Below, piece after piece: positions 1-64,000 of a stretch of 64,000 bases of DNA. The DNA is taken from assembly GCA_045128635.1 (NCBI GenBank), contig JBGVRS010000170.1, positions 4,253 to 68,252 on the forward strand, read 5' to 3'. The notes under the pieces are model-generated. The model made no database searches. It worked only from the letters and a program-made list of their open reading frames with translations, and was not told where the DNA came from. The stretch is from Lachnospiraceae bacterium. Lineage in GTDB: Bacteria > Bacillota > Clostridia > Lachnospirales > Lachnospiraceae. Position 1 is the stretch's first letter; the number at the start of each line of letters is the position of its first letter. Both the position numbers and the translations under genes were made by a program.

Positions 1-436
1 CAAAATCAAGAGAACCGCTCCGTATGGATTCTCCTACCAGCTGACATGTTGTATTACAAATGCGAAGTTGAATATTTGGATATTTTTCTTTAAATCTGCC
101 AAGGACAGGAATCAGATAATTTCGCAGAGAAGTTTCCGAAGCCCCTATTTTAATAAGTCCCCTTCCCATATTTAAATATTCCTTTAGTTTCTCTTCCCCC
201 TGGGAAATCTCAGAATAAGCTTTCGAAATATGTTCAAAAAGTAATTCTCCTTCTGGCGATAGACGCATACCTTTTTTGGAACGGATAAAAAGCTTGCAGT
301 TTAATTCTTTCTCCAAATTCAGAATATAGTGGCTAACAGTGGGCTGCGTCAAAAACAGAGCTTTCGCGGCCAGAGTTATATTTTGGTAATAAGCAACATA
401 GTAAAATATTTTATAAGAGTCATAACTGACAGACAT
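1..436 (-). CDS. LysR-family transcriptional regulator, N-terminal part (gene runs off the left edge)
   Basis: Absent from the ORF track because it has no in-window stop. Reverse-strand ATG at 436 is preceded by AGGAGGG. The translation MSVSYDSYKIFYYVAYYQNITLAAKALFLTQPTVSHYILNLEKELNCKLFIRSKKGMRLSPEGE is a canonical LysR wHTH. Confidence 0.8.
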   Translation of the reverse strand, partial: MSVSYDSYKIFYYVAYYQNITLAAKALFLTQPTVSHYILNLEKELNCKLFIRSKKGMRLSPEGELLFEHISKAYSEISQGEEKLKEYLNMGRGLIKIGASETSLRNYLIPVLGRFKEKYPNIQLRICNTTCQLVGESIRSGSLDF

Positions 437-557
437 ACTTACGTGCCCTCCTTTTATTTGTACAAATTTACATTTTGTTTTTATTTTAAGTGTTTTCTTT
501 TAGAAAAAGTGAACAAACCATAGAAAATTTGAATACTTTAACTAAAAAATATTTATT

Positions 558-586
558 TTACAAATATTTTCCACTCAAGTATAATG
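558..586 (+). promoter_or_regulatory. Candidate sigma-A promoter of the atp operon (TTTACA-17 nt-TATAAT)
   Basis: -35 TTTACA at 558-563, 17-nt spacer, perfect -10 TATAAT at 581-586, about 60 nt upstream of atpB. Confidence 0.55.
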
Positions 587-646
587 TCCACAATCTGAAA
601 AAGCAAGAGAGGATGTGATTTTACGGAAAAGTTAACAACAGCTCTT

Positions 647-1309
647 ATGGAGGAGCTAAATTGCGAAACGGTATTTACCATCCCGCTATTTGGGGGAATT
701 GATATCGGAGAATCTGTTGTAGTAAGCTGGATTATCATGGCAGTGCTTGTAGGATTATCAATTTTAATGACAAGAAACTTAAAGGTGCAAAATCCAGGAA
801 AAGGACAGGTGATATTGGAGACGGCAGTCACCAGTTTACACAATATGGTCAGTGGCATGGTTGGAGAAAAAGGTCAGCGGTATGTTCCCTATTTAATGAC
901 GGTTTTAATCTACATAGGATTTGCGAACATTATCGGACTCTTTGGTTTTAAACCTCCGACGAAAGACTTAACTGTGACAATAGCACTGGCAGCCATGAGT
1001 ATTATCCTCATTGAATATGCAGGTATTTACGCAAGAGGAGTGAAAGGCTGGGTGAAAAGTTTTGCGGAGCCAGTCGCAATCATGACGCCATTTAATATTT
1101 TGGAGATTGTAATCAAGCCATTATCATTATGTATGCGTCTTTTTGGTAACGTACTGGGAGCATTCGTTATTATGGAATTGATTAAGCAGGTGATTCCGGT
1201 GGTACTTCCGGTTCCGTTTAGTTTGTATTTTGATATTTTTGACGGTCTGATTCAGGCTTATGTGTTTGTTTTTCTTACATCACTATTTGTAAAAGAAGCA
1301 GTAGAATAG
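647..1309 (+). CDS. atpB: F0F1 ATP synthase subunit a
   Basis: 220-aa polytopic membrane protein. It has the subunit-a signature (LSLCMRLFGNVLGAF with the essential Arg) and is first in the atp gene order a-c-b-(delta)alpha-gamma-beta-epsilon. Confidence 0.9.
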   Translation: MEELNCETVFTIPLFGGIDIGESVVVSWIIMAVLVGLSILMTRNLKVQNPGKGQVILETAVTSLHNMVSGMVGEKGQRYVPYLMTVLIYIGFANIIGLFGFKPPTKDLTVTIALAAMSIILIEYAGIYARGVKGWVKSFAEPVAIMTPFNILEIVIKPLSLCMRLFGNVLGAFVIMELIKQVIPVVLPVPFSLYFDIFDGLIQAYVFVFLTSLFVKEAVE

Positions 1310-1324
1310 GAAAGGGTGATTATT

Positions 1325-1549
1325 ATGTCAACATTATTAGCAATTGGTGCAGGTATTGCAGTATTAACAGGTATAGGAGCAGGTATTGGTATTGGATTAG
1401 CTACTTCAAAAGCAGCAGAGGCAATCGCAAGACAGCCAGAGGCGGAAGGTAAAATTACAAAAGTCTTGATGCTTGGTTGTGCTTTGGCGGAGGCAACCGC
1501 CATCTATGGTTTTGTAATTGCACTTTTGATTATTATCTTTTTGAAATAG
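1325..1549 (+). CDS. atpE: F0F1 ATP synthase subunit c
   Basis: Two-helix hairpin protein with an ARQPE loop and carboxylate in [13 protein letters not shown] at 1325 follows GGAAAGGGTG; the track ORF starts at a GTG at 1316. Confidence 0.9.
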
Positions 1550-1568
1550 GAGAAGGAAGGTAGAGAAA

Positions 1569-2072
1569 ATGCTGAATGTTAGTCCATGGAATTTGCTGTT
1601 TATCGTAGTAAATTTGTTAGTTCTTTTAGCATTGATGAAAAAATTTTTATATAAGCCAGTGCTGAATATTATTGCAAAACGTCAGGAGTTGATTGACAGT
1701 CAGTTTGCTCAGGTACAGGCATCTCAAGAAGAGGCAAAGCAGTTAAAAGAAGAATATGAAGGCTGTCTGGCAGATGCAAAAGCGCAGCAGGAAAGCATCC
1801 TGAAAGAAGCAAAAGTGCAGGCAGGAATAGAATACGATAAAATTTTAGCAGAAGCAGATGAGAAAGCAAAGCAGATGATCGAAGATGCAAAGAAAGTCAG
1901 TCTTGATGAAAAAGAAAAAGCAATCAAAGATGCAGAATCTGAAATTGCAAAACTGGCAGTTGCAGCAGCCTCAAAAATTGTATCTCAGGCATCTGATGAA
2001 AAAAATAATTATGTGATTTACGAGGAATTTCTGAAAAAAGCAGGTGAGAAGAGTGAAACAGACAGAAATTAA
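1569..2072 (+). CDS. atpF: F0F1 ATP synthase subunit b
   Basis: N-terminal TM helix followed by a long charged coiled coil (A/E/K-rich). Operon position fits and the RBS is strong (AGGAGAAGGAAGG). Confidence 0.9.
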
Positions 2073-3825
2073 GGGTACACCAAAATCGATAGATTGTCTG
2101 GATGCTGTACTTAGTTATGTGACAGCACCTACACCAGAACAACTGGTGGGAATTCAAAGATTTCTCAAGAAAACGTATCGTGCTGAAAGCGTAAGGATTG
2201 TAGAGGAACAGGACACGTCTTTAGGCGGTGGATTTAAGCTACAGGTGGGGACAGATGAGTTCGACTGGAGCACAAAGGAAAAAGTAAGGCAGTTGGAAGA
2301 AAAATTGACAAATGCCGTAAAAAAAGAGCATGACAGCAGCAAAGAGATTATTACGATTTTGAAAGAAGAAATTGACAATTTCGATGCAAAGATAGAGGGA
2401 CACGAAATCGGTTTTGTGAACTTTGTGGGAGATGGAATTGCCAATATCGATGGAGTCAGTCACGCAGAATATGGCGAAATCCTGTTGTTTGACACTGGCG
2501 TAAAAGGAATGGTGCAGGACATCCGAAAGGATGAAATTGGTTGCATTCTTTTTGGGCGGGAAGGCGGAATCAAAGAAGGAACCCGTGTGGTCCGTACTGG
2601 AAAGAGAGCTGGTATTCCTGTTGGCGAAGAATATCTTGGACGTGTGATCGACGCGCTTGGCGCACCGATTGACGGTCAGGGGGAAATTAAGGCTTCCGAC
2701 TATCGGCCTATTGAGCAGAAGGCTCCAGGAATTGTGGAAAGAAAGTCGGTCAGCGTTCCGATGGAAACGGGAATTTTGGCAATTGATTCTATGTTCCCAA
2801 TTGGAAGAGGCCAGCGTGAATTAATTATTGGTGACAGACAGACTGGAAAGACGTCGATTGCGATTGATACCATCTTGAATCAGAAAGGAAAAGATGTCAT
2901 CTGTATTTATGTGGCTATTGGACAGAAAGCATCTACAGTCGCAAAGCAGGTGAATACCTTGAAGAAGATGGATGCCATGGACTACACTGTGGTGGTTTCT
3001 GCAACAGCAAGTGAACCGGCATCCTTACAATACATTGCCCCTTATGCAGGTACAGCGATGGCAGAATATTTTATGTATCAAGGCAAAGATGTTTTGATTG
3101 TTTATGATGATTTGTCGAAACATGCAGTGGCGTATCGTGCTTTGTCATTACTTTTGGAACGTTCTCCTGGACGTGAGGCATATCCGGGGGATGTTTTCTA
3201 TCTTCATTCCAGACTGCTGGAACGTTCTAGCAGATTGAATGAAGAAAATGGCGGGGGTTCCATTACGGCACTTCCTATTATTGAAACACAGGCAGGAGAT
3301 GTGTCTGCTTACATACCGACAAATGTAATCTCTATTACAGATGGTCAGATATTTTTGGAAAGTGACCTGTTCTTCTCAGGTATGCGTCCAGCGGTGAATG
3401 TAGGTCTTTCGGTTTCTAGAGTTGGTGGCGCAGCGCAGACAAAAGCAATGAAAAAAGCTGCTGGAAGTATTCGAATTGATTTGGCACAGTTTAGAGAAAT
3501 GGAAGTGTTTACGCAGTTCGCATCTGATTTGGATGATGCGACGAAAGAGCAGTTAGCTTATGGAAATAGTTTGATGGAACTATTGAAACAGCCTTTGTGC
3601 CATCCGATGAGTTTACATGAGCAGGTAATCACGCTATTTTTGGCTTCACAAAAAAAGTTTCTCGCTGTGGAAAAGGTGCATATAAAAGAGTACCAGAAAG
3701 CAATTTTGTCATATTTCGAAGAGGAGCATGCAGATATTGTGAAGGAAATTGAGCAGACAAAAGATTTGTCAGAAGAATTAAAGAGTAAAATTTTGGAGGC
3801 AGCAGAGATATTCAAAAGTAGGTGA
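2044..3825 (+). CDS. atpA: ATP synthase alpha subunit with an N-terminal delta (OSCP) C-terminal-domain fusion
   Basis: aa ~98-593 are a complete alpha subunit (GDGIA, Walker [30 protein letters not shown]). aa ~24-92 match the delta C-terminal domain (D.SL.GG..L.VG...D.S...K...L). There is no stop and no plausible internal start between them. Alternative start GTG at 2053 after AGGTGA. Confidence 0.85.
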
Positions 3826-3831
3826 AAATAA

Positions 3832-6558
<2,727 letters not shown>

Positions 6559-6579
6559 GGAGATGCTTTTTTAGCTACT

Positions 6580-7236
6580 ATGAGTAAAGACTTGCAGAGG
6601 ATGTTCCCAGAGATGTCGGGCTTTTCAGTCCAAAATCTGAAAAGTATCCGCTATTGGTACAAGTTTTATACGACCGAGGAAAATGGCTTACAACTTGTAA
6701 GCCAAATTGATATGGTCGAAAAAATGGTCAAAAGTATTCCGTGGGGACATAATCAGCGGATTGCGTATAAATGTAAAAGTATCCCAGAAGCATTGTTCTA
6801 TGTGCAGTAAACAATGGATAACGGTTGGAGCAGGACTGTTCTGGAGCATCAGATAGGTAGCGACTTATATGACAGGCAGGGCAAGGCGATTACCAATTTT
6901 CAAGTAAAGTTGCCAGAGCCGCAGTCTGATTTGGCGGAACAGACTTTGAAAAATCCATACAATTTTGATTTTCTTACCTTGCGTGAGGAATATGATGAGA
7001 AAGAGTTAGAGGATGCTCTCGTCAACCAGATTACACAATTCTTGTTGGAACAGGATAACCCAACGATAGGATTGCTCATTTGCAAGGACAAAGATGATGT
7101 TGTTGCGGAATACGCACTCAATGATATTTCACAGCCAATCGGGATTGCGGCGTATGAATTGACAAAAGTGTTGCGTGAAGAATTCAAGAGCAGTTTGCCA
7201 ACGATTGAGAAAATCGAGAATGAACTGTCTGAGTAA
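6580..7236 (+). pseudogene. DUF1016/YhcG-type PD-(D/E)XK nuclease gene remnant (N-truncated, in-frame TAA, internal deletion)
   Basis: Two adjacent ORFs (6580-6810 and 6814-7236) are split by TAA at 6808-6810, just before the family motif DNGWSRTVLEHQI. FLLE is joined directly to NPTIGLLIC, so the ~70-aa nuclease core is missing. The N-terminal ~60 aa of the family are also absent. Confidence 0.7.
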
Positions 7237-7289
7237 ATTGGCTTACAAGTTGTAAGCCAATTTATAGGACCTTTGATGATACACCTTTT

Positions 7290-7628
7290 TTGAAAATTAC
7301 GCCAACACATAGAACAACGCAGAAGATAGAGTTAAAGGAAGGAGAGCCAATTAAGGTAAAGCAAAGTACAGAAGAAATAGAAACTCCTATTTCGCAATTT
7401 AACAAAAAGCAAATGTGCGACTATATTATCAATAATGGGCAGTATGCGACACAGAAGTTGTTAAAGATAGCAATTTCATATCGTTTTGCCCATAGTCACT
7501 ATTCTGGGAACCCAGATGTAAAAAGACTATGGAAAAATATTGATTATTTTGCCTTAAAATCTACATGGCCGAGAGGTTTTCTTAACGGAAAATTCCCTCG
7601 GCTTATTTTATTTCAAGGAGGTGTGTGA
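7290..7628 (+). CDS. Hypothetical ORF (doubtful; possibly a mobile-element remnant)
   Basis: Open frame with a TTG start and no recognisable motifs. Its 3' end reads through a terminator-like hairpin (7568-7613) and the RBS of the next ORF. Confidence 0.25.
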   Translation: MKITPTHRTTQKIELKEGEPIKVKQSTEEIETPISQFNKKQMCDYIINNGQYATQKLLKIAISYRFAHSHYSGNPDVKRLWKNIDYFALKSTWPRGFLNGKFPRLILFQGGV

Positions 7629-8285
7629 TTGAGCTATCAAGATTACAGACAATCCCTTAACCGTCAGCTATCGGATAAGGTGCAACAGGAGCTTTCTTCT
7701 TTTCGGGAAGAAATGCTTTCCAAATCCCCGCAGGAGATTTACGAAGCGGCGTATCAAATCGCTACGAAGAATGACATTGCGGAGTGTTTTTCTGGAACAA
7801 ATTACTCCCCGAATACAGTAAAAGCTCTGATGAAGTCGTCCAATCTCTTGAATGAGATTTATGAGGAATGGCTTGCAGCGGACTGTTCCCATATGGACGA
7901 TTTACAACAGACCGTATCTGATTTCAAGGACTATGGCTTTGTGGAAGCAGTCGTAGCCCTCACAGGCGTACCCACGGAATGGATACCGCCACCCCAAACG
8001 CCTAAGAAAGATGAGCCGAAAGTTCTGCTCCTGCCGCCGAAGAACAAGGACTGTAACACGATATGGAGACTCCGTTACCGTCATGGCAATTTTTTCTGCA
8101 AGGTTTGTGGAGATCAGACCGATTTTATCCATCTGCATTGCCTGAACAAGCAGATAAACATGAGCATGTTCACCATTATCAAGAGTGGTCCGGTATACCC
8201 TACGCCAGTATTCCACTTCTCCATAGACTGTCTTTATACTGGTCTTACGTCCGCCTTTATCACGATACTGCTTGGTATCTCTTGA
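7629..8285 (+). pseudogene. DUF3848-like gene fragment (conjugative-element associated family); only the first ~125 codons look authentic
   Basis: The N-terminus SPQEIYEAAYQIATKNDI...VKALMKSSNLLNEIYEEWL follows the DUF3848 pattern. The rest of the ORF is antisense to the transposase fragment and looks like read-through. Confidence 0.5.
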
Positions 8286-8420
8286 AGCTGCAAGCTCATC
8301 ATCATAGTACTCCAGTATTATCTTGGTGATTTCACATCCCAGTTCACAGACATACGCAAAAATTTTCTGTTCAAGGGTCTTGAAAGACACCAGTTTTTCC
8401 TCTACAATTGTTTTCATCAC
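7902..8420 (-). mobile_element. ISLre2-family (UPF0236) transposase, N-terminal fragment
   Basis: The first ~120 aa (FKTLEQKIFAYVCELGCEI...YRDKGGRKTSIKTVYGEVEYWRRVY...IGLISTNLAEKI) match the ISLre2/UPF0236 N-terminus. Similarity is lost below ~8055 and the catalytic part is absent. Confidence 0.6.
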
Positions 8421-8640
8421 ACAGTCTCCTTTATCTGTTTTGTCGCAACTAACATCATAAAGAAAAACTGTGTGGTTGGGAAGTAGGGATTTTCTCTGCT
8501 TCCTTTTTTACTTTTGGCAATTAAAATTATACACTAACTGATGAAGAAGAACAGGGGTTATACAAAAAAGGAAATTCTTGCGATTCTTAGCATTGTACTG
8601 ACAAAAATACAAAACATCACGAAAAAATTGGAATGTTCAA

Positions 8641-8669
8641 TAGACAGTTTGTTCAAGTTGTGATAAACT
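8641..8669 (+). promoter_or_regulatory. Candidate promoter of the PFOR gene (TAGACA-17 nt-TGaTAAACT)
   Basis: -35 TAGACA at 8641-8646 and extended -10 TG-a-TAAACT at 8661-8669, about 100 nt upstream of the start codon. Confidence 0.45.
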
Positions 8670-8768
8670 GATTTACATAGAAAACGGAAAGTGGGCTCGC
8701 TTTGCGTGTCTTTCTTGCGTTTAAAAAGAATCTAATTTTATATGATTCATATAAGGAGGAACAAACCA

Positions 8769-11700
8769 ATGGCTAGAAAAATGAAAACCATGGATGGTAA
8801 CCATGCAGCTGCGCACGTGTCTTATGCATATTCTGACGTTGCAGCTATCTACCCAATTACACCATCATCTGTAATGGCCGAAGCTACAGACGAATGGGCT
8901 ACACAGGGAAGAGAAAATATCTTTGGACAGACTGTACAGGTTACAGAAATGCAGTCCGAAGCTGGTGCAGCAGGTGCTGTACACGGATCCCTTGCAGCAG
9001 GTGCTTTAACAACTACATTTACAGCATCTCAGGGTCTCTTACTTATGATCCCTAACCTTTACAAACTCGCTGGTGAAAGACTTCCAGGCGTAGTTAACGT
9101 ATCAGCTCGTGCCATCGCAAGCCATGCATTATCAATCTTCGGAGATCACTCTGACGTTTATGCATGTCGTCAGACAGGCGTTGCTATGCTTTGTGAATCA
9201 AGTGTTCAGGAAGTTATGGACTTAACACCAGTTGCTCATTGTGCAGCTATTAAAGGTCGTCTTCCATTCATCAACTTCTTCGATGGTTTCAGAACATCTC
9301 ATGAAATCCAGAAGATCGAAATGTGGGATTATGAAGATCTTAAAGATATGGTAGATTTAGATGCTATCGATGCATACAGAAGAGATGCATTAAATCCTAA
9401 CCATCCATGCCAGAGAGGTTCAGCTCAGAACGCTGACATCTTCTTCCAGGCAAGAGAAGCATGCAACCCTTACTACGATGCTATGCCAGCAATCGTTCAG
9501 GAATGCATGGATAAAGTAAATGCTAAACTCGGTACAGATTACAAACTCTTCAACTACCACGGTGCAGCTGATGCTGAACATGTAATCGTTGCTATGGGTT
9601 CTGCATGTGAAACAATCGACGAAACAGTTGAATACTTAAATGCAGCTGGCGAAAAAGTTGGTGTTGTAAAAGTTCGTCTTTACAGACCATTCTCAGCAGA
9701 AGCTTTAATCGCAGCTATTCCAGAAACTGTAAAACAGATCACAGTATTAGACAGAACAAAAGAACCAGGTGCTCTTGGCGAACCATTATGGTTAGACGTT
9801 GTTGCAGCATTAAAAGGCTCTAAATTCGATGCAGTTCCAGTATTCATGGGACGTTACGGTTTAGGTTCTAAAGATACTACACCAGCACAGATCGTTGCTG
9901 TATTCAAGAACACAGAAAAAGCGAAATTCACAATCGGTATTGTGGATGACGTTACAAACCTTTCTCTTGAAGTTGGTGAAGCTATCTCTTGTGCACCAGA
10001 AACAACAATCGCTTGTAAATTCTGGGGTCTTGGCGCTGACGGTACAGTAGGTGCTAACAAGAACTCTATCAAGATCATCGGTGATAACACAGATATGTAC
10101 GCTCAGGCTTACTTTGATTATGACTCAAAGAAATCCGGCGGTGTTACAATTTCTCATTTAAGATTTGGTAAAGACCCAATTAAGTCTACTTACCTGATCT
10201 CAAAAGCTAATTTTGTTGCTTGCCACAACCCATCCTATGTACGTAAATACAACATGGTACAGGATCTGAAAGATGGCGGTACATTCTTACTGAACTGCCC
10301 ATGGGATATGGAAGAAATCGAAAAACATTTACCAGGACAGGCTAAGAGATACATGGCAGAACACAACATTAAGTTCTATGTAATCGACGGTATTAAGATT
10401 GGTAAAGAAATCGGATTAGGCGGACGTATCAATACAGTTCTCCAGTCTGCATTCTTCGAATTAGCAAACATCATTCCAGGCGAAGAAGCAAACGCTTTAA
10501 TGAAAGCAGCTGCAAAAGCTTCTTACGGCAAAAAAGGTGATAATGTCGTTCAGATGAACTATGACGCTATCGACGCTGGTGCAAAACAGATCGTTGAAAT
10601 CCAGATTCCAGAAAGCTGGAAAGACTGCGAAGATGAATTCTTAGGAAAATCTGTAGCAGGCGATTCTGCAGTTGTTGATTTCGTTAACAATATCCAGATT
10701 CCAGTTAACGCTCAGGAAGGTAACAAATTACCAGTATCTGCATTCAAAGATTATGTAGATGGTACAACACCTTCAGGTTCTTCTGCATTTGAAAAACGTG
10801 GTATCGCAGTAGATATCCCAGTATGGAATGCTGAAAACTGTATCCAGTGTAACAGATGTGCTTATGTATGTCCTCACGCTGTAATCCGTCCAGTAGCTAT
10901 GACAGAAGAAGAAGTAGCTGCAGCTCCAGAAGGAATGACAGTAGTACCTATGACAGGTATGGCAGACAAGAAATTCGCTATCGTTGTATCAGCTTATGAC
11001 TGTACAGGATGTGGTTCTTGTGCTAACGTTTGTCCAGGTAAGAAAGGTGCAAAAGCACTCGCTATGGAAAACATGGAAGCAAACGCTGGTCTCCAGACAT
11101 ACTTCGATTACGCAGTAACATTACCAGAAAAAGAAGATGTTATCGCGAAATTCAAAGAAAATACAGTAAAAGGATCTCAGTTCAAGTCTCCATTACTTGA
11201 GTTCTCAGGAGCTTGTGCTGGATGTGGTGAAACACCATACGCTAAATTAATCACACAGTTATTCGGTGACAGAATGTACATCGCTAACGCAACAGGTTGT
11301 TCTTCAATCTGGGCTAACTCTTCACCATCTACACCATACACAGCAAACGCTAAAGGACAGGGACCAGCATGGTCTAACTCCTTATTCGAAGATGCTGCAG
11401 AATTTGGTTATGGTATGAGCCTTGCACAGAAAGCTCTTCGTGACGGCTTAAAAGCTAAAGTAGAAGACATCGCTGCAAACAGCGAAAACGAAGACTGTAA
11501 AGCAGCTGCAAAAGAATGGTTAGATACATTCTCATGTGGCGCTACAAACGGTGCTGCAACAGATAAATTAGTTGCTGCATTAGAAGCTTGCGGATGCGAA
11601 AAAGCTCAGGCAATCTTAAAAGATAAAGACTTCCTTGCTAAGAAATCCCAGTGGATCTTCGGTGGTGACGGTTGGGCATACGACATCGGTTTCGGTGGTG

Positions 11701-12302
11701 TTGACCACGTATTAGCTTCCGGCAGAGATATCAACATCATGGTATTCGATACAGAAGTTTACTCTAACACAGGTGGACAGTCTTCTAAAGCTACTCCAGT
11801 AGGTGCTATCGCTCAGTTCGCAGCAGCTGGTAAAGAAGTTAAGAAGAAAGACCTTGCAAGCATCGCAATGAGCTACGGTTATGTATATGTTGCTCAGATC
11901 GCTATGGGTGCTGATTACAACCAGTGCGTAAAAGCAATCGCAGAAGCAGAAGCTTATCCAGGACCATCATTAATCATCGCTTATGCTCCATGTATCAACC
12001 ATGGTATTAAGAAAGGTATGAGCAAAGCTCAGACAGAAGAAGCTAACGCAGTAGCATGTGGTTACTGGCATTGCTTCAGATACAATCCAGCTCTTAAAGC
12101 AGCAGGACAGGATGCATTCATCTTAGATTCTAAAGAACCTACAGAAGATTATCAGGAATTCCTTGATGGCGAAGTACGTTACAACGCTCTGAAACGTGCG
12201 AACCCAGACCGTGCTGCAGAACTCTTCGCTAAATCTGAAGAAGCTGCAAAAGCTAGATATGAATATCTGAACAGATTAAAAGTATTACACGGAGCAGAAT
12301 AA
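8769..12302 (+). CDS. nifJ: Pyruvate:ferredoxin (flavodoxin) oxidoreductase
   Basis: ~1177-aa single-chain PFOR. It has two ferredoxin-type clusters (CIQCNRCAYVCP, CTGCGSCANVCP) and the TPP motif GGDGWAYDIG. ATG at 8769 follows AAGGAGG; the track ORF starts earlier, at 8742. Confidence 0.95.
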   Translation: MARKMKTMDGNHAAAHVSYAYSDVAAIYPITPSSVMAEATDEWATQGRENIFGQTVQVTEMQSEAGAAGAVHGSLAAGALTTTFTASQGLLLMIPNLYKLAGERLPGVVNVSARAIASHALSIFGDHSDVYACRQTGVAMLCESSVQEVMDLTPVAHCAAIKGRLPFINFFDGFRTSHEIQKIEMWDYEDLKDMVDLDAIDAYRRDALNPNHPCQRGSAQNADIFFQAREACNPYYDAMPAIVQECMDKVNAKLGTDYKLFNYHGAADAEHVIVAMGSACETIDETVEYLNAAGEKVGVVKVRLYRPFSAEALIAAIPETVKQITVLDRTKEPGALGEPLWLDVVAALKGSKFDAVPVFMGRYGLGSKDTTPAQIVAVFKNTEKAKFTIGIVDDVTNLSLEVGEAISCAPETTIACKFWGLGADGTVGANKNSIKIIGDNTDMYAQAYFDYDSKKSGGVTISHLRFGKDPIKSTYLISKANFVACHNPSYVRKYNMVQDLKDGGTFLLNCPWDMEEIEKHLPGQAKRYMAEHNIKFYVIDGIKIGKEIGLGGRINTVLQSAFFELANIIPGEEANALMKAAAKASYGKKGDNVVQMNYDAIDAGAKQIVEIQIPESWKDCEDEFLGKSVAGDSAVVDFVNNIQIPVNAQEGNKLPVSAFKDYVDGTTPSGSSAFEKRGIAVDIPVWNAENCIQCNRCAYVCPHAVIRPVAMTEEEVAAAPEGMTVVPMTGMADKKFAIVVSAYDCTGCGSCANVCPGKKGAKALAMENMEANAGLQTYFDYAVTLPEKEDVIAKFKENTVKGSQFKSPLLEFSGACAGCGETPYAKLITQLFGDRMYIANATGCSSIWANSSPSTPYTANAKGQGPAWSNSLFEDAAEFGYGMSLAQKALRDGLKAKVEDIAANSENEDCKAAAKEWLDTFSCGATNGAATDKLVAALEACGCEKAQAILKDKDFLAKKSQWIFGGDGWAYDIGFGGVDHVLASGRDINIMVFDTEVYSNTGGQSSKATPVGAIAQFAAAGKEVKKKDLASIAMSYGYVYVAQIAMGADYNQCVKAIAEAEAYPGPSLIIAYAPCINHGIKKGMSKAQTEEANAVACGYWHCFRYNPALKAAGQDAFILDSKEPTEDYQEFLDGEVRYNALKRANPDRAAELFAKSEEAAKARYEYLNRLKVLHGAE

Positions 12303-12325
12303 TCGAAAGATTGACGCAAAGTGAT

Positions 12326-12353
12326 AGGGCACGCCGTAAGGCGTGCCCTTTTT
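12326..12353 (+). terminator. Rho-independent terminator after PFOR
   Basis: GGGCACGCC-GTAA-GGCGTGCCC stem followed by TTTTT. Confidence 0.85.
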
Positions 12354-12368
12354 AGTTTCGTATTTAAA

Positions 12369-13445
12369 CTATAATTTCTTTCGTTTTTTTCTTCTAACGC
12401 GATTAATATGTCGTTCAAAATCTCCATGATTAATAAGCTCTGTAAGAACATACTGCATAAAAGTTGGTACAGTGCAGGAATAAAATCCTAATTTTTGTTC
12501 AAATGGTTCTACGAGATGTACTGGCAATACCATATATCCAATACGAATCGAAGCGGAAATTGTCTTGGAAAATGTATTTAAGTAGATAACATTGTCGTGA
12601 TCTGAAATTGCGAACAGTGTTTCGGTTGGTTTGGTGGAAATAGAAAATTCCCATTCAAAATCATCTTCTATGATATAACGCTGGTTTTGTTCAGCCCAAT
12701 GAACATACTCATGTCTTTTTGATGCGGTTGCAGTAACACCGCTAGGATAGCTTCGATATGGAGTTGTATGCAATACCGTTGCTTTTGTATTAGCGAGAGC
12801 TTTGCTGTCAATTCCTGCGTTTGTTAGAGGAAGAGAATCATAAGTGATCTCTGTTGCCTGATAAACTTGTTCTATTTTTTTGTAGGAAGGTGCTTCGATG
12901 GCATAAATGAAGTTTCTTCCAAGCAGTTCTACAATTAATCCGTAAAGGTATTCGGAACCGGAACCAATGACAATCTGTTCTGTGCTTACCTGGATCCCTC
13001 TGTTTCTGGCAAGATAGAGGCGAATCGCTTCTCGAAGTTCATAACATCCTTTGTTTGGAGATTTATCAAGCAGAACATCTCTGCGTTCGGTCAAAACTTT
13101 GCGCATTGTTTTGTTTAGGACAGATATTGGAAAATCAGGATAACTATGCTCACTATGAAGCAGCGGAGTCTCTGAAGGAGGCTCGCTGGAAGCAGCAAAT
13201 CCATCAGTTTTCCGAAATATGACCACAAATCCGCTTCGTTCTCTGGCATCTACATATCCTTCATCACAAAGCAGTGCGTAAGCATGTTCCACGGTGATGG
13301 TACTGACACCTGTTTCAGCAGCAAGACTGCGTTTGGAAGGGAGTTTTGTGTTGTACGGATAATTTTCTGCGATAATATCTTCTCGTATCTGTTTATAGAG
13401 CTGAAGATATACAGGACGTTTTTCTTTATTGATGTGATATCTCAT
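12369..13445 (-). CDS. MocR/PdxR-type GntR-family regulator (wHTH plus aminotransferase-like domain)
   Basis: N-terminal GntR wHTH (LPSKRSLAAETGVSTITVEHAYALLCDEGYV) and a fold-type-I aminotransferase-like domain with NTFSKT. At 358 aa it is short for the family. Confidence 0.8.
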   Translation of the reverse strand: MRYHINKEKRPVYLQLYKQIREDIIAENYPYNTKLPSKRSLAAETGVSTITVEHAYALLCDEGYVDARERSGFVVIFRKTDGFAASSEPPSETPLLHSEHSYPDFPISVLNKTMRKVLTERRDVLLDKSPNKGCYELREAIRLYLARNRGIQVSTEQIVIGSGSEYLYGLIVELLGRNFIYAIEAPSYKKIEQVYQATEITYDSLPLTNAGIDSKALANTKATVLHTTPYRSYPSGVTATASKRHEYVHWAEQNQRYIIEDDFEWEFSISTKPTETLFAISDHDNVIYLNTFSKTISASIRIGYMVLPVHLVEPFEQKLGFYSCTVPTFMQYVLTELINHGDFERHINRVRRKKRKKL

Positions 13446-13536
13446 CTGGTTATATAAAATACTCCTTATTTGGTAATAGTTATATAGTCAGATTTAATAT
13501 AAACTACTTTCATCAGGAAGTAAAGGAGTATAAAAA

Positions 13537-14040
13537 ATGAATACAAAAACGAAAAAACTTGTGATAGCGGCACTTATGGCGGCCCTTACCTGTGTGGCGA
13601 CAATGATGATTACAATTCCATCCCCATTAAAAGGATATTTGAATTTGGGAGATTGTCTGGTACTGACAGCGGGCTGGATGCTTTCTCCTGCCTATGGTTT
13701 TCTTGCAGCAGGAATCGGTTCTGCACTGGCGGATATTTTTGCCGGATATTTTATTTATGCGCCGGCAACTTTTGTGATCAAGGGATTTATGGCGATAATT
13801 GCCGGTTATGGATTTCGATTACTGCATAAAAAATGTACCCATCTGATTTCCAGAATTTTTAGTGGAGCTGCAGCAGAGCTTGGGATGGTGCTTGGATATT
13901 TTGTGTTTGAGGGATTTATGTATGGGTTTTCCGCTTCAGCAGTAAATATTCCGGCAAATAGTGTGCAGGGAATTGCAGGACTATTGATTGGGATTGTGCT
14001 GATGAAGGCAATTGAGAGAAGTAAAATTACGATAGAATAA
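13537..14040 (+). CDS. ECF-transporter S component (substrate unknown)
   Basis: 167-aa protein with ~5-6 TM helices and a typical S-component N-terminus (KKLVIAALMAALTCVATMM). It is divergent from the MocR-type regulator. Confidence 0.7.
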   Translation: MNTKTKKLVIAALMAALTCVATMMITIPSPLKGYLNLGDCLVLTAGWMLSPAYGFLAAGIGSALADIFAGYFIYAPATFVIKGFMAIIAGYGFRLLHKKCTHLISRIFSGAAAELGMVLGYFVFEGFMYGFSASAVNIPANSVQGIAGLLIGIVLMKAIERSKITIE

Positions 14041-14047
14041 AAAGATG

Positions 14048-14086
14048 AAAAAACACCTAAGAGGTTTCCGCTTCTTAGGTGTTTTG
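14048..14086. terminator. Bidirectional terminator between convergent genes
   Basis: AAAACACCTAAGA...TCTTAGGTGTTTT hairpin flanked by an A-run and a T-run. Confidence 0.8.
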
Positions 14087-14091
14087 TTTAA

Positions 14092-14316
14092 TTATTTCTT
14101 TAAATATTTGCCAAGATATTTTTCAGCAACATCTTTTGCTAAGTCGAATTTATCAACTAATTTGGCAACAGTTTCATTTTCTGTTAACCCCATATCTTTA
14201 CATTTTTTGATCAATTCTTCGATTGCTTCTTCTGTAACGTTTTCTTTTACAAAGTCTAAGCCTTTATCAAGTAAATCTTTTGCAGCTTCGCTCTTTAATA
14301 AATCAGATAATCCCAT
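14092..14316 (-). CDS. Small acidic helical protein, unknown function
   Basis: ATG at 14316 is preceded by GAGGAGG at 8 nt. The track ORF extends to 14343, which has only a weak RBS. No recognisable motif. Confidence 0.5.
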   Translation of the reverse strand: MGLSDLLKSEAAKDLLDKGLDFVKENVTEEAIEELIKKCKDMGLTENETVAKLVDKFDLAKDVAEKYLGKYLKK

Positions 14317-14456
14317 TTTGATATCCTCCTCTGAATGTTTCATAAATTTCTCTCACTATAGCAAAAATTGAATGGATACACAAGGAAATTATGACAAAAG
14401 AGGTAGATTGATGTATAATGCTGAAAATGATAATGAAACGAACGAGAGGAATTCAT

Positions 14457-15287
14457 ATGCCTAATATTATAGAGATTACAGATTTTAATGCCCCTGAACT
14501 GGATGTATACGCCCGTTTGAATGAAAACCAGCTGCTGAATCGTGCAGATCCTGCCAATGCGCTGTTTATTGCAGAGAGTCCAAAAGTGGTAGAACGTGCT
14601 ATGAACGCAGGCTATGAGCCGGTATCCATGTTAGTAGAAAAAAAGCATATCGAAGGTGAAGCAAAAGATGTCATTGGAAGATGTGGTGAGATTCCGATTT
14701 ATACTGCTGAGTTTGAAATCTTAAAACAACTTACTGGTTTTGCTTTGACAAGGGGTGTTCTTTGCGCTATGCGCAGAAGAGAGCTGCCAAGTGTGAAAGA
14801 AGTGTGTAAAAATGCTCGCCGAATTGCGATTTTAGAGAATGTTATGAATCCGACCAATGTGGGTGCAATCTTTCGTTCGGCAGCAGCTTTAAACATTGAT
14901 GCAGTCCTTTTAACTCCTGCCAGCAGTAATCCATTGTATCGTCGTGCGGCGAGAGTCAGCATGGGAACCGTATTTCAGATTCCATGGACTTATCTTATTG
15001 GTGATGAATCTGCATGGCCGCATCCGGGAATTGATGTATTGAAACGTCTTGGATTTAAAACAGCAGCGATGGCGTTATCGGATGATTCTGTAGGAATTGA
15101 TGATGAAAAACTGATGTCAGAAGAAAAACTTGCCATTATTCTTGGAACAGAAGGAGACGGACTTGCTACCGCAACTATTGCAGACTGTGATTATACGGTG
15201 AAGATTCCAATGTCTCATGGGGTGGATTCTTTAAATGTGGCTGCTGCAAGTGCAGTTGCATTTTGGCAGCTGGGAAATCGAAGATAA
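14457..15287 (+). CDS. TrmH/SpoU-family RNA 2'-O-methyltransferase
   Basis: SpoU motifs NPTNVGAIFRSAAA, ILGTEGDGL and SLNVAAASAV. ATG at 14457 follows GAGAGGA. Confidence 0.85.
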   Translation: MPNIIEITDFNAPELDVYARLNENQLLNRADPANALFIAESPKVVERAMNAGYEPVSMLVEKKHIEGEAKDVIGRCGEIPIYTAEFEILKQLTGFALTRGVLCAMRRRELPSVKEVCKNARRIAILENVMNPTNVGAIFRSAAALNIDAVLLTPASSNPLYRRAARVSMGTVFQIPWTYLIGDESAWPHPGIDVLKRLGFKTAAMALSDDSVGIDDEKLMSEEKLAIILGTEGDGLATATIADCDYTVKIPMSHGVDSLNVAAASAVAFWQLGNRR

Positions 15288-15419
15288 ATCTTGTTTTTTG
15301 TTGATTTCTTCGAAAAAATCCCAGAAAAATTATGTAAAAATACGAAAAAAACCTACTAAAACAAAGAAAAATATGTTACAATTAAACATCATATAGAAAA
15401 AGCGGAGGAGGCGTATGCG

Positions 15420-16187
15420 ATGTTAGCAATTGAGCGTAAAAATGCGATTTTAGAACGTTTACAAAAAGAGCAGCGCGTATTGGTAGCAGAACTTAGTCTG
15501 GAATATGGCGTTACTGAAGAGACTATTCGAAGAGATTTGGATAAGCTCGAAAAAGAAGGCTTTGTAAAAAAGACTTATGGCGGTGCTGTTTTAAATGAAA
15601 ATACCAATATTGAGATGCCGTTGCGTATTCGTGAAAAGACAAATCGTAAAGAAAAGCAGACGATTGCGACTTTGGTAGCTTCTATGATTGAAGATGGAGA
15701 CAGCATTATTTTGGATTCTTCTTCAACTTCGCTGATGGTAGCTCAGGAGTTAAAGGATCGTAAAAAGCTTACGGTCATTACAAATTCTCTGGAAGTTCTC
15801 ATTGAGTTTTCTAAGTCTAAGGGGGTGCAGGTAATTTCTACCGGCGGTGTGCTGAAAAGCTCTACCCTTTCTCTGGTAGGAAAGAATGCAGAAAAGACGT
15901 TAGAAAATTTCTATGTAGACAAAGCTATCATTTCATGTAAAGGGCTGGATGTCAGAAAAGGTGTCACAGATTCTTCGGAAGCTGATGCGGAAATTAAAAA
16001 AAGCATGGTATCCTGTTCCAAAAGACTGATTATTGCAGCGGATAGTACCAAATTCGGTACGATTTCCTTTGCAAAAGTCGTTGATTTCAGAAAGGGAGAT
16101 ATTTTAGTCACAGATACTCTTCCGGATGATACCTGGGCACAGCGTCTTGCTGACATCGGTGTCGTTGTAGTGACAGAAGATTCATAA
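15420..16187 (+). CDS. DeoR-family transcriptional regulator
   Basis: N-terminal DeoR HTH (RKNAILERLQKEQRVLVAELSLEYGVTEETIRRDLDKLEKEG) plus a C-terminal sugar-phosphate sensor domain. Confidence 0.9.
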   Translation: MLAIERKNAILERLQKEQRVLVAELSLEYGVTEETIRRDLDKLEKEGFVKKTYGGAVLNENTNIEMPLRIREKTNRKEKQTIATLVASMIEDGDSIILDSSSTSLMVAQELKDRKKLTVITNSLEVLIEFSKSKGVQVISTGGVLKSSTLSLVGKNAEKTLENFYVDKAIISCKGLDVRKGVTDSSEADAEIKKSMVSCSKRLIIAADSTKFGTISFAKVVDFRKGDILVTDTLPDDTWAQRLADIGVVVVTEDS

Positions 16188-16204
16188 AAAAGGAGAAAAG
16201 AAAA

Positions 16205-17629
16205 ATGAGCAATCCAATTTACAATCTTGCATTCGACTTTGGCGCATCAAGCGGACGTATGATTTTAAGCAAACTTGAAGATGGCAAAATTACATTAGAA
16301 GAACTTCATCGTTTTACTAACGATCCTGTTCGTATCGGCAAAGTATTCTACTGGGATACATTCCGTTTATTCCATGAATTAAAACAGGGCTTAAAGAAAG
16401 CAGCAGCTAAAAATCTTCCAATTCAGAGTTTAGCAATCGATACATGGGGTGTTGACTACGGTTTATTAGATGCAGACGGAAACTTAATCGGTAACCCAAT
16501 CAACTACCGTGATGACAGAACAATTGGTGTTATCGAAGCTTCTGACAAACTTGTTCCATTAAGCGAACAGTATGCAAGAACAGGTATCCAGTTCATGAAC
16601 TTCAATACTGTATACCAGATGCAGGCAGATAAGATGATGAGACCAGAAATTCTTGAAAAAGCAAAAACTCTGCTTTTCATGCCTGACTTATTTATCTATT
16701 TCTTAACAGGAAAGAAAATCTGTGAATACACAATCGCAAGTACAGGTCAGCTTCTCGACGCTAAGAAGAGAGATTATGACTATGATTATCTTGAAAAAAT
16801 GGGCGTACGTGCAGACTTACTTCAGCCACTGACAATGCCAGGTACAATCGTTGGCGATCTTCTTCCGGAAGTTGTTGAAGAAACAGGTCTTTCAGGCGTT
16901 AAAGTTATCGCTGTTGGTGAACACGATACAGCATCTGCATTCTGTGGCTGTCCATTAGAAGATGAAAATGCAGCAGCATTAAGCTGTGGTACATGGTCAT
17001 TACTTGGTATGGAAGTTTCTGAACCAGTTCTTACAGAAGATGCATTTAAATACAACTATACAAATGAAGGTGGCGTTGAAGGCAAGATTCGTCTCTTAAA
17101 GAACATCAATGGTCTTTGGGTAATGCAGAACCTTCGTAGAAACTGGTGCGAATTCGAATATGAAGTAGGATTCCCAGACATCATCAAAGCTTCCAGAGAA
17201 GCTAAGAGACAGGACTTCATCATTGACCCTAACGATCCAAGATTCACAGCTCCATATAACATGATGAAAGAAGTTATCGCATACTGTGAAGAAACAGGAC
17301 AGGGAACACCAGAAGGTCTTGGTGAAATCGCTATGGCTATCTACAATGGTCTGACACAGGAATACGGCAAGACAGTTAGAAATCTTGAAGTTATCTCCGG
17401 TAAGACAATCTCCTGCCTGAACATGGTAGGTGGTGGTATTCAGGATCAGCTCCTTTGCGAATTAACAGCAAAAGCTATCCAGAAACCAGTTGTTGCTGGA
17501 CCAATCGAAGGTTCCGTTCTTGGTAACGTTTTAATGCAGTTAAAAGCTTTAGGACATATCAAAGATCGTATCGAAGGAAGACAGATTGTAAAAGCTTCTT
17601 TCGAACAGAAAATTCATCAGCCTAAATAA
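16205..17629 (+). CDS. FGGY-family sugar kinase, rhamnulokinase-like
   Basis: N-terminal DFGASSGR and the IDTWGVDYGLLD and GVEGKIRLLKNINGLW motifs are typical of RhaB-type FGGY kinases. No rhaA or rhaD is adjacent. Confidence 0.75.
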   Translation: MSNPIYNLAFDFGASSGRMILSKLEDGKITLEELHRFTNDPVRIGKVFYWDTFRLFHELKQGLKKAAAKNLPIQSLAIDTWGVDYGLLDADGNLIGNPINYRDDRTIGVIEASDKLVPLSEQYARTGIQFMNFNTVYQMQADKMMRPEILEKAKTLLFMPDLFIYFLTGKKICEYTIASTGQLLDAKKRDYDYDYLEKMGVRADLLQPLTMPGTIVGDLLPEVVEETGLSGVKVIAVGEHDTASAFCGCPLEDENAAALSCGTWSLLGMEVSEPVLTEDAFKYNYTNEGGVEGKIRLLKNINGLWVMQNLRRNWCEFEYEVGFPDIIKASREAKRQDFIIDPNDPRFTAPYNMMKEVIAYCEETGQGTPEGLGEIAMAIYNGLTQEYGKTVRNLEVISGKTISCLNMVGGGIQDQLLCELTAKAIQKPVVAGPIEGSVLGNVLMQLKALGHIKDRIEGRQIVKASFEQKIHQPK

Positions 17630-17683
17630 GATGAAAAGCACTTTTAAAGTGCAAAAAAATATAACCTCAGAAGGGAGAATCTT

Positions 17684-18334
17684 ATGGCAGGATTTGAAAC
17701 CACATTAAAAAAATACCCATCCAAGCTTGACTCCAATGTAGTATTGAAAGTATATGAAGGACATTTTGCAACTGTACATTCACATATTACAAAATATTTT
17801 GACTTTTCTACAATTAAAGCCAGAAGAAGCGAAGCTATGGCAGCAGCTAATATTCTTGCAGATAAATATGTAAATACAACAATCGTAGATACAATTCTCT
17901 GTATGGAAGGCACTGAAGTAATTGGTGCATATTTAGCAGATAAGCTGACAAGAAATGGTATTCTCTCTATGAATGCTCATAAGACAATTTATGTAGTATC
18001 TCCTGAAATGGGTACTGGCGGACAGATTGTATTCCGTGATAACAATGAATTTATGATTCGTGGAAAAAATGTTCTCTTATTAGTAGCATCTGCTTCTACA
18101 GGCGGAACCATTTTCCAGTGTGCAGAATGCATTGAATATTATGGCGGTACAATTGCCGGTATTAGTGCAATTTTCAGCGCAACATCAGAAGTTGGAGGTC
18201 ATGATGTAAACTCTATCTTTACAGCAGAAGATGTTCCTGGATATGGCAGTTATAAGATGAAAGATTGCCCATATTGTAAGAATAAACAGAAACTGGATGC
18301 AATCGTAAACGCATACGGATACAGTAAAATTTAA
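17684..18334 (+). CDS. Phosphoribosyltransferase-fold protein with degenerate PRPP motif
   Basis: Type-I PRT-like loop NVLLLVASASTGGT lacks the usual acidic pair. Two Cys pairs are present (CAEC, CPYC). Confidence 0.6.
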   Translation: MAGFETTLKKYPSKLDSNVVLKVYEGHFATVHSHITKYFDFSTIKARRSEAMAAANILADKYVNTTIVDTILCMEGTEVIGAYLADKLTRNGILSMNAHKTIYVVSPEMGTGGQIVFRDNNEFMIRGKNVLLLVASASTGGTIFQCAECIEYYGGTIAGISAIFSATSEVGGHDVNSIFTAEDVPGYGSYKMKDCPYCKNKQKLDAIVNAYGYSKI

Positions 18335-18350
18335 TAATCTTACATAGTAA

Positions 18351-18382
18351 GCAGCCTCCGAATTTAAGGAGGCTGCTTTTTT
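18351..18382 (+). terminator. Rho-independent terminator
   Basis: GCAGCCTCC-loop-GGAGGCTGC followed by TTTTTT. Confidence 0.85.
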
Positions 18383-18487
18383 ACGTGTCAAATCCGAAAG
18401 AATCCTGTTTGCAGGTCTTGTATCTGCTTGACAAAAATGGTATAGTTACTACATATGTGAAACTATGCCTAAAAGGAGTCATATCTT

Positions 18488-19444
18488 ATGAAATGGAATA
18501 AATATACATTAAAAACACGCACAGAAGCAGAAGATATCATCAGCAGCATGATGATGGATGTGGGTGTAGAAGGAATTGAAATTGAAGACAAGGTGCCTTT
18601 GACAGAGCAGGACAAGGCCCAGATGTTTGTAGACATTATGCCAATCGTTGGTGAAGATGACGGAACAGCGTACATTAGCTTTTATTTAGAACCTGAAATG
18701 GATCAGGAAGAAATGCTTCGCAGAGTCCGTGAAGGTTTGGAAGAAATTTCTGAATGGATGGATATCGGTGAAGGAACGATTGTAGCATCTGAAACAGAAG
18801 ATAAAGACTGGATCAACAACTGGAAAGAATATTTCCATCAGTTCTATGTTGATGATATTCTGATCAAACCATCATGGGAAGAAGTAAAACCGGAAGATAA
18901 AGAAAAACTTCTGATTCAGATTGATCCTGGAACAGCATTTGGTACCGGTATGCATGAGACAACACAGCTTTGCATCCGCCAGATTAAAAAATATGTGACA
19001 CCGGAAACAAAACTTCTGGATGTAGGATGTGGAAGCGGTATTCTCTCAATTGTTGCATTAAAACTTGGTGCAGAATCGGCAGTTGGTACAGACCTTGACC
19101 CATGTGCGATTACAGCAACAGAAGAAAATACAGAAGTAAATGGTATTCCAAAAGAAAAATTCGAAGTGATGATTGGTAATATCATTGATGATAAAGAAAT
19201 TCAGGACAGAGTGGGATATGAAAAATATGATATTGTCGTAGCAAACATTCTGGCAGACGTACTGGTGCCATTGACACCGGTCATCGTTAATCAGATGAAA
19301 GTCGGAGGTTTATACATTACTTCCGGTATTATCGATAACAAAGAAGAAACAGTAGTAGAAGCAGTGAAAGCAGCAGGTCTTGAAGTTTTAGAAGTGACTT
19401 ACCAGGGCGAATGGGTTTCTGTAACTGCAAGAAAAAACGGGTAA
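18488..19444 (+). CDS. prmA: Ribosomal protein L11 methyltransferase
   Basis: PrmA motifs IDPGTAFGTGMHETT and LDVGCGSGILSI, with prmA-rsmE synteny. Confidence 0.9.
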   Translation: MKWNKYTLKTRTEAEDIISSMMMDVGVEGIEIEDKVPLTEQDKAQMFVDIMPIVGEDDGTAYISFYLEPEMDQEEMLRRVREGLEEISEWMDIGEGTIVASETEDKDWINNWKEYFHQFYVDDILIKPSWEEVKPEDKEKLLIQIDPGTAFGTGMHETTQLCIRQIKKYVTPETKLLDVGCGSGILSIVALKLGAESAVGTDLDPCAITATEENTEVNGIPKEKFEVMIGNIIDDKEIQDRVGYEKYDIVVANILADVLVPLTPVIVNQMKVGGLYITSGIIDNKEETVVEAVKAAGLEVLEVTYQGEWVSVTARKNG

Positions 19445-19448
19445 GATA

Positions 19449-20189
19449 ATGAGTCATTTTTTTATAACATCAGATCAGATTACGGGAAATGAACTGACAA
19501 TTACAGGTGACGATGTCAATCATATGAAAAACGTACTTCGTATGAGAAGCGGAGAAGCATTTACTGCAGCAGATGAAAATGGAATGTTCTATCGCTGTGA
19601 GGTGGATGTGCTTGACAAACAGCAGGTAACTGCAAAAATTTTGTGGAAAGAAGAAGGTTCCAGTGAGCTTTCTTCAAAAATCTACCTTTTTCAGGGACTT
19701 CCAAAATCTGACAAGATGGAACTGATTATTCAAAAAGCAGTGGAGCTTGGTGCATATCAGATCATTCCGGTTGCTACAAAGCGTGCAATCGTGAAACTGG
19801 ATGCGAAAAAAGAAGCTTCCAAGTTAAAGCGCTGGCAGGCAATCGCAGAAGGTGCCGCAAAACAGTCAGGCAGAATGCTGATTCCACAGATTTCTGAGGT
19901 AAAAACTTATGGTGAAGCACTGCAGATGGCGCAGCAGCTGGATATCAATGTGATTCCATATGAATGCGCAAGAGGCATGGATGGAACCCGTGAGATCTTT
20001 GGAAATATCAAACCAGGTATGAGTGTGGGGATTTTTATTGGTCCGGAAGGCGGTTTTGAAGAATCAGAGGTTGAAAAGGCGGAATCACTGGGTGTGAAAC
20101 CGGTGACTTTGGGCAAAAGAATTCTCCGTACAGAGACAGCCGGACTTACGACGCTGTCGATTTTAATGTATCTGTTGGAGGAATCGTAA
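19449..20189 (+). CDS. rsmE: 16S rRNA (uracil1498-N3)-methyltransferase
   Basis: RsmE pattern: N-terminal PUA-like HHMKNVLRMR and C-terminal GPEGGF..E and LG.RILRTETA. Confidence 0.9.
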   Translation: MSHFFITSDQITGNELTITGDDVNHMKNVLRMRSGEAFTAADENGMFYRCEVDVLDKQQVTAKILWKEEGSSELSSKIYLFQGLPKSDKMELIIQKAVELGAYQIIPVATKRAIVKLDAKKEASKLKRWQAIAEGAAKQSGRMLIPQISEVKTYGEALQMAQQLDINVIPYECARGMDGTREIFGNIKPGMSVGIFIGPEGGFEESEVEKAESLGVKPVTLGKRILRTETAGLTTLSILMYLLEES

Positions 20190-20217
20190 ACCGTATTTTG
20201 AGTAGAAGAGGAAGTAT

Positions 20218-21372
20218 ATGCAGGCATATTTAGATAATTCTGCGACAACCGTGTGTGAACCGGGAGTGGTTGAAAAGGTAGTTCAGATGATGAGCGTCAT
20301 TTATGGCAACCCGTCAGCAATGCACAATAAAGGTGTTGAAGCAGAAAACTATATCAAAGAAGCAAAAGAAATCATTGCAAAGACAATGAAGGTGCAGGAA
20401 AAAGAGCTGATCTTTACATCTGGTGGAACAGAAAGCAATAACCTTGCAATCATGGGATGCGCAGCAGCCAACCACCGTATGGGAAAGCACTTAATTACGA
20501 CAAAAATCGAGCATCCATCCGTTGGCAATGTCATGAAACATATGGAAGAAGACGGATTTGAAGTCACTTATCTTCCGGTGGATGAAAACGGAATTGTAAA
20601 GCTGGACAAGTTAAAAGAAGCACTTCGTCCGGATACCATGCTGGTATCAGTGATGCATGTCAATAATGAAATTGGTGCAGTTCAGCCAATCGAAGAAATT
20701 GGAAAGCTTGTAAAAGCGAACAATAAAGCCACTTTATTTCATGTAGATGCCATTCAGGGATATGGTAAATACCGCATTTATCCAAAGAAAATGGGAATTG
20801 ATTTGTTATCTGTCAGTGGTCATAAGATTCATGGACCAAAAGGTGTTGGATTTTTATACTGCGATTCCAAGGTGAAAATCAAACCAATTATCTTCGGTGG
20901 CGGACAGCAGAAGGATCTGCGATCCGGGACAGAAAACGTACCTGGAATTGTAGGACTTGCTGAGGCTGCAAAAGAAATCTATACAGATTTTGAAGATAAA
21001 ATGAAACATTTATATGAAATCAAAGAGTATTTCGTAGAAAAAGTAACAGAGCTTGAGGGTACGAAAATCAACGGATTGACCGGAAAAGAATCAGCGCCTC
21101 ATGTGGTAAGCGTCAGCTTTCCGGGAATTCGAAGCGAAGTATTGCTACATTCCTTAGAAGATAAAGAAATTTATGCTTCCGCAGGAAGTGCTTGTTCCTC
21201 CAATAAGCCGGCGGTGAGTGCGACTTTGAAAGCAATCAATGCACCAAAGGAACACTTAGACAGCACACTGAGGTTTAGCTTTAGTGTTCATACCACAAAA
21301 GAAGAGATAGATTATTGTATCGAAGTATTGAAGGGATTACTTCCAATGCTTCGTCGTTATGCAAGACATTAG
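20218..21372 (+). CDS. Cysteine desulfurase (NifS/IscS class V aminotransferase)
   Basis: LDNSATT start, PLP-Lys motif SGHKIHGPKG and catalytic Cys loop SAGSACSS. It is adjacent to thiI. Confidence 0.9.
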   Translation: MQAYLDNSATTVCEPGVVEKVVQMMSVIYGNPSAMHNKGVEAENYIKEAKEIIAKTMKVQEKELIFTSGGTESNNLAIMGCAAANHRMGKHLITTKIEHPSVGNVMKHMEEDGFEVTYLPVDENGIVKLDKLKEALRPDTMLVSVMHVNNEIGAVQPIEEIGKLVKANNKATLFHVDAIQGYGKYRIYPKKMGIDLLSVSGHKIHGPKGVGFLYCDSKVKIKPIIFGGGQQKDLRSGTENVPGIVGLAEAAKEIYTDFEDKMKHLYEIKEYFVEKVTELEGTKINGLTGKESAPHVVSVSFPGIRSEVLLHSLEDKEIYASAGSACSSNKPAVSATLKAINAPKEHLDSTLRFSFSVHTTKEEIDYCIEVLKGLLPMLRRYARH

Positions 21373-21388
21373 AAGAGGATAGAGATTT

Positions 21389-22582
21389 ATGGAAAAGACA
21401 ATATTTAGAGCATTTTTGATCAAATACGCTGAAATTGCCATTAAAGGTAAAAACCGTTATATGTTCGAAGATGCACTGGTTGAAAGCATGAGAAAAGCCC
21501 TGACAGAAGTAGAGGGTGAATTCGAAGTAACAAAAGAAATGGGTCGTATCTATGTATTCGTAAAATCTGAATACTATGATTATGAGGAAACGATTGCAGC
21601 ATTAAAACGTGTATTTGGTATTGTGGGAATCTGTCCGGTTGTTATCGTAGAAGATACAGATTTTGAAAATGTATCTGCACAGGTACTTAAATACATTGAT
21701 GATGTATATCCTGACAAAAACAAAACATTTAAAGTGAATGCACGTCGTGCAAATAAAGGATATCCTCTGGATTCTGTAGAAATCAACCTGGAAATGGGTG
21801 GAAGAATTTTAGATGCTTATCCTGAAATGAAAGTAGATGTACATCATCCGGATATCAATCTTGTCATTGAAGTACGTAAACATGTGTACATTTATTCTGA
21901 AATCATTCCGGGACCAGGCGGCATGCCAATTGGAACAAACGGAAGAGCAATGCTTCTTTTATCCGGCGGTATCGACAGCCCGGTAGCAGGATGGATGATC
22001 GCAAAACGTGGTGTTCGTCTGGATGCAACCTATTTCCATGCACCGCCATACACAAGTGAGCGTGCAAAACAGAAGGTTGTAGATTTGGCAAAGAAAGTTG
22101 CGAAATATACAGGCCCGATTCGTTTGAACATTGTAAACTTTACAGATATTCAGCTCTACATTTATGACCAGTGTCCACATGAAGAATTAACAATCATCAT
22201 GCGCCGTTATATGATGAGAATCGCAGAAGATCTTGCAAACAAAAACGGCAGTATGGCACTTATTACAGGGGAAAGTATTGGTCAGGTAGCAAGCCAGACA
22301 GTGCAGAGCCTTGCAGCAACCAATGAAGTTTGTACAATGCCTGTATTTCGTCCGTTGATTGGATTTGATAAAGAAGATATTGTAACGATTGCAAAAAATA
22401 TCGATACTTATGAAACTTCTATTTTACCATACGAAGACTGTTGTACAATTTTCGTGGCAAAACATCCGGTAACAAAACCGAATATCAACATTATCAAACG
22501 TTCCGAAACAAAACTGGAAGAAAAAATTGCAGAGCTTTACAAAGAAGCGATGGAAAGCGTAGAGACAATTCTCGTAGAATAG
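21389..22582 (+). CDS. thiI: tRNA 4-thiouridine synthase
   Basis: THUMP N-terminal half and the PP-loop LLSGGIDSPVA. Confidence 0.9.
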   Translation: MEKTIFRAFLIKYAEIAIKGKNRYMFEDALVESMRKALTEVEGEFEVTKEMGRIYVFVKSEYYDYEETIAALKRVFGIVGICPVVIVEDTDFENVSAQVLKYIDDVYPDKNKTFKVNARRANKGYPLDSVEINLEMGGRILDAYPEMKVDVHHPDINLVIEVRKHVYIYSEIIPGPGGMPIGTNGRAMLLLSGGIDSPVAGWMIAKRGVRLDATYFHAPPYTSERAKQKVVDLAKKVAKYTGPIRLNIVNFTDIQLYIYDQCPHEELTIIMRRYMMRIAEDLANKNGSMALITGESIGQVASQTVQSLAATNEVCTMPVFRPLIGFDKEDIVTIAKNIDTYETSILPYEDCCTIFVAKHPVTKPNINIIKRSETKLEEKIAELYKEAMESVETILVE

Positions 22583-22603
22583 CAGATAGAGATCAGACAT
22601 AAG

Positions 22604-22639
22604 AAAATGCGAGAAATACTTGGTATTTCTCGCATTTAT
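22604..22639. terminator. Bidirectional terminator (thiI / HPr-like gene)
   Basis: ATGCGAGAAATA-loop-TATTTCTCGCAT, flanked by A/T runs. Confidence 0.8.
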
Positions 22640-22660
22640 AATTCACATGTTTACCTGAAA

Positions 22661-22900
22661 CTATTCGATTACGTATGGTTTGATAGCTTCCAGGATTGCA
22701 TTCATGTTTTCATCTGCATGAATGTTTAAGTTGATTGGCTTGGATAAATCTAAACTGAAGATACCCATAATAGATTTTGCGTCAATCACGTATCTACCGG
22801 AAACTAAATCAAAATCGTTGTCAAATTTAGAAATTTCGTTTACAAAAGATTTTACTTTATCGATAGAATTTAAAGAAATTTGAACAGTTTTCATTTTCAT
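22661..22900 (-). CDS. HPr-domain protein lacking the His15 phosphorylation site
   Basis: It aligns to HPr along its whole length. The Ser46 motif DAKSIMGI is retained, but GIHARPA is replaced by SIDKVKS. ATG at 22900 follows GGAGGC. Confidence 0.7.
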   Translation of the reverse strand: MKMKTVQISLNSIDKVKSFVNEISKFDNDFDLVSGRYVIDAKSIMGIFSLDLSKPINLNIHADENMNAILEAIKPYVIE

Positions 22901-22993
22901 AGTTTGCCTCCTAAATGAGATGAGATTATACACATCTATATTAACATAATGAGGTCAAAAGTCAATAATGAAACTGGCGGAGGATGGAAAAAT

Positions 22994-24298
22994 ATGGCAA
23001 AAAGAGTGGCGTTACACAACCTTGGTTGTAAGGTCAATGCTTATGAAACAGAAAGTATGCAGCAGATGCTGGAGGCGGCGGGATATGAAATCGTACCGTT
23101 TGCGCCGGGGGCTGATATTTATATAATTAACACTTGCAGTGTGACAAATATTGCAGACAGAAAATCAAGACAGATGCTTCACAAAGCAAAAAAAATGAAT
23201 CAGGAAGCCATTGTAGTGGCAGCGGGATGTTATGTGGAAAGTGAAAAGCACAGTGGCGGAAAAGTAGATGATGCTATTGATATCGTTATCGGAAACAACT
23301 GCAAGAAAGATCTGATTGAGATTTTGGAAGCTTATGAAGAAGGTAAACGTTCAGAAGTGGTCATTGATATTAATCATACGAAAGAATATGAAGAACTGAA
23401 TCTGAATAAAACCGCAGAACATACAAGAGCGTATGTAAAAGTGCAGGATGGATGTAATCAGTTTTGCAGCTACTGCATCATTCCTTATACAAGGGGAAGG
23501 GTCAGAAGCCGTAAGTCTCAGGATGTATATGATGAAGTAGTTCGTCTTGCAAAGGCCGGTTATCATGAAGTGGTACTGACAGGAATCCATTTGGGTTCCT
23601 ATGGCGTGGATCTGGAAGAAGAAACGCTGTTATCACTGATTGAAAAGATTCATGACATTGACGGAATTGAGAGAATCCGACTGGGCTCCTTGGAACCTCG
23701 TGTGATGACAGAGGAATTTGTAGAGAGAATTGCAGGACTTTCAAAGGTGTGCCCGCATTTCCACTTATCTTTGCAGAGTGGATGTGACGAAACACTGAAA
23801 CGAATGAATAGAAAATATTCGGCAGAAGAATACTATGAAGTATGTAAACGACTTCGAAGACATTATGAGAACCCTGCCCTTACCACAGATGTAATCGTAG
23901 GATTTGCAGGTGAAACAGAAGAAGAGTTTGCGCAGTGCAAAGCGTTTTTGGAAAAAATTGAATTTTTTGAAACACATATTTTCAAGTTTTCTATCAGAAA
24001 AGGTACCAGAGCAGCAAAAATGGAAAATCAGGTACCGGATCAGATCAAAACAAAACGCAGCAATGAACTGCTTGCATTGAATGAGAAAAATTCGGTAAAA
24101 TATTTACAGGAGCATTTTGGAAAAGACCTGGAGGTTTTGATGGAAGAAGAGATGCTCATTGATGGAGAAAAATATTTTGTAGGTCATACGAAGGAATACA
24201 TCCGTGTGGCAGTAAAGACAGAAGAAGATTTCACAAATCGTTTTGTGACAGTGAAAGCAAATAAGATATTAAAGGATCTGATTTTGCTTGGAGAATAG
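22994..24298 (+). CDS. mtaB: tRNA (N6-threonylcarbamoyladenosine) methylthiotransferase
   Basis: UPF0004 N-domain (LGCKVNAYE), radical-SAM CNQFCSYC and a TRAM C-terminus. Confidence 0.85.
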   Translation: MAKRVALHNLGCKVNAYETESMQQMLEAAGYEIVPFAPGADIYIINTCSVTNIADRKSRQMLHKAKKMNQEAIVVAAGCYVESEKHSGGKVDDAIDIVIGNNCKKDLIEILEAYEEGKRSEVVIDINHTKEYEELNLNKTAEHTRAYVKVQDGCNQFCSYCIIPYTRGRVRSRKSQDVYDEVVRLAKAGYHEVVLTGIHLGSYGVDLEEETLLSLIEKIHDIDGIERIRLGSLEPRVMTEEFVERIAGLSKVCPHFHLSLQSGCDETLKRMNRKYSAEEYYEVCKRLRRHYENPALTTDVIVGFAGETEEEFAQCKAFLEKIEFFETHIFKFSIRKGTRAAKMENQVPDQIKTKRSNELLALNEKNSVKYLQEHFGKDLEVLMEEEMLIDGEKYFVGHTKEYIRVAVKTEEDFTNRFVTVKANKILKDLILLGE

Positions 24299-24313
24299 TG
24301 AAAGGTTGATGTT

Positions 24314-25672
24314 ATGGAACAGAATCAGCAGTTTCAGAAGATGACACAGACTCCTGTGGGAAAATTGATTGCAACATTATCGATACCGACAATTATCAGT
24401 ATGCTGGTAACCTCCGTTTATAATATGGCGGATACATTTTTTGTATCTAAGTTGGGAACCAGTGCCTCCGGCGCTGTAGGGATTGTATTTTCGGTGATGG
24501 CAATTATCCAGGCTATTGGATTTACCTTTGGGATGGGCAGCGGAAGCTGGATTTCCAGACTTTTAGGTGCTAAGGAAGAAGAAAAGGCAAAAGAGGTTGC
24601 CGCCACAGGATTTTACAGTGCGATTTTTCTTTGTACGCTTATGAGTATTATCGGTGAATGGAAAATAGATGACCTGATGAGAATCCTAGGCGCATCTGAG
24701 ACGATTCTGCCATATGCAAGAGACTACGCCAGATATATTTTACTTGCAGCACCGATCATGGCATCCTCTTTTGTGCTGAATAATATTCTTCGTTCCGAAG
24801 GTCATGCAAAATTTGCTATGATTGGAATCACCACAGGCGGTATTTTAAATATTGTTTTAGATCCGATATTTATATTTACCTTCAATATGGGAATCAGCGG
24901 TGCGGCACTGGCGACGGCACTTAGCCAGTTGATCAGTTTTTTGATTCTGCTGTCATATTTTGTAATGCATAAGACTACTACAAGACTGGGGATTCATAGG
25001 CTGTCGAAAAATCCGGGAACCTATTATCAGATTATAAAAAATGGTCTGCCATCTTTCTCAAGACAGGGACTTGCAAGTATTGCTTCTATATTATTAAATA
25101 AGCAGGCGATTATTTATGGAGATGCAGCAGTTGCTGCAATGGCAATCGTAACAAAAATCTTTATGATGATCTTCTCAGTCATGATTGGATTTGGCCAGGG
25201 GTATCAGCCGGTTGTTGGATTTAACTTTGGAGCAGGTATTATGGACCGTGTAAAAAAGGCAATGAAATTTACACTGAAAGTTGGAATCATTGGGATGAGC
25301 AGCGCGGCTGTAATTTTATTCTTTGCAGCACCACTGTTGATGGAATTATTTATATCAGATGATCCGGCGGTTCTAGAAATCGGAACCATGGCACTTCGTG
25401 CCCAGGCGATTAGTATGCCGCTCATTCCAATTGGTACAGTAGCCAATATGACCTTTCAATCTATTGGAAAATCGTGGAAGGCAACCATCATGTCGTCCAT
25501 GAGACAGGGAATCTTTTTTATCCCATTGATTTTTATACTTCCGGCAATCTTTGGACTGTGGGGAGTTACTATGACACAGGCAGCATCTGATGTGCTGACA
25601 GCACTTGCATGTACACCATTTTTATACAGTTTTTATAAAAATCTTACAGAGGAAACAAAGACTGCGGCTTAG
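24314..25672 (+). CDS. MATE-family efflux transporter
   Basis: 452 aa and ~12 TM helices, with a typical MATE N-terminus ([35 protein letters not shown]). Confidence 0.85.
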
Positions 25673-25773
25673 AAAAGCTTGTCTTTTATGTAAAGCTGTA
25701 TTATAGTAAAGATAATTATTTATTATGCGGAAGAATCCCCTTTGGGGAGCAGTTCGCGACGGGGGCGGATGAA

Positions 25774-26034
25774 ATGAGTACACTTCATAACACACAATGC
25801 TTTAAGGTGACAGCTGAACAGGAATTACAGGTAGGAGATATCTTAAAGACAGTTTATCAGGCAATGACAGAAAAAGGCTACAATCCGGTAAACCAGATTG
25901 TTGGTTATATTATGTCAGGAGATCCTACTTACATCACAAGCCATAAAGGTGCAAGAAGTATGATTTCCAAAGTGGAACGTGATGAACTGGTAGAAGAACT
26001 TTTAAAGGTTTATATCGAAACATTAGAAAAATAG
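25774..26034 (+). CDS. IreB-family regulatory phosphoprotein (UPF0297)
   Basis: The sequence ...[38 protein letters not shown] matches the YrzL/IreB family. Synteny with ruvX supports it. Confidence 0.85.
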
Positions 26035-26049
26035 ACTTAGGAGATTTGT

Positions 26050-26478
26050 ATGAGAATTATGGGCTTAGACTACGGCTCTAAAACCGTAGGCGTAGCCATT
26101 AGCGATCCTTTAGGCATTACTGCTCAGGGAATCGAAATCATCAGACGTGAGAAAGAAACAAAATTACGGCAGACCTTAGCACGTATTGAAGCTTTGATTA
26201 AAGAATATCAGGTGGAATCTATCGTGCTCGGTTTTCCCAAAAATATGAACAATACTATCGGAGACAGGGCTGAGAAATCGCTTGCATTTAAAGAAATGTT
26301 GGAAAAGCGGACAGGTCTGGATGTTGTCATGTGGGATGAGCGATTAACTACGGTGGAAGCGAACCGTACGCTAATGGAAGGAAAAGTTAGAAGAGAAGAC
26401 AGAAGTAAATATGTGGACATGCTGGCAGCTGTTTACATTTTACAGGGTTATTTGGATTCAAGGAGTTTTAAATTATAA
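26050..26478 (+). CDS. ruvX: Holliday-junction resolvase-like nuclease RuvX (YqgF)
   Basis: [17 protein letters not shown]-terminus and WDERLTT motif. Confidence 0.9.
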
Positions 26479-26735
26479 TGGATAAAATCACATTTATTTC
26501 TGAAAATGAAGAAGCAGTAGAATTTTATGTTTTGGAAGAAACCCGTATCGGTGGGGTTGATTATATATTAGTTACAGATTCTGAAGAAGGAGATGCAGAA
26601 TGCCTGATCTTAAAGGATTTGTCCGGAGCTGAGGATGCAGAAGCAGTTTATACGATTGTAGAGGACGAAAATGAACTTGACAGTGTATTCGGTGTTTTTG
26701 AACAGATGCTGGAAGATGTAGACATCGAACGGTAA
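26478..26735 (+). CDS. DUF1292 (YrzB-like) protein
   Basis: Small acidic protein at the conserved position after ruvX, with the motif EFYVLEETRIGGVDYILV. Confidence 0.75.
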   Translation: MDKITFISENEEAVEFYVLEETRIGGVDYILVTDSEEGDAECLILKDLSGAEDAEAVYTIVEDENELDSVFGVFEQMLEDVDIER

Positions 26736-26798
26736 TCTTTAGGCAGTTTATGCCTTTTTACACGAGCGGAAAAATATAACGAAACTAGGAGGTTACAT

Positions 26799-28463
26799 TT
26801 GAATAACGTTAACAATTCAAAATTACGAATCATTCCTCTTGGCGGATTGGAAGCAATTGGAATGAATATTACTGCCTTCGAATTCGAGGACAGTATTGTT
26901 GTCGTGGATTGCGGACTCTCTTTCCCAACAGAAGATATGTTGGGAATTGATCTTGTAATCCCTGATGTCACTTATTTGAAAGGAAATATTGATAAAGTCA
27001 AAGGGTTCGTATTTACACATGGTCATGAAGACCATATTGGAGCAATCCCATATGTGTTTAAAGATATCAATGCTCCAATTTATGCGACAAAGCTTACCAT
27101 GGGTCTCATTGACAGTAAGTTGAAAGAACATGGAATGACTAAAACAATCAAGAGAAAAGTCGTAAAACATGGTCAGTCTATTAATCTTGGACAGTTTAGA
27201 ATCGAATTTATTAAGACAAACCACAGTATCGAGGATGCATGTGCACTGGCAATTTATTCTCCTGCAGGAATTGTTGTTCACACGGGAGACTTTAAAGTAG
27301 ACTATACACCGGTATTTGGCGGTGCGATTGATTTACAGAGATTTGGCGAAATTGGTAAAAAAGGTGTTCTTGCATTAATGTCCGACAGTACAAATGCAGA
27401 ACGTGAAGGATTTACACATTCTGAGAAAAAAGTTGGAAAACGTTTTGATGCAATTTTTTCTGAACATCCAAATCAGCGAATTATTGTTGCAACTTTTGCC
27501 TCTAATGTAGACCGTGTACAGCAGGTAATTAACTCTGCGTATAAGAGTGGAAGAAAAGTAGTGGTAGAAGGACGCAGCATGGTCAATACCATTACAATCG
27601 CTCAGGAATTAGGCTATATTTCCATTCCTGAAAATACTTTGATTGATATTGAACAGTTAAAGAACTATCCGGATGAGAAGACAGTTTTAATTACAACAGG
27701 AAGTCAGGGAGAAGCTATGGCGGCTCTTTCCAGAATGGCATCCGGAACCCACCGTAAGGTACACATTATGCCGGGAGATGTAGTTGTTATTTCGGCAACT
27801 CCAATTCCTGGAAATGAAAAAGCAGTATCCAAGGTAATTAATGAATTATCAATTCGTGGAGCGGAAGTTGTGCGTCATGATACCCACGTATCAGGACATG
27901 CCTGTCAGGAAGAATTAAAATTAATTTATTCTCTGGTACGTCCGAAATATGCGATTCCGGTACATGGTGAATACAGACATCTGCAGGCAAATGCAAGAAT
28001 TGCAGAAGACCTTGGTATTGAAAAGGATAACATTTTCATCATGGCATCCGGTGATGTATTAGAGCTGGATGAAAATGAAGCAAAAGTAGTAGACCATGTG
28101 CAGAATGGTGCAATCTATGTAGATGGTCTCGGTGTTGGCGATGTTGGAAATATCGTAATCAGGGACAGACAGCATTTGTCAGAAGATGGTATTTTAATTG
28201 TTGTACTGACACTGGAAAAATACAGCAATCAGATTCTTGCGGGACCGGATATCGTATCCCGAGGATTTGTATATGTAAGAGAATCAGAATCCCTCATCGA
28301 AGAAGCTAAGATGGTGGTGGAAGAAGCACTGGAAGGATGCCTGTCAAGAGGTATCTCTGACTGGGGAAAATTAAAGAATGTTGTGAAAGATTCTTTAAAT
28401 GAATATCTCTGGAAGAAGACAAAGAGAAGTCCGATGATCCTGCCAATTATTATGGAAGTATAG
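26799..28463 (+). CDS. rnj: Ribonuclease J
   Basis: Metallo-beta-lactamase HGHEDHIG, beta-CASP and the RNase J C-terminal domain. TTG start 7 nt after AGGAGG. Confidence 0.9.
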   Translation: MNNVNNSKLRIIPLGGLEAIGMNITAFEFEDSIVVVDCGLSFPTEDMLGIDLVIPDVTYLKGNIDKVKGFVFTHGHEDHIGAIPYVFKDINAPIYATKLTMGLIDSKLKEHGMTKTIKRKVVKHGQSINLGQFRIEFIKTNHSIEDACALAIYSPAGIVVHTGDFKVDYTPVFGGAIDLQRFGEIGKKGVLALMSDSTNAEREGFTHSEKKVGKRFDAIFSEHPNQRIIVATFASNVDRVQQVINSAYKSGRKVVVEGRSMVNTITIAQELGYISIPENTLIDIEQLKNYPDEKTVLITTGSQGEAMAALSRMASGTHRKVHIMPGDVVVISATPIPGNEKAVSKVINELSIRGAEVVRHDTHVSGHACQEELKLIYSLVRPKYAIPVHGEYRHLQANARIAEDLGIEKDNIFIMASGDVLELDENEAKVVDHVQNGAIYVDGLGVGDVGNIVIRDRQHLSEDGILIVVLTLEKYSNQILAGPDIVSRGFVYVRESESLIEEAKMVVEEALEGCLSRGISDWGKLKNVVKDSLNEYLWKKTKRSPMILPIIMEV

Positions 28464-28485
28464 GAAGACTTTAAGGAGGAAGAAA

Positions 28486-28860
28486 ATGACAACACAAAAG
28501 GCAGTTATGAGAGTAGCATCAATTTGTTTAAAAGTGATTATATTCATTGTAATTGTTCTGGGAATTGTCTCTTTAGGACAGACCACTTATCGCTATACTC
28601 ATGCGGTCTTTAGTGATGAAGCCATTGAAGAAGAACCGGGCAGAAGTGTAACGATTAAGATCAATGAAGATGTCAGTACAAAGAAGCTGGCAGAGGTTTT
28701 GGAAGAAAACGGACTGATAGAAGATGCAAAAGTTTTTAAATTTCAGATGAAAATGGCAGATTTTGAAGGTCCTGTAAAAGCCGGAACTTATGAGTTGAAC
28801 ACTTCCATGAGCCCAAGTGAAATGTTTAAGATCTTGTCATCAAACGGGGATAAAACATGA
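28486..28860 (+). CDS. Short MltG/YceG-like membrane protein (N-terminal part of the fold only)
   Basis: A TM helix plus the YceG N-subdomain (VTIKINEDVSTKKLAEVLEENGLI...GTYELNTSMSPSEMFKIL). It sits where yrrL/mltG lies upstream of yrrM-yrrO, and the catalytic C-terminal part is absent. Confidence 0.6.
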   Translation: MTTQKAVMRVASICLKVIIFIVIVLGIVSLGQTTYRYTHAVFSDEAIEEEPGRSVTIKINEDVSTKKLAEVLEENGLIEDAKVFKFQMKMADFEGPVKAGTYELNTSMSPSEMFKILSSNGDKT

Positions 28861-29498
28861 TTGTAGATGAAAGAATGGTTGCCTACATCAATTCTTTGGA
28901 TGTAGGCAATAGTGCGTTAGTAAATGAAATAGAAGAGGAAGCATTGGCAACTTATGTGCCGATCATCCGAAAAGAAATGCAGAATTTCTTAAAAGTAATT
29001 CTGGAAATCAAACGTCCAAAAGCAATTTTGGAGGTTGGGACAGCTGTTGGATTTTCCGCACTTTTGATGAGTGAGCATGTGGATGAGGACTGCCATATTA
29101 CAACCATTGAGAAATATGAGCCGCGTATTCCGATTGCCAAAGAGAATTTTAAGAGGGCCGGAAAAGAGCATCAGATTACTTTGTTAGAAGGGGATGCGAC
29201 GGATTTCTTAAAGTCCTTAGAAGGACCGTATGATTTTATTTTTATGGATGCGGCGAAGGGACAGTATATCCATTTTCTGCCGGATATCTTAAGACTTTTA
29301 AGTCCGGGAGGCGTGTTGTTATCGGATAATGTGCTGCAGGATGGAGATATTATCCAGTCAAGATTTGCGGTAGAACGAAGAAATCGTACGATTCACAGTC
29401 GAATGAGAGAATATTTATATACACTGACTCACCACGAGCAGCTGACAACATCATTGCTGCCATTGGGAGATGGTGTGACCTTAAGTGTAAGAAAATAG
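28857..29498 (+). CDS. Class I SAM-dependent O-methyltransferase (YrrM/TrmR-like)
   Basis: Motifs ILEVGTAVGFSAL and FIFMDAAKGQY, with conserved linkage to a U32 peptidase gene. Confidence 0.8.
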   Translation: MIVDERMVAYINSLDVGNSALVNEIEEEALATYVPIIRKEMQNFLKVILEIKRPKAILEVGTAVGFSALLMSEHVDEDCHITTIEKYEPRIPIAKENFKRAGKEHQITLLEGDATDFLKSLEGPYDFIFMDAAKGQYIHFLPDILRLLSPGGVLLSDNVLQDGDIIQSRFAVERRNRTIHSRMREYLYTLTHHEQLTTSLLPLGDGVTLSVRK

Positions 29499-29507
29499 GA
29501 GAACTTT

Positions 29508-30734
29508 ATGAGAAAAACAGAACTTCTGATACCTGCCAGCAGTCTGGAGGTTTTAAAAATTGCGGTTATGTTCGGCGCTGATGCGGTTTATATCGGTGGT
29601 GAAGCCTTTGGCCTTCGTGCAAAAGCAAAGAATTTTTCTCCGGATGAGATGAAAGAGGGAATCGAATTTGCTCACGAACATGGTGTAAAGGTTTATGTAA
29701 CAGCGAATATTCTTGCACATAACTACGATTTAGATGGTGCAAGAGCATATTTTAAAGAATTAAAAGAGATGAAGCCGGATGGTCTGATTATTGCTGACCC
29801 TGGAATGTTTACTCTTGCAAAAGAAATCTGCCCTGAAATTGATGTGCACATTAGTACACAGGCAAACAATACAAACTACGAAACTTATCGCTTCTGGGAA
29901 AGACTTGGCGCAACCCGAGTAGTTTCTGCAAGAGAGCTTTCCATCAAGGAAATCAAAGAAATCAGAGAACACATTTCTGATAAGATGGAAATCGAAACAT
30001 TTGTCCATGGTGCAATGTGTATTTCTTACTCAGGACGCTGTCTGCTTAGCAATTATTTTACAGGCAGAGATGCAAATCAGGGAGCATGTACTCATCCATG
30101 TCGCTGGAAATATGCTGTTGTGGAAGAATCCCGTCCTGGCGAATATCTGCCGGTTTATGAAAATGAAAGAGGAACTTACATTTTCAATTCCAAGGACCTT
30201 TGCATGATCGAGCATATTCCTGATTTAATTGATGCAGGAATTGATTCCTTAAAGATTGAAGGCCGTATGAAAACAGCCCTTTATGTTGCCACAGTTGCAA
30301 GAACGTATCGTAAAGCCCTGGATGATTATGCGGAATCACCGGAAAAATATCAGGAAAATATGCCATGGTATTTAGATCAGATTTCTAACTGTACTTACCG
30401 TCAGTTCACCACAGGATTTTTCTATGGAAAACCGACAGAAGAAACCCAGATTTACGACAGCAATACTTACGTAAAAGAATATACTTACCTTGGTATTGTG
30501 GGAGAACGTAACGAGCAGGGGCTGTATAGAACAGAGCAGAGAAATAAATTCTCCGTGGGTGAAATGATTGAAGTCATGAAACCGGATGGAAGAAATGTGG
30601 AAGTAACTGTCAAAGCGATCTATGATGAAGATGGCAATTCTATGGATAGCTGTCCTCATCCAAAACAGGTACTATACATCGACCTTGGTATGGAACTTGA
30701 CCAGTACGACATTTTAAGAAGAAGAGAAGATTAA
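29508..30734 (+). CDS. Peptidase U32-family protein (YrrO/TrhP-like)
   Basis: U32 signature region E.FVHGAMCISYSGRCLLSNYFTGRDANQGACTHPCRW. Confidence 0.85.
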   Translation: MRKTELLIPASSLEVLKIAVMFGADAVYIGGEAFGLRAKAKNFSPDEMKEGIEFAHEHGVKVYVTANILAHNYDLDGARAYFKELKEMKPDGLIIADPGMFTLAKEICPEIDVHISTQANNTNYETYRFWERLGATRVVSARELSIKEIKEIREHISDKMEIETFVHGAMCISYSGRCLLSNYFTGRDANQGACTHPCRWKYAVVEESRPGEYLPVYENERGTYIFNSKDLCMIEHIPDLIDAGIDSLKIEGRMKTALYVATVARTYRKALDDYAESPEKYQENMPWYLDQISNCTYRQFTTGFFYGKPTEETQIYDSNTYVKEYTYLGIVGERNEQGLYRTEQRNKFSVGEMIEVMKPDGRNVEVTVKAIYDEDGNSMDSCPHPKQVLYIDLGMELDQYDILRRRED

Positions 30735-30751
30735 ATTTTAAAAGTAGGAAA

Positions 30752-30811
30752 TGCACCTTAAAGAGTGAGACTACATAAACTGTAGTAACTCTCCTTTGAG
30801 GTGCTTTTTTT
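30752..30811 (+). terminator. Hairpin plus T-run after the U32 gene; its 3' arm contains the sigK RBS and start
   Basis: GCACCTTAAAGAG (30752-30764) pairs with CTCCTTTGAGGTGC (30791-30804), followed by TTTTTTT. Confidence 0.6.
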
Positions 30812-31427
30812 GCAGACATTTCCTAAACCACTTTCGGTAGAAGAAGAACATTACTATATGAAAAAAAGCCGGGAGGGAGATATGGCTGCCAGAGAGATGC
30901 TGATTCTTCGGAATATGCGGCTGGTGGCACACATTGTCAAAAAGTATCAATGTCCCGAGAATGAACAGGAAGAACTGATATCTATTGGAACCATTGGGCT
31001 GATTAAGGCCATTGCTACAGTGGATACAGAAAAAGGCAGATTATCTACTTACGCAGCCCGCTGTATTGAAAATGAATTACTGATGTATTTTCGTTCCAGA
31101 AAGAAACTTTCAAAAGAGGTTTCTTATTATGAACCGATTGGAACCGATAAAGAAGGAAATGAGATCAGCTTATTGGATATTATTGAAAGTCAGGATCGTT
31201 CCGCTTTTGAAGTTGTAACAGCAAAAGAAGATACAAAGAAAATATATGAGCTGATGCCAAAGGTTTTGTCAGGGCGGGAAAGAGAGGTTCTGTGCCTTAG
31301 ATATGGTCTATATGGCGAAAGTGAATATACACAAAGAGAAGTTGCAGAAAGGCTTGGAATTTCCAGATCCTATATCAGCCGTATCGAGAAAACTGCTATT
31401 GAGAAACTTAGAAGTTGTTTTTCGTGA
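30810..31427 (+). CDS. sigK: Sporulation sigma factor sigma-K, without a pro-sequence
   Basis: Close match to B. subtilis SigK from the mature N-terminus onward (FPKPLS..., LRLVAHIVKK, LISIGTIGLIKA, TYAARCIENE, PIGTDKEGNEISL, GISRSYISRIEK). An in-frame TAA at 30786-30788 leaves no room for a pro-peptide. The start is either TTG at 30810 (6 nt after GAGGTG) or GTG at 30801. Confidence 0.75.
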   Translation: MQTFPKPLSVEEEHYYMKKSREGDMAAREMLILRNMRLVAHIVKKYQCPENEQEELISIGTIGLIKAIATVDTEKGRLSTYAARCIENELLMYFRSRKKLSKEVSYYEPIGTDKEGNEISLLDIIESQDRSAFEVVTAKEDTKKIYELMPKVLSGREREVLCLRYGLYGESEYTQREVAERLGISRSYISRIEKTAIEKLRSCFS

Positions 31428-31524
31428 AAATATCTGGTACAATCAAAATGTCCAAAATCTATTCTGATGATTCCATCAGAAAAATCCACTACAAAGATAA
31501 AAGAAAAATGAAAAGAGGAAAAAG

Positions 31525-33051
31525 ATGTTTAGCAGTGTTTTGTCTGCAGATGTCAGGGGGATTACGGGAGTGCCTATTTTGGTGGAAACTGATATCTCCG
31601 ATGGACTGCCGGGACTTACCATGGTTGGTTATCTGACATCTGCGGTAAAAGAATCCGCAGACAGAGTGCGTACGGCACTAAAGAACACGGGCATATCCAT
31701 TCCCCCGAAGAAGATTACTATTAACCTGGCGCCTGCAGATACGAAAAAAGAGGGGACAGGCTTTGACCTTGCCATTGCAGTATCCATGATGTGCAGTCTT
31801 GGAATGTTTCCAAAAGAATCCATAGAGGACATCTTATTTTTGGGAGAACTGGGACTTGATGGTACAGTGAAGAAAATCAGAGGAATCTTACCTATGGTAG
31901 AGATGGCAAGGAACAGAGGATGTAAAGTGTGTGTATTGCCGAAAGAAAATGAATCTGAGGGTAATATTATAGAAGGAATTACCTGTGTAGGTGTAAAAAG
32001 CTTAAAAGAAGTACGAAACAGAATCTTTTCCAGAGATTATCTGCCGGAAAAAGCTGAAGCGGCTTCAGAAAGAATTATGAATGATCAGGGGCTGGATTTT
32101 TCACAGATTCGTGGACAGGAAGGTGTAAAGCAGGCAGCAAAGATTGCGGCAGCAGGGATGTTGAATCTTTTGATGATAGGTCCTCCTGGTTCAGGAAAAA
32201 CCATGATTGCAAGACGAATTCCTACGATTTTGCCCCAAATGTCCAGAGAAGAGAGTCTGGAAGTGACAAAAATCTACAGTGTGTGCGGACTTTTGAAAGA
32301 AGGAAGCGGACTTGTACAGGAGAGACCATTTCGATCACCGCATCACACCATATCTGTTTCAGCCATGGTGGGAGGAGGGAGAAATCCGATGCCGGGGGAA
32401 ATTACACTTGGCTGTCATGGATGCTTGTTTATTGATGAAATTTCTGAGCTGCCTAAAAATGTATTAGAAGCTTTAAGACAGCCCCTGGAGGATAAGCTGG
32501 TACATATATCACGGGTTGGAGGAAACGATGTTTTTCCAGCAAAAACAATGTTGATCGCAGCCATGAATCCTTGTAAATGTGGTTACTATCCTGATATGAA
32601 TAAATGCCATTGCAGTACCAGTGACATTTCCCGCTATCTGAAGAAGCTTAGCATGCCATTTATTGACCGTATGGATCTTTGCGTCGAAGCACCAAGAGTT
32701 GCATTTGAGGAACTGACGGGAAATACAGGAGGAGAGACTTCTTTAAAGATTAGAGAAGAGGTTTTATGTGCCCACCAGATTCAGGCAGAGAGGTATCTGG
32801 GGACAAGTTATCGATTCAATGCAGATGTGAAAGGTTCCCATGCAGAAGAATATTTTCGGGTTGGTGGAGCACAGAAGAGGCTGTTAGAGGATGCTTTTGA
32901 ATCTCTGAATCTGACAGCACGTTCATATCATAAGATATTAAAAGTAGCAAGAACAATTGCGGATTTATCAGAGAGTAAAGATATTTTAGAACGTCATATT
33001 TTGCAGGCAATCTGCTATCGAAATATGGATCGGAAATTCTGGGCGGTGTAA
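31525..33051 (+). CDS. YifB/ComM-family Mg-chelatase-like AAA+ ATPase
   Basis: Lon-like N-domain, Walker A GPPGSGKT and typical synteny with dprA. Confidence 0.9.
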   Translation: MFSSVLSADVRGITGVPILVETDISDGLPGLTMVGYLTSAVKESADRVRTALKNTGISIPPKKITINLAPADTKKEGTGFDLAIAVSMMCSLGMFPKESIEDILFLGELGLDGTVKKIRGILPMVEMARNRGCKVCVLPKENESEGNIIEGITCVGVKSLKEVRNRIFSRDYLPEKAEAASERIMNDQGLDFSQIRGQEGVKQAAKIAAAGMLNLLMIGPPGSGKTMIARRIPTILPQMSREESLEVTKIYSVCGLLKEGSGLVQERPFRSPHHTISVSAMVGGGRNPMPGEITLGCHGCLFIDEISELPKNVLEALRQPLEDKLVHISRVGGNDVFPAKTMLIAAMNPCKCGYYPDMNKCHCSTSDISRYLKKLSMPFIDRMDLCVEAPRVAFEELTGNTGGETSLKIREEVLCAHQIQAERYLGTSYRFNADVKGSHAEEYFRVGGAQKRLLEDAFESLNLTARSYHKILKVARTIADLSESKDILERHILQAICYRNMDRKFWAV

Positions 33052-33053
33052 AA

Positions 33054-33950
33054 ATGAAAAATAGTATTAATAAAGAACTGCCTGAGGGCATACGCTATAT
33101 TAGAAAAGAGGACAAAGCATTTCCGGAGAAGCTTCTGGAGCTTCATGACTGCCCGAAAGGCATTTATGTAAGGGGAAATTTGCCAGACCCCTCTAAAAAA
33201 TCAGTGGCAATTGTAGGTGCAAGAATGTGCAGTGCCTATGGCAGAGCCACAGCATCTTATTTTGCAAGAGTACTGGCAGCTCATGATATCCAGATTATCA
33301 GTGGACTGGCTCTTGGTGTTGACGGAGCAGCACACGAAGGAGCGTTAATGGCAAAGGGTAAGACTTTTGCGGTCATGGCCGGAGGATGCGATATTATATA
33401 TCCCAGATCCCACGTTGGGTTATATGAGAACATCAGAACAACAGGGGGAATTATTTCAGAGGAACCCTGTGGTTATCCTCCAATTGCGAAAATGTTTCCC
33501 AAAAGGAATCGAATCATTAGTATTCTGGCAGATATTGTCCTGGTGGTAGAGGCACGGAAAAAAAGTGGGTCTCTCATTACCGCAGACTTTGCAGCAGAAC
33601 AGGGGAGAGACATTTTTGCAGTGCCTGGGAGGCTGGAGGATGAGTTAAGCCGGGGCTGCAATGAACTCATTGAGCAGGGGGCAGGGATTGCAATTTCCCC
33701 TGAAAGAATGTTAGAAATCATGGGTGAAAATCCTAAAAAATCTGACAATTCAAAAATCTTTATGCAAAATGTCCTTGCAAGGGAGGAAAATATAGTGTAT
33801 AGTTGTCTAAGTTTACAACCCCAAAGCCTGGAAAAATTGTGCAGTGACACAAAGCTTCCAATTCAATACGTAACAGAAGCAGTGATGCTGTTACAGTTAA
33901 AAGGGTTGGCAAAAGAAATAGGACGAAACCGCTACGTAAAGGTTACATAG
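33054..33950 (+). CDS. dprA: DNA-processing protein DprA
   Basis: Rossmann-like DprA core (VAIVGAR, ISGLALGVDGAAH, PKRNRIIS). Confidence 0.9.
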   Translation: MKNSINKELPEGIRYIRKEDKAFPEKLLELHDCPKGIYVRGNLPDPSKKSVAIVGARMCSAYGRATASYFARVLAAHDIQIISGLALGVDGAAHEGALMAKGKTFAVMAGGCDIIYPRSHVGLYENIRTTGGIISEEPCGYPPIAKMFPKRNRIISILADIVLVVEARKKSGSLITADFAAEQGRDIFAVPGRLEDELSRGCNELIEQGAGIAISPERMLEIMGENPKKSDNSKIFMQNVLAREENIVYSCLSLQPQSLEKLCSDTKLPIQYVTEAVMLLQLKGLAKEIGRNRYVKVT

Positions 33951-33986
33951 AAGCCGTAGGTAGTTTGTTTCAGAGGTGAAGAATTC

Positions 33987-35978
33987 ATGGCAAAATATTT
34001 AGTGATTGTGGAATCACCGGCGAAAGTAAATACAATAAAGAAGTTTTTAGGATCTAATTATGAGGTTATGGCATCCAATGGTCATGTGCGTGACCTTCCA
34101 AAGAGCCAGATGGGCATTGGTCCGGAAAACGATTTTGAGCCGAAGTACATTACCATTCGAGGAAAAGGGGAAATTCTTGCAAAGCTTCGTAAGGAAGCAA
34201 AGAAAGCAGATAAGATTTATCTTGCAACTGACCCTGACCGTGAAGGAGAAGCGATTTCCTGGCATTTATCTCAGGCACTGAATCAGGATCCGAAGAAAAT
34301 GTATCGAATCACATTTAATGAAATTACAAAGCAGGCGGTAAAAAATTCCATTAAGCAGGCCAGAGAAATTGATATGAATCTGGTAGATGCACAGCAGACA
34401 AGAAGAATCTTAGACCGTATGGTAGGTTATCGAATTAGTCCTGTATTATGGGCGAAGATTAAGAGAGGCTTAAGTGCCGGTCGTGTACAGTCTGCGGCAC
34501 TTCGAATTATTGCAGACAGAGAAGAAGAGATTGCAGCATTCGTACCGGAAGAATATTGGACACTGGATGTTCAGTTAAAGAACGGGGACAGTAAAAAACC
34601 TCTGTTGGCAAAATTCTACGGCAGTGAAAAAGAAAAAATAGAAATTACAAGTGAAGAACAAATTCTGCAGATCCAGAAGGAATTGGAAAATGCAGCGTAT
34701 ACAGTTGCAGATATAAAAAAGGGAGAACGTTCTAAAAAGGCACCTCTTCCATTTACCACCAGTACATTACAGCAGGAAGCTTCCAAGGCATTAAACTTCT
34801 CAACACAGAAGACCATGCGTCTTGCACAGCAGCTTTATGAAGGCGTGGAAGTTAAAGGACAGGGAACAGTGGGTCTTATCACTTATCTGCGTACGGATTC
34901 TACTCGTGTATCAGACGAAGCAGAATTAATGGCAAGAGAGTTTATTGCAGCAAACTATGGCGAAGAATACCTTGCAGATGAAAATACTGTAAAAAAGGAT
35001 AAGAAAAAGATTCAGGATGCCCACGAAGCAATCCGTCCAACAGATTTGAAACGTATGCCGGCTGTCGTAAAAGAATCTTTAAGCAGAGATCAGTTCCGTT
35101 TATACCAATTAATATGGAAGAGATTCGCTGCAAGCCGTATGAGTGCAGCAAAATATGAGACAACATCTGTAAAGATTCTGGCCAATGGTTATCGTTTCCA
35201 GGTGGCAGATTCCAAGCTGACATTTGATGGTTTCCTGTCAGTTTATACAGAAGCAGACGGTGAAGAAATCGAAAAGGCAAACGTAAAGGCACTGGAAAAG
35301 GGCAGTGAATTAGAATTCCTTGCTTTTGATGGAAAGCAGCATTTTACTCAGCCACCGGCACATTTTACAGAAGCAGCACTGGTTAAAACATTGGAAGAAC
35401 TGGGGATTGGACGACCAAGTACTTATGCGCCGACAATTACAACCATCATCGCGAGACGCTATGTGGCAAAAGAAGGAAAAAATCTTTATATCACAGAACT
35501 TGGTGAAATTGTAAATGATATGATGATCCGAGCATTCCCAAGTATTGTAAATACAGAATTTACTGCCAATGTCGAAGGTCTTTTAGATTATATTGCAGAT
35601 GGAACCATGAAGTGGAAGACGGTAGTTCGAAACTTCTATCCAGATTTGGAAGAAGCAGTAAATAATGCAGAAAAAGAACTGGAGAATGTAAAGATTGCAG
35701 ACGAAGTGACTGATATTCTCTGCGAAGAATGTGGACGCAATATGGTGATCAAATATGGTCCTCATGGAAAATTCCTTGCATGCCCTGGATTCCCTGACTG
35801 CAGAAACACAAAAGCATATTTGGAAAAAATCGGCGTAGCCTGCCCACAGTGTGGAAAAGACATTGTTATCCGTAAATCAAAGAAGGGCAGAAAATACTAC
35901 GGCTGTGAAAATAATCCGGAATGTGATTACATGACATGGCAAATGCCAAAAGCTGCAGAGGCAGCGGGAGATAAATAA
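33987..35978 (+). CDS. topA: DNA topoisomerase I
   Basis: TOPRIM (LVIVESPAK, ATDPDREGEAI), active-site region GLITYLRTDS and C-terminal Cys4 zinc ribbons. Confidence 0.95.
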   Translation: MAKYLVIVESPAKVNTIKKFLGSNYEVMASNGHVRDLPKSQMGIGPENDFEPKYITIRGKGEILAKLRKEAKKADKIYLATDPDREGEAISWHLSQALNQDPKKMYRITFNEITKQAVKNSIKQAREIDMNLVDAQQTRRILDRMVGYRISPVLWAKIKRGLSAGRVQSAALRIIADREEEIAAFVPEEYWTLDVQLKNGDSKKPLLAKFYGSEKEKIEITSEEQILQIQKELENAAYTVADIKKGERSKKAPLPFTTSTLQQEASKALNFSTQKTMRLAQQLYEGVEVKGQGTVGLITYLRTDSTRVSDEAELMAREFIAANYGEEYLADENTVKKDKKKIQDAHEAIRPTDLKRMPAVVKESLSRDQFRLYQLIWKRFAASRMSAAKYETTSVKILANGYRFQVADSKLTFDGFLSVYTEADGEEIEKANVKALEKGSELEFLAFDGKQHFTQPPAHFTEAALVKTLEELGIGRPSTYAPTITTIIARRYVAKEGKNLYITELGEIVNDMMIRAFPSIVNTEFTANVEGLLDYIADGTMKWKTVVRNFYPDLEEAVNNAEKELENVKIADEVTDILCEECGRNMVIKYGPHGKFLACPGFPDCRNTKAYLEKIGVACPQCGKDIVIRKSKKGRKYYGCENNPECDYMTWQMPKAAEAAGDK

Positions 35979-35980
35979 AA

Positions 35981-36742
35981 ATGAGTATTCAGCTGTTAGA
36001 TAAAACGAGAAAACTGAACAGACTTTTAAAGAATGCAGAAAGTTCTGAAATCAGTTTCAGTGAAATCAGTAAAGTATTAAAAGAAATGCTTCGTTCCAAT
36101 GTACTGGTGCTTAGCAAAAAAGGAAAGATTTTAGGCATCAGCCACGAAAAATCTTTAAATAGAATTGAAGAACTATTGGGAGAATGCAGAGGAGAACGTA
36201 TCGATGCAAGCTTAAATGAACGTCTTCTGGCAGTTCTTTCTACAAGAGAAAATGTATACTTACAGACTCTTGGATTTTCCAATGATACAAAAGATTATCA
36301 TGGAATGATTGTACCGATTGACATTGCGGGAGAGCGTTTGGGAACACTCTTTATGTACCGTGCAGATGGTATCTATGATATCGAAGATATTATTCTGTGT
36401 GAATATGGTGCAACAGTGATCGGTATGGAAATGATGCGTGCGGAAAATGATGAGTCAGCAGAAGAAAGCCGCAAACAGCATGTGGTGCATTCTGCCCTCA
36501 GCACATTGTCTGGCTCAGAATTAAAGGCAATGCGTCAGGTATTCAAAGAATTACAGGGAAATGATGGAATACTTGTAGCAAGTAAGATTGCAGAACAGGC
36601 TGGTATTACCCGTTCCATAATTGTAACGGGGTTGAAAAAACTGGAAAGTGCCGGAGTTATCGAATCTAAGAGTGCCGGTATGAAAGGAACCAAGGTTCGT
36701 ATTTGTAACGAGATGTTAATTGAAGAACTGGAAAATATGTAA
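35981..36742 (+). CDS. codY: GTP-sensing pleiotropic repressor CodY
   Basis: N-terminal LLDKTRKLNRLL, a GAF-like domain and the C-terminal HTH ASKIAEQAGITRSIIV. Confidence 0.9.
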   Translation: MSIQLLDKTRKLNRLLKNAESSEISFSEISKVLKEMLRSNVLVLSKKGKILGISHEKSLNRIEELLGECRGERIDASLNERLLAVLSTRENVYLQTLGFSNDTKDYHGMIVPIDIAGERLGTLFMYRADGIYDIEDIILCEYGATVIGMEMMRAENDESAEESRKQHVVHSALSTLSGSELKAMRQVFKELQGNDGILVASKIAEQAGITRSIIVTGLKKLESAGVIESKSAGMKGTKVRICNEMLIEELENM

Positions 36743-36775
36743 ATCTTAAAAAAATGTAAAAACATTTTTCAGGCA

Positions 36776-36804
36776 TTGACATTCTATTGCAAAAAGATTA
36801 ATAT
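36776..36804 (+). promoter_or_regulatory. sigma-A promoter of groESL (TTGACA-17 nt-TAATAT)
   Basis: Perfect -35 at 36776-36781 and -10 TAATAT at 36799-36804, immediately upstream of CIRCE. Confidence 0.7.
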
Positions 36805-36815
36805 AGGTTTAGTGT

Positions 36816-36842
36816 TTAGCACTCGAAAAGATTGAGTGCTAA
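36816..36842 (+). promoter_or_regulatory. CIRCE operator (HrcA binding site)
   Basis: TTAGCACTC-N9-GAGTGCTAA is an exact match to the CIRCE consensus. Confidence 0.95.
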
Positions 36843-36888
36843 CAAGACGAGGGAAAAACTTAGAATTTTAGATTAAGGAGGCATCATC

Positions 36889-38834
<1,946 letters not shown>

Positions 38835-38858
38835 TTCATTCAAAACTAATAAAACTTA

Positions 38859-38886
38859 CGGGGAAGGAAGTTCTCATCCTTCCCCG
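38859..38886 (+). terminator. Hairpin after groEL (weak U-tract)
   Basis: CGGGGAAGGA-8 nt-TCCTTCCCCG. The downstream sequence is only moderately T-rich. Confidence 0.5.
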
Positions 38887-38939
38887 ATTAATTCAAAAAT
38901 TCAAACTAAAATCCCAAAAAGAAAACAGGAAAATAAAAT

Positions 38940-39374
38940 ATGGAATATCAGATATTTATAGTGGGGCTTTGTGTCATTGCGTGGAAAGATATCATGCAAA
39001 ATAAAGTGCCTAATTCGATACTGCTGATATTATTGTTGTTAAAAATCGTTTTTTTCACAAGTGACAGAACAAGGACAATGCTCTCTTTAGAAGGTTTTTT
39101 ACTTGGAGGCGGATTTATGCTTGCGGGTTATCTGCTATCGAAAGGAACCATGGGGGCAGGAGATGTGAAACTGCTGGCTGTGGTGGGCAGTTATGTTGGA
39201 GGTGATAGGATTCTCTACGTAATTTTATGGAGTTTACTGGCTGCGGCAGGCTATAGCCTTAGTTTGTGGTTAAAAAATAAGACGGAAATTCGTAATGAGC
39301 TTCCCTTGGCGCCATTTGTGTTAATTGGAACGATTCTTAACTTTCTATTAGAAAACAGAGGTGTTTTATGTTAG
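38940..39374 (+). CDS. A24-family prepilin-type aspartic peptidase (minimal CpaA/TadV-like, 144 aa)
   Basis: Polytopic membrane protein with both catalytic Asp motifs: AWKDIMQNKVPN and GAGDVKLLAVVG. Confidence 0.75.
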   Translation: MEYQIFIVGLCVIAWKDIMQNKVPNSILLILLLLKIVFFTSDRTRTMLSLEGFLLGGGFMLAGYLLSKGTMGAGDVKLLAVVGSYVGGDRILYVILWSLLAAAGYSLSLWLKNKTEIRNELPLAPFVLIGTILNFLLENRGVLC

Positions 39375-41047
39375 AAAATGGAACAATTTTAGACGGGAAA
39401 TATGAAATATTAAAATTAATTGATAGGGGTGGAACCTCGTCGGTTTATTTGGCGATGAACCCAAAACTGAATCAGCAGTGGGTCATCAAGGAAATCGATA
39501 ACCGGTTTGATACAGAAAGGGTCTTAAAAGAAGCCCGAATGATGATGAAGTTTGATCATCCGGCAATCCCCCGTATTGTTGATATTATGGAAAAACCGGA
39601 ATTTACCTATATTATCATGGATTATGTTTCCGGACAGTCATTGGCTTATGAGCTAAAAGAAAAGGGTCCCCAGCCACAGGAAGTGGTCATTGGCTGGGCA
39701 AAACAGATTTGTGATGTGCTGGTGTATTTGCATTCCTTAAACCCGCCAATTATTTATCATGATTTAAAGCCGGGAAACATTGTTTTAAAAGAGCCGGAAA
39801 AGAACCTGAAATTAATAGATTTCGGAGAGGCACGAGCCTGTATCAATGGAAATGCTCCGGGAGGTGGAAAAACAAAAGAATATGCAGCGCCGGAGCAGCA
39901 GGAAGGAACGCGAGGAAAGACGGATGAACGAACAGATATTTATTGTTTTGGCACAACACTGTATCGACTCTTAACAGGAAAGTTTGCTCCGATTTCGCCG
40001 GAACCGGTAGGTTCTCTTAGGGAAGCCTATCCGGAATTCAATATTTCTAAAGGAATGGACAATATTATCAGAAAATGTACGCAGATTGATCCGGATAAAA
40101 GATTTCAGAGTGCTGCGGAACTAAGGAACGCATTGGATAACATCCGATTATGGGATGAGGATTACTTAAAACAATTAAAAAGACGGGTTTACAGTGTAAC
40201 AGTAGCGGCAGGAATCGGAATTGGATTATTCATGACCGGATTCGGCTTTCACAGGGCGGTAGCCTTTGTGAATACAAAAGATTATAATCATCTGGTAGCG
40301 ACTGCCCAGTCCGTAGAGCATGAAACAAGGACTGCAAATTATGAAGAAGCAATTCATATCGATGGTGAAAACCCGGAAGCATATATCAAATTGCTGGAAG
40401 CGTATGAAAATAACGGTTTTTTTGGAACGCAGGAAAGTCAGAGATTCAGTACCTTGTACAACCGAAACAAGAGTGCGTTTGATGCAGAGAAAGATGACGT
40501 TATAGAAATGCATTATCGGATAGGAAGAATTTATTTCAATTTGTATTCAGATGACAGTACAACAGTCCGTTCCCGCATACAAAAAGCTCATGAATATTTT
40601 CAGTTTGTCAAAGTCCACAGTTCACCTGACTATGCAAATTATCACATAGCATCCGGTTATGAAACATTATGCGATTTTTTTAAAACATATGTGTTAAATG
40701 ACAGCAGTATTCAGGAACCAACAGCAGAAGATTATCTTGCAATGCTGGATGCCTTAAAAGAATGTCTGACAGACATGCAAAACTACACTGCCGGGGATGC
40801 GGCTTATACAAGGCTGACACTTTATGGATACATTGTGGATATGTTAAATGTAAATATCAGAGGTTTGGCTGTCACAGGAATTGAAAAGGAGAAAATTCAA
40901 GAGATTCTGACGCAGATTTCCGTATCAACAAAAAACGAGAGTATTACACAGCAGATGTCAATCAAAAAACAGGAGGAAATTTTGCTGTCAGTAAAAAATG
41001 TTTTAGATAACATCAGACGAGAGTATGGAAGTTTAGAAAGAGGGTAA
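39368..41047 (+). CDS. Membrane Ser/Thr protein kinase (Hanks type) with extracytoplasmic helical-repeat domain
   Basis: G-loop GRGGTSSVY, Lys in WVIKEI, and the YHDLKPGN, DFG and APE motifs. One TM at aa 274-294, a C-terminal ~265 aa TPR-like region and no PASTA domain. The start overlaps the peptidase stop by 7 nt. Confidence 0.85.
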   Translation: MLENGTILDGKYEILKLIDRGGTSSVYLAMNPKLNQQWVIKEIDNRFDTERVLKEARMMMKFDHPAIPRIVDIMEKPEFTYIIMDYVSGQSLAYELKEKGPQPQEVVIGWAKQICDVLVYLHSLNPPIIYHDLKPGNIVLKEPEKNLKLIDFGEARACINGNAPGGGKTKEYAAPEQQEGTRGKTDERTDIYCFGTTLYRLLTGKFAPISPEPVGSLREAYPEFNISKGMDNIIRKCTQIDPDKRFQSAAELRNALDNIRLWDEDYLKQLKRRVYSVTVAAGIGIGLFMTGFGFHRAVAFVNTKDYNHLVATAQSVEHETRTANYEEAIHIDGENPEAYIKLLEAYENNGFFGTQESQRFSTLYNRNKSAFDAEKDDVIEMHYRIGRIYFNLYSDDSTTVRSRIQKAHEYFQFVKVHSSPDYANYHIASGYETLCDFFKTYVLNDSSIQEPTAEDYLAMLDALKECLTDMQNYTAGDAAYTRLTLYGYIVDMLNVNIRGLAVTGIEKEKIQEILTQISVSTKNESITQQMSIKKQEEILLSVKNVLDNIRREYGSLERG

Positions 41048-41052
41048 AGCGT

Positions 41053-41313
41053 ATGGCAAATATATTTTCAACGATTTCAATGGTATGTTTCGTACTTTCC
41101 GGTATGAGTTTTGTGGGCGCAATCATTTTATTTTATGTAATGAATACAAAAGCAGCATATCTGGAATTAAAAGGAAAGCCGCAGAGTTATGTGGTTGTCC
41201 AAAGCAGAGGCGAGGCAGCTGCGGAGACACCGACCCGTAAAATAAATGTGGAGGATGATGCAGTAACGACGATTTTGCATCCAAAGCTTGAAAGGAGCAA
41301 AAGAAATGTATAA
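41053..41313 (+). CDS. Small single-TM protein, unknown function
   Basis: 86 aa with an N-terminal TM helix (FSTISMVCFVLSGMSFVGAIILFYV) and a charged, Thr-containing tail. It is tightly packed between the kinase and the giant gene. Confidence 0.5.
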   Translation: MANIFSTISMVCFVLSGMSFVGAIILFYVMNTKAAYLELKGKPQSYVVVQSRGEAAAETPTRKINVEDDAVTTILHPKLERSKRNV

Positions 41314-44300
41314 GAAAGTTCTGGTGATACTGGTAATTGTACTGACAATGGGAATCTTTTGTGGAACAAATGTACAAGCGACAACAGCTGAGATTACTTT
41401 AGAAACAGAAGATAATCAGAAAGTGTATGATGGGAGAGCCGTGTTCAATGACAAAGTAAGATTCCAGGTTGCATTAAAAGAAACTGAAACGCTCCTTTCT
41501 GATGTAGAACTGGAAGTGATTTTAAAGAATCATCAGGGAACGATTGAAAATACCTATACAGCGGACTCTGATATCTGGATTTCTAAAGAAGAGAATAGCA
41601 TGATTGGAGAATTAAAAGAACTTGAGGATGGTTATTACACATTAGAGGTAAATATCACAGATGAAGAGGGAAAGTCCGCAACACAATCCACGGTCAGCTT
41701 TATCAAAGACAGTACAAAACCAAAGGTGAGCGTCAAAAATAATCTGACATATCACGAAGAACGCATGGAAGAAAATTGCTATACGGGCGGTTTCCTGACC
41801 GTTACTATTGAGGAAATGACTTTCACAACTGAAGAAGAGGCAATCATTAAAGGAATTGAAACAAAGGCAGAAGACTGGAACACTATAATAGATGAAGAAA
41901 CAGGCCAGGCTACAAAGACCATCACATTAAGGTTTGGGGACGAAGAAAATTATCAAGAAGGAGATTATAAATTCAATGTAACAGTAAAGGATGTGTTTGA
42001 GAGAGAAAGCACCTATATAATAGAAGATTTTGTTATTGACTACACATCTCCGGTACTGCAGAGCATTTCCTATGATACGGAATCTGCATTTCATACAGTA
42101 GGTACAAAAGACTATGTCAATGCCCCCACCAAAATAACATTTACCATCAAAGAGCGTAATCCGGCAGCAAATCATTCTTTTATCGCCAATGATAAGGAGA
42201 AACGAGAACATAAGTGGACTGAAATTGCAGAGGATTTATATACCACAGAAGTGAATGTTCCTATGTTTGGCGAAAAAGGCGATGAACAGACGATTATGAT
42301 GAAAATCGTAGATAAGTCCGGGAATAAGGCTGTCCTTGGAAAAGAAACGATACTTCGAAGTGCAAATAATACGACATTTGAAGCGGGAGTATTTACGGAT
42401 AAGTTTACCGTGGATACCGTGGCGCCGGTAATCAGACTGGAATATGAAAAGCTTGAGCCAAATCGTTTTAATATAGAAGGAATTGATTATTTCAATCAGC
42501 CGGTGACTGTCAAGGTGACGATTGATGAGCATAATGTAGAGGAAAGCTTTTTTGAATTATCCATAAAAACAACAGATGAAGATATAATTTATGAGGAATC
42601 AGAGTGGACAGGAACCGGTGATATCTATGTAAAAACATTTACATTTCGTAAAGATAATCGGTATGATTTATCTGTTTGCGGTACAGATATTGCGAAAAAC
42701 CCGCTGAAAATACAGACAGTAGATAAGGTGACCGCTATCAATGAAGAGGATGGCACGGTGATATTAAAAACGGCTGTGGATCAGACTCTTCCATGGATAG
42801 AACTTGCTGCAAAAACTACAGCAGTGAATACGACAATTGATGGACAGCCTTTGTACAACAAAGATGTAATTTATGAAGCAACGGTCGGTGATCCACTGTT
42901 AAATAATTACGCATCAGGCATTCATAATATCCGATTCGCTCTAAAAGGTGAGGATGGGACATCCCTTGAATATGACGCAGGCAGTCAGTTGATATCAGAT
43001 GTAAAAATTGCGAGTGAATCATTCAATACAAACGGAATCATTCTTTCTGTGAATGCAGAAGATGTTTCTACAAATAAGAAAGCGATATCCACAAAAGCAA
43101 TTGCCATTGATACAACTGCGCCTATGGCAGAAGTTTCTTATGATAATAATGAGGTAAGTAATGAAAAGTATTTCCACGCGGAACGGACTGCGACAATTAC
43201 AGTGACAGAACGTAACTTTAGTGATGACTGCTTTCAGTTCCTGGTAAATGGTGAGGATCAAAAGCTTGAATTTAAGCTTGCAAACACCGGAAGTGGAAAT
43301 AGAGATGATGCAGTATGGACAGCTTCGTATACATTTGCCTCAGATGGAGATTATCAGGTGGATTGCATTTTGAAGGATCGAGCCGAGAATCCGGGTACGG
43401 TATCCTATCGTGGTATGGCGGCACAGGATTTTACAGTTGATAGGACTAGTCCGGTTGTTAAGATTGAATTTGATAATCATAATGTATTTCATGAAAACTA
43501 CTATAATGCACAGCGCATTGCAACAATTATTGTTACAGAGCATAATTTTGATAGCGGTGATGTGGTAATTGTGGGAACATCAACAGATGCAGGTGTAGAA
43601 ATTACATACCCTGTCTTAAGTGACTGGTCATCTAATGGAGATGAGCATCGTGCAACGCTAACATTTGCGAAAGATGCGCTCTATACATTGGATGTGGAAT
43701 ATAAAGACCTTGCAGAAAATGCAGCAAATGATGTTCTGGAAGAGCGATTTGCTGTGGATACTACAGATCCGGAGTTGACAATTACAGGTGTTGAAAACGA
43801 AACACCTTATCCGGATGAGGTCCGCCCGAAAATTCATTTCTCAGATAATAATTATGACAGATATGAAGCAAAGCTGATACGCGTTGAGCGTGAAAAAAGT
43901 GATGTCAATGTAACAGAGGACATGATTGGCAGAATCGGTGTTGCGATTGATGCGACAGGGAGAGGAATGGGTGGAAAAATTATTGAAAATGTGCCACACC
44001 TGAAAGAAAATGATGGTATTTATACATTATCGGTGACGGTATATGACAAAGCCGGGCGCCAAACAGAAAAGTCAGTGACTTATTCTGTAAATCGTTTTGG
44101 TTCTGTTTATGTATATAGTGATGATCTGACAGCGTTATTAAAAGGATATCATAGAGCAGCGACCGGCGACCTTTTTATCGAGGTCTATAATGCAGACCGG
44201 TTATTGGAAGCATCGACAAAGCTTGAAATTACCTGTGATGGAGCAAAACTCGCAAATCAGAAGAGTCAGGCGGATGTAAAAGAAGCACTTCGGCAAAATA

Positions 44301-44881
44301 CCGGAGGCTGGTTCTACTATAAATTTAGACTAGATTCTGCGGATTTTATCAATGACGGACGTTATACGATAACTCTTTCTGACAAAGACGAAGCGGGAAA
44401 TATAAGAACAAATGGTGATGCGCCAATCGAATTCTATATTGATAAGAGTACACCGGTGATTGAGAGTGTAATTGGTCTGGAAGAAGCAATCGTTAACACA
44501 GATAAACAAACAGTACAGTATGTGATTAGGGACGCAATTGCTCTGAAAAGTGTGAAAATTTATGTAAATGGAAAGATAATTTCTGACATCAAAGAATTTG
44601 ATGATTTAACTATATATAATGGTGAATTTACCATCCATACCGGTATGAAACAGAAAATACGTATTATAATAGAAGATAAAGCCGGGAATGTACTGGATAC
44701 ATCAGAAGTATCCTTTGAACCTGCGTATCCATTTAACGATGAAATAACAGTATCTACGAATTTCTGGATTCGGTGGTACGCGAATGAACCACTTTTCTGG
44801 AGTTTTGTAGCAGGGCTGGCGGCAGTGATTGTGGGAGGTAGTGTTTGGTTTCTATTAAAAAAGAAGTATAATAAAGAATAA
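41306..44881 (+). CDS. Large (~1190 aa) cell-surface protein of repeated Ig-like modules with C-terminal TM anchor
   Basis: ATG at 41306 follows AAAGGAG. It has a signal peptide (MYKKVLVILVIVLTMGIFCGTNVQA) and eight D-x-[ST]-x-P module starts at 106-125-aa spacing. The C-terminal TM is followed by a KKKYNKE tail, and there is no LPXTG. Confidence 0.85.
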   Translation: MYKKVLVILVIVLTMGIFCGTNVQATTAEITLETEDNQKVYDGRAVFNDKVRFQVALKETETLLSDVELEVILKNHQGTIENTYTADSDIWISKEENSMIGELKELEDGYYTLEVNITDEEGKSATQSTVSFIKDSTKPKVSVKNNLTYHEERMEENCYTGGFLTVTIEEMTFTTEEEAIIKGIETKAEDWNTIIDEETGQATKTITLRFGDEENYQEGDYKFNVTVKDVFERESTYIIEDFVIDYTSPVLQSISYDTESAFHTVGTKDYVNAPTKITFTIKERNPAANHSFIANDKEKREHKWTEIAEDLYTTEVNVPMFGEKGDEQTIMMKIVDKSGNKAVLGKETILRSANNTTFEAGVFTDKFTVDTVAPVIRLEYEKLEPNRFNIEGIDYFNQPVTVKVTIDEHNVEESFFELSIKTTDEDIIYEESEWTGTGDIYVKTFTFRKDNRYDLSVCGTDIAKNPLKIQTVDKVTAINEEDGTVILKTAVDQTLPWIELAAKTTAVNTTIDGQPLYNKDVIYEATVGDPLLNNYASGIHNIRFALKGEDGTSLEYDAGSQLISDVKIASESFNTNGIILSVNAEDVSTNKKAISTKAIAIDTTAPMAEVSYDNNEVSNEKYFHAERTATITVTERNFSDDCFQFLVNGEDQKLEFKLANTGSGNRDDAVWTASYTFASDGDYQVDCILKDRAENPGTVSYRGMAAQDFTVDRTSPVVKIEFDNHNVFHENYYNAQRIATIIVTEHNFDSGDVVIVGTSTDAGVEITYPVLSDWSSNGDEHRATLTFAKDALYTLDVEYKDLAENAANDVLEERFAVDTTDPELTITGVENETPYPDEVRPKIHFSDNNYDRYEAKLIRVEREKSDVNVTEDMIGRIGVAIDATGRGMGGKIIENVPHLKENDGIYTLSVTVYDKAGRQTEKSVTYSVNRFGSVYVYSDDLTALLKGYHRAATGDLFIEVYNADRLLEASTKLEITCDGAKLANQKSQADVKEALRQNTGGWFYYKFRLDSADFINDGRYTITLSDKDEAGNIRTNGDAPIEFYIDKSTPVIESVIGLEEAIVNTDKQTVQYVIRDAIALKSVKIYVNGKIISDIKEFDDLTIYNGEFTIHTGMKQKIRIIIEDKAGNVLDTSEVSFEPAYPFNDEITVSTNFWIRWYANEPLFWSFVAGLAAVIVGGSVWFLLKKKYNKE

Positions 44882-44903
44882 GAGAATATGCATAGGTAGA
44901 AAG

Positions 44904-44937
44904 AAACACCCCGGAAATTTGATTTCCGGGGTGTTTT
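44904..44937. terminator. Bidirectional terminator
   Basis: AAACACCCCGGAAAT-TTG-ATTTCCGGGGTGTTT perfect 15-bp stem. Confidence 0.9.
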
Positions 44938-44943
44938 ACAGTC

Positions 44944-45927
44944 TTAATTATTGAGCATTTCTCTGACTTTTTCTTCGCTCAAACAGAGTTTCTTGGCAGC
45001 ATCAGCTACAGTGATGATGCCGTCCCGAAGCAGTTCTACATAAGTTTCAAGCTTCCCTTGCGAAATGCCTTGTGAGATACCTTGCGAAATACCCTGATTA
45101 ATTCCAGCTTTAAAGGCCTTTTCTGCAATACCCTGACTTACATTACACATATTGTTGATACCTCCTTCTAATTCTCGTGACATTTGCATTTGATGTTTTT
45201 CTACTAGAATTCTTTTCTTATTTTCCACATTCAATTCATTTGAAAAGAGCGTGTCCAGCATATGAATCAGCTGGTGCTTACTGTTTTTCTTTTTTGTGGT
45301 AGAAAGTCTGATGAAAGATATGGAAATGTAATCATGCTTCCAATCTTTAACTGGTTTTCCATATACATCTTTCTTTTCAAGATAGTATTCGGTAATCGTA
45401 TCGCACTCTTTTTGCGGAGCGTCGAAAAAAATCCAGATGGAATAGACTTTCTTTAAATCATCATAGTTATTTGCTGTAAATTCCCGGTCTAATTGCTCAG
45501 AAATCATTCTAGCACAGTAAAATACTGCCCGGGGTTCAAAATGATAGGATTCATAATATTTTTTTTGTAACTCAATATTTAATATGAGTTTGATCCGAAT
45601 ATTATCCGGTGTAATCATATAGAATCGCACATCAAAAGTAACTGTTCCTTCATTAGGAATCGTACTCTCATTATTCATTCCGGTGATGGCTTCGGAATCA
45701 AGATTCCGCATTCCTGGGTAAACAGGTATTTTGGAAATTTCCGGTTCGTCTTCAATACAGTTTATGATTGTAGGAATGTCATAATCCTTAAATTCAGTGG
45801 TTCTATACTTAGCAATTCTTGCCAAAACTTGTTTGTCGGCAATCAAAGCTTTTGCATTTTCATCATATTGAGCCTGAATCTTGGCAAGCTCAATATTGTT
45901 AGCCAAATACGTATTTATCGTTTGCAC
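44944..45927 (-). CDS. Rpn-family recombination-promoting nuclease / putative transposase (PD-(D/E)XK)
   Basis: Typical family layout: the DVRFYMI...LILNIELQKK nuclease core and a C-terminal helical region with a (GISQ)n repeat. GTG start after AAAGGAG. Confidence 0.65.
   Translation of the reverse strand: MQTINTYLANNIELAKIQAQYDENAKALIADKQVLARIAKYRTTEFKDYDIPTIINCIEDEPEISKIPVYPGMRNLDSEAITGMNNESTIPNEGTVTFDVRFYMITPDNIRIKLILNIELQKKYYESYHFEPRAVFYCARMISEQLDREFTANNYDDLKKVYSIWIFFDAPQKECDTITEYYLEKKDVYGKPVKDWKHDYISISFIRLSTTKKKNSKHQLIHMLDTLFSNELNVENKKRILVEKHQMQMSRELEGGINNMCNVSQGIAEKAFKAGINQGISQGISQGISQGKLETYVELLRDGIITVADAAKKLCLSEEKVREMLNN
45055..45105 (-). repeat. 12-nt tandem repeat (4 imperfect units) encoding GINQ-GISQ-GISQ-GISQ
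   Basis: Units TTGCGAAATGCC / TTGTGAGATACC / TTGCGAAATACC / CTGATTAATTCC on the + strand. Confidence 0.8.
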
Positions 45928-46202
45928 CTATTCTCCTTTCATTTTAGCAGAAGCTAAAATTACTGTAAACTGATTATTTGGTTGGATGATGCAGGATATT
46001 ATTTGTCCTGAGAAGGACTACCGACATGTTTTAGATAATCATAGATTTTGGATAAGGTTAGAATAACATAAGTATCATGGATTTCACATAGTTTCTTCAT
46101 AAATTCCTAAGAATTTCCCACTTTTATTCTTCATCTTCCTAAAGTATAATGAAACTATGAAAAAGTTTCGTGAATAATACTTACACAGGGAGGGGGAATT
46201 CT

Positions 46203-47159
46203 ATGAAAACAAGAATCCATTTATTAAGTGTATTGCTTGCAGTTGCGATGTTTGTGACGGGGTGTGGGGGCTCCAGCAAATATGAATCAGCAGCATCTGC
46301 ACCAATGGCAGCAGATATGGCAACGGAAGAAGCAGTTGCAGAAGAAGCTATAGAAATGGAAGCCGCAGCTACAGCAGGTGTGGAAACCAGTGTAGAGATT
46401 TCGGAAACTGCGCAGGTGAATAGAAAGCTTATCCGTACCTTTGATATGCAGATTGAAACAAAAGAGTTTGATGCCGTGTTATCCGGCATTCAGACAAAAG
46501 TGCAGGAGCTTGGTGGCTATATTGAACAGTCTTCCTTAGACAGCGGTTCTGCATATTATAGCTCTTACAATCGCTACAGCAATATGACGGTGCGCATTCC
46601 AAGTGATAAACTGGATGGCTTCATCAATGAAGTGAAAGAAACTGCAAATGTGACCTACATTTCAGAGTCCACAGAGGACATCACACTCAGATACGTAGAT
46701 GTGGAAAGCAGAAAAATTGCACTGGAAACAGAACGTGACAGACTGTTAGAACTTCTGGAAAAAGCAGAGACAGTGGAAGATATTATTACCATTGAAGGTC
46801 GTCTCTCAGAAGTGCGTTATCAGCTGGAATCCTATACTTCCCAGCTTCGCACCATGGATAATCAGGTAGACTATAGCACGGTACATATTAATATTCGTGA
46901 AGTTCAGAGAGAAACAAATGTAGAACCAAAAACTTTCTGGGAAGAAGTGACAGAAGAATTCGGCGATACTCTTTATGACCTTGGAAGAGGATTCAGAGAC
47001 TTTGCAATCTGGTTCCTTGGCTCTTCCCCATTAATTGTAGTATGGGTCGTAATCATTGTGGTAGTTGTATTTGTGCTTAGATTTTTTGGGAAAAAGAGAA
47101 AAATCAGAAAGACTTTAAAGACAATGAATCCTGAAGAACAGGGAGAAACAAAAGAATAA
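46203..47159 (+). CDS. DUF4349-domain lipoprotein with C-terminal TM
   Basis: Lipobox LLAVAMFVTGC. The central region with coiled coil (RIPSDKLDGFINEVKE...RDRLLELLEKAETVEDIITIEGRLSEVRYQLE) is typical of DUF4349. ATG at 46203 follows GGAGGGGG. Confidence 0.7.
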   Translation: MKTRIHLLSVLLAVAMFVTGCGGSSKYESAASAPMAADMATEEAVAEEAIEMEAAATAGVETSVEISETAQVNRKLIRTFDMQIETKEFDAVLSGIQTKVQELGGYIEQSSLDSGSAYYSSYNRYSNMTVRIPSDKLDGFINEVKETANVTYISESTEDITLRYVDVESRKIALETERDRLLELLEKAETVEDIITIEGRLSEVRYQLESYTSQLRTMDNQVDYSTVHINIREVQRETNVEPKTFWEEVTEEFGDTLYDLGRGFRDFAIWFLGSSPLIVVWVVIIVVVVFVLRFFGKKRKIRKTLKTMNPEEQGETKE

Positions 47160-47171
47160 TATGAGTTATCT

Positions 47172-47210
47172 ATGAGGCGCATTTTTTTAATGTGCCTCAT
47201 ATTATTTTAT
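47172..47210 (+). terminator. Terminator after the DUF4349 gene
   Basis: ATGAGGCGCAT-loop-ATGTGCCTCAT (one G-U pair) followed by a T-rich stretch. Confidence 0.5.
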
Positions 47211-47476
47211 CAAAAAGGTGCAAAAAAAGTAAAAATAGTGTAAAAATAATTGAAATTCTATCGACTTTTCTGACCAGAGTGCTATAGTGACATTGAAACA
47301 GGTAGTTGTTTTACATAATGACGTTTGAAAGAGATGGAATTAGAAAAACTATTTAAAAAAAACCAGTAGGCAGACAGGAGGTAAGTTCTGACCTTTTTTA
47401 TGTGAAAATAATTATCAATATTCTCGATAGACAAACTTTTGCCTATAGAAAATGTTAATGAAATAGGAGGAAAGAA

Positions 47477-48295
47477 ATGAAGAAGAGATTTTATGCAGGC
47501 TTATTGACCTTTGTGATGATCGTCAATTTAATGTCTGCGGCAGTTTTTGCAGAAGATAGCACACCTGTATGCTTAGCAGAATGTGTTGCAGATGAGCATG
47601 CAGAAGGTTGCCCTGTTTTTGCGTCAGCAGAAGAAGCAAGACTGGCAGAAGAAGCAAAATTAGCAAAGGCAGGAGATACTATTTCGCTTATTCGTAATGT
47701 AGAAGCTTCGAATATTATCACAATTGATAAAGCAATTACATTAGACGGTAATGGCAAGACCCTTACATCAAAAGCAGGACGTGCAATTAACGTAGATACA
47801 ACAGGCGAAGTGACAATCAAGAATCTTGAAATTATTGGTGGAACAGGTTGTGAACGAGGAATCAATATCATCAATAAAGCAGGAACAACGAATATTCAAA
47901 ATGTTAAAATTTCTGGTGAAAGTCATTATGCAGTGCATGTGGCAACATCAGCAGGTGCAGCAAATGTAAATATTACTGATGCTGACCTTACAGGATATGG
48001 AGCAGTTGCTATTTATGGTGAAGGCACAAAGGTTAATGTTACAAATTCTGATTTAACAGGAATCAATACATATACAGGTGATAGTAATGCATTCTTTACA
48101 GTTGCAATCGGCGCGAAAAATACAGCCGTTAATGTAACAGGTGGAAAAATAACAGCAAAGAGTAATGATGGTTATGAAGCTGAGTACATTTTTGGTCATA
48201 ATGCCGATACAAGTACTGGCTCAAAAGTAAACTTAGATACAGAGCTGGTTCTCGAAGGTACAAATACACATTATCTGATGGTCGTATACAGTTGA
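47477..48295 (+). CDS. Secreted parallel beta-helix repeat protein (likely the 5' part of a frame-split surface protein gene)
   Basis: Signal peptide MKKRFYAGLLTFVMIVNLMSAAVFA, then repeated ~22-aa NV.I..S/T.L.G units typical of right-handed beta-helices. Confidence 0.65.
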   Translation: MKKRFYAGLLTFVMIVNLMSAAVFAEDSTPVCLAECVADEHAEGCPVFASAEEARLAEEAKLAKAGDTISLIRNVEASNIITIDKAITLDGNGKTLTSKAGRAINVDTTGEVTIKNLEIIGGTGCERGINIINKAGTTNIQNVKISGESHYAVHVATSAGAANVNITDADLTGYGAVAIYGEGTKVNVTNSDLTGINTYTGDSNAFFTVAIGAKNTAVNVTGGKITAKSNDGYEAEYIFGHNADTSTGSKVNLDTELVLEGTNTHYLMVVYS

Positions 48296-49527
48296 CAGCA
48301 GCATGCGTAAATGGTCATACTTTTGCAGATAAAGTAATCACAGATTCAACATGTACAGCAACAGGAACAGCTCACTATATGTGTGTAGGTTGTGGAACAG
48401 TGAAAGAAGTGAAGACAATCGCAGTCAAGGCTCACAGCTATGGCGGTTACAAATCAGATGAAAACGGTCACTGGAAAGAATGTTCCTGTGGTGCAAAAGT
48501 AGATTCAGGTTCACACAACTATAGAGTAGGCGGCGTTTGTGCTACATGTGGATATGAAATTAAAGTTGAAGTTTACGAACCGGAAACAACAACACCGTCC
48601 ACAAGTACAACAACACCAAGCACAACACCAGCAACATCTACTACAACTACAACACAGACAACAACTAATACAGAAACAACTACACCGGAAACTACTACAA
48701 CACCTTCCGAAGAAATTGCAGTTCCTGTAGAAGAAGTGGTAGTTGATACAAAGATTGTTGAAGAAGTTGCAACTGAAGAAGTAAAAGAAGCTGTGAAAGA
48801 AACTGTAACTGTAGCAGAAGTAAAAGTAGCTGTAACAACAGAAACAGTTGACAAAGTTATCGAAAATACAGAAGCTGGCGCAACAGTCATTCTTCCGTTA
48901 ACAGAAGTGGCAGAAGAAGGACAGGCAGTTACAGAAGCAGAAGTAGCGGTAGAAGCGCTCGAAAAGATTGTTGAAGCAGAAAGTGCATTAACAGTAGAAT
49001 TTGAAGGCGTGAAAGTATCCTTTGATGCAGAGACTGTAAAAGCAATCGCTGAACAGGCTAAAGGCAGTGTGATTGAACTTCGTGTAGTTCCTGTTGAATA
49101 TCATGAATTGAACGAAGAACAGCAGGCTGTTTTAGAAGCACATGATGTTGCAATCTGTGTATCAGCTCAGATTTTCAGTGATGGAGAATACATTGGAGAT
49201 TTCAAGGGTGGAAAGGCAAGAATTGCGATTCCATTTACTCCGGAAGAAGGAAGATTAGCAGAAGACCATAAAGTTTACTATGTAGCTGATGATGGTGAAA
49301 TGACATTGATGCCATTTACATACGCAGACGGACATATGGTTATCGAAACAACACATTTCTCTGACTACGTAATCGTTTATGATGAAGTAGCAGCAGTTGG
49401 AGAAGGTCCTGCAGAAGTAGAAGATGATATGGCTGTAGAAGAAGCTCCGGCAGAAATTGTGGAAGAAGAAGCTGGCTTACCAATCGTTCCAATCATTATT
49501 ATCGTAGTGGTTGTTCTTTTGTTATGA
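48292..49527 (+). CDS. Cys-rich / Thr-rich / Glu-Val-rich tail-anchored surface protein segment (likely the 3' part of the same gene)
   Basis: No RBS, and a TTG start overlapping the upstream stop (TTGA). The frame is open from 48202. It has CxxC-type motifs, a Thr/Pro linker, an acidic region and a terminal hydrophobic anchor (PIVPIIIIVVVVLLL). Confidence 0.55.
   Translation: MTAACVNGHTFADKVITDSTCTATGTAHYMCVGCGTVKEVKTIAVKAHSYGGYKSDENGHWKECSCGAKVDSGSHNYRVGGVCATCGYEIKVEVYEPETTTPSTSTTTPSTTPATSTTTTTQTTTNTETTTPETTTTPSEEIAVPVEEVVVDTKIVEEVATEEVKEAVKETVTVAEVKVAVTTETVDKVIENTEAGATVILPLTEVAEEGQAVTEAEVAVEALEKIVEAESALTVEFEGVKVSFDAETVKAIAEQAKGSVIELRVVPVEYHELNEEQQAVLEAHDVAICVSAQIFSDGEYIGDFKGGKARIAIPFTPEEGRLAEDHKVYYVADDGEMTLMPFTYADGHMVIETTHFSDYVIVYDEVAAVGEGPAEVEDDMAVEEAPAEIVEEEAGLPIVPIIIIVVVVLLL
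48583..48705 (+). repeat. Low-complexity ACA/ACT-rich tract encoding a Thr/Pro/Ser linker
   Basis: Encodes ETTTPSTSTTTPSTTPATSTTTTTQTTTNTETTTPETTTTPS. Confidence 0.85.
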
Positions 49528-49645
49528 AGAAATCTGTTAGTGCAATTACATTATAAGTATTTATATTGTGTCACAAATATAAAAATATTCTATGTTGAAA
49601 ATGTGACTAAAAGGAGATATAATATTAGTACGAAAGGGTGATTTT

Positions 49646-50014
49646 ATGAGCAAAATGATGGAAAACAAAGCAATTATACGTGGAGAACGTTTTAAAATGA
49701 TTCGATCCACTCATGGTTACACACAGGAACAATTAGCTAATTTTTTAAAGATTGATCGAACAATGCTGACAAAATTTGAAAAAGGTGAGCGTTCATTAGG
49801 TATTTCTGTGCTTGAAAAGGCATGTGATTTGTTTGGATGTACTCTTTTGGAACTTGAGTCTAGCACACCGTATGTTCCATTGACTGTTGCTTTTAGAGCC
49901 AAAGAATTAACGGCTGATGATATGGAATCAATTTCTAAAATTCAAAAATTAGTTTTAAACACAAAGAAAATGAAAAAATTAGAAGAAAAGGCGGTGAATA
50001 ATGTTGAAAAGTGA
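49646..50014 (+). CDS. XRE-family HTH transcriptional regulator
   Basis: HTH_3 core: ERFKMIRSTHGYTQEQLANFLKIDRTMLTKFEKGERSLGISVLEKACDLFG. Confidence 0.85.
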   Translation: MSKMMENKAIIRGERFKMIRSTHGYTQEQLANFLKIDRTMLTKFEKGERSLGISVLEKACDLFGCTLLELESSTPYVPLTVAFRAKELTADDMESISKIQKLVLNTKKMKKLEEKAVNNVEK

Positions 50015-50750
50015 AATTCAGCTTAATGCGGAAGCTGTAAAGTTTCGTGAAAAAAAAGGACATAGTAACAAAGAGCCTTTGAATATTTTTAGCCTATTGC
50101 TTTCAGAAAAAAACTATACTTTGATTAAAACGAAACTTTCCAGCAATATCAGTGGGATGTGTATTAGAGATGATGAAACATATTTTATTGCATTGAATTC
50201 AGCGATGTCTTTGGGAAGGCAAAGATTTACTTTAGCGCATGAACTCTATCACTTAGAAATCGAAGGTTTAAACGAGGGGTGTATTTGTGGCTCATCGCTC
50301 TATGACGCAAAAAGTGTTCAAGAAAAAGAAGCGGATATTTTTGCTTCATTTTTATTAATGCCATATGATGGATTAGAATGGTACATTGAATCAAACCAGA
50401 TTAAAAAATGGACAGTGTATGAGGTTATCCGATTAAGTGTGTTTTTTGGTATTAGTTATCTGGCAACGATATGCAGACTGGAGAGGGAAGGGAGAATTGA
50501 TAAAAAACAAGCATCAGAATTAAAAGAATATAATGTTTGCGGAGAAGCGGTAAAATATGGATTGGATCCAAAGTTGTATTATTCGACAGATGAAGAGTTC
50601 CAGGTTATGGGAGATTATCCTAGAAGATTGGAAATATGTAAAGAAAAAGGCATTATGAAACAGGGATTATATAATCAGTATATAAGAGAAGGTAACTTAG
50701 ACGACAAAAAATATCCTGAAATGGAGAGAGGGGTTATTCTGAATGATTGA
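50001..50750 (+). CDS. ImmA/IrrE-family (COG2856) zinc metallopeptidase
   Basis: HEXXH motif in FTLAHELYHLE and a downstream EKEADIFASFLLMP, typical of the family. It overlaps the XRE gene by 14 nt. Confidence 0.8.
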   Translation: MLKSEIQLNAEAVKFREKKGHSNKEPLNIFSLLLSEKNYTLIKTKLSSNISGMCIRDDETYFIALNSAMSLGRQRFTLAHELYHLEIEGLNEGCICGSSLYDAKSVQEKEADIFASFLLMPYDGLEWYIESNQIKKWTVYEVIRLSVFFGISYLATICRLEREGRIDKKQASELKEYNVCGEAVKYGLDPKLYYSTDEEFQVMGDYPRRLEICKEKGIMKQGLYNQYIREGNLDDKKYPEMERGVILND

Positions 50751-51230
50751 TGTCACACAAATGAAATGTGTGTCAGACAATGTCAAAAGAGTGATATTTG
50801 CTGACACAGACGCACTATCCAGCTTCTTGTGGAGAGGCAGATTTGGATTGTTCTTAAAGCTTTTTGAAAAATTGCAAATCATTGATATAGAGGCAGGTAC
50901 GGCAGAATATCATACTTATCTTTATCTTACCGAAGAAGAAGGGATGGGAAAAGGAGAAGCCGCTGCTCTTAGTATGGCAAAGCATTCGGAGTATATTGCA
51001 AGTGTAGCAAGTAATAATTTATCTGATATTTGGGAGTATGTAGAAAAAACAAGATTGATTTATGGACAACTGCAAGAATAATTTATGAATGTCAGTTGGA
51101 GGAGATTATGACGAAAGAGAGCGCGGAACAGCTCTGGAAAAAGATGGTGGAAGACGGAGATAGACTTCCGTTTGATAATTATAATGAGTATGTAAAAAGA
51201 AAAAAAGGTGAAAATAAGACTAGAGGGTAG
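50743..51230 (+). pseudogene. PIN-like domain gene interrupted by a frameshift in an A6 run
   Basis: ORF 50743-51081 (IFADTDALSSFL...GKGEAAALSMA) continues in the +1 frame as ORF 51030-51230 (KNKIDLWTTARIIYECQLEE...). One extra A in GAAAAAAC (51043-51050) would fuse them. The PIN assignment is tentative. Confidence 0.45.
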
Positions 51231-51246
51231 AAAGATAGGGCGTGTT

Positions 51247-51280
51247 CGTAACTGATTCGAACATGCCTTTAATTGTTAGA
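51247..51280 (+). terminator. Terminator-like hairpin
   Basis: GGCGTGTTCG-9 nt-CGAACATGCC followed by TTTA. Confidence 0.45.
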
Positions 51281-51423
51281 AATAGTATGTTTTAGCTACC
51301 GTTTTGTAAAAACTTTATAAAACAGTAGCTAACTTGCCCTTAAATGAGGTATGATATAAGAGGAATATTTTCGAATTTAATCAGAACATACACCGAATCT
51401 TAAGAAATGAGAGGTCACGCAAT

Positions 51424-53211
51424 ATGAGACTGGGAGTAAGAAAGATACAAAAAGGATATCAGTTTGCATTTGCAAGTGCGAAAGAAGAGCCATGTACGCT
51501 CCTTCTTTACAAAAAAGGAGAAGAGACACCGGAATTGAAAGTTCCGATGAATCGTTACATGGGCGACATTTACGTGGCAGACGTAGAAAAAATCAATGCA
51601 AAGAATTATGAATATGCATATCAGGTGGGTGAAAAAATCGTTTTAGACCCATATGCCAAAGGAATTTCAGGCAAAGGAAAATTTGGAGAAAAAGTTGACT
51701 CTCAGAAACTTCGGTGTACATTTGATCTTGCAGAATATAATTGGGAAGATGATAAGCATCCGGAAATTCCATTTTCCGAATCCTTGATTTATTGTACTCA
51801 TTTACGCGGGTTTACCATGGACAAGTCTTCCAAGGTTAGAGCCAAAGGTACTTTTAAGGGAATGATGGAAAAGATTCCTTACCTTGTTTCTTTGGGAGTG
51901 AAACAGCTGGAATTAATGCCGATTTATGAATTTGAGGAATTTCCACGTCCAAAGAAAAAACGCAGTAAATATGAACCGGAAAAGAGAGCGGAAGGTCTTG
52001 CGTTAAATTACTGGGGATATACTTCCGGATACTATTTTGCACCAAAGTCCAGTTATGCTTATGGGAAAGACGCTTCAAAAGAGTTGAAGGATCTTGTGAA
52101 AGCGCTGCATAAGGCTGGAATTGAATTGATCTTAGAATTTTATTTTGATGATACGGTATCTCCAAATATGATTATGGACTGCCTGAAATTCTGGGTAGAA
52201 GAGTATCATATCGATGGAATCCATATTAACCGCAGTGCAATTTCCATGAAAAATGTAGTCATGGAGCCGGCATTGAAAACCACAAAAATTTTCACAGAAT
52301 ATTTCGAACAGGGTGAACTTTTAGAAGAAACAGATAATCAGAAGAGAAAACATCTGGCAGAATACAGGGATGGATTCCTTGTGGATGCGAGACGCCTTTT
52401 AAAGGGAGAAGAAGATGTGCTTCGAACTTTTGCTGAAAAGACCAGAAGAAATCCGGAAAATTATGCAGTGGTAAACTATATGGCAAACCATAACGGTTTT
52501 ACCATGATGGACATGGTTTCTTATGATGAAAAGCACAATGAAGCAAATATGGAAGACAATCGTGACGGCAGCAACTATAACTACAGCTGGAACGGCGGCG
52601 TAGAAGGTCCTACAAAACATAAGACAGTTAATAACCTTCGTGCAAAACAGCTTCGCAATGCGTTTGCAATGTTAATGTTTGCTCAGGGAATTCCTCTGAT
52701 TTATGGCGGCGATGAATTTGGCAATTCCCAGCAGGGAAATAACAATGTATATGGTCAGGACAGTGAACTGTCCTGGATTCAGTGGAATACTACAAAAGCG
52801 GCAAGAGATTTACTGAATTACGTGAAAGAGCTGATTGCATTTAGAAATGCGCATACTGCATTCCATATGCCAAAAGAAGCAGCCATGGCGGACTATAAAT
52901 CTACAGGAACTCCGGATTTATCCTATCATTGTGAAAATGCATGGTATGGTGGATTTGAACCATACAGAAGACACATTGGTATGATGTACGGTGCAGGATA
53001 TGCAGAAAAGAATGCCATCTATGTAGCATACAACCTTCACCAGTCAGACCATGAGTTTGGTCTCCCGATTTTACCAAAGGGTAAGAAATGGAAAGTTGTC
53101 TTCTGCACTGCAGATGATAAGGAACAATTTACTCCTGACGGAGTAGAAATCTCCAATCAGAGAATTTTTAAACTGAGCGGAAGAACAATCTGTGTATTAG
53201 AAGGAAAGTAA
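51424..53211 (+). CDS. GH13 glycogen-debranching-enzyme (GlgX)-like protein with substituted catalytic residues
   Basis: Strong GlgX-like blocks (DEKHNEANMEDNRDGSNYNYSWN, MFAQGIPLIYGGDEFGNSQQGNNNVYGQD). Conserved region II reads DGIHIN instead of DGFRFD, and region IV reads NHNGFT instead of AHDGFT. Confidence 0.8.
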   Translation: MRLGVRKIQKGYQFAFASAKEEPCTLLLYKKGEETPELKVPMNRYMGDIYVADVEKINAKNYEYAYQVGEKIVLDPYAKGISGKGKFGEKVDSQKLRCTFDLAEYNWEDDKHPEIPFSESLIYCTHLRGFTMDKSSKVRAKGTFKGMMEKIPYLVSLGVKQLELMPIYEFEEFPRPKKKRSKYEPEKRAEGLALNYWGYTSGYYFAPKSSYAYGKDASKELKDLVKALHKAGIELILEFYFDDTVSPNMIMDCLKFWVEEYHIDGIHINRSAISMKNVVMEPALKTTKIFTEYFEQGELLEETDNQKRKHLAEYRDGFLVDARRLLKGEEDVLRTFAEKTRRNPENYAVVNYMANHNGFTMMDMVSYDEKHNEANMEDNRDGSNYNYSWNGGVEGPTKHKTVNNLRAKQLRNAFAMLMFAQGIPLIYGGDEFGNSQQGNNNVYGQDSELSWIQWNTTKAARDLLNYVKELIAFRNAHTAFHMPKEAAMADYKSTGTPDLSYHCENAWYGGFEPYRRHIGMMYGAGYAEKNAIYVAYNLHQSDHEFGLPILPKGKKWKVVFCTADDKEQFTPDGVEISNQRIFKLSGRTICVLEGK

Positions 53212-53212
53212 A

Positions 53213-53761
53213 ATGAATAAAGTATTTGGGCATTTCAAAACCATTACCACTCACAAATGGGTGGTAATGAAAGAATGCTTTAAAATCGGATTATATAAGC
53301 AGGGGCTGCTGCATGATATGTCAAAATACGGCCTGACAGAGTTTATTCAGGGCTGTAAGAATTATCAGGGAACAGCGAGCCCGCATTTAAAAGAACGAGA
53401 AAAAAAGGGATATTCGTCAGCATGGCTTCATCATAAAGGCCGCAATAAACATCATTTTGAATACTGGATTGATTACAGTATTGATAATAAGGGGATGGTA
53501 GGCTGCAAAATGCCGCCAAAGTACGTGGCTGAAATGATGATGGACCGTATTGCGGCATCAAAAGTTTATAACAAGGGCAAGTATAATCATCATATGCCTT
53601 TGGAATATTATGAAAGAGGCAAGGATGCCTATATGATTCATCCTGAGACAAGAGCGCTTTTGGTTTATTTGCTGAAAATGCTGGATGAGCAGGGGGAAGA
53701 AGTGACTTTTGATTATATTCGAAAGAATCTTGTTGGAAAGAAGGAATATCCAAAGATATGA
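53213..53761 (+). CDS. DUF5662-like conserved protein
   Basis: The pattern FKTITTHKWVVMKECFKIGLYKQGLLHDMSKY...SSAWLHHKGRNKHHFEYWIDY matches my recollection of the family. Confidence 0.55.
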   Translation: MNKVFGHFKTITTHKWVVMKECFKIGLYKQGLLHDMSKYGLTEFIQGCKNYQGTASPHLKEREKKGYSSAWLHHKGRNKHHFEYWIDYSIDNKGMVGCKMPPKYVAEMMMDRIAASKVYNKGKYNHHMPLEYYERGKDAYMIHPETRALLVYLLKMLDEQGEEVTFDYIRKNLVGKKEYPKI

Positions 53762-54117
53762 AATATATAAAGCAATTTGCAATCATTGTGCTCATGACCT
53801 TTTTGGGGGAATGTTTAAATCTATTGCTTCCATTGCCGGTACCTGCCAGCATTTATGGTATGGTGCTGTTATTTGTATGTCTGCAGACTGGAATTATAAA
53901 ATTAGCTCAGGTAGAAGAGACTGCGGATTTGCTTTTAGGAGTTATGCCGATTTTCTTTATTTCTCCAACGGTCAGTTTGATGAGCAGTATTGGTGTCATT
54001 AAAGACAGTTTATTAGGGGTGTTTGTGACCTGTATTGTTTCTACCGCTGTGATCATGGTGGTAGTAGGACTTGTATCTCAGGCAATTATTCGACGTGATA
54101 AGAAGGAGGTACAATAG
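53758..54117 (+). CDS. lrgA: CidA/LrgA-family holin-like protein
   Basis: 119 aa with 4 TM helices, an ATGA overlap with the upstream gene, followed by lrgB. Confidence 0.8.
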   Translation: MKYIKQFAIIVLMTFLGECLNLLLPLPVPASIYGMVLLFVCLQTGIIKLAQVEETADLLLGVMPIFFISPTVSLMSSIGVIKDSLLGVFVTCIVSTAVIMVVVGLVSQAIIRRDKKEVQ

Positions 54118-54119
54118 TC

Positions 54120-54815
54120 ATGAATGAGTTTTTCTTAAATTCTACTTATTTTGGTATTGTACTAAGTCTCCTTTGCTACTGGGTTGGATTGAAAATATCA
54201 ACAAAAGTAAAAAGTACGTTATGCAATCCTCTTTTGATTGCTTCGGCACTTATTATTGCTGTGCTGTTGATTCTGAAAGTGGATTATGCAACTTTTGATA
54301 AAGGTGCATCTTACCTGACATACTTTTTAAACCCGGCGACTGTCTGTCTTGCAGTGCCTCTGTATCGACAGTTTCAGGTTTTAAAATCAAATATGAAGGC
54401 AATTTTACTGGGAATTTTTGCAGGATGTATTGCCTGCATGGTTGTGATCGTAGGATTGTCTGTAGTATTTGCATTTTCTCCGGAACTGATAGCATCCATT
54501 CTTCCGAAATCTGTTACAACGGCAATCGCTATCGGAGTTTCTGAGGAAATTGGAGGTATGCCATCCATTACAGTTGTCTGTGTTGTATTTACAGGAATTT
54601 TTGGCGCCTGTACAGCATCTGCATTTTTTAAACTATTTAAAATTGAAGAACCTGTTGCACAGGGGCTGGCGTGCGGAACTGCTGCCCATGCCATTGGAAC
54701 TTCCAGAGCGTTGGAACTTGGAGAGGTTCAGGCAGCCATGAGCAGTCTGGCAATTGTTGTGACAGGGATTATGACGGTAGTTATTGTACCGATTGTGATG
54801 GGGATAATTGTCTGA
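54120..54815 (+). CDS. lrgB: LrgB-family protein
   Basis: 231-aa polytopic membrane protein with the motifs PKSVTTAIAIGVSEEIGG and GTAAHAIGT. Confidence 0.85.
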   Translation: MNEFFLNSTYFGIVLSLLCYWVGLKISTKVKSTLCNPLLIASALIIAVLLILKVDYATFDKGASYLTYFLNPATVCLAVPLYRQFQVLKSNMKAILLGIFAGCIACMVVIVGLSVVFAFSPELIASILPKSVTTAIAIGVSEEIGGMPSITVVCVVFTGIFGACTASAFFKLFKIEEPVAQGLACGTAAHAIGTSRALELGEVQAAMSSLAIVVTGIMTVVIVPIVMGIIV

Positions 54816-54920
54816 AATTTCTAAAATTTTGTGGACTGCCCTAAAATTAAAAAAAGGAAATTTGTGAATTGCACAGAATTTATCTTTTAGAAGTACCTTT
54901 TTGAGAAGAGAGGTGTGCAT

Positions 54921-55925
54921 ATGACGATTCGAGAAAAACAAGAGCAGTGGGAAGCCCAGTATTTGAGCCCCTATGCAGCACTTAGTAAAAATTCCAGAGG
55001 ACGTGATCGTTATGAGCCGCAGTGTGACATTCGCCCGGTTTATCAAAGAGACCGTGACCGCATCTTACATAGCAAATCATTTCGAAGATTGAAACATAAG
55101 ACTCAGGTTTTTTTGACTCCTCAGGGAGATCATTACAGAACCCGTCTGACCCATACGCTGGAAGTATCGCAGAATGCACGAACCATTGCCAAAGCACTTC
55201 GCCTGAATGAAGATTTGGTGGAAGCCATGGCATTGGGACATGACCTTGGACATACTCCTTTTGGACATGCAGGAGAGAGAGCATTGAATTCTCTTTGTTC
55301 CAAAGGATTTGGTCATTTTGAGCAGAGTGTCCGAGTTGTGGAAAAACTGGAAAATGGTGGAAAAGGTCTGAATCTGACTTTTGAAGTCCGTGACGGAATC
55401 AGAAACCACCGCACCGCAGGCAGACCAAGTACCTTAGAGGGGAAAATAGTTCGTCTGTCGGATAAAATCGCATATATAAACCATGATATTGATGATGCCA
55501 TTCGTGCCGGAATCCTGGTAGCAGAAGATATTCCAAAGGAATATACGGATATTTTAGGATGTACCACAAGTCAGCGTCTCAATACTGTGATTCATGATAT
55601 TGTAAAAAACAGCGAAGGGAAGCCGGACATTTTAATGTCAGCTGAGGTTGATAAGGCTATGTCTGACCTTCGAAAATTCATGTTTGCCAATGTTTACACA
55701 AATCCGAAGGCAAAGGCGGAAGAACAGAAGGCGCAGGATATGCTGGAGCATTTGTTCTCATTCTATAAGGAACATCCGGAAAAAATGTCTGAAGAATTTG
55801 TGGACATGCTGGAAAACAGAGGGGAGTCACTGGAGGATGTGGTCTGTGATTATATTTCCGGTATGACTGACCAGTATGCAATACAAAAATTCCAGGAATA
55901 TTTCGTACCGAAATCCTGGAGCTAA
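54921..55925 (+). CDS. dgt: dGTP triphosphohydrolase-like HD-domain protein
   Basis: RDRDRILHSKSFRRL, RLTHTLEV and LGHDLGHTPFGHAGE motifs. ATG at 54921 follows AGAGAGGTG. Confidence 0.85.
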   Translation: MTIREKQEQWEAQYLSPYAALSKNSRGRDRYEPQCDIRPVYQRDRDRILHSKSFRRLKHKTQVFLTPQGDHYRTRLTHTLEVSQNARTIAKALRLNEDLVEAMALGHDLGHTPFGHAGERALNSLCSKGFGHFEQSVRVVEKLENGGKGLNLTFEVRDGIRNHRTAGRPSTLEGKIVRLSDKIAYINHDIDDAIRAGILVAEDIPKEYTDILGCTTSQRLNTVIHDIVKNSEGKPDILMSAEVDKAMSDLRKFMFANVYTNPKAKAEEQKAQDMLEHLFSFYKEHPEKMSEEFVDMLENRGESLEDVVCDYISGMTDQYAIQKFQEYFVPKSWS

Positions 55926-55937
55926 CGAGGAGTAAAC

Positions 55938-57698
55938 ATGTACTATTCTGATGAACTGGTAGAAGAGATCAGAGAGAAAAATGACATTGTAAGTGTTGTT
56001 GGAGAGTACGTAAAACTGACCAGAAAGGGCGGTTCCTACTTTGGACTTTGTCCTTTCCATAATGAAAAAACAGGTTCATTTTCAGTATCACCGCAAAAGC
56101 AGATGTATTATTGCTTTGGTTGCCATAAGGGAGGCAATGTGTTCAGCTTTCTGATGGACTATGAAAATTACACATTTCCTGAAGCTGTGAAAGTCTTAGG
56201 AGAGCGTGTTGGTGTGGATTTACCTGAAATTGAATATTCTGAGAGTGCAAAGCAGCAGAAAGATGAAAAGACAAAGATGCTTGAAATGTACAAGCATGCG
56301 GCGACCTTTTATTATAAAATGCTTCATACCCAGCACGGACAGATAGGATATCAGTATTTACGGAAAAGAGAACTTTCTGACGAGACGATCAAACGTTTTG
56401 GTCTGGGATATTCTACGAAATTCGGAAAAGATTTATATAATTATTTGAAAAAACAGGGCTATTCAGATCAGATGATGATTGAAGGCGGTCTGATTTCCTA
56501 TAGTGAAAAGGCAGGAACCTATGACCGTTTCTGGAACAGAGTTATGTTCCCGATTATGGATGCCAACCATAAGGTCATTGGTTTTGGCGGTCGTGTCATG
56601 GGAGATGGAGAACCTAAGTATTTAAACTCTCCGGAAACCAAGATTTTTGACAAGAGCCGAAATCTATATGGTCTGAATTATGCAAGGGCAAGCCGTAAGG
56701 ACAACATGATCATCTGTGAAGGCTACATGGATGTCATTGCCCTTCATCAGGCGGGATTTACCCAGGCAGTTGCTTCTCTTGGAACAGCGCTTACGGAAAA
56801 TCAATGCCGTCTGCTTGCAAGATATACGAAAAAAGTTCTGTTGACTTATGACAGTGACGCGGCAGGGACAAATGCGGCTCTTAGAGCGATTCCGATGTTA
56901 AAGGAAGCAGGTTTAAGTGTCAGCGTCATTAATATGAAGCCTTACAAAGACCCGGATGAATTTATTAAAGCACTGGGCGCAGGGGCTTTTGAAGAACGAA
57001 TCAACCAGGCAGTGAACAGCTTCCTGTTTGAGATAGAAGTCATAGAGCGTCGTTATGATTTCAAAGATCCGGAATCAAAAACAGCCTTTTTTAAGGCAGC
57101 TGCAAAGAAACTTTTGGAATTCACGGAAGAAATCGAACGAAATGCCTATGTAGAGGCGGTGGCAGAACGTTACAATCTGCCGTATGAAAAACTTAAGAAA
57201 ATGGTAGATACCATGGGAGAGGCGGAAAGCTTTAAACCGGTGCGTGAAAAACCGCGTTCCGGAATCAAAAAGCCGCAAAAAGAAGATGGTATCACAAAAG
57301 CACAAAAGCTTTTGATTACATGGATGATTTCCGATGATACGTTATTTGAGGAAATCAGCAAGCATGTAGAATTGCGGGATTTTACCAATGAATTGTACCG
57401 TACCGTAGTGGAGATGCTGTATCAGCAGAAAGCACAGGGCAGATTAAAGCCTGCAGAAATTATGAGCCACTTCGCGGACAGTGAAAATCAGGGAGAAGTC
57501 GCATCACTGTTTCATACTGAACTGAAGCAGATTGAAAAGAAAGAAGAATTAGAAAAGGCATTGACAGAGACCATTATCAAAGTCAAAGAGCACAGCTATA
57601 ATGTGCAGATTGACGAAATGGATAAAAATGATTTGATTGCCTGGCAGAAGATTCTTCAGGAAAAGAGCAAATTACAGAGACTGCATATTTCTCTTTAG
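55938..57698 (+). CDS. dnaG: DNA primase
   Basis: Zinc ribbon CPFHNEKTGSFSVSPQKQMYYCFGC and TOPRIM (ICEGYMDVI, DSDAAG). Followed by rpoD. Confidence 0.95.
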   Translation: MYYSDELVEEIREKNDIVSVVGEYVKLTRKGGSYFGLCPFHNEKTGSFSVSPQKQMYYCFGCHKGGNVFSFLMDYENYTFPEAVKVLGERVGVDLPEIEYSESAKQQKDEKTKMLEMYKHAATFYYKMLHTQHGQIGYQYLRKRELSDETIKRFGLGYSTKFGKDLYNYLKKQGYSDQMMIEGGLISYSEKAGTYDRFWNRVMFPIMDANHKVIGFGGRVMGDGEPKYLNSPETKIFDKSRNLYGLNYARASRKDNMIICEGYMDVIALHQAGFTQAVASLGTALTENQCRLLARYTKKVLLTYDSDAAGTNAALRAIPMLKEAGLSVSVINMKPYKDPDEFIKALGAGAFEERINQAVNSFLFEIEVIERRYDFKDPESKTAFFKAAAKKLLEFTEEIERNAYVEAVAERYNLPYEKLKKMVDTMGEAESFKPVREKPRSGIKKPQKEDGITKAQKLLITWMISDDTLFEEISKHVELRDFTNELYRTVVEMLYQQKAQGRLKPAEIMSHFADSENQGEVASLFHTELKQIEKKEELEKALTETIIKVKEHSYNVQIDEMDKNDLIAWQKILQEKSKLQRLHISL

Positions 57699-57737
57699 GT
57701 GAGGATATGCTAAAGAATAGGTGTAGAGGTGGACAAC

Positions 57738-58847
57738 ATGGACGAAAAAGAAACTATGCAGAAAGTTGCTGAGAAAATTAAAGAACTTCAGGCTGTTGCG
57801 AAGAAAAAGAAAAACATGCTGGAATACCAGGAAGTGTTAGATCTTTTACGTGATACAGAGCTTGGAAAAGAAGAAATTGAAAAAATCTGCGATTTCTTAG
57901 AACAGAATGGCGTAGATATTTTACGTGTAACAGAAGAAACCGATGATGATGAAATCCTTTTATCTGAAGAAGACGAAGTTGATGTGGAAAACATCGATTT
58001 GTCAGTTCCGGAAGGTGTCAGCATCGAAGACCCTGTACGTATGTACTTAAAAGAAATCGGTAAAGTTCCTCTGTTAAGCGCAGAAGAAGAAATCGAACTT
58101 GCACAGCGTATGGAAGATGGGGATGAAGAAGCAAAGAAAAAACTTGCAGAAGCAAACCTTCGTCTTGTAGTAAGTATTGCAAAACGTTATGTGGGCCGTG
58201 GTATGCTCTTCCTTGATTTGATTCAGGAAGGTAACTTAGGGCTTATCAAAGCCGTAGAAAAATTTGATTACCGCAAAGGCTATAAATTCAGTACTTATGC
58301 AACATGGTGGATTCGTCAGGCAATCACACGAGCAATCGCTGACCAGGCTAGAACAATCCGTATTCCTGTGCATATGGTAGAAACAATTAATAAATTAATC
58401 CGTGTATCAAGACAGCTGTTACAGGAACTGGGCCGTGAACCGTCTCCGGAAGAAATTGCAGCTGAAATGAACATGCCTGTAGAACGCGTTCGTGAAATCT
58501 TAAAGATTTCTCAGGAACCGGTTTCCTTGGAAACACCAATCGGTGAAGAAGAAGATTCTCATCTTGGTGATTTCATTCAGGATGATCATGTGCCTGTACC
58601 TGCAGATGCAGCAACATTTACACTGTTAAAAGAACAGTTAAGTGAAGTGCTTGGCACATTAACAGAAAGAGAACAGAAGGTTCTTCGTCTTCGTTTCGGC
58701 TTAGACGATGGCCGCGCACGCACATTGGAAGAAGTTGGTAAGGAGTTCAACGTAACTCGTGAACGTATTCGTCAGATTGAAGCGAAAGCCCTTAGAAAAC
58801 TTCGTCATCCAAGCAGAAGCAGAAAGTTAAAGGATTATTTAGATTAA
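57738..58847 (+). CDS. rpoD: RNA polymerase primary sigma factor
   Basis: Regions 1.2-4.2 are present ([70 protein letters not shown]). Confidence 0.95.
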
Positions 58848-58848
58848 T

Positions 58849-59541
58849 ATGCAGTTATCACAACGATTATCATCAGTTGCATCGATGGTTACCGCTGGGA
58901 ATTGTTTAGCAGATGTGGGAACAGATCATGGATATGTTCCCATTTATCTTTATGAGAGAAATATCATTCCCCGTGCCATTGCGATGGACGTAAACAAAGG
59001 GCCGTTAGAACGCGCCGCATTACATATTGCTGAGTCAGGGATGAAAGAAGCAATTGAAACCAGATTGTCAGACGGACTGACTGCCTTAAAACCGGGAGAA
59101 GCAGACAGTGTTGTGATCGCCGGTATGGGCGGTCCGCTGATCATCAGAATATTGAGCGCACATCCGGAAGTAACAGAATCTTTGAAAGAACTGATCTTAC
59201 AGCCACAGTCAGAAATTTCGGAAGTTCGTATCTGGCTGTATGAACAGGGATATGAAATCGTCGAAGAACATATGGTGTTTGAAGACGGAAAATATTATCC
59301 AATGTTCAAGGCCGTGGAAAATCCAGAAGCAGAAAAATTGACCGATCTGGAATATAAATATGGAAAAATATCTGTTTTAGGTGAACCAGAGGTTTTAAGA
59401 GCATATCTTGTAAGAGAGATTGCAAATAAACAGAACATTTTACAGAAGTTAAATGAAGAAACAACGGAAAAAAGTAAAGGCAGAGCAGTGGAAATCAAGG
59501 CGCTCCTTGCAGAACTGGAGGAAATGTTAAGTGAAATGTAG
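58849..59541 (+). CDS. trmK: tRNA (adenine22-N1)-methyltransferase
   Basis: LADVGTDHGYVPIYL and IAGMGG motifs, at the conserved position after rpoD. Confidence 0.85.
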   Translation: MQLSQRLSSVASMVTAGNCLADVGTDHGYVPIYLYERNIIPRAIAMDVNKGPLERAALHIAESGMKEAIETRLSDGLTALKPGEADSVVIAGMGGPLIIRILSAHPEVTESLKELILQPQSEISEVRIWLYEQGYEIVEEHMVFEDGKYYPMFKAVENPEAEKLTDLEYKYGKISVLGEPEVLRAYLVREIANKQNILQKLNEETTEKSKGRAVEIKALLAELEEMLSEM

Positions 59542-60301
59542 AGATATCATTGAGCTGTTAGAACAGGAATTTCCAATGAAATATGCTGAAAGCTGGGATA
59601 ATACCGGTTTTCAGGTAGGAAATCGTGAAAAAGAAGTGACACACATTTTTGTGGCAATGGATGTAACGGACGAAAATATCGAAGAAGCAATCCGTGTGGG
59701 TGCAGATATGATCGTCACACACCATCCAATGATCTTTTCGCCCCTGTCCTCTATCACTGCAGATACCATTAACGGAAGAAGAATCATCAAAATGATTGAA
59801 AACGGTATCTGTTATATGTCCACACATACAAATTACGACAGCTGCCGTATGGCAGATCTGGCGGCTGCTCATTTGGAAATGACAGAATGTGTTGCTTTGG
59901 AAGAAATACAGGATGGGATTGGAATTGGAAAAGTAGGAAAATTACCAAAAGTAATGTCTGTCAGAGAATGTGCTCTTTTGGTAAAAGAGAGATTTAAAAT
60001 CCCATCAGTCAGATTTTTTGGTGATGGAGACAAGGAAGTAGCAGTTGCTGCAATCTGTCCGGGTGCCGGTAAAAGTCTGGTAAAATGCTGTCATGAAAAA
60101 GGTGCAGAAGTTTACATTACCGGAGATATTGATCATCATACGGGAATTGACCAGATTGACGACCTGCTTCCAATCATTGATGCAGGACATTACGGGGTGG
60201 AGCATATTTATATTGAAGATATGTACCGCTTCTTCTCTGAAAAATGTCCGGAAGTAAGAGTAAGCAAAGCTGCCATCAAACATCCATTTGAAGTGGTATA
60301 A
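59531..60301 (+). CDS. Nif3-family dinuclear metal-centre protein
   Basis: WDNTGFQVG, IVTHHP and IDAGHY..E motifs. GTG start after GGAGGAA. Confidence 0.85.
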   Translation: MKCRDIIELLEQEFPMKYAESWDNTGFQVGNREKEVTHIFVAMDVTDENIEEAIRVGADMIVTHHPMIFSPLSSITADTINGRRIIKMIENGICYMSTHTNYDSCRMADLAAAHLEMTECVALEEIQDGIGIGKVGKLPKVMSVRECALLVKERFKIPSVRFFGDGDKEVAVAAICPGAGKSLVKCCHEKGAEVYITGDIDHHTGIDQIDDLLPIIDAGHYGVEHIYIEDMYRFFSEKCPEVRVSKAAIKHPFEVV

Positions 60302-60342
60302 GTTTGAAGAAAATATATAAATTTAGCTGGGAGGTATGAAAT

Positions 60343-62001
60343 ATGAAAAAAGTAACTCTTGGAAACATTGTAAAAGAATACGAAGCAGGAACGACTTATG
60401 AACAGGTTATGAAAGAACATTATCCTGAAAAGTCGGAACAGATTATTTTGGTAAAGGTGAATGGAAAACTGGAGGAGCTTACGAAGAAAATTAAGAGGGA
60501 ATGCGTAGTAGAGCCTGTTTTCTTTGGTGATGATCCGGGGTATAACTCTTACAGACGCAGCATGACATTTTTAATGCTCAAGGCAATTTATGCTCTGTAC
60601 AGCCATGAAGAAATAGGCAAAGTGCGCGTAGAGTTTTCAGCAGGTGCGGGATATTTTTGTACACTCAGCGGAAATGTAAAGATAGACAAAACATTTACGG
60701 AAAAGGTAGAAGCACGTATGAAAGAATATGTGGAAGAAGCCATTCCGATTAAAAAAGAGGTAGTCAATACGCAGGAGGCAATTGCAAGATTTTCAGAATA
60801 CGGAATGAGTGACAAAGCAGCACTTTTCCGCTATCGCCGTGCTTCCAAAGTAAACATTTACAGTATTGGAGGTTTTCAGGACTATTATTACGGATACATG
60901 GTGCCAAACACCTGCTATCTGAAATGGTTTGCGCTGGAGCCTTTTGAAGATGGTTTTATTTTGCAATTCCCGAAAAAGGAAGCCTGGGGAATTGTGCCAC
61001 CAGTAGAATTTAGCAAAAAGGTCTTTGATGTTTTGCGCAATTCGGAAGAATGGGGCAAAATGCTGGAACTTTCTACCGTGGGAGAATTAAATGATATGGT
61101 TGCGAAAGGCAACTTGTCGGAAATGATTCTTGTGCAGGAAGCAATCCAGGAAAAACAGATTGGCGATATCGCGGGAAGGATTGCCGCTGACCCATCCAAG
61201 CGAATTATTATGATCGCAGGACCATCATCTTCTGGGAAAACAACATTTTCCCACAGATTGTCCGTGCAGCTGCGTGCTCATGGTTTGAAACCACATCCAA
61301 TTGCCTGTGACAATTATTTCGTGGAAAGGGAAGATACGCCAAAGGACGAAAATGGAAAATACAATTTCGAATGTCTTGGTGCCTTAGATATCGAACTGTT
61401 CAATGATCATATGAACCGTCTGCTTGCAGGAGAAACGGTGGAAATTCCGGAATTTAATTTTATTACCGGACATAAAGAATACAAAGGGAAACAGATACTT
61501 ACCCTGGGAGAAGATGACGTTCTTGTAATCGAAGGAATTCATTGTCTGAATGATGCCATGTCCTATGGGCTTCCGGCAGAAAGTAAGTTTAAGATTTACA
61601 TCAGTGCATTGACCATGTTAAATATTGATGAGCATAACCGCATTCCGACTACTGATGGACGTCTCATTCGAAGAATGATTCGTGATGCTAGAACCAGAGG
61701 TTCGTCTGCGAAAAATACCATTGATATGTGGCCGTCTGTACGAAGAGGAGAGGAAGAAAACATTTTCCCATATCAGGATTCGGCGGACGTGGTGTTTAAT
61801 TCTGCACTAATCTATGAATTGGCAGTGTTGAAACAATATGCAGAGCCATTGCTTTTTGGAATCGACCGCGATGCTCCGGAATATATGGAAGCTAAACGGT
61901 TATTGAAGTTCCTGGATTACTTTGTGGGAGTAGACAGCAACCTGATTCCAAACAATTCGATTTTGAGAGAATTTATTGGTGGCAGTTGTTTTCGAGTTTA
62001 G
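60343..62001 (+). CDS. Fusion protein: ThrRS-N-terminal-like (TGS plus second additional domain) plus uridine-kinase-type P-loop kinase
   Basis: The N-terminal ~230 aa resemble the ThrRS TGS/SAD domains. The C-terminal half has the P-loop IAGPSSSGKTTF and udk-like blocks (VLVIEGIH, RRMIRD). Confidence 0.7.
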   Translation: MKKVTLGNIVKEYEAGTTYEQVMKEHYPEKSEQIILVKVNGKLEELTKKIKRECVVEPVFFGDDPGYNSYRRSMTFLMLKAIYALYSHEEIGKVRVEFSAGAGYFCTLSGNVKIDKTFTEKVEARMKEYVEEAIPIKKEVVNTQEAIARFSEYGMSDKAALFRYRRASKVNIYSIGGFQDYYYGYMVPNTCYLKWFALEPFEDGFILQFPKKEAWGIVPPVEFSKKVFDVLRNSEEWGKMLELSTVGELNDMVAKGNLSEMILVQEAIQEKQIGDIAGRIAADPSKRIIMIAGPSSSGKTTFSHRLSVQLRAHGLKPHPIACDNYFVEREDTPKDENGKYNFECLGALDIELFNDHMNRLLAGETVEIPEFNFITGHKEYKGKQILTLGEDDVLVIEGIHCLNDAMSYGLPAESKFKIYISALTMLNIDEHNRIPTTDGRLIRRMIRDARTRGSSAKNTIDMWPSVRRGEEENIFPYQDSADVVFNSALIYELAVLKQYAEPLLFGIDRDAPEYMEAKRLLKFLDYFVGVDSNLIPNNSILREFIGGSCFRV

Positions 62002-62014
62002 AATGTGATAAAAT
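61986..62014 (+). promoter_or_regulatory. Candidate extended -10 promoter for RNase P RNA, inside the 3' end of the upstream CDS
   Basis: TTGTTT (61986-61991), 17-nt spacer including TG at 62006-62007, and TAAAAT at 62009-62014. The predicted TSS coincides with the start of helix P1 (~62021). Confidence 0.4.
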
Positions 62015-62020
62015 GAGCGG

Positions 62021-62368
62021 ATGAGTAGGACAAATGTTCGCGGCTTGCCCTCAGTTATCTGAGGTCAGGGTGAGGAAAGTCCGGGCTTCGCAGGGCAGAA
62101 TGCCGGATAACGTCCGGTGGAGGCGACTCCAAGGATAGTGCAACAGAAATATACCGCCAGCGCATGCTGGTAAGGGTGGAAGGGTGGCTTAAGAGACCAC
62201 CGCACGCAGGGTAACCTGGGTGGCATATGTAAACCCCATTCGAAGCAAGACCAAAACGAGGCATATGGCGGCCCGTCAGTCTCAGGTAGGTCGCTTGAAC
62301 CTGTTGGTAACAGCAGGTCTAGATAGATGAACATTCAACGACATAACCCGGCTTATCGTCCTGCTCAT
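62021..62368 (+). ncRNA. rnpB: RNase P RNA (bacterial type A)
   Basis: Universal P4 strand GAGGAAAGTCCGGGC at 62072-62086 and 3' P4 strand ACCCGGCTTA at 62346-62355. P1 pairing of ATGAGTAGGAC (62021-62031) with GTCCTGCTCAT (62358-62368), and a type-A-like AGGGCAGAATGCCGGATAACGTCCGG. Confidence 0.9.
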
Positions 62369-62412
62369 GTTAAAAATATGAATTACAAAAGATTTATAAT
62401 AGGAGAGAAATT

Positions 62413-63864
62413 ATGAGCAAAGTTAGAACAAGATTTGCACCAAGCCCAACAGGGCGTATGCATGTAGGAAACTTAAGAACAGCTCTTTATGCATATTTGA
62501 TCACAAAACATGAAGGCGGCGATTTCCTTCTCCGTATCGAAGATACAGACCAGGAACGTCTTGTGGAAGGTGCAGTAGATATTATTTATCGTACACTTGA
62601 AAAAACAGGCCTGATTCATGATGAAGGTCCTGACAAAGATGGCGGAGTAGGTCCATACGTTCAGAGTGAACGTCAGGCTTCCGGTATTTATTTAGAATAT
62701 GCTAAAAAATTAGTAGACAAAGGCGAAGCATATTACTGCTTCTGCGATAAAGAACGTCTGGAAGGTTTAAAACAGGAAGTTGCAGGAAAAGAAATCACAA
62801 TTTATGACAAACACTGCCTCTCTTTAAGCAAAGAAGAAGTAGAAGCAAACCTTGCAGCTGGGAAACCATACGTTATCAGACAGAACAATCCTCAGACAGG
62901 AACAACTACATTCCATGATGAAATCTACGGAGATATTACAGTAGACAATGCAGAACTGGATGACATGATCCTGATCAAATCTGACGGATATCCAACATAT
63001 AACTTTGCAAACGTTGTAGATGACCACTTGATGGGAATTACACACGTTGTACGTGGTAATGAATATTTATCTTCTTCACCAAAATACAATCGTTTATATG
63101 AAGCATTTGGCTGGGAAGTACCGGTATATGTTCACTGCCCATTAATCACAGATGAATCACACAAAAAACTTTCCAAACGCTGCGGACATTCTTCTTATGA
63201 GGATTTAATTGAACAGGGCTTTTTAACAGAAGCAGTTGTAAACTTTGTAGCACTTCTTGGATGGAGTCCGGAAGATGACAGAGAAATCTTCTCTCTGGAA
63301 GAATTAGTTGAAGCATTTAACTACCGTCACATGGGTAAAGCACCATCCGTATTTGACTACACAAAATTAAAATGGATGAACGGCGAATACATTAAGGCAA
63401 TGGATTTTGACAAATTCTATGAAATGGCACTTCCATATATCAAAGAAGTGATCACAAAAGACTACGACCTTAAGAAAATCGCTGAAATGGTAAAAACACG
63501 TATCGAAGTGTTCCCGGATATCAAAGATCTCATTGACTTCTTTGAAACATTACCGGAATACGATACAGCAATGTACTGCCATAAGAAAATGAAAACAAAT
63601 GAAGAGACATCTTTAGAAGTGTTAAAAGAAATGCTTCCTATCTTAGAAGCACAGGAAGATTACTCTAATGATGCTCTTTATGAAATGCTCATGAAATACG
63701 TAGCAGACAAAGGCTGCAAGAATGGCTACGCACTCTGGCCAATCAGAATTGCAGTTTCCGGAAAGCAGATGACTCCAGCCGGCGCAACTGAAATCATGGA
63801 AATCATCGGTAAAGAAGAAACAATTCACAGAGTAAAAGTAGCAATTGAATTATTAAGTAAATAA
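62413..63864 (+). CDS. gltX: Glutamate--tRNA ligase
   Basis: [19 protein letters not shown] (HIGH-type motif) and KLSKR (KMSKS-type motif). Confidence 0.95.
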
Positions 63865-63873
63865 TATTTGTGC

Positions 63874-63920
63874 AAAATCCACAATTTCTTGCGCGGAAAT
63901 TGTGGATTTTGTTTATTTTG
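63874..63920 (+). terminator. Rho-independent terminator after gltX
   Basis: AAAATCCACAATTTC-7 nt-GAAATTGTGGATTTT followed by a T-rich tail. Confidence 0.85.
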
Positions 63921-63949
63921 CCATTTTGAAAATATTTTGAAAAATGGTG

Positions 63950-63979
63950 TTGACTTTTGTCGACTCCAGGGTGTATAGT
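63950..63979 (+). promoter_or_regulatory. Candidate strong promoter reading out of the window (TTGACT-18 nt-TATAGT)
   Basis: -35 at 63950-63955 and -10 at 63974-63979, preceded by TG. The target gene lies beyond the window. Confidence 0.35.
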
Positions 63980-64000
63980 ATCCAAGGTTGCTGAACACGG

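Follow-up and report, generated by a model that had tools for sequence, protein, structure and literature searches.

How an F-type ATP synthase is put together when its operon holds no gene for a separate δ subunit, and when part of δ is attached to α instead, is the question raised by one locus in the 64,000-nucleotide stretch of Lachnospiraceae DNA analysed here (the window). In the normal F1Fo enzyme, δ links two parts: with its N-terminal domain it holds the N-terminal α helices at the top of F1, and with its C-terminal domain (δ-C) it binds the b2 stalk. The original prediction had left a choice between an unusual stator, with a b-binding module on every α, and a deletion derivative in the course of decay. 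Our analysis favours the former, and we put at roughly 85% the probability that the fused operon specifies a second F-type ATP synthase that is functional and probably coupled to H+, with a rewired stator link.

Inspection of the open reading frames found one frame only between atpF and atpG, ending at 3825 and starting at 2044 or 2053, as had been noted earlier for a single ORF of 593 codons. The GTG at 2053 is the likelier start, as an AGGTGA sequence (2041–2046) is located 6 nt upstream of it (Table 1). Profile searches placed the borders of the two parts close to those first proposed from the translation (residues ~24–92 for δ-C and ~98–593 for a full α). Residues 24–88 match positions 108–172 of the 172-position Pfam OSCP profile PF00213 (31.1 bits; cut-off 22.3), and residues 98–592 match positions 3–499 of the 503-position atpA profile TIGR00962 (763 bits; cut-off 484.45). 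The Pfam N-terminal (PF02874), nucleotide-binding (PF00006) and C-terminal (PF00306) domains of α together span residues 121–588, and the Walker A motif GDRQTGKT is encoded at 2830–2853. The δ-C part shares 30% identity with residues 109–177 of the free δ of the same genome. The junction (nt 2308–2343) is devoid of a stop codon, an ATG and a GGAGG-type ribosome-binding site, as originally described, and both the sequence and the length of the linker vary among relatives. In public annotation, the fused proteins are labelled 'F0F1 ATP synthase subunit alpha'.

Table 1. Features of the fused gene and of the surrounding operon (positions in the window)
Feature	Position	Strand	Description	Basis
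Fused δ-C/α gene	2053..3825	+	590 aa from GTG 2053; 593 aa from alternative GTG 2044	
N-terminal leader	2053..2103	+	17 residues; apparent remnant of in-frame loss of the δ N-domain	comparison with full-length relatives
δ (OSCP) C-terminal domain	2104..2307	+	aa 18–85 (590-aa numbering); putative b-subunit docking module	PF00213
Linker	2308..2343	+	12 aa, hydrophilic, variable	alignment of relatives, pLDDT, start/RBS scan
Complete F1 α part	2344..3825	+	N-terminal helix, β-barrel, C-terminal domain	TIGR00962, PF02874, PF00006, PF00306
atpB	647..1309	+	Fo subunit a, 220 aa	PF00119 ATP-synt_A, E 1e-43
atpE	1325..1549	+	Fo subunit c, 74 aa from likely start ATG 1325 (ORF listed from GTG 1316)	PF00137, E 5e-19
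atpF	1569..2072	+	Fo subunit b, 167 aa, normal length	PF00430, E 1.6e-20; TIGR01144, 78.7 bits (cut-off 65.5)
atpG	3832..4788	+	γ	PF00231, E 9.5e-89
atpD	4785..6191	+	β, 468 aa	ORF; PF00006 at G000:C170:9424-10065, 258 bits
atpC	6157..6558	+	ε with C-terminal helical domain	PF02823 and PF00401

The absence of the δ N-domain from the operon, likewise part of the original prediction, was borne out. Only 17 residues precede the C-domain, nothing in the fused protein matches positions 1–107 of PF00213, and the δ family profile TIGR01145 scores 24.9 on it, below the cut-off of 57.5. The operon has no ORF separating atpF from the fusion, nor any room for one encoding the N-domain, since the fused gene begins within atpF, with an overlap of 20 nt. 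In full-length relatives, a start of the type MEQ/MKQT..KYAEML is followed by an N-domain of ~80 aa and then by ..CLDAVLTYVT, whereas the short forms retain the two ends only. The AlphaFold2 model of the whole protein is poor (mean pLDDT 61.5, with 37 close homologues). It is usable for the predicted δ-C fold, which has the β-α-β-β-β-α pattern with pLDDT values of 72–84, and for the apparently disordered linker region (residues 85–101, pLDDT <50); residues 1–11 of the leader are also below 50, and the way in which δ-C would dock is not readable from the model.

The rest of the operon is intact, in agreement with the first impression from the sequence: a, c, b, γ and ε match their Pfam families, β is complete, and the order is a-c-b-(δ)α-γ-β-ε. 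The enzyme does not belong to the N-ATPases, an assignment rejected both on score (617 bits with TIGR03324; cut-off 750.5) and on gene order, which in that group is β-ε-(Q,R)-a-c-b-α-γ. In Na+-translocating c subunits of the Ilyobacter type, the binding motif consists of a Gln in the first helix and a Glu-Ser/Thr pair in the second. An alignment with relatives, with the c subunit of the canonical operon of the same genome and with one Na+ reference sequence showed the H+-type motif GIGIG-L in the fused operon, with Ile at the Gln site, already reported as lacking Gln, and Ala at the Ser/Thr site after Glu. The Na+ motif is thus absent, and the enzyme is probably H+-coupled, this absence being the sole basis for the assignment.

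Could the fused frame nonetheless be a strain-specific lesion, a decaying operon or an assembly indel? The genome holds a second, canonical F-ATPase, and most genomes of the same genus lack the operon. Such an origin is nevertheless very improbable, given that the identical 590-aa protein (database protein P0007) was found on 133 contigs, that eight of eight subunits are intact and that the fusion is kept under purifying selection across many genera and families. We accept the frame at the junction as real because many independent assemblies carry it, which serves here as a stand-in for reads. A normal atpH in all related genomes had been named as the finding that would point to a lesion of this strain. 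In Blautia, Mediterraneibacter and Hespellia, a normal atpH indeed occupies this place in the operon, but many other relatives are fused, so the fusion is not a strain-specific lesion. Of the two options offered at the outset, decay can therefore be set aside, while the unusual stator is supported by an architecture that is conserved and under selection, by the loss of the start of α and by colinearity to an engineered enzyme (both discussed below).

The wider survey indicates how common the arrangement is. OSCP and α domains occur together in 91 database clusters, and 45 of 80 loci, retrieved from 428 related loci in species genomes, are fused (16 short, 29 full-length). Wherever a fused locus extends far enough, all flanking subunit genes are present in the order seen in the window, including atpB upstream of the fusion. 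An uninterrupted fusion was found in 39 of 201 genus representatives of the Lachnospiraceae (~19%), ~25 of them short, 13 full-length and one with a longer frame of 787 aa. Across the Clostridia, 31 of 399 genomes carry a fusion, and 23 of these belong to 15 families other than the Lachnospiraceae. The distribution of the operon is patchy: within the same genus it was present in one of nine genomes (76–94% complete), there as the full-length form. Comparison of relatives shows a series leading from separate atpH and atpA to a full-length δ-α fusion (~671 aa) and then to loss of the N-domain. On the tree, N-domain loss needs five changes, of which well-supported branches force at least two, and a separate, independent fusion event took place in L047/L057. 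The dN/dS ratio is 0.04–0.17 for δ-C versus 0.03–0.10 for α, and the δ-C part is under purifying selection. Among the abundant Clostridia of gut and rumen, the δ-C/α design is thus widespread and conserved, and it has evolved more than once.

Two further searches had been proposed, for a stand-alone atpH and for a V-type ATPase. A free δ is encoded in a complete canonical F-ATPase operon on another contig (C52), and no V-ATPase was found in this genome. The C52 c subunit carries the Na+ motif (VGQG and AETTGLYG), and the α part of the fused gene is 58.5% identical to this second α. The fused operon could thus be dispensable here, a complete canonical F-ATPase also being present. Supply of free δ in trans by the second operon is unlikely: in nine other genomes (91–99% complete), the short fusion is the sole OSCP match, each genome having one F-type and one V-type enzyme; in one of them, GCA_027682585.1, the operon reads a-c-b-fusion-γ-β. 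An Ech hydrogenase was considered as a proton source and rejected, no Complex1_49kDa homologue having been found in the genome of the window.

Whether every α carries δ-C depends on whether free α can still be made. A mixed population would bring the complex back to one δ-C per α3β3, either through internal initiation, for which the window offers an in-frame TTG at 2305 located 6 nt downstream of GGAAGA, or through cleavage of a linker that is predicted to be exposed and flexible. This we regard as improbable. The Leu codon at 2305 is variously TTG, CTG, CTT or TTA even in the closest relatives (CTG in L026). Moreover, when a start signal was scored as a 5-mer ribosome-binding site plus an in-frame start at the N-terminus of α, 31 of 32 unfused relatives proved to have kept such a GGAGG-type signal, compared with only one of 45 fused genes. 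With the codon unconserved and the ancestral signal lost, internal initiation at TTG 2305 was rejected as a general mechanism. Since α has lost its own start signal, free α seems unlikely, and all α subunits would be expected to carry δ-C.

The closest known structure is the engineered Bacillus PS3 δΔN-α fused FoF1 (9JC1; Ueno et al., Nat Commun 2025, PMC12229609). Chain 9jc1_I was the best match in the PDB, with residues 27–583 of the fused protein aligned to 15–571 of the chain (557 colinear residues, one gap at the linker), and the top Foldseek match as well (578 columns). The match requires the α part as an anchor, for a phmmer search of the PDB with the first 111 residues alone returned nothing significant. 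In both proteins, δ-C is joined in frame to the N-terminus of α by a short linker and the δ N-domain is absent; the engineered enzyme retains δ residues 105–178, its designed GGSGG-type linker is within one residue of the natural one in length, and the operon of the window has no separate δ gene. The two differ in that the protein of the window is natural, ~49% identical to 9JC1 and preceded by a 17-residue leader, in that its genome also holds the second, Na+-type enzyme, and in that the operon keeps the C-terminal domain of ε, which was removed in the engineered enzyme. The latter assembles, makes ATP and holds b2 through the canonical δ-C interface; it carries one to three b2 stalks, two on average, each with one a-subunit, single-stalk classes were also seen, and its H+/ATP ratio is 5.8 versus 3.0 (PMC12229609). 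The 3:1 stoichiometry problem raised in the original prediction thus has a published answer, in that an engineered fusion takes one to three stalks (PMC12229609).

The natural enzyme probably works as follows. δ-C is covalently tied to the N-terminal helix of α through the 12-residue flexible linker, and this bond takes over the role of the N-domain in holding F1, the N-domain itself having been deleted in frame. As α has no translation start of its own, each of the three α subunits of a complex should bear a δ-C docking site. A complex could therefore hold one b2 stalk and the accompanying a-subunit at the least, and possibly up to three. That δ-C binds b as it does in canonical enzymes is an inference, as are the coupling to H+ and any number of stalks given for the native enzyme.

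The number of stalks is where interpretations diverge. The enzyme may have a single stalk and two idle δ-C domains, the fusion serving only to keep δ attached to F1, which may help assembly, with gearing remaining normal. This is a realistic possibility, if not quite a probable one. It would fit the operon, which contains one atpB and one atpF without duplicates, the full-length δ-α fusions, apparently intermediate and yet stable in many genera, and the single-stalk classes of the engineered enzyme (PMC12229609). Against it, free δ-C sites in that same enzyme did recruit additional b2 and a (PMC12229609), and apart from relief of crowding it does not explain why the N-domain should have been lost repeatedly. 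Alternatively, two or three δ-C sites may each hold b2 with its own a-subunit, so that H+/ATP would be doubled or tripled; we entertain this only tentatively. It would agree with the putative δ-C site on every α, with an architecture and linker length equal to those of 9JC1 and with the existence of a natural Chloroflexus F-ATPase having two stalks and two a-subunits (PMC12002316). The authors of the engineered enzyme predicted as much for natural δΔN-α fusions (PMC12229609). It would also require the symmetry-breaking N-domain to be lost after fusion, as is repeatedly seen in the tree, but that loss is equally well explained if, with a single stalk, the N-domain had become redundant and a steric hindrance. 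Furthermore, full-length fusions persist in many lineages, and the N-domain should still limit stalks there; several stalks therefore do not follow from fusion alone.

[quoted passage not shown] For F-type enzymes this number was believed to be fixed at one until 2025, when the engineered δ-C/α fusion proved an exception. If the fused enzyme has several stalks, it could make ATP from a low proton-motive force, or pump more H+ per ATP, beside a normally geared Na+ enzyme, and estimates of ATP yield in gut fermenters would need revising. It is tempting to go further and to imagine gut and rumen Lachnospiraceae running two gear ratios per cell, with a single-stalk Na+ enzyme and an H+ enzyme having two or three stalks and two or three a-subunits on one c-ring, the repeated deletion of the N-domain reflecting selection for extra stalks. 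[quoted passage not shown] The natural series of unfused forms, full-length fusions and fusions without the N-domain provides a test bed for what limits stalk number, and the complete operons lend themselves to expression in the unc-deleted E. coli host in which the engineered enzyme was produced.

The fused enzyme is a further natural case of an already published type of fusion, to which its spread, its evolutionary series and the evidence for selection are added here. Three natural δΔN-α fusions were named without analysis, in Acidaminococcus fermentans and for UniProt G4Q3K6 and A0A1I2C5T3 (PMC12229609, discussion). These resemble the gene of the window by description only, as δ-α fusions lacking the δ N-domain, and Acidaminococcus, at least, belongs to the Negativicutes. 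The mycobacterial b-δ fusion (NF009961) also joins δ to a stator subunit; there, however, δ is carried by b, one per complex, with the N-domain kept, whereas in the window it is carried by α, present three times per complex. The full-length fusions of sister Lachnospiraceae (e.g. Agathobacter ruminis JK623, L051; P0036, 671 aa) belong to the same operon family and share the same junction, with an α part 77–93% identical to that of the window in the nearest clade, but retain an N-domain of ~85 aa. The Chloroflexus F1Fo is a naturally occurring F-type enzyme in which δ-C docking sites and a-subunits are each present more than once. It differs in having a dimer of free δ subunits with a shortened, four-helix N-domain and no fusion to α, and the protein of the window, which has no N-domain, is not of this δ-N-dimer type. 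A Chloroflexus-like, dimerizing short N-domain in the full-length relatives was likewise considered and found to be unsupported: their profile matched the inferred Chloroflexus δ chain 9itj_S over the C-domain only (E 0.055), while their δ part matches the whole of the ordinary chloroplast and PS3 δ, over both domains.

A complete operon for an F-type ATPase opens the window on the forward strand; its features are listed in the table below. As the original prediction held, one ORF between atpF and atpG encodes the delta (OSCP) C-domain followed by a whole alpha subunit. Profile alignment set the domain borders: PF00213 (OSCP) matches aa 24–88 of the fused ORF through profile positions 108–172 of 172 only (31.1 bits; cut-off 22.3 bits), and TIGR00962 spans aa 98–592 (763 bits), with PF02874, PF00006 and PF00306 also matching the alpha part. 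Since atpF runs into the 5' end of the fused gene, no other gene can fit between b and the fusion, and the operon is indeed devoid of a delta N-domain. Translation more likely begins at GTG 2053, six bases past AGGTGA; the resulting protein of 590 aa is identical to one in the database that occurs on 133 contigs.

Features of the ATPase operon and of the fused gene (residues in the numbering of the 590-aa protein)
Feature	Residues	Position (nt)	Strand	Basis
atpB		647–1309	+	ORF; Pfam supports subunit a
atpE		1316/1325–1549	+	ORF; Pfam supports subunit c
atpF		1569–2072	+	ORF; Pfam supports subunit b
Fused delta-C/alpha, one long ORF		2044–3825	+	ORF; Pfam and TIGR00962
Leader	1–17	2053–2103	+	
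Delta C-domain	18–85	2104–2307	+	
Linker, 12 aa	86–97	2308–2343	+	
Alpha	98 onward	2344–3825	+	
atpG		3832–4788	+	ORF; Pfam supports gamma
atpD		4785–6191	+	ORF
atpC		6157–6558	+	ORF; Pfam supports epsilon

The fusion is real, conserved and probably functional. The first 110 residues matched 91 protein clusters, all with OSCP and alpha domains, which fall into two length classes, about 584–599 aa and 671–686 aa; in the longer class a whole delta precedes alpha, and its delta-part profile matches chloroplast and Bacillus PS3 delta across both domains. Scanning a single genome for each species yielded 428 related loci, of which 80 were fetched and their operon states judged. Orthologous operons share the fusion in part: 45 of these 80 are fused (29 full-length, 16 lacking the N-domain), and about 33, from Blautia, Mediterraneibacter and Hespellia, have separate atpH and atpA. 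At every locus long enough to show them, all flanking subunit genes are present, in the order a-c-b-(delta)alpha-gamma-beta-epsilon. Between short-form genes, dN/dS is 0.04–0.17 for delta-C and 0.03–0.10 for alpha; delta-C thus evolves under purifying selection. Together with the identity across 133 contigs and the intact related operons, this leads us to reject both an assembly artefact and the decaying deletion derivative that had been suggested. In a survey of Lachnospiraceae with one genome per genus (201 genomes, each 90% complete or better), the delta–alpha frame is uninterrupted in 39 (about 25 short, 13 full-length and one of 787 aa), and in six further genomes delta and alpha are in frame, parted by a single stop. 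The genes are fused in 31 of 399 Clostridia genomes, 23 of them from 15 other families. Public annotation names the fused proteins just 'F0F1 ATP synthase subunit alpha', and a 2017 survey listed a delta-less operon in Clostridia, overlooking the fusion (PMC5709465).

Some family members are unusual in length. Fused frames of 787, 647 and 636 aa (genomes G103, C33:102704–104056; G041, C115; G151, C30) may carry extra modules ahead of delta-C. In the full-length fusion L033/P0073 (686–689 aa), an insertion of 15 residues rich in Ser, Asn and Gly lengthens the delta–alpha linker (..KKEHGRNSSCEHRDNSSGEYSSREII..), so that linker length is not tightly constrained. At loci L085 (6219–7994) and L086, the unfused alpha is 591–602 aa long with a normal N-terminus and hence extends about 90 aa further at its C-terminus.

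In a tree of alpha parts (78 rows), the fused genes are near-monophyletic (SH-aLRT 87) and adjoin the unfused operons of Blautia, Mediterraneibacter and Hespellia. Fusion also arose a second time, independently, inside the unfused clade (L047/L057; support 96–100). On this tree the short state calls for five changes, at least two of them required by well-supported branches. The sister of the window's short clade (with L025, L026 and L029) is a full-length fusion from Faecalimonas, and the sole same-genus genome with the operon has a full-length fusion. In unfused relatives (e.g. L052, L058, L088, L096) the delta stop (TGA) lies inside the alpha ribosome-binding site (ccGGAGGTGA), with the alpha start 5–8 nt past the overlap. 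A single stop loss therefore suffices to fuse the genes and, as the single-stop cases in six genus representatives also indicate, the locus is one mutation from fusion. Separate delta and alpha genes apparently gave rise to a full-length fusion, from which the N-domain was then dropped in frame, repeatedly. Short forms retain the initial residues (MKQT.., MEQTGNKYAE..) and resume just ahead of the conserved ..L(D/E)AVLTYVT. At the four loci named and others, the overlap was also noted to lie about 45 nt ahead of the alpha start.

The window's own genome (3.08 Mb assembly, 93% complete) holds a second, canonical F-ATPase operon, atpB-E-F-H-A-G-D-C (C52:9100–15600; locus L004 3144–9559), preceded by small membrane-protein ORFs. 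It supplies the stand-alone atpH that had been sought (free delta, 182 aa); its alpha (500 aa) is 58.5% identical to that of the window. Its c subunit bears the Na+ signature (VGQG ... AETTGLYG), judged by alignment with a Na+-type reference sequence. The window c subunit lacks the Gln of this motif, as predicted, and it and those of all relatives in the operon family have Ile at the Gln site and Ala at the second diagnostic site. From these motifs, the cell would hold one Na+-type and one H+-type F-ATPase, and several Rnf/Nqr-type complexes might feed both ion circuits, given three RnfD/NqrB-like genes (C171:33998–34909, C172:21936–22826, C24:31947–32834). Neither a V-type ATPase, for which the original prediction had proposed a search, nor an Ech-type hydrogenase was found in this 93% complete assembly. 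In nine other Lachnospiraceae genomes (91–99% complete), each with one F-type and one V-type enzyme, the short fusion is the sole OSCP match, and free delta is therefore unlikely to be needed in trans; one of them, GCA_027682585.1 (8 contigs), has the operon a-c-b-fusion(598 aa)-gamma-beta.

The closest known system is engineered. The N-terminal 212 residues best match PDB chain 9jc1_I ('ATP synthase delta subunit, ATP synthase subunit alpha', 580 aa), the sole chain with a match reaching into the delta-C part; the proteins are colinear (27–583 to 15–571) with one one-residue gap, at the linker. The same chain was the top Foldseek match (578 columns) of a poor query model (pLDDT 61.5). 9JC1 is the Bacillus PS3 deltaDeltaN–alpha fusion of Ueno et al. 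(Nat Commun 2025; PMC12229609), which assembles, binds b2 via the canonical delta-C interface, carries up to three peripheral stalks (two on average), each with an a-subunit, and synthesizes ATP at half the usual pmf, with an H+/ATP of 5.8 versus 3.0. Its authors argued that the delta N-domain, on the pseudo-threefold axis, restricts F-ATPases to one stalk, and considered a multi-stalk enzyme 'highly likely' in natural fusions without it (Acidaminococcus fermentans and two UniProt entries; PMC12229609). The window fusion is a natural case of this design, which was first constructed, and its natural forms mentioned in passing, in 2025. Chloroflexus has yielded the structure of a natural enzyme with two stalks and two a-subunits, but it differs in build, with a delta dimer (PMC12002316).

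We favour, with a probability of about 0.85, a functioning F-ATPase of the H+ type whose delta N-domain has given way to a covalent tether and whose three alphas each offer a docking module for b2. The 3:1 stoichiometry problem originally raised is real, and it gives the design its interest. As to stalk count, a single-stalk enzyme with the remaining delta-C sites idle is a plausible, if tentative, reading. That the native enzyme is multi-stalk seems rather unlikely: the analogy with engineered 9JC1 and the repeated loss of the delta N-domain would speak for it, but the persistence of full-length fusions and the presence of only one atpB and one atpF are adverse or neutral. The fusion is of interest chiefly because the idea of natural multi-stalk ATP synthases, and the role of the delta N-domain, can readily be tested on it. 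Alternatively, free alpha might arise by linker cleavage or internal initiation, which is improbable overall. Linker proteolysis is a possible source. As for translation, in 31/32 unfused relatives a GGAGG-type 5-mer precedes an in-frame start codon at the N-terminus of alpha; this pair occurs in 1/16 short and 0/29 full-length fusions (1/45 overall), so that the signal for free-alpha translation has been lost. Comparative data also argue against an internal start at TTG 2305 (after GGAAGA), a Leu codon that varies among TTG, CTG, CTT and TTA in close relatives.

Divergent from atpB, about 210 bp upstream, lies a LysR-type regulator-like gene (window 2–436, reverse strand), recognized by the helix-turn-helix N-terminus of its translation, which could regulate the ATPase operon. 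Short broken ORFs directly follow atpC within window 6580–8420 (6580–6810, 6814–7236 and others). About 2 kb downstream of the operon, a 1186-aa ORF (window 8742–12302) with two CxxCxxCxxxCP ferredoxin-type motifs resembles, by its sequence, pyruvate:ferredoxin oxidoreductase.

What the first reader, a model, noticed from the sequence alone, without database searches (positions are those of the whole stretch)
38940..44881. Coupled four-gene operon: orphan A24 prepilin-type peptidase, membrane Ser/Thr kinase, small TM protein and giant multi-Ig surface protein
Seen in sequence: four same-strand ORFs are bracketed by hairpins (38859-38886 and 44904-44937), and their junctions suggest translational coupling. 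There is a 7-nt overlap at 39368-39374, a 5-nt gap at 41048-41052 and an 8-nt overlap at 41306-41313.
- Gene 1 is a minimal 144-aa A24 aspartic peptidase that keeps both catalytic Asp motifs (AWKDIMQNKVPN, GAGDVKLLAVVG).
- Gene 2 is a Hanks kinase with all catalytic motifs intact (non-RD: YHDLKPGN). It has one TM and a ~265-aa extracytoplasmic helical-repeat domain that is not PASTA.
- Gene 3 is an 86-aa single-TM protein.
- Gene 4 is a ~1190-aa signal-peptide protein of ~9 Ig-like modules with a C-terminal TM anchor.
Established knowledge: A24 peptidases normally accompany type IV pilus, Tad or Com machinery (pilins, secretion ATPase, platform protein). None of these is in the window. None of the co-encoded proteins shows a classical G|(F/M)xxxE or Flp G|xxxxEY cleavage motif.
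Inference: the peptidase and kinase may form a dedicated processing and signalling module for the surface protein. I cannot place this combination in any described system.
Basis: partly seen in the sequence, partly recalled or inferred. Interest (0 to 1): 0.7.

Follow-up and report, generated by a model that had tools for sequence, protein, structure and literature searches.

The report
Stripped-down type VII secretion gene cassette
Three of the four genes (kinase, small membrane protein, giant Ig-like stalk protein) match the membrane module of the recently described "type VIIe" secretion system, kept here without its secretion motor; the pilin-type peptidase in front is linked to them by gene layout, but a functional link is unproven.

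Summary
There are four co-oriented, tightly packed ORFs between two stable hairpins: an intact 144-aa A24 peptidase, a one-TM Hanks kinase with an all-helical TPR-like ectodomain, an 86-aa one-TM protein, and a 1191-aa all-beta protein with a Sec signal and a C-terminal TM anchor.

The claim that the combination fits no described system is wrong for genes 2-4. They are homologues of TseD, TseH and TseI, the membrane components of the T7SSe/T7SSd type VII secretion variants (Garrett et al. 2024, PMC11217815). Their relatives sit in loci that also carry an FHA-FtsK/EssC ATPase, WXG100 proteins, YukD, PP2C and DUF6382-FHA.

The 64-kb window has none of those core genes. It also has no Tad/T4P genes and no prepilin-like substrate.

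The cassette lies in a hypervariable island just after groEL in a Lachnospiraceae lineage. All four genes are under purifying selection (dN/dS 0.07-0.44).

The peptidase lies inside the island. A second, unrelated ATPase-less TseDHI lineage also has an A24 peptidase. However, one sister allele at the same site and every complete T7SSe locus examined lack it.

Verdict: a new, motor-less variant of a known (so far only computationally described) system, with an unexplained, recurrent but non-obligate A24 partner. Moderate interest.

The parts
38859..38886 (+). Stable hairpin after groEL. It marks the end of the conserved flank.
   Evidence: dG -19.3 kcal/mol, z -5.0; identity to sister genomes stays at 93-97% up to here and through the intergenic region.
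38940..39374 (+). A24 aspartic (prepilin-type, TadV/CpaA-sized) peptidase, 144 aa. It is the first gene of the variable island.
   Evidence: PF01478, 52.7 bits; both catalytic motifs (AWKD..VPN, GAGDVKL) are kept in all 7 variants compared; dN/dS 0.23-0.35, dS 0.7-1.0; identity to sister genomes drops from ~95% to 61-73% at about 38960.
39368..41047 (+). TseD-like membrane Ser/Thr kinase: cytoplasmic Hanks domain (non-RD, YHDLKPGN), one TM (about residues 274-292), and an extracellular all-helical TPR-like domain.
   Evidence: 57% identity over the full length to the kinase of the T7SSe locus L009, and 34-37% to those of L010 and L011; the ectodomain family has 322 representatives at E<=1e-3; dN/dS 0.065-0.09.
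41053..41313 (+). TseH-like small single-TM protein (86 aa, N-out/C-in). It is a shortened form that keeps the juxtamembrane motif and one acidic-x-T-T-I-L motif (AVTTIL, residues 70-75).
   Evidence: TseH HMM 1.2e-29; homologous to the 100-211-aa proteins at the same position in T7SSe loci; motif positions; fused in frame to TseI in L012.
41306..44881 (+). TseI-like giant envelope protein: Sec signal peptide (VQA|TT), about 10-11 Ig-like beta-sandwich modules, a conserved TVSTNFWIRWYAN-PLFW motif, a C-terminal TM and a basic tail.
   Evidence: 108 homologues; these homologues lie in loci with FtsK/EssC ATPase, YukD and WXG100; dN/dS 0.22 overall; the N-terminal 300 aa are the most divergent.
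44904..44937 (+). Terminator hairpin with a short U-tail at the end of the operon. It is shared with the convergent PDDEXK_2 gene.
   Evidence: dG -25.3 kcal/mol, z -5.8; sequence.

Best explanation
Genes 2-4 are a motor-less copy of the membrane module of a type VIIe-like secretion system. TseI is a long Ig-like stalk, exported by Sec and anchored by its C-terminal helix. TseD is a transmembrane Ser/Thr kinase whose helical TPR-like ectodomain faces the stalk. TseH is a small N-out/C-in membrane protein with a cytoplasmic tail.

Shown: homology to TseD/H/I of loci that carry the full T7SS core; absence of that core from the 64-kb window; location in a hypervariable island next to groEL; purifying selection on all four genes.

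Inferred: the trio works as an envelope-spanning contact or surface sensor. Events at the stalk are passed to the kinase ectodomain. The kinase then phosphorylates Thr in the conserved acidic-x-T-x-[VI]-[LI] motif of the TseH tail, which fits the pT+3 hydrophobic preference of FHA domains. In complete systems this would recruit the FHA proteins TseJ and TseC. In this genome the output partner is either elsewhere or lost.

The first gene is most likely an ordinary TadV/CpaA-type prepilin peptidase whose pilin substrates are encoded outside the window. It belongs to the same variable cassette and is co-expressed with it, which points to co-regulation of a pilus with the stalk/kinase module rather than processing of TseH or TseI.
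For: - Literature: T7SSd/e are defined with TsxD (one-TM kinase with a helical extracellular C-terminus), TsxH (one-TM small protein) and TsxI (Sec signal peptide, Ig-like domains, C-terminal TM).
- Homologues in complete loci. L010: Trypsin-FHA|PP2C|kinase|171 aa|LRR|giant|..|FHA-FtsK ATPase 1664 aa|..|YukD|WXG100 x4. L011 and L033: FHA|PP2C|kinase|TseH|TseI|DUF6382-FHA|ParA-like|YukD|FtsK ATPase|WXG100. L009 and L015: ATPase C-terminus, WXG100s, DUF6382-FHA, PP2C, kinase, TseH, TseI.
- Pairwise identities between the window and L009: kinase 57%, TseH 29% (E 6e-12), TseI 36% over the C-terminal 680 aa.
- No FHA, PP2C, WXG100, YukD, FtsK-ATPase or DUF6382 hit in any window ORF, even at E<=10.
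- dN/dS 0.07-0.44. dS is 0.5-2.3 in the island against 0.17-0.31 in the flanks.
- The identity break falls at the peptidase start.
- In-frame TseH-TseI fusion in L012.
- T-x-[VI]-L motifs in TseH tails, and GETTVL x2 in front of the FHA domain of the L014 TseJ.
- A second ATPase-less lineage with an A24 gene, L014/L031/L032.
- Unlinked tadV genes are normal in Bifidobacterium.
Against: - The T7SS core could be encoded elsewhere in the genome; only 64 kb was visible.
- No experiment exists for any T7SSe component, so the role of TseD/H/I even in complete systems is a prediction.
- The window's TseH is truncated and lacks the C-terminal F-x-[VI]...T-[DE]-E-[IV]-I motif found in most family members.
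- The operon encodes no FHA protein or phosphatase.
- The phospho-acceptor role of the Thr motif is inferred from sequence only.
- The peptidase is absent from the sister allele L034 and from all complete T7SSe loci examined. Its link to the module may therefore be fortuitous.
Confidence: 0.6

Rival explanations
1. Split T7SSe. The genome has a complete type VIIe system whose ATPase (TseC), WXG100, YukD, PP2C and FHA genes lie at another locus. The window's trio is simply its membrane part and functions in protein secretion.
For: TseD/H/I are core parts of T7SSe. Sister alleles at the same site carry extra T7SSe parts: PP2C in L013 and L034, and Trypsin-FHA + PP2C in L001, which has the same front end as the complete locus L010. 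The downstream end of L001 could not be seen.
Against: In every complete locus examined, all parts lie within about 20 kb. Garrett et al. report the core genes clustered. In W, L005, L012, L013, L034 and L031 the module is flanked by housekeeping or unrelated genes on both sides. Nothing T7SS-like lies 39 kb upstream or 19 kb downstream in the window.
Confidence: 0.3
2. The peptidase is an unrelated neighbour: the cell's TadV/ComC-type prepilin peptidase for a pilus locus elsewhere. It hitch-hikes at the edge of a recombination hot spot and has no functional tie to the kinase/stalk module.
For: The L034/L035 allele has groEL|PP2C|kinase|TseH|TseI with no A24 gene. No A24 gene lies within 10 kb in L009, L010, L011, L015 or L033. 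In L001 a divergently transcribed HTH gene separates the peptidase from the module. The window has no substrate motif. Unlinked tadV is the rule in Bifidobacterium. The A24 of L014 is no closer to the window's (30% identity) than a generic CpaA (35-38%).
Against: The peptidase lies inside the variable island, not in the conserved flank. Its dS matches the island's. It overlaps the kinase start by 7 nt, with an SD sequence inside its 3' end. Alleles 36-69% identical to the window's all occupy the first position of the cassette. A24 genes occur in 2 of about 7 independent TseDHI lineages, against roughly 1% expected for a random 20-kb stretch (my own rough estimate from about 2 A24 genes per genome, not a tool result). 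Both of those lineages lack the ATPase.
Confidence: 0.35
3. One reading: the peptidase is a dedicated processing enzyme for the small TM protein or the giant surface protein, with the kinase signalling on that event.
For: Tight coupling of the four genes and conserved order in close relatives.
Against: TseH has an uncharged N-terminus and basic residues after the helix, so it is N-out; A24 enzymes cut N-in leaders. TseI has a classical signal-peptidase-I site. TseI N-termini do not differ between A24+ and A24- loci. No [GAS]xxxxE motif is present. The module exists without the peptidase.
Confidence: 0.08
4. Decaying remnant: the four genes are leftovers of a deleted T7SSe (or Tad) island on their way to loss.
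For: Core genes are missing. TseH is shortened compared with family members. Mobile elements lie next door: PDDEXK_2 at 44944-45927 and a window-specific insert at 47168-51277.
Against: All ORFs are intact in the window, in 10 of 10 contigs with an identical GroES, and in alleles diverged to dS 0.5-2.3. dN/dS is 0.07-0.44. Catalytic motifs are intact.
Confidence: 0.05

Closest known systems
T7SSe / T7SSd membrane components TseD-TseH-TseI (TsdD-H-I), Garrett et al. 2024, microLife (PMC11217815)
   Same: Same three architectures in the same order: a one-TM Ser/Thr kinase with an intact active site and a helical extracellular C-terminus; a small one-TM protein with a cytoplasmic tail; a giant Sec-signal, Ig-like, C-terminal-TM protein. 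There is direct sequence homology to such proteins in loci that also hold FHA-FtsK ATPase, WXG100, YukD, PP2C and DUF6382-FHA.
   Different: No ATPase, WXG100, YukD, PP2C, DUF6382-FHA or candidate substrates in 64 kb. TseH is truncated. The kinase is non-RD (YHD), whereas most family members are YRD. An A24 peptidase gene heads the operon; the paper's main text and the supplementary files held contain no mention of 'peptidase', 'prepilin' or 'A24'.
T7SSb EssB (pseudokinase) - EssA - EsaA/YueB
   Same: Analogous topology: a kinase-fold protein with one TM and an extracellular domain, a small one-TM protein, and a very long extracellular stalk thought to span the wall.
   Different: No sequence homology was detected: none of the Pfam hits to the four proteins is a T7SSb family. 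The kinase here is catalytically intact. The stalk is built of beta-sandwich Ig-like modules, and its Foldseek matches are generic Ig/FN3 arrays only.
T6SS threonine-phosphorylation pathway (PpkA kinase - PppA PP2C - Fha1; TssL phosphorylation in Agrobacterium)
   Same: A membrane Hanks kinase with an extracellular sensor domain is thought to switch a secretion machine by creating a pThr docking site for an FHA protein. The authors make this comparison themselves.
   Different: Different machine and no homology outside the kinase/PP2C/FHA folds. Here the FHA and PP2C partners are missing from the locus.
TadV/CpaA-type prepilin peptidases, including unlinked tadV of Bifidobacterium; Tad loci next to T7SSg/T7SSh
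   Same: Small A24 enzyme of 144 aa; both Asp motifs are present. It is encoded away from pilus genes, as in Bifidobacterium. Tad genes are always adjacent to the T7SSg and T7SSh loci.
   Different: Here the peptidase alone, with no Tad gene, is fused into an operon with T7SSe-type membrane genes. Whether the genome has a Tad locus is unknown.

Membership tests
T7SSe (Garrett et al. 2024) | [quoted passage not shown] | tested here: not met
   No hit to a TseC HMM in any window ORF of at least 50 aa, even at E<=10. The only other ORF above 700 aa is pyruvate:ferredoxin oxidoreductase. The rest of the genome was not visible.
T7SSe (Garrett et al. 2024) | WXG100 pair (TseA1/A2) and ubiquitin-like TseB (YukD) | tested here: not met
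   No WXG or YukD HMM hit in the window. Both are present in L009, L010, L011 and L015, and YukD is present in L033.
T7SSe (Garrett et al. 2024) | TseD: one-TM Ser/Thr kinase with an active site and a helical extracellular C-terminal domain | tested here: met
   Pkinase 7e-39; catalytic K, D, N, DFG and APE present; one TM at 274-292; 12-helix ectodomain. 57% identical to the kinase of T7SSe locus L009.
T7SSe (Garrett et al. 2024) | TseH: small protein with a single TM helix and a short cytoplasmic region, encoded between TseD and TseI | tested here: met
   86 aa, one TM at 11-29, same position in the gene order. HMM E 1.2e-29. BLAST E 6e-12 to L009 TseH. Shortened form.
T7SSe (Garrett et al. 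2024) | TseI: large protein with a Sec signal peptide, Ig-like domains and a C-terminal TM helix | tested here: met
   29-36% identity to the TseI of L009, L010 and L011 over the conserved C-terminal half.
T7SSe (Garrett et al. 2024) | TseF (PP2C phosphatase) and TseJ (DUF6382 + FHA) | tested here: not met
   No PP2C, FHA or TseJ hit in the window. PP2C is present in the sister alleles L001, L013 and L034.
T7SSe (Garrett et al. 2024) | TseK (a second small one-TM protein) | not tested
   No reference sequence or model was available. The operon contains no extra small TM ORF.
A24 type IV prepilin peptidase, TadV/CpaA subtype | Peptidase_A24 domain with both catalytic Asp residues | tested here: met
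   PF01478 at 52.7 bits against a cut-off of 26.5. D in AWKD(x6)VPN and D in GAGDVKL, conserved in 7 variants.
A24 type IV prepilin peptidase, TadV/CpaA subtype | A cognate substrate with a class III signal peptide (G/A|xxxxE[YF] or G|FxxxE) and pilus assembly genes in the neighbourhood | tested here: not met
   No motif in any window ORF of at least 30 aa. No Tad/T4P/Com Pfam family among all ORFs of at least 110 aa. In L014 the adjacent 486-aa protein has ..EDEA|SAVVEAVISF.., a sub-threshold TadE match (E 0.34).
A24 type IV prepilin peptidase, TadV/CpaA subtype | Proteolytic activity on prepilins | not testable with these tools
   Requires biochemistry or genetics.
PASTA-type (PknB/Stk1) wall-sensing kinases | Extracellular PASTA repeats | tested here: not met
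   NF033483 scores 152 against a cut-off of 450 and matches residues 5-259 only. No PASTA Pfam hit. The ectodomain is all-helical.
T7SSb (EssB/EssA/EsaA) | Sequence homology to YukC/EssB, EssA or EsaA families | tested here: not met
   None of the Pfam or NCBIfam hits to the four proteins is an EssB/YukC, EssA or EsaA family. The resemblance is topological only.

The most novel reading that the evidence does not exclude
ATPase-less TseD-TseH-TseI cassettes are not broken T7SSs. They would be a distinct, undescribed envelope-spanning signalling/adhesion system that has repeatedly teamed up with type IV-filament (Tad-like) components. In the window's lineage the partner is an A24 peptidase. In the L014/L031 lineage it is an A24 peptidase plus a TadE-like protein and a DUF5702 giant protein. 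Under this reading a Thr-phosphorylation switch borrowed from type VII secretion controls, or is controlled by, a pilus. The A24+ and TseC+ states would be alternative partners of the same module.
Probability: 0.2. Interest if true: 0.7.

Novelty: new variant of a known kind. Interest (0 to 1): 0.45.

Why it matters
T7SSe/T7SSd were proposed only in 2024, from gene neighbourhoods alone, and the role of the kinase/small-TM/stalk trio is unknown.

A lineage that keeps only this trio, under purifying selection and at a fast-evolving locus, is a natural dissection of the system. It suggests the trio can function without the secretion ATPase, for example as a surface-contact sensor or adhesin with a phospho-relay. 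It also gives a minimal four-gene construct for experiments.

The recurrent but non-obligate A24 peptidase neighbour adds to the published, unexplained co-location of Tad pilus genes with T7SSg and T7SSh. It would be worth a proper census.

The locus's strong allelic diversity between genomes with nearly identical GroEL also marks it as a likely target of phage or inter-strain selection.

Tried and rejected
- PASTA/PknB-type wall sensor: rejected, because there is no PASTA domain and the ectodomain is helical.
- Homology to T7SSb EssB/EssA/EsaA: none found.
- Prepilin, Flp or TadE-like substrates in the window and in sister loci: none found, apart from one TadE-like N-terminus in L014.
- Hidden Tad/T4P or T7SS core genes elsewhere in the window: none.
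- GTDB genome scan with the kinase ectodomain alignment: the patterns were too specific and only one locus came back (L009, Ruthenibacterium MAG).
A 6-sequence alignment gave only 6 metagenome loci, so a statistical census was not possible.
- Word-indexed searches with the peptidase and the kinase ectodomain found only 21 and 6 proteins.
- NCBIfam gave no names for the L014 neighbours.
- No literature on DUF5702.
- Foldseek of TseI returned only generic Ig/FN3 arrays. Foldseek of the ectodomain returned only weak TPR matches.
- The region downstream of the L001-type allele (A24 + HTH + Trypsin-FHA + PP2C + kinase + TseH + giant) could not be retrieved, so whether A24 and TseC ever co-occur remains open.
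- The source organism could not be named. Lachnospiraceae is inferred from the syntenic NCBI MAG L034.

Full report
**1. Observation**

The four ORFs are at the stated coordinates on the + strand: 38940-39374, 39368-41047, 41053-41313 and 41306-44881. The junctions are a 7-nt overlap, a 5-nt gap and an 8-nt overlap. Each downstream ATG is preceded at 8-10 nt by a Shine-Dalgarno-like sequence lying inside the end of the upstream gene. This fits translational coupling and makes the ATG at 41306 the likely start of gene 4.

Both bracketing hairpins are far more stable than shuffled controls (dG -19.3 with z -5.0; dG -25.3 with z -5.8). No terminator-like site lies on the + strand inside the block.

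The four products are as follows.
- Gene 1 is a Pfam Peptidase_A24 member above the curated threshold, with both Asp motifs.
- Gene 2 is a Hanks kinase with K, YHDLKPGN, DFG and APE, and a somewhat degenerate Gly-loop. It has one TM helix and a C-terminal domain that AlphaFold2 models as 12 helices (pLDDT 76.5). The matches to solved structures are weak and TPR-like only. There is no PASTA domain.
- Gene 3 has one TM helix and no family hit.
- Gene 4 has Big_3_3 and Big_13 hits. Its all-beta AF2 model (pLDDT 79) has about 10-11 sandwich modules and a terminal TM helix. Foldseek returns only generic Ig/FN3 arrays.

Every other ORF of at least 110 aa in the window is housekeeping or a mobile element: ATP synthase, PFOR, ThiI, RNase J, DprA, TopA, CodY, GroES/EL, DnaG, RpoD, GltX and so on. 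The statement that the window holds no pilus machinery is therefore correct. No ORF of at least 30 aa carries a class III signal motif.

**2. What genes 2-4 are**

The only GTDB genome locus with a related kinase ectodomain is L009, a Ruthenibacterium MAG. There the kinase, a 174-aa one-TM protein and a 2415-aa giant protein are preceded by PP2C, a DUF6382+FHA protein and three WXG100-like genes.

Searching the literature for DUF6382 led to Garrett et al. 2024 (PMC11217815). That paper defines T7SSd with these parts:
- TsdA, a WXG100 protein;
- TsdC, the ATPase;
- TsdD, a one-TM Ser/Thr kinase with a helical extracellular C-terminus;
- TsdH, a single-TM small protein;
- TsdI, a large protein with a Sec signal peptide, Ig-like domains and a C-terminal TM.

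T7SSe has the same parts plus TseA2, TseB (YukD), TseF (PP2C), TseJ (DUF6382-FHA) and TseK.

Homologues of the window's giant protein (108 found) lie in exactly such loci.
- L010: Trypsin-FHA | PP2C | kinase | 171 aa | LRR | giant | .. | FHA-FtsK ATPase (1664 aa) | .. | YukD | four WXG100.
- L011 and L033: FHA | PP2C | kinase | small TM | giant | DUF6382-FHA | ParA-like | YukD | FtsK ATPase | WXG100.
- L009 and L015 start with the C-terminus of the ATPase.
- L016 has kinase | small | giant | ATPase.

Against L009, the window's kinase is 57% identical over its full length. The small protein is 29% identical (E 6e-12). The giant protein is 36% identical over the C-terminal 680 aa.

The kinase ectodomain family has 322 representatives at E<=1e-3 among 1.8 billion cluster representatives.

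All TseI proteins share an AxA-type Sec signal. They also share a TVSTNF-x-IRWYAN-x-PLFWG motif just before the anchor helix and basic tail. In L012 the small protein is fused in frame to the giant protein. This supports the N-out/C-in topology of TseH and a physical link between the two.

Genes 2-4 are therefore TseD, TseH and TseI homologues.

**3. What is missing and how the locus evolves**

HMMs built from the related loci for the FtsK-type ATPase, WXG100, YukD, PP2C, FHA and the DUF6382 N-domain hit nothing in the window, even at E<=10.

The cassette sits right after groES-groEL. Flanks are 92-95% identical in DNA to sister contigs, while the cassette is about 80% identical (L005 type) or replaced altogether (L001 type). 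Identity falls from 93-97% to 61-73% at about 38960, just inside the start of the peptidase gene (start codon at 38940).

dS is 0.5-2.3 inside the cassette and 0.17-0.31 in groEL and the downstream amylase-like gene. dN/dS values are: peptidase 0.23-0.35, kinase 0.065-0.09, tseH 0.37-0.44, tseI 0.22 (0.10-0.36 along its length).

These are therefore old, selectively maintained alleles exchanged by recombination, not decaying genes. Ten of ten contigs with an identical GroES carry the same four genes.

The alleles found downstream of groEL are:
- A24 | TseD | TseH | TseI: window, L004-L008, L012.
- A24 | PP2C | TseD | TseH | TseI: L013. Its peptidase is only 36% identical to the window's, although GroEL is nearly identical.
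- A24 | (divergent HTH) | Trypsin-FHA | PP2C | TseD | TseH | TseI: L001-L003.
- PP2C | TseD | TseH | TseI with no peptidase: L034/L035, a Lachnospiraceae MAG.

None of these shows an ATPase in the flanks that could be seen. The downstream end of L001 is unknown.

**4. The peptidase**

It is a normal-sized TadV/CpaA-like A24 enzyme with intact motifs. Its closest relatives outside this clade are annotated CpaA at 35-38% identity.

Evidence for a link with the module:
- It lies inside the variable island.
- Its stop codon overlaps the kinase start.
- Three very different alleles all occupy the first position of the cassette.
- An independent lineage (L014/L031/L032) has DUF5702 giant | 486-491-aa protein with a TadE-like N-terminus (EDEA|SAVVEAVISF; TadE Pfam E 0.34, sub-threshold) | A24 (222 aa) | WG-repeat | DUF6382-FHA | PP2C | TseD | TseH | 156 aa | TseI. 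That lineage has no ATPase, WXG100 or YukD in the 10 kb downstream.

Evidence against a link:
- The L034 allele and all complete T7SSe loci lack an A24 gene within 10 kb.
- In L001 an opposite-strand gene intervenes.
- The two A24 lineages are not specifically related to each other.
- TseH and TseI show no A24-type cleavage site, and TseI signal peptides are the same with or without the peptidase.
- Unlinked tadV genes are the rule in Bifidobacterium.

Garrett et al. note that complete Tad loci always adjoin T7SSg and T7SSh, and they leave open whether that is functional.

**5. Mechanism proposed**

Shown: the architecture, the homology and the selection.

Inferred:
- TseI is a wall-spanning stalk whose distal modules vary in number and sequence. 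Its length ranges from 1191 to 2415 aa, and the N-terminal 300 aa are the most divergent.
- The TPR-like ectodomain of TseD reads the state of the stalk.
- TseD phosphorylates Thr in the acidic-x-T-x-[VI]-[LI] motifs of the TseH tail: AVTTIL in the window, and QETTVL/AETTIL, EETALL and QVTAIL in others.
- This motif fits the pT+3 Ile/Leu preference of many FHA domains. That preference is established knowledge recalled from memory and was not tested here.
- The same GETTVL motif sits in front of the FHA domain of the L014 TseJ.
- In complete systems this would dock TseJ or TseC. In the window the reader of the signal is not encoded locally.

I rate the identity of genes 2-4 at about 0.85, the stand-alone (motor-less) reading at about 0.5-0.6, and the phospho-relay details at about 0.35.

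**6. Comparison and novelty**

The trio is a member-level match to TseD/H/I. The locus fails the membership test for a complete T7SSe because ATPase, WXG100, YukD, PP2C and TseJ are absent. It works like the T6SS PpkA/PppA/Fha switch and resembles T7SSb EssB/EssA/EsaA in topology only.

What is new:
- (a) ATPase-less TseDHI cassettes maintained by selection at a hypervariable site;
- (b) their recurrent, non-obligate pairing with an A24 prepilin peptidase.

Neither point is described in the one paper that defines the system.

Limits:
- Only 64 kb of the genome was visible.
- The sample of independent loci is small, about 7-9 lineages.
- No component of T7SSe has been studied experimentally.

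Noticed in passing
window 47168-51277: Segment absent from the L005-L007 sister contigs. It holds two ORFs with no family match (47477-48295, 272 aa; 48292-49527, 411 aa), an Xre-type HTH (49646-50014), an M78/ImmA-IrrE peptidase (50001-50750) and a 112-aa ORF. It looks like a small mobile or prophage-remnant insertion.
   Followed up: partly
window 44944-45927 (- strand): PDDEXK_2 'transposase-like' nuclease gene with a QGIS x4 repeat near its C-terminus. It is inserted between tseI and the DUF4349 gene. It is present in all contigs with an identical GroES but absent from the L004/L005-type alleles.
   Followed up: partly
L012 10001-14878: In this allele the TseH-like ORF is fused in frame to the N-terminus of the TseI-like protein, so TM1, the cytoplasmic linker and the signal-anchor form one 1625-aa product. 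This is either a natural Rosetta-stone fusion or a sequencing/assembly artefact.
   Followed up: partly
P0107 (1326 aa) and P0150 (946 aa): Two TseI homologues carry a precomputed Pkinase domain in the same polypeptide as the Ig-like domains. They are possible TseD-TseI fusions or merged gene calls.
   Followed up: no
L014 4754-6466; TseH tails in L010, L011, L014: Repeated E-T-T-[VI]-L motifs. There are two GETTVL copies directly in front of the FHA domain of the TseJ-like protein, and one to several copies in TseH tails. This is reminiscent, from memory, of the ETTS auto-inhibitory motif of GarA/OdhI. The motifs are candidate kinase targets and FHA ligands.
   Followed up: partly
L011 4623-5621 and L033 4504-5634: Complete T7SSe-like loci of this type begin next to a phage-type integrase gene, which suggests that the whole system is carried on an integrative element.
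   Followed up: no
window 2044-3825: The ATP synthase alpha-subunit ORF (593 aa from a GTG) carries a match to the C-terminal part of the delta/OSCP subunit at residues 24-88. No separate full-length delta gene of at least 110 aa is listed between atpF (1569-2072) and atpA. This could be a delta-alpha fusion, or an ORF-calling artefact of the upstream GTG start.
   Followed up: no
L001 10988-12529, L010 3147-4802: Some T7SSe-like loci replace the DUF6382-FHA protein at the head of the cluster with a Trypsin_2 protease domain fused to a C-terminal FHA domain. The T7SSe component list in Garrett et al. does not include such a protein.
   Followed up: no
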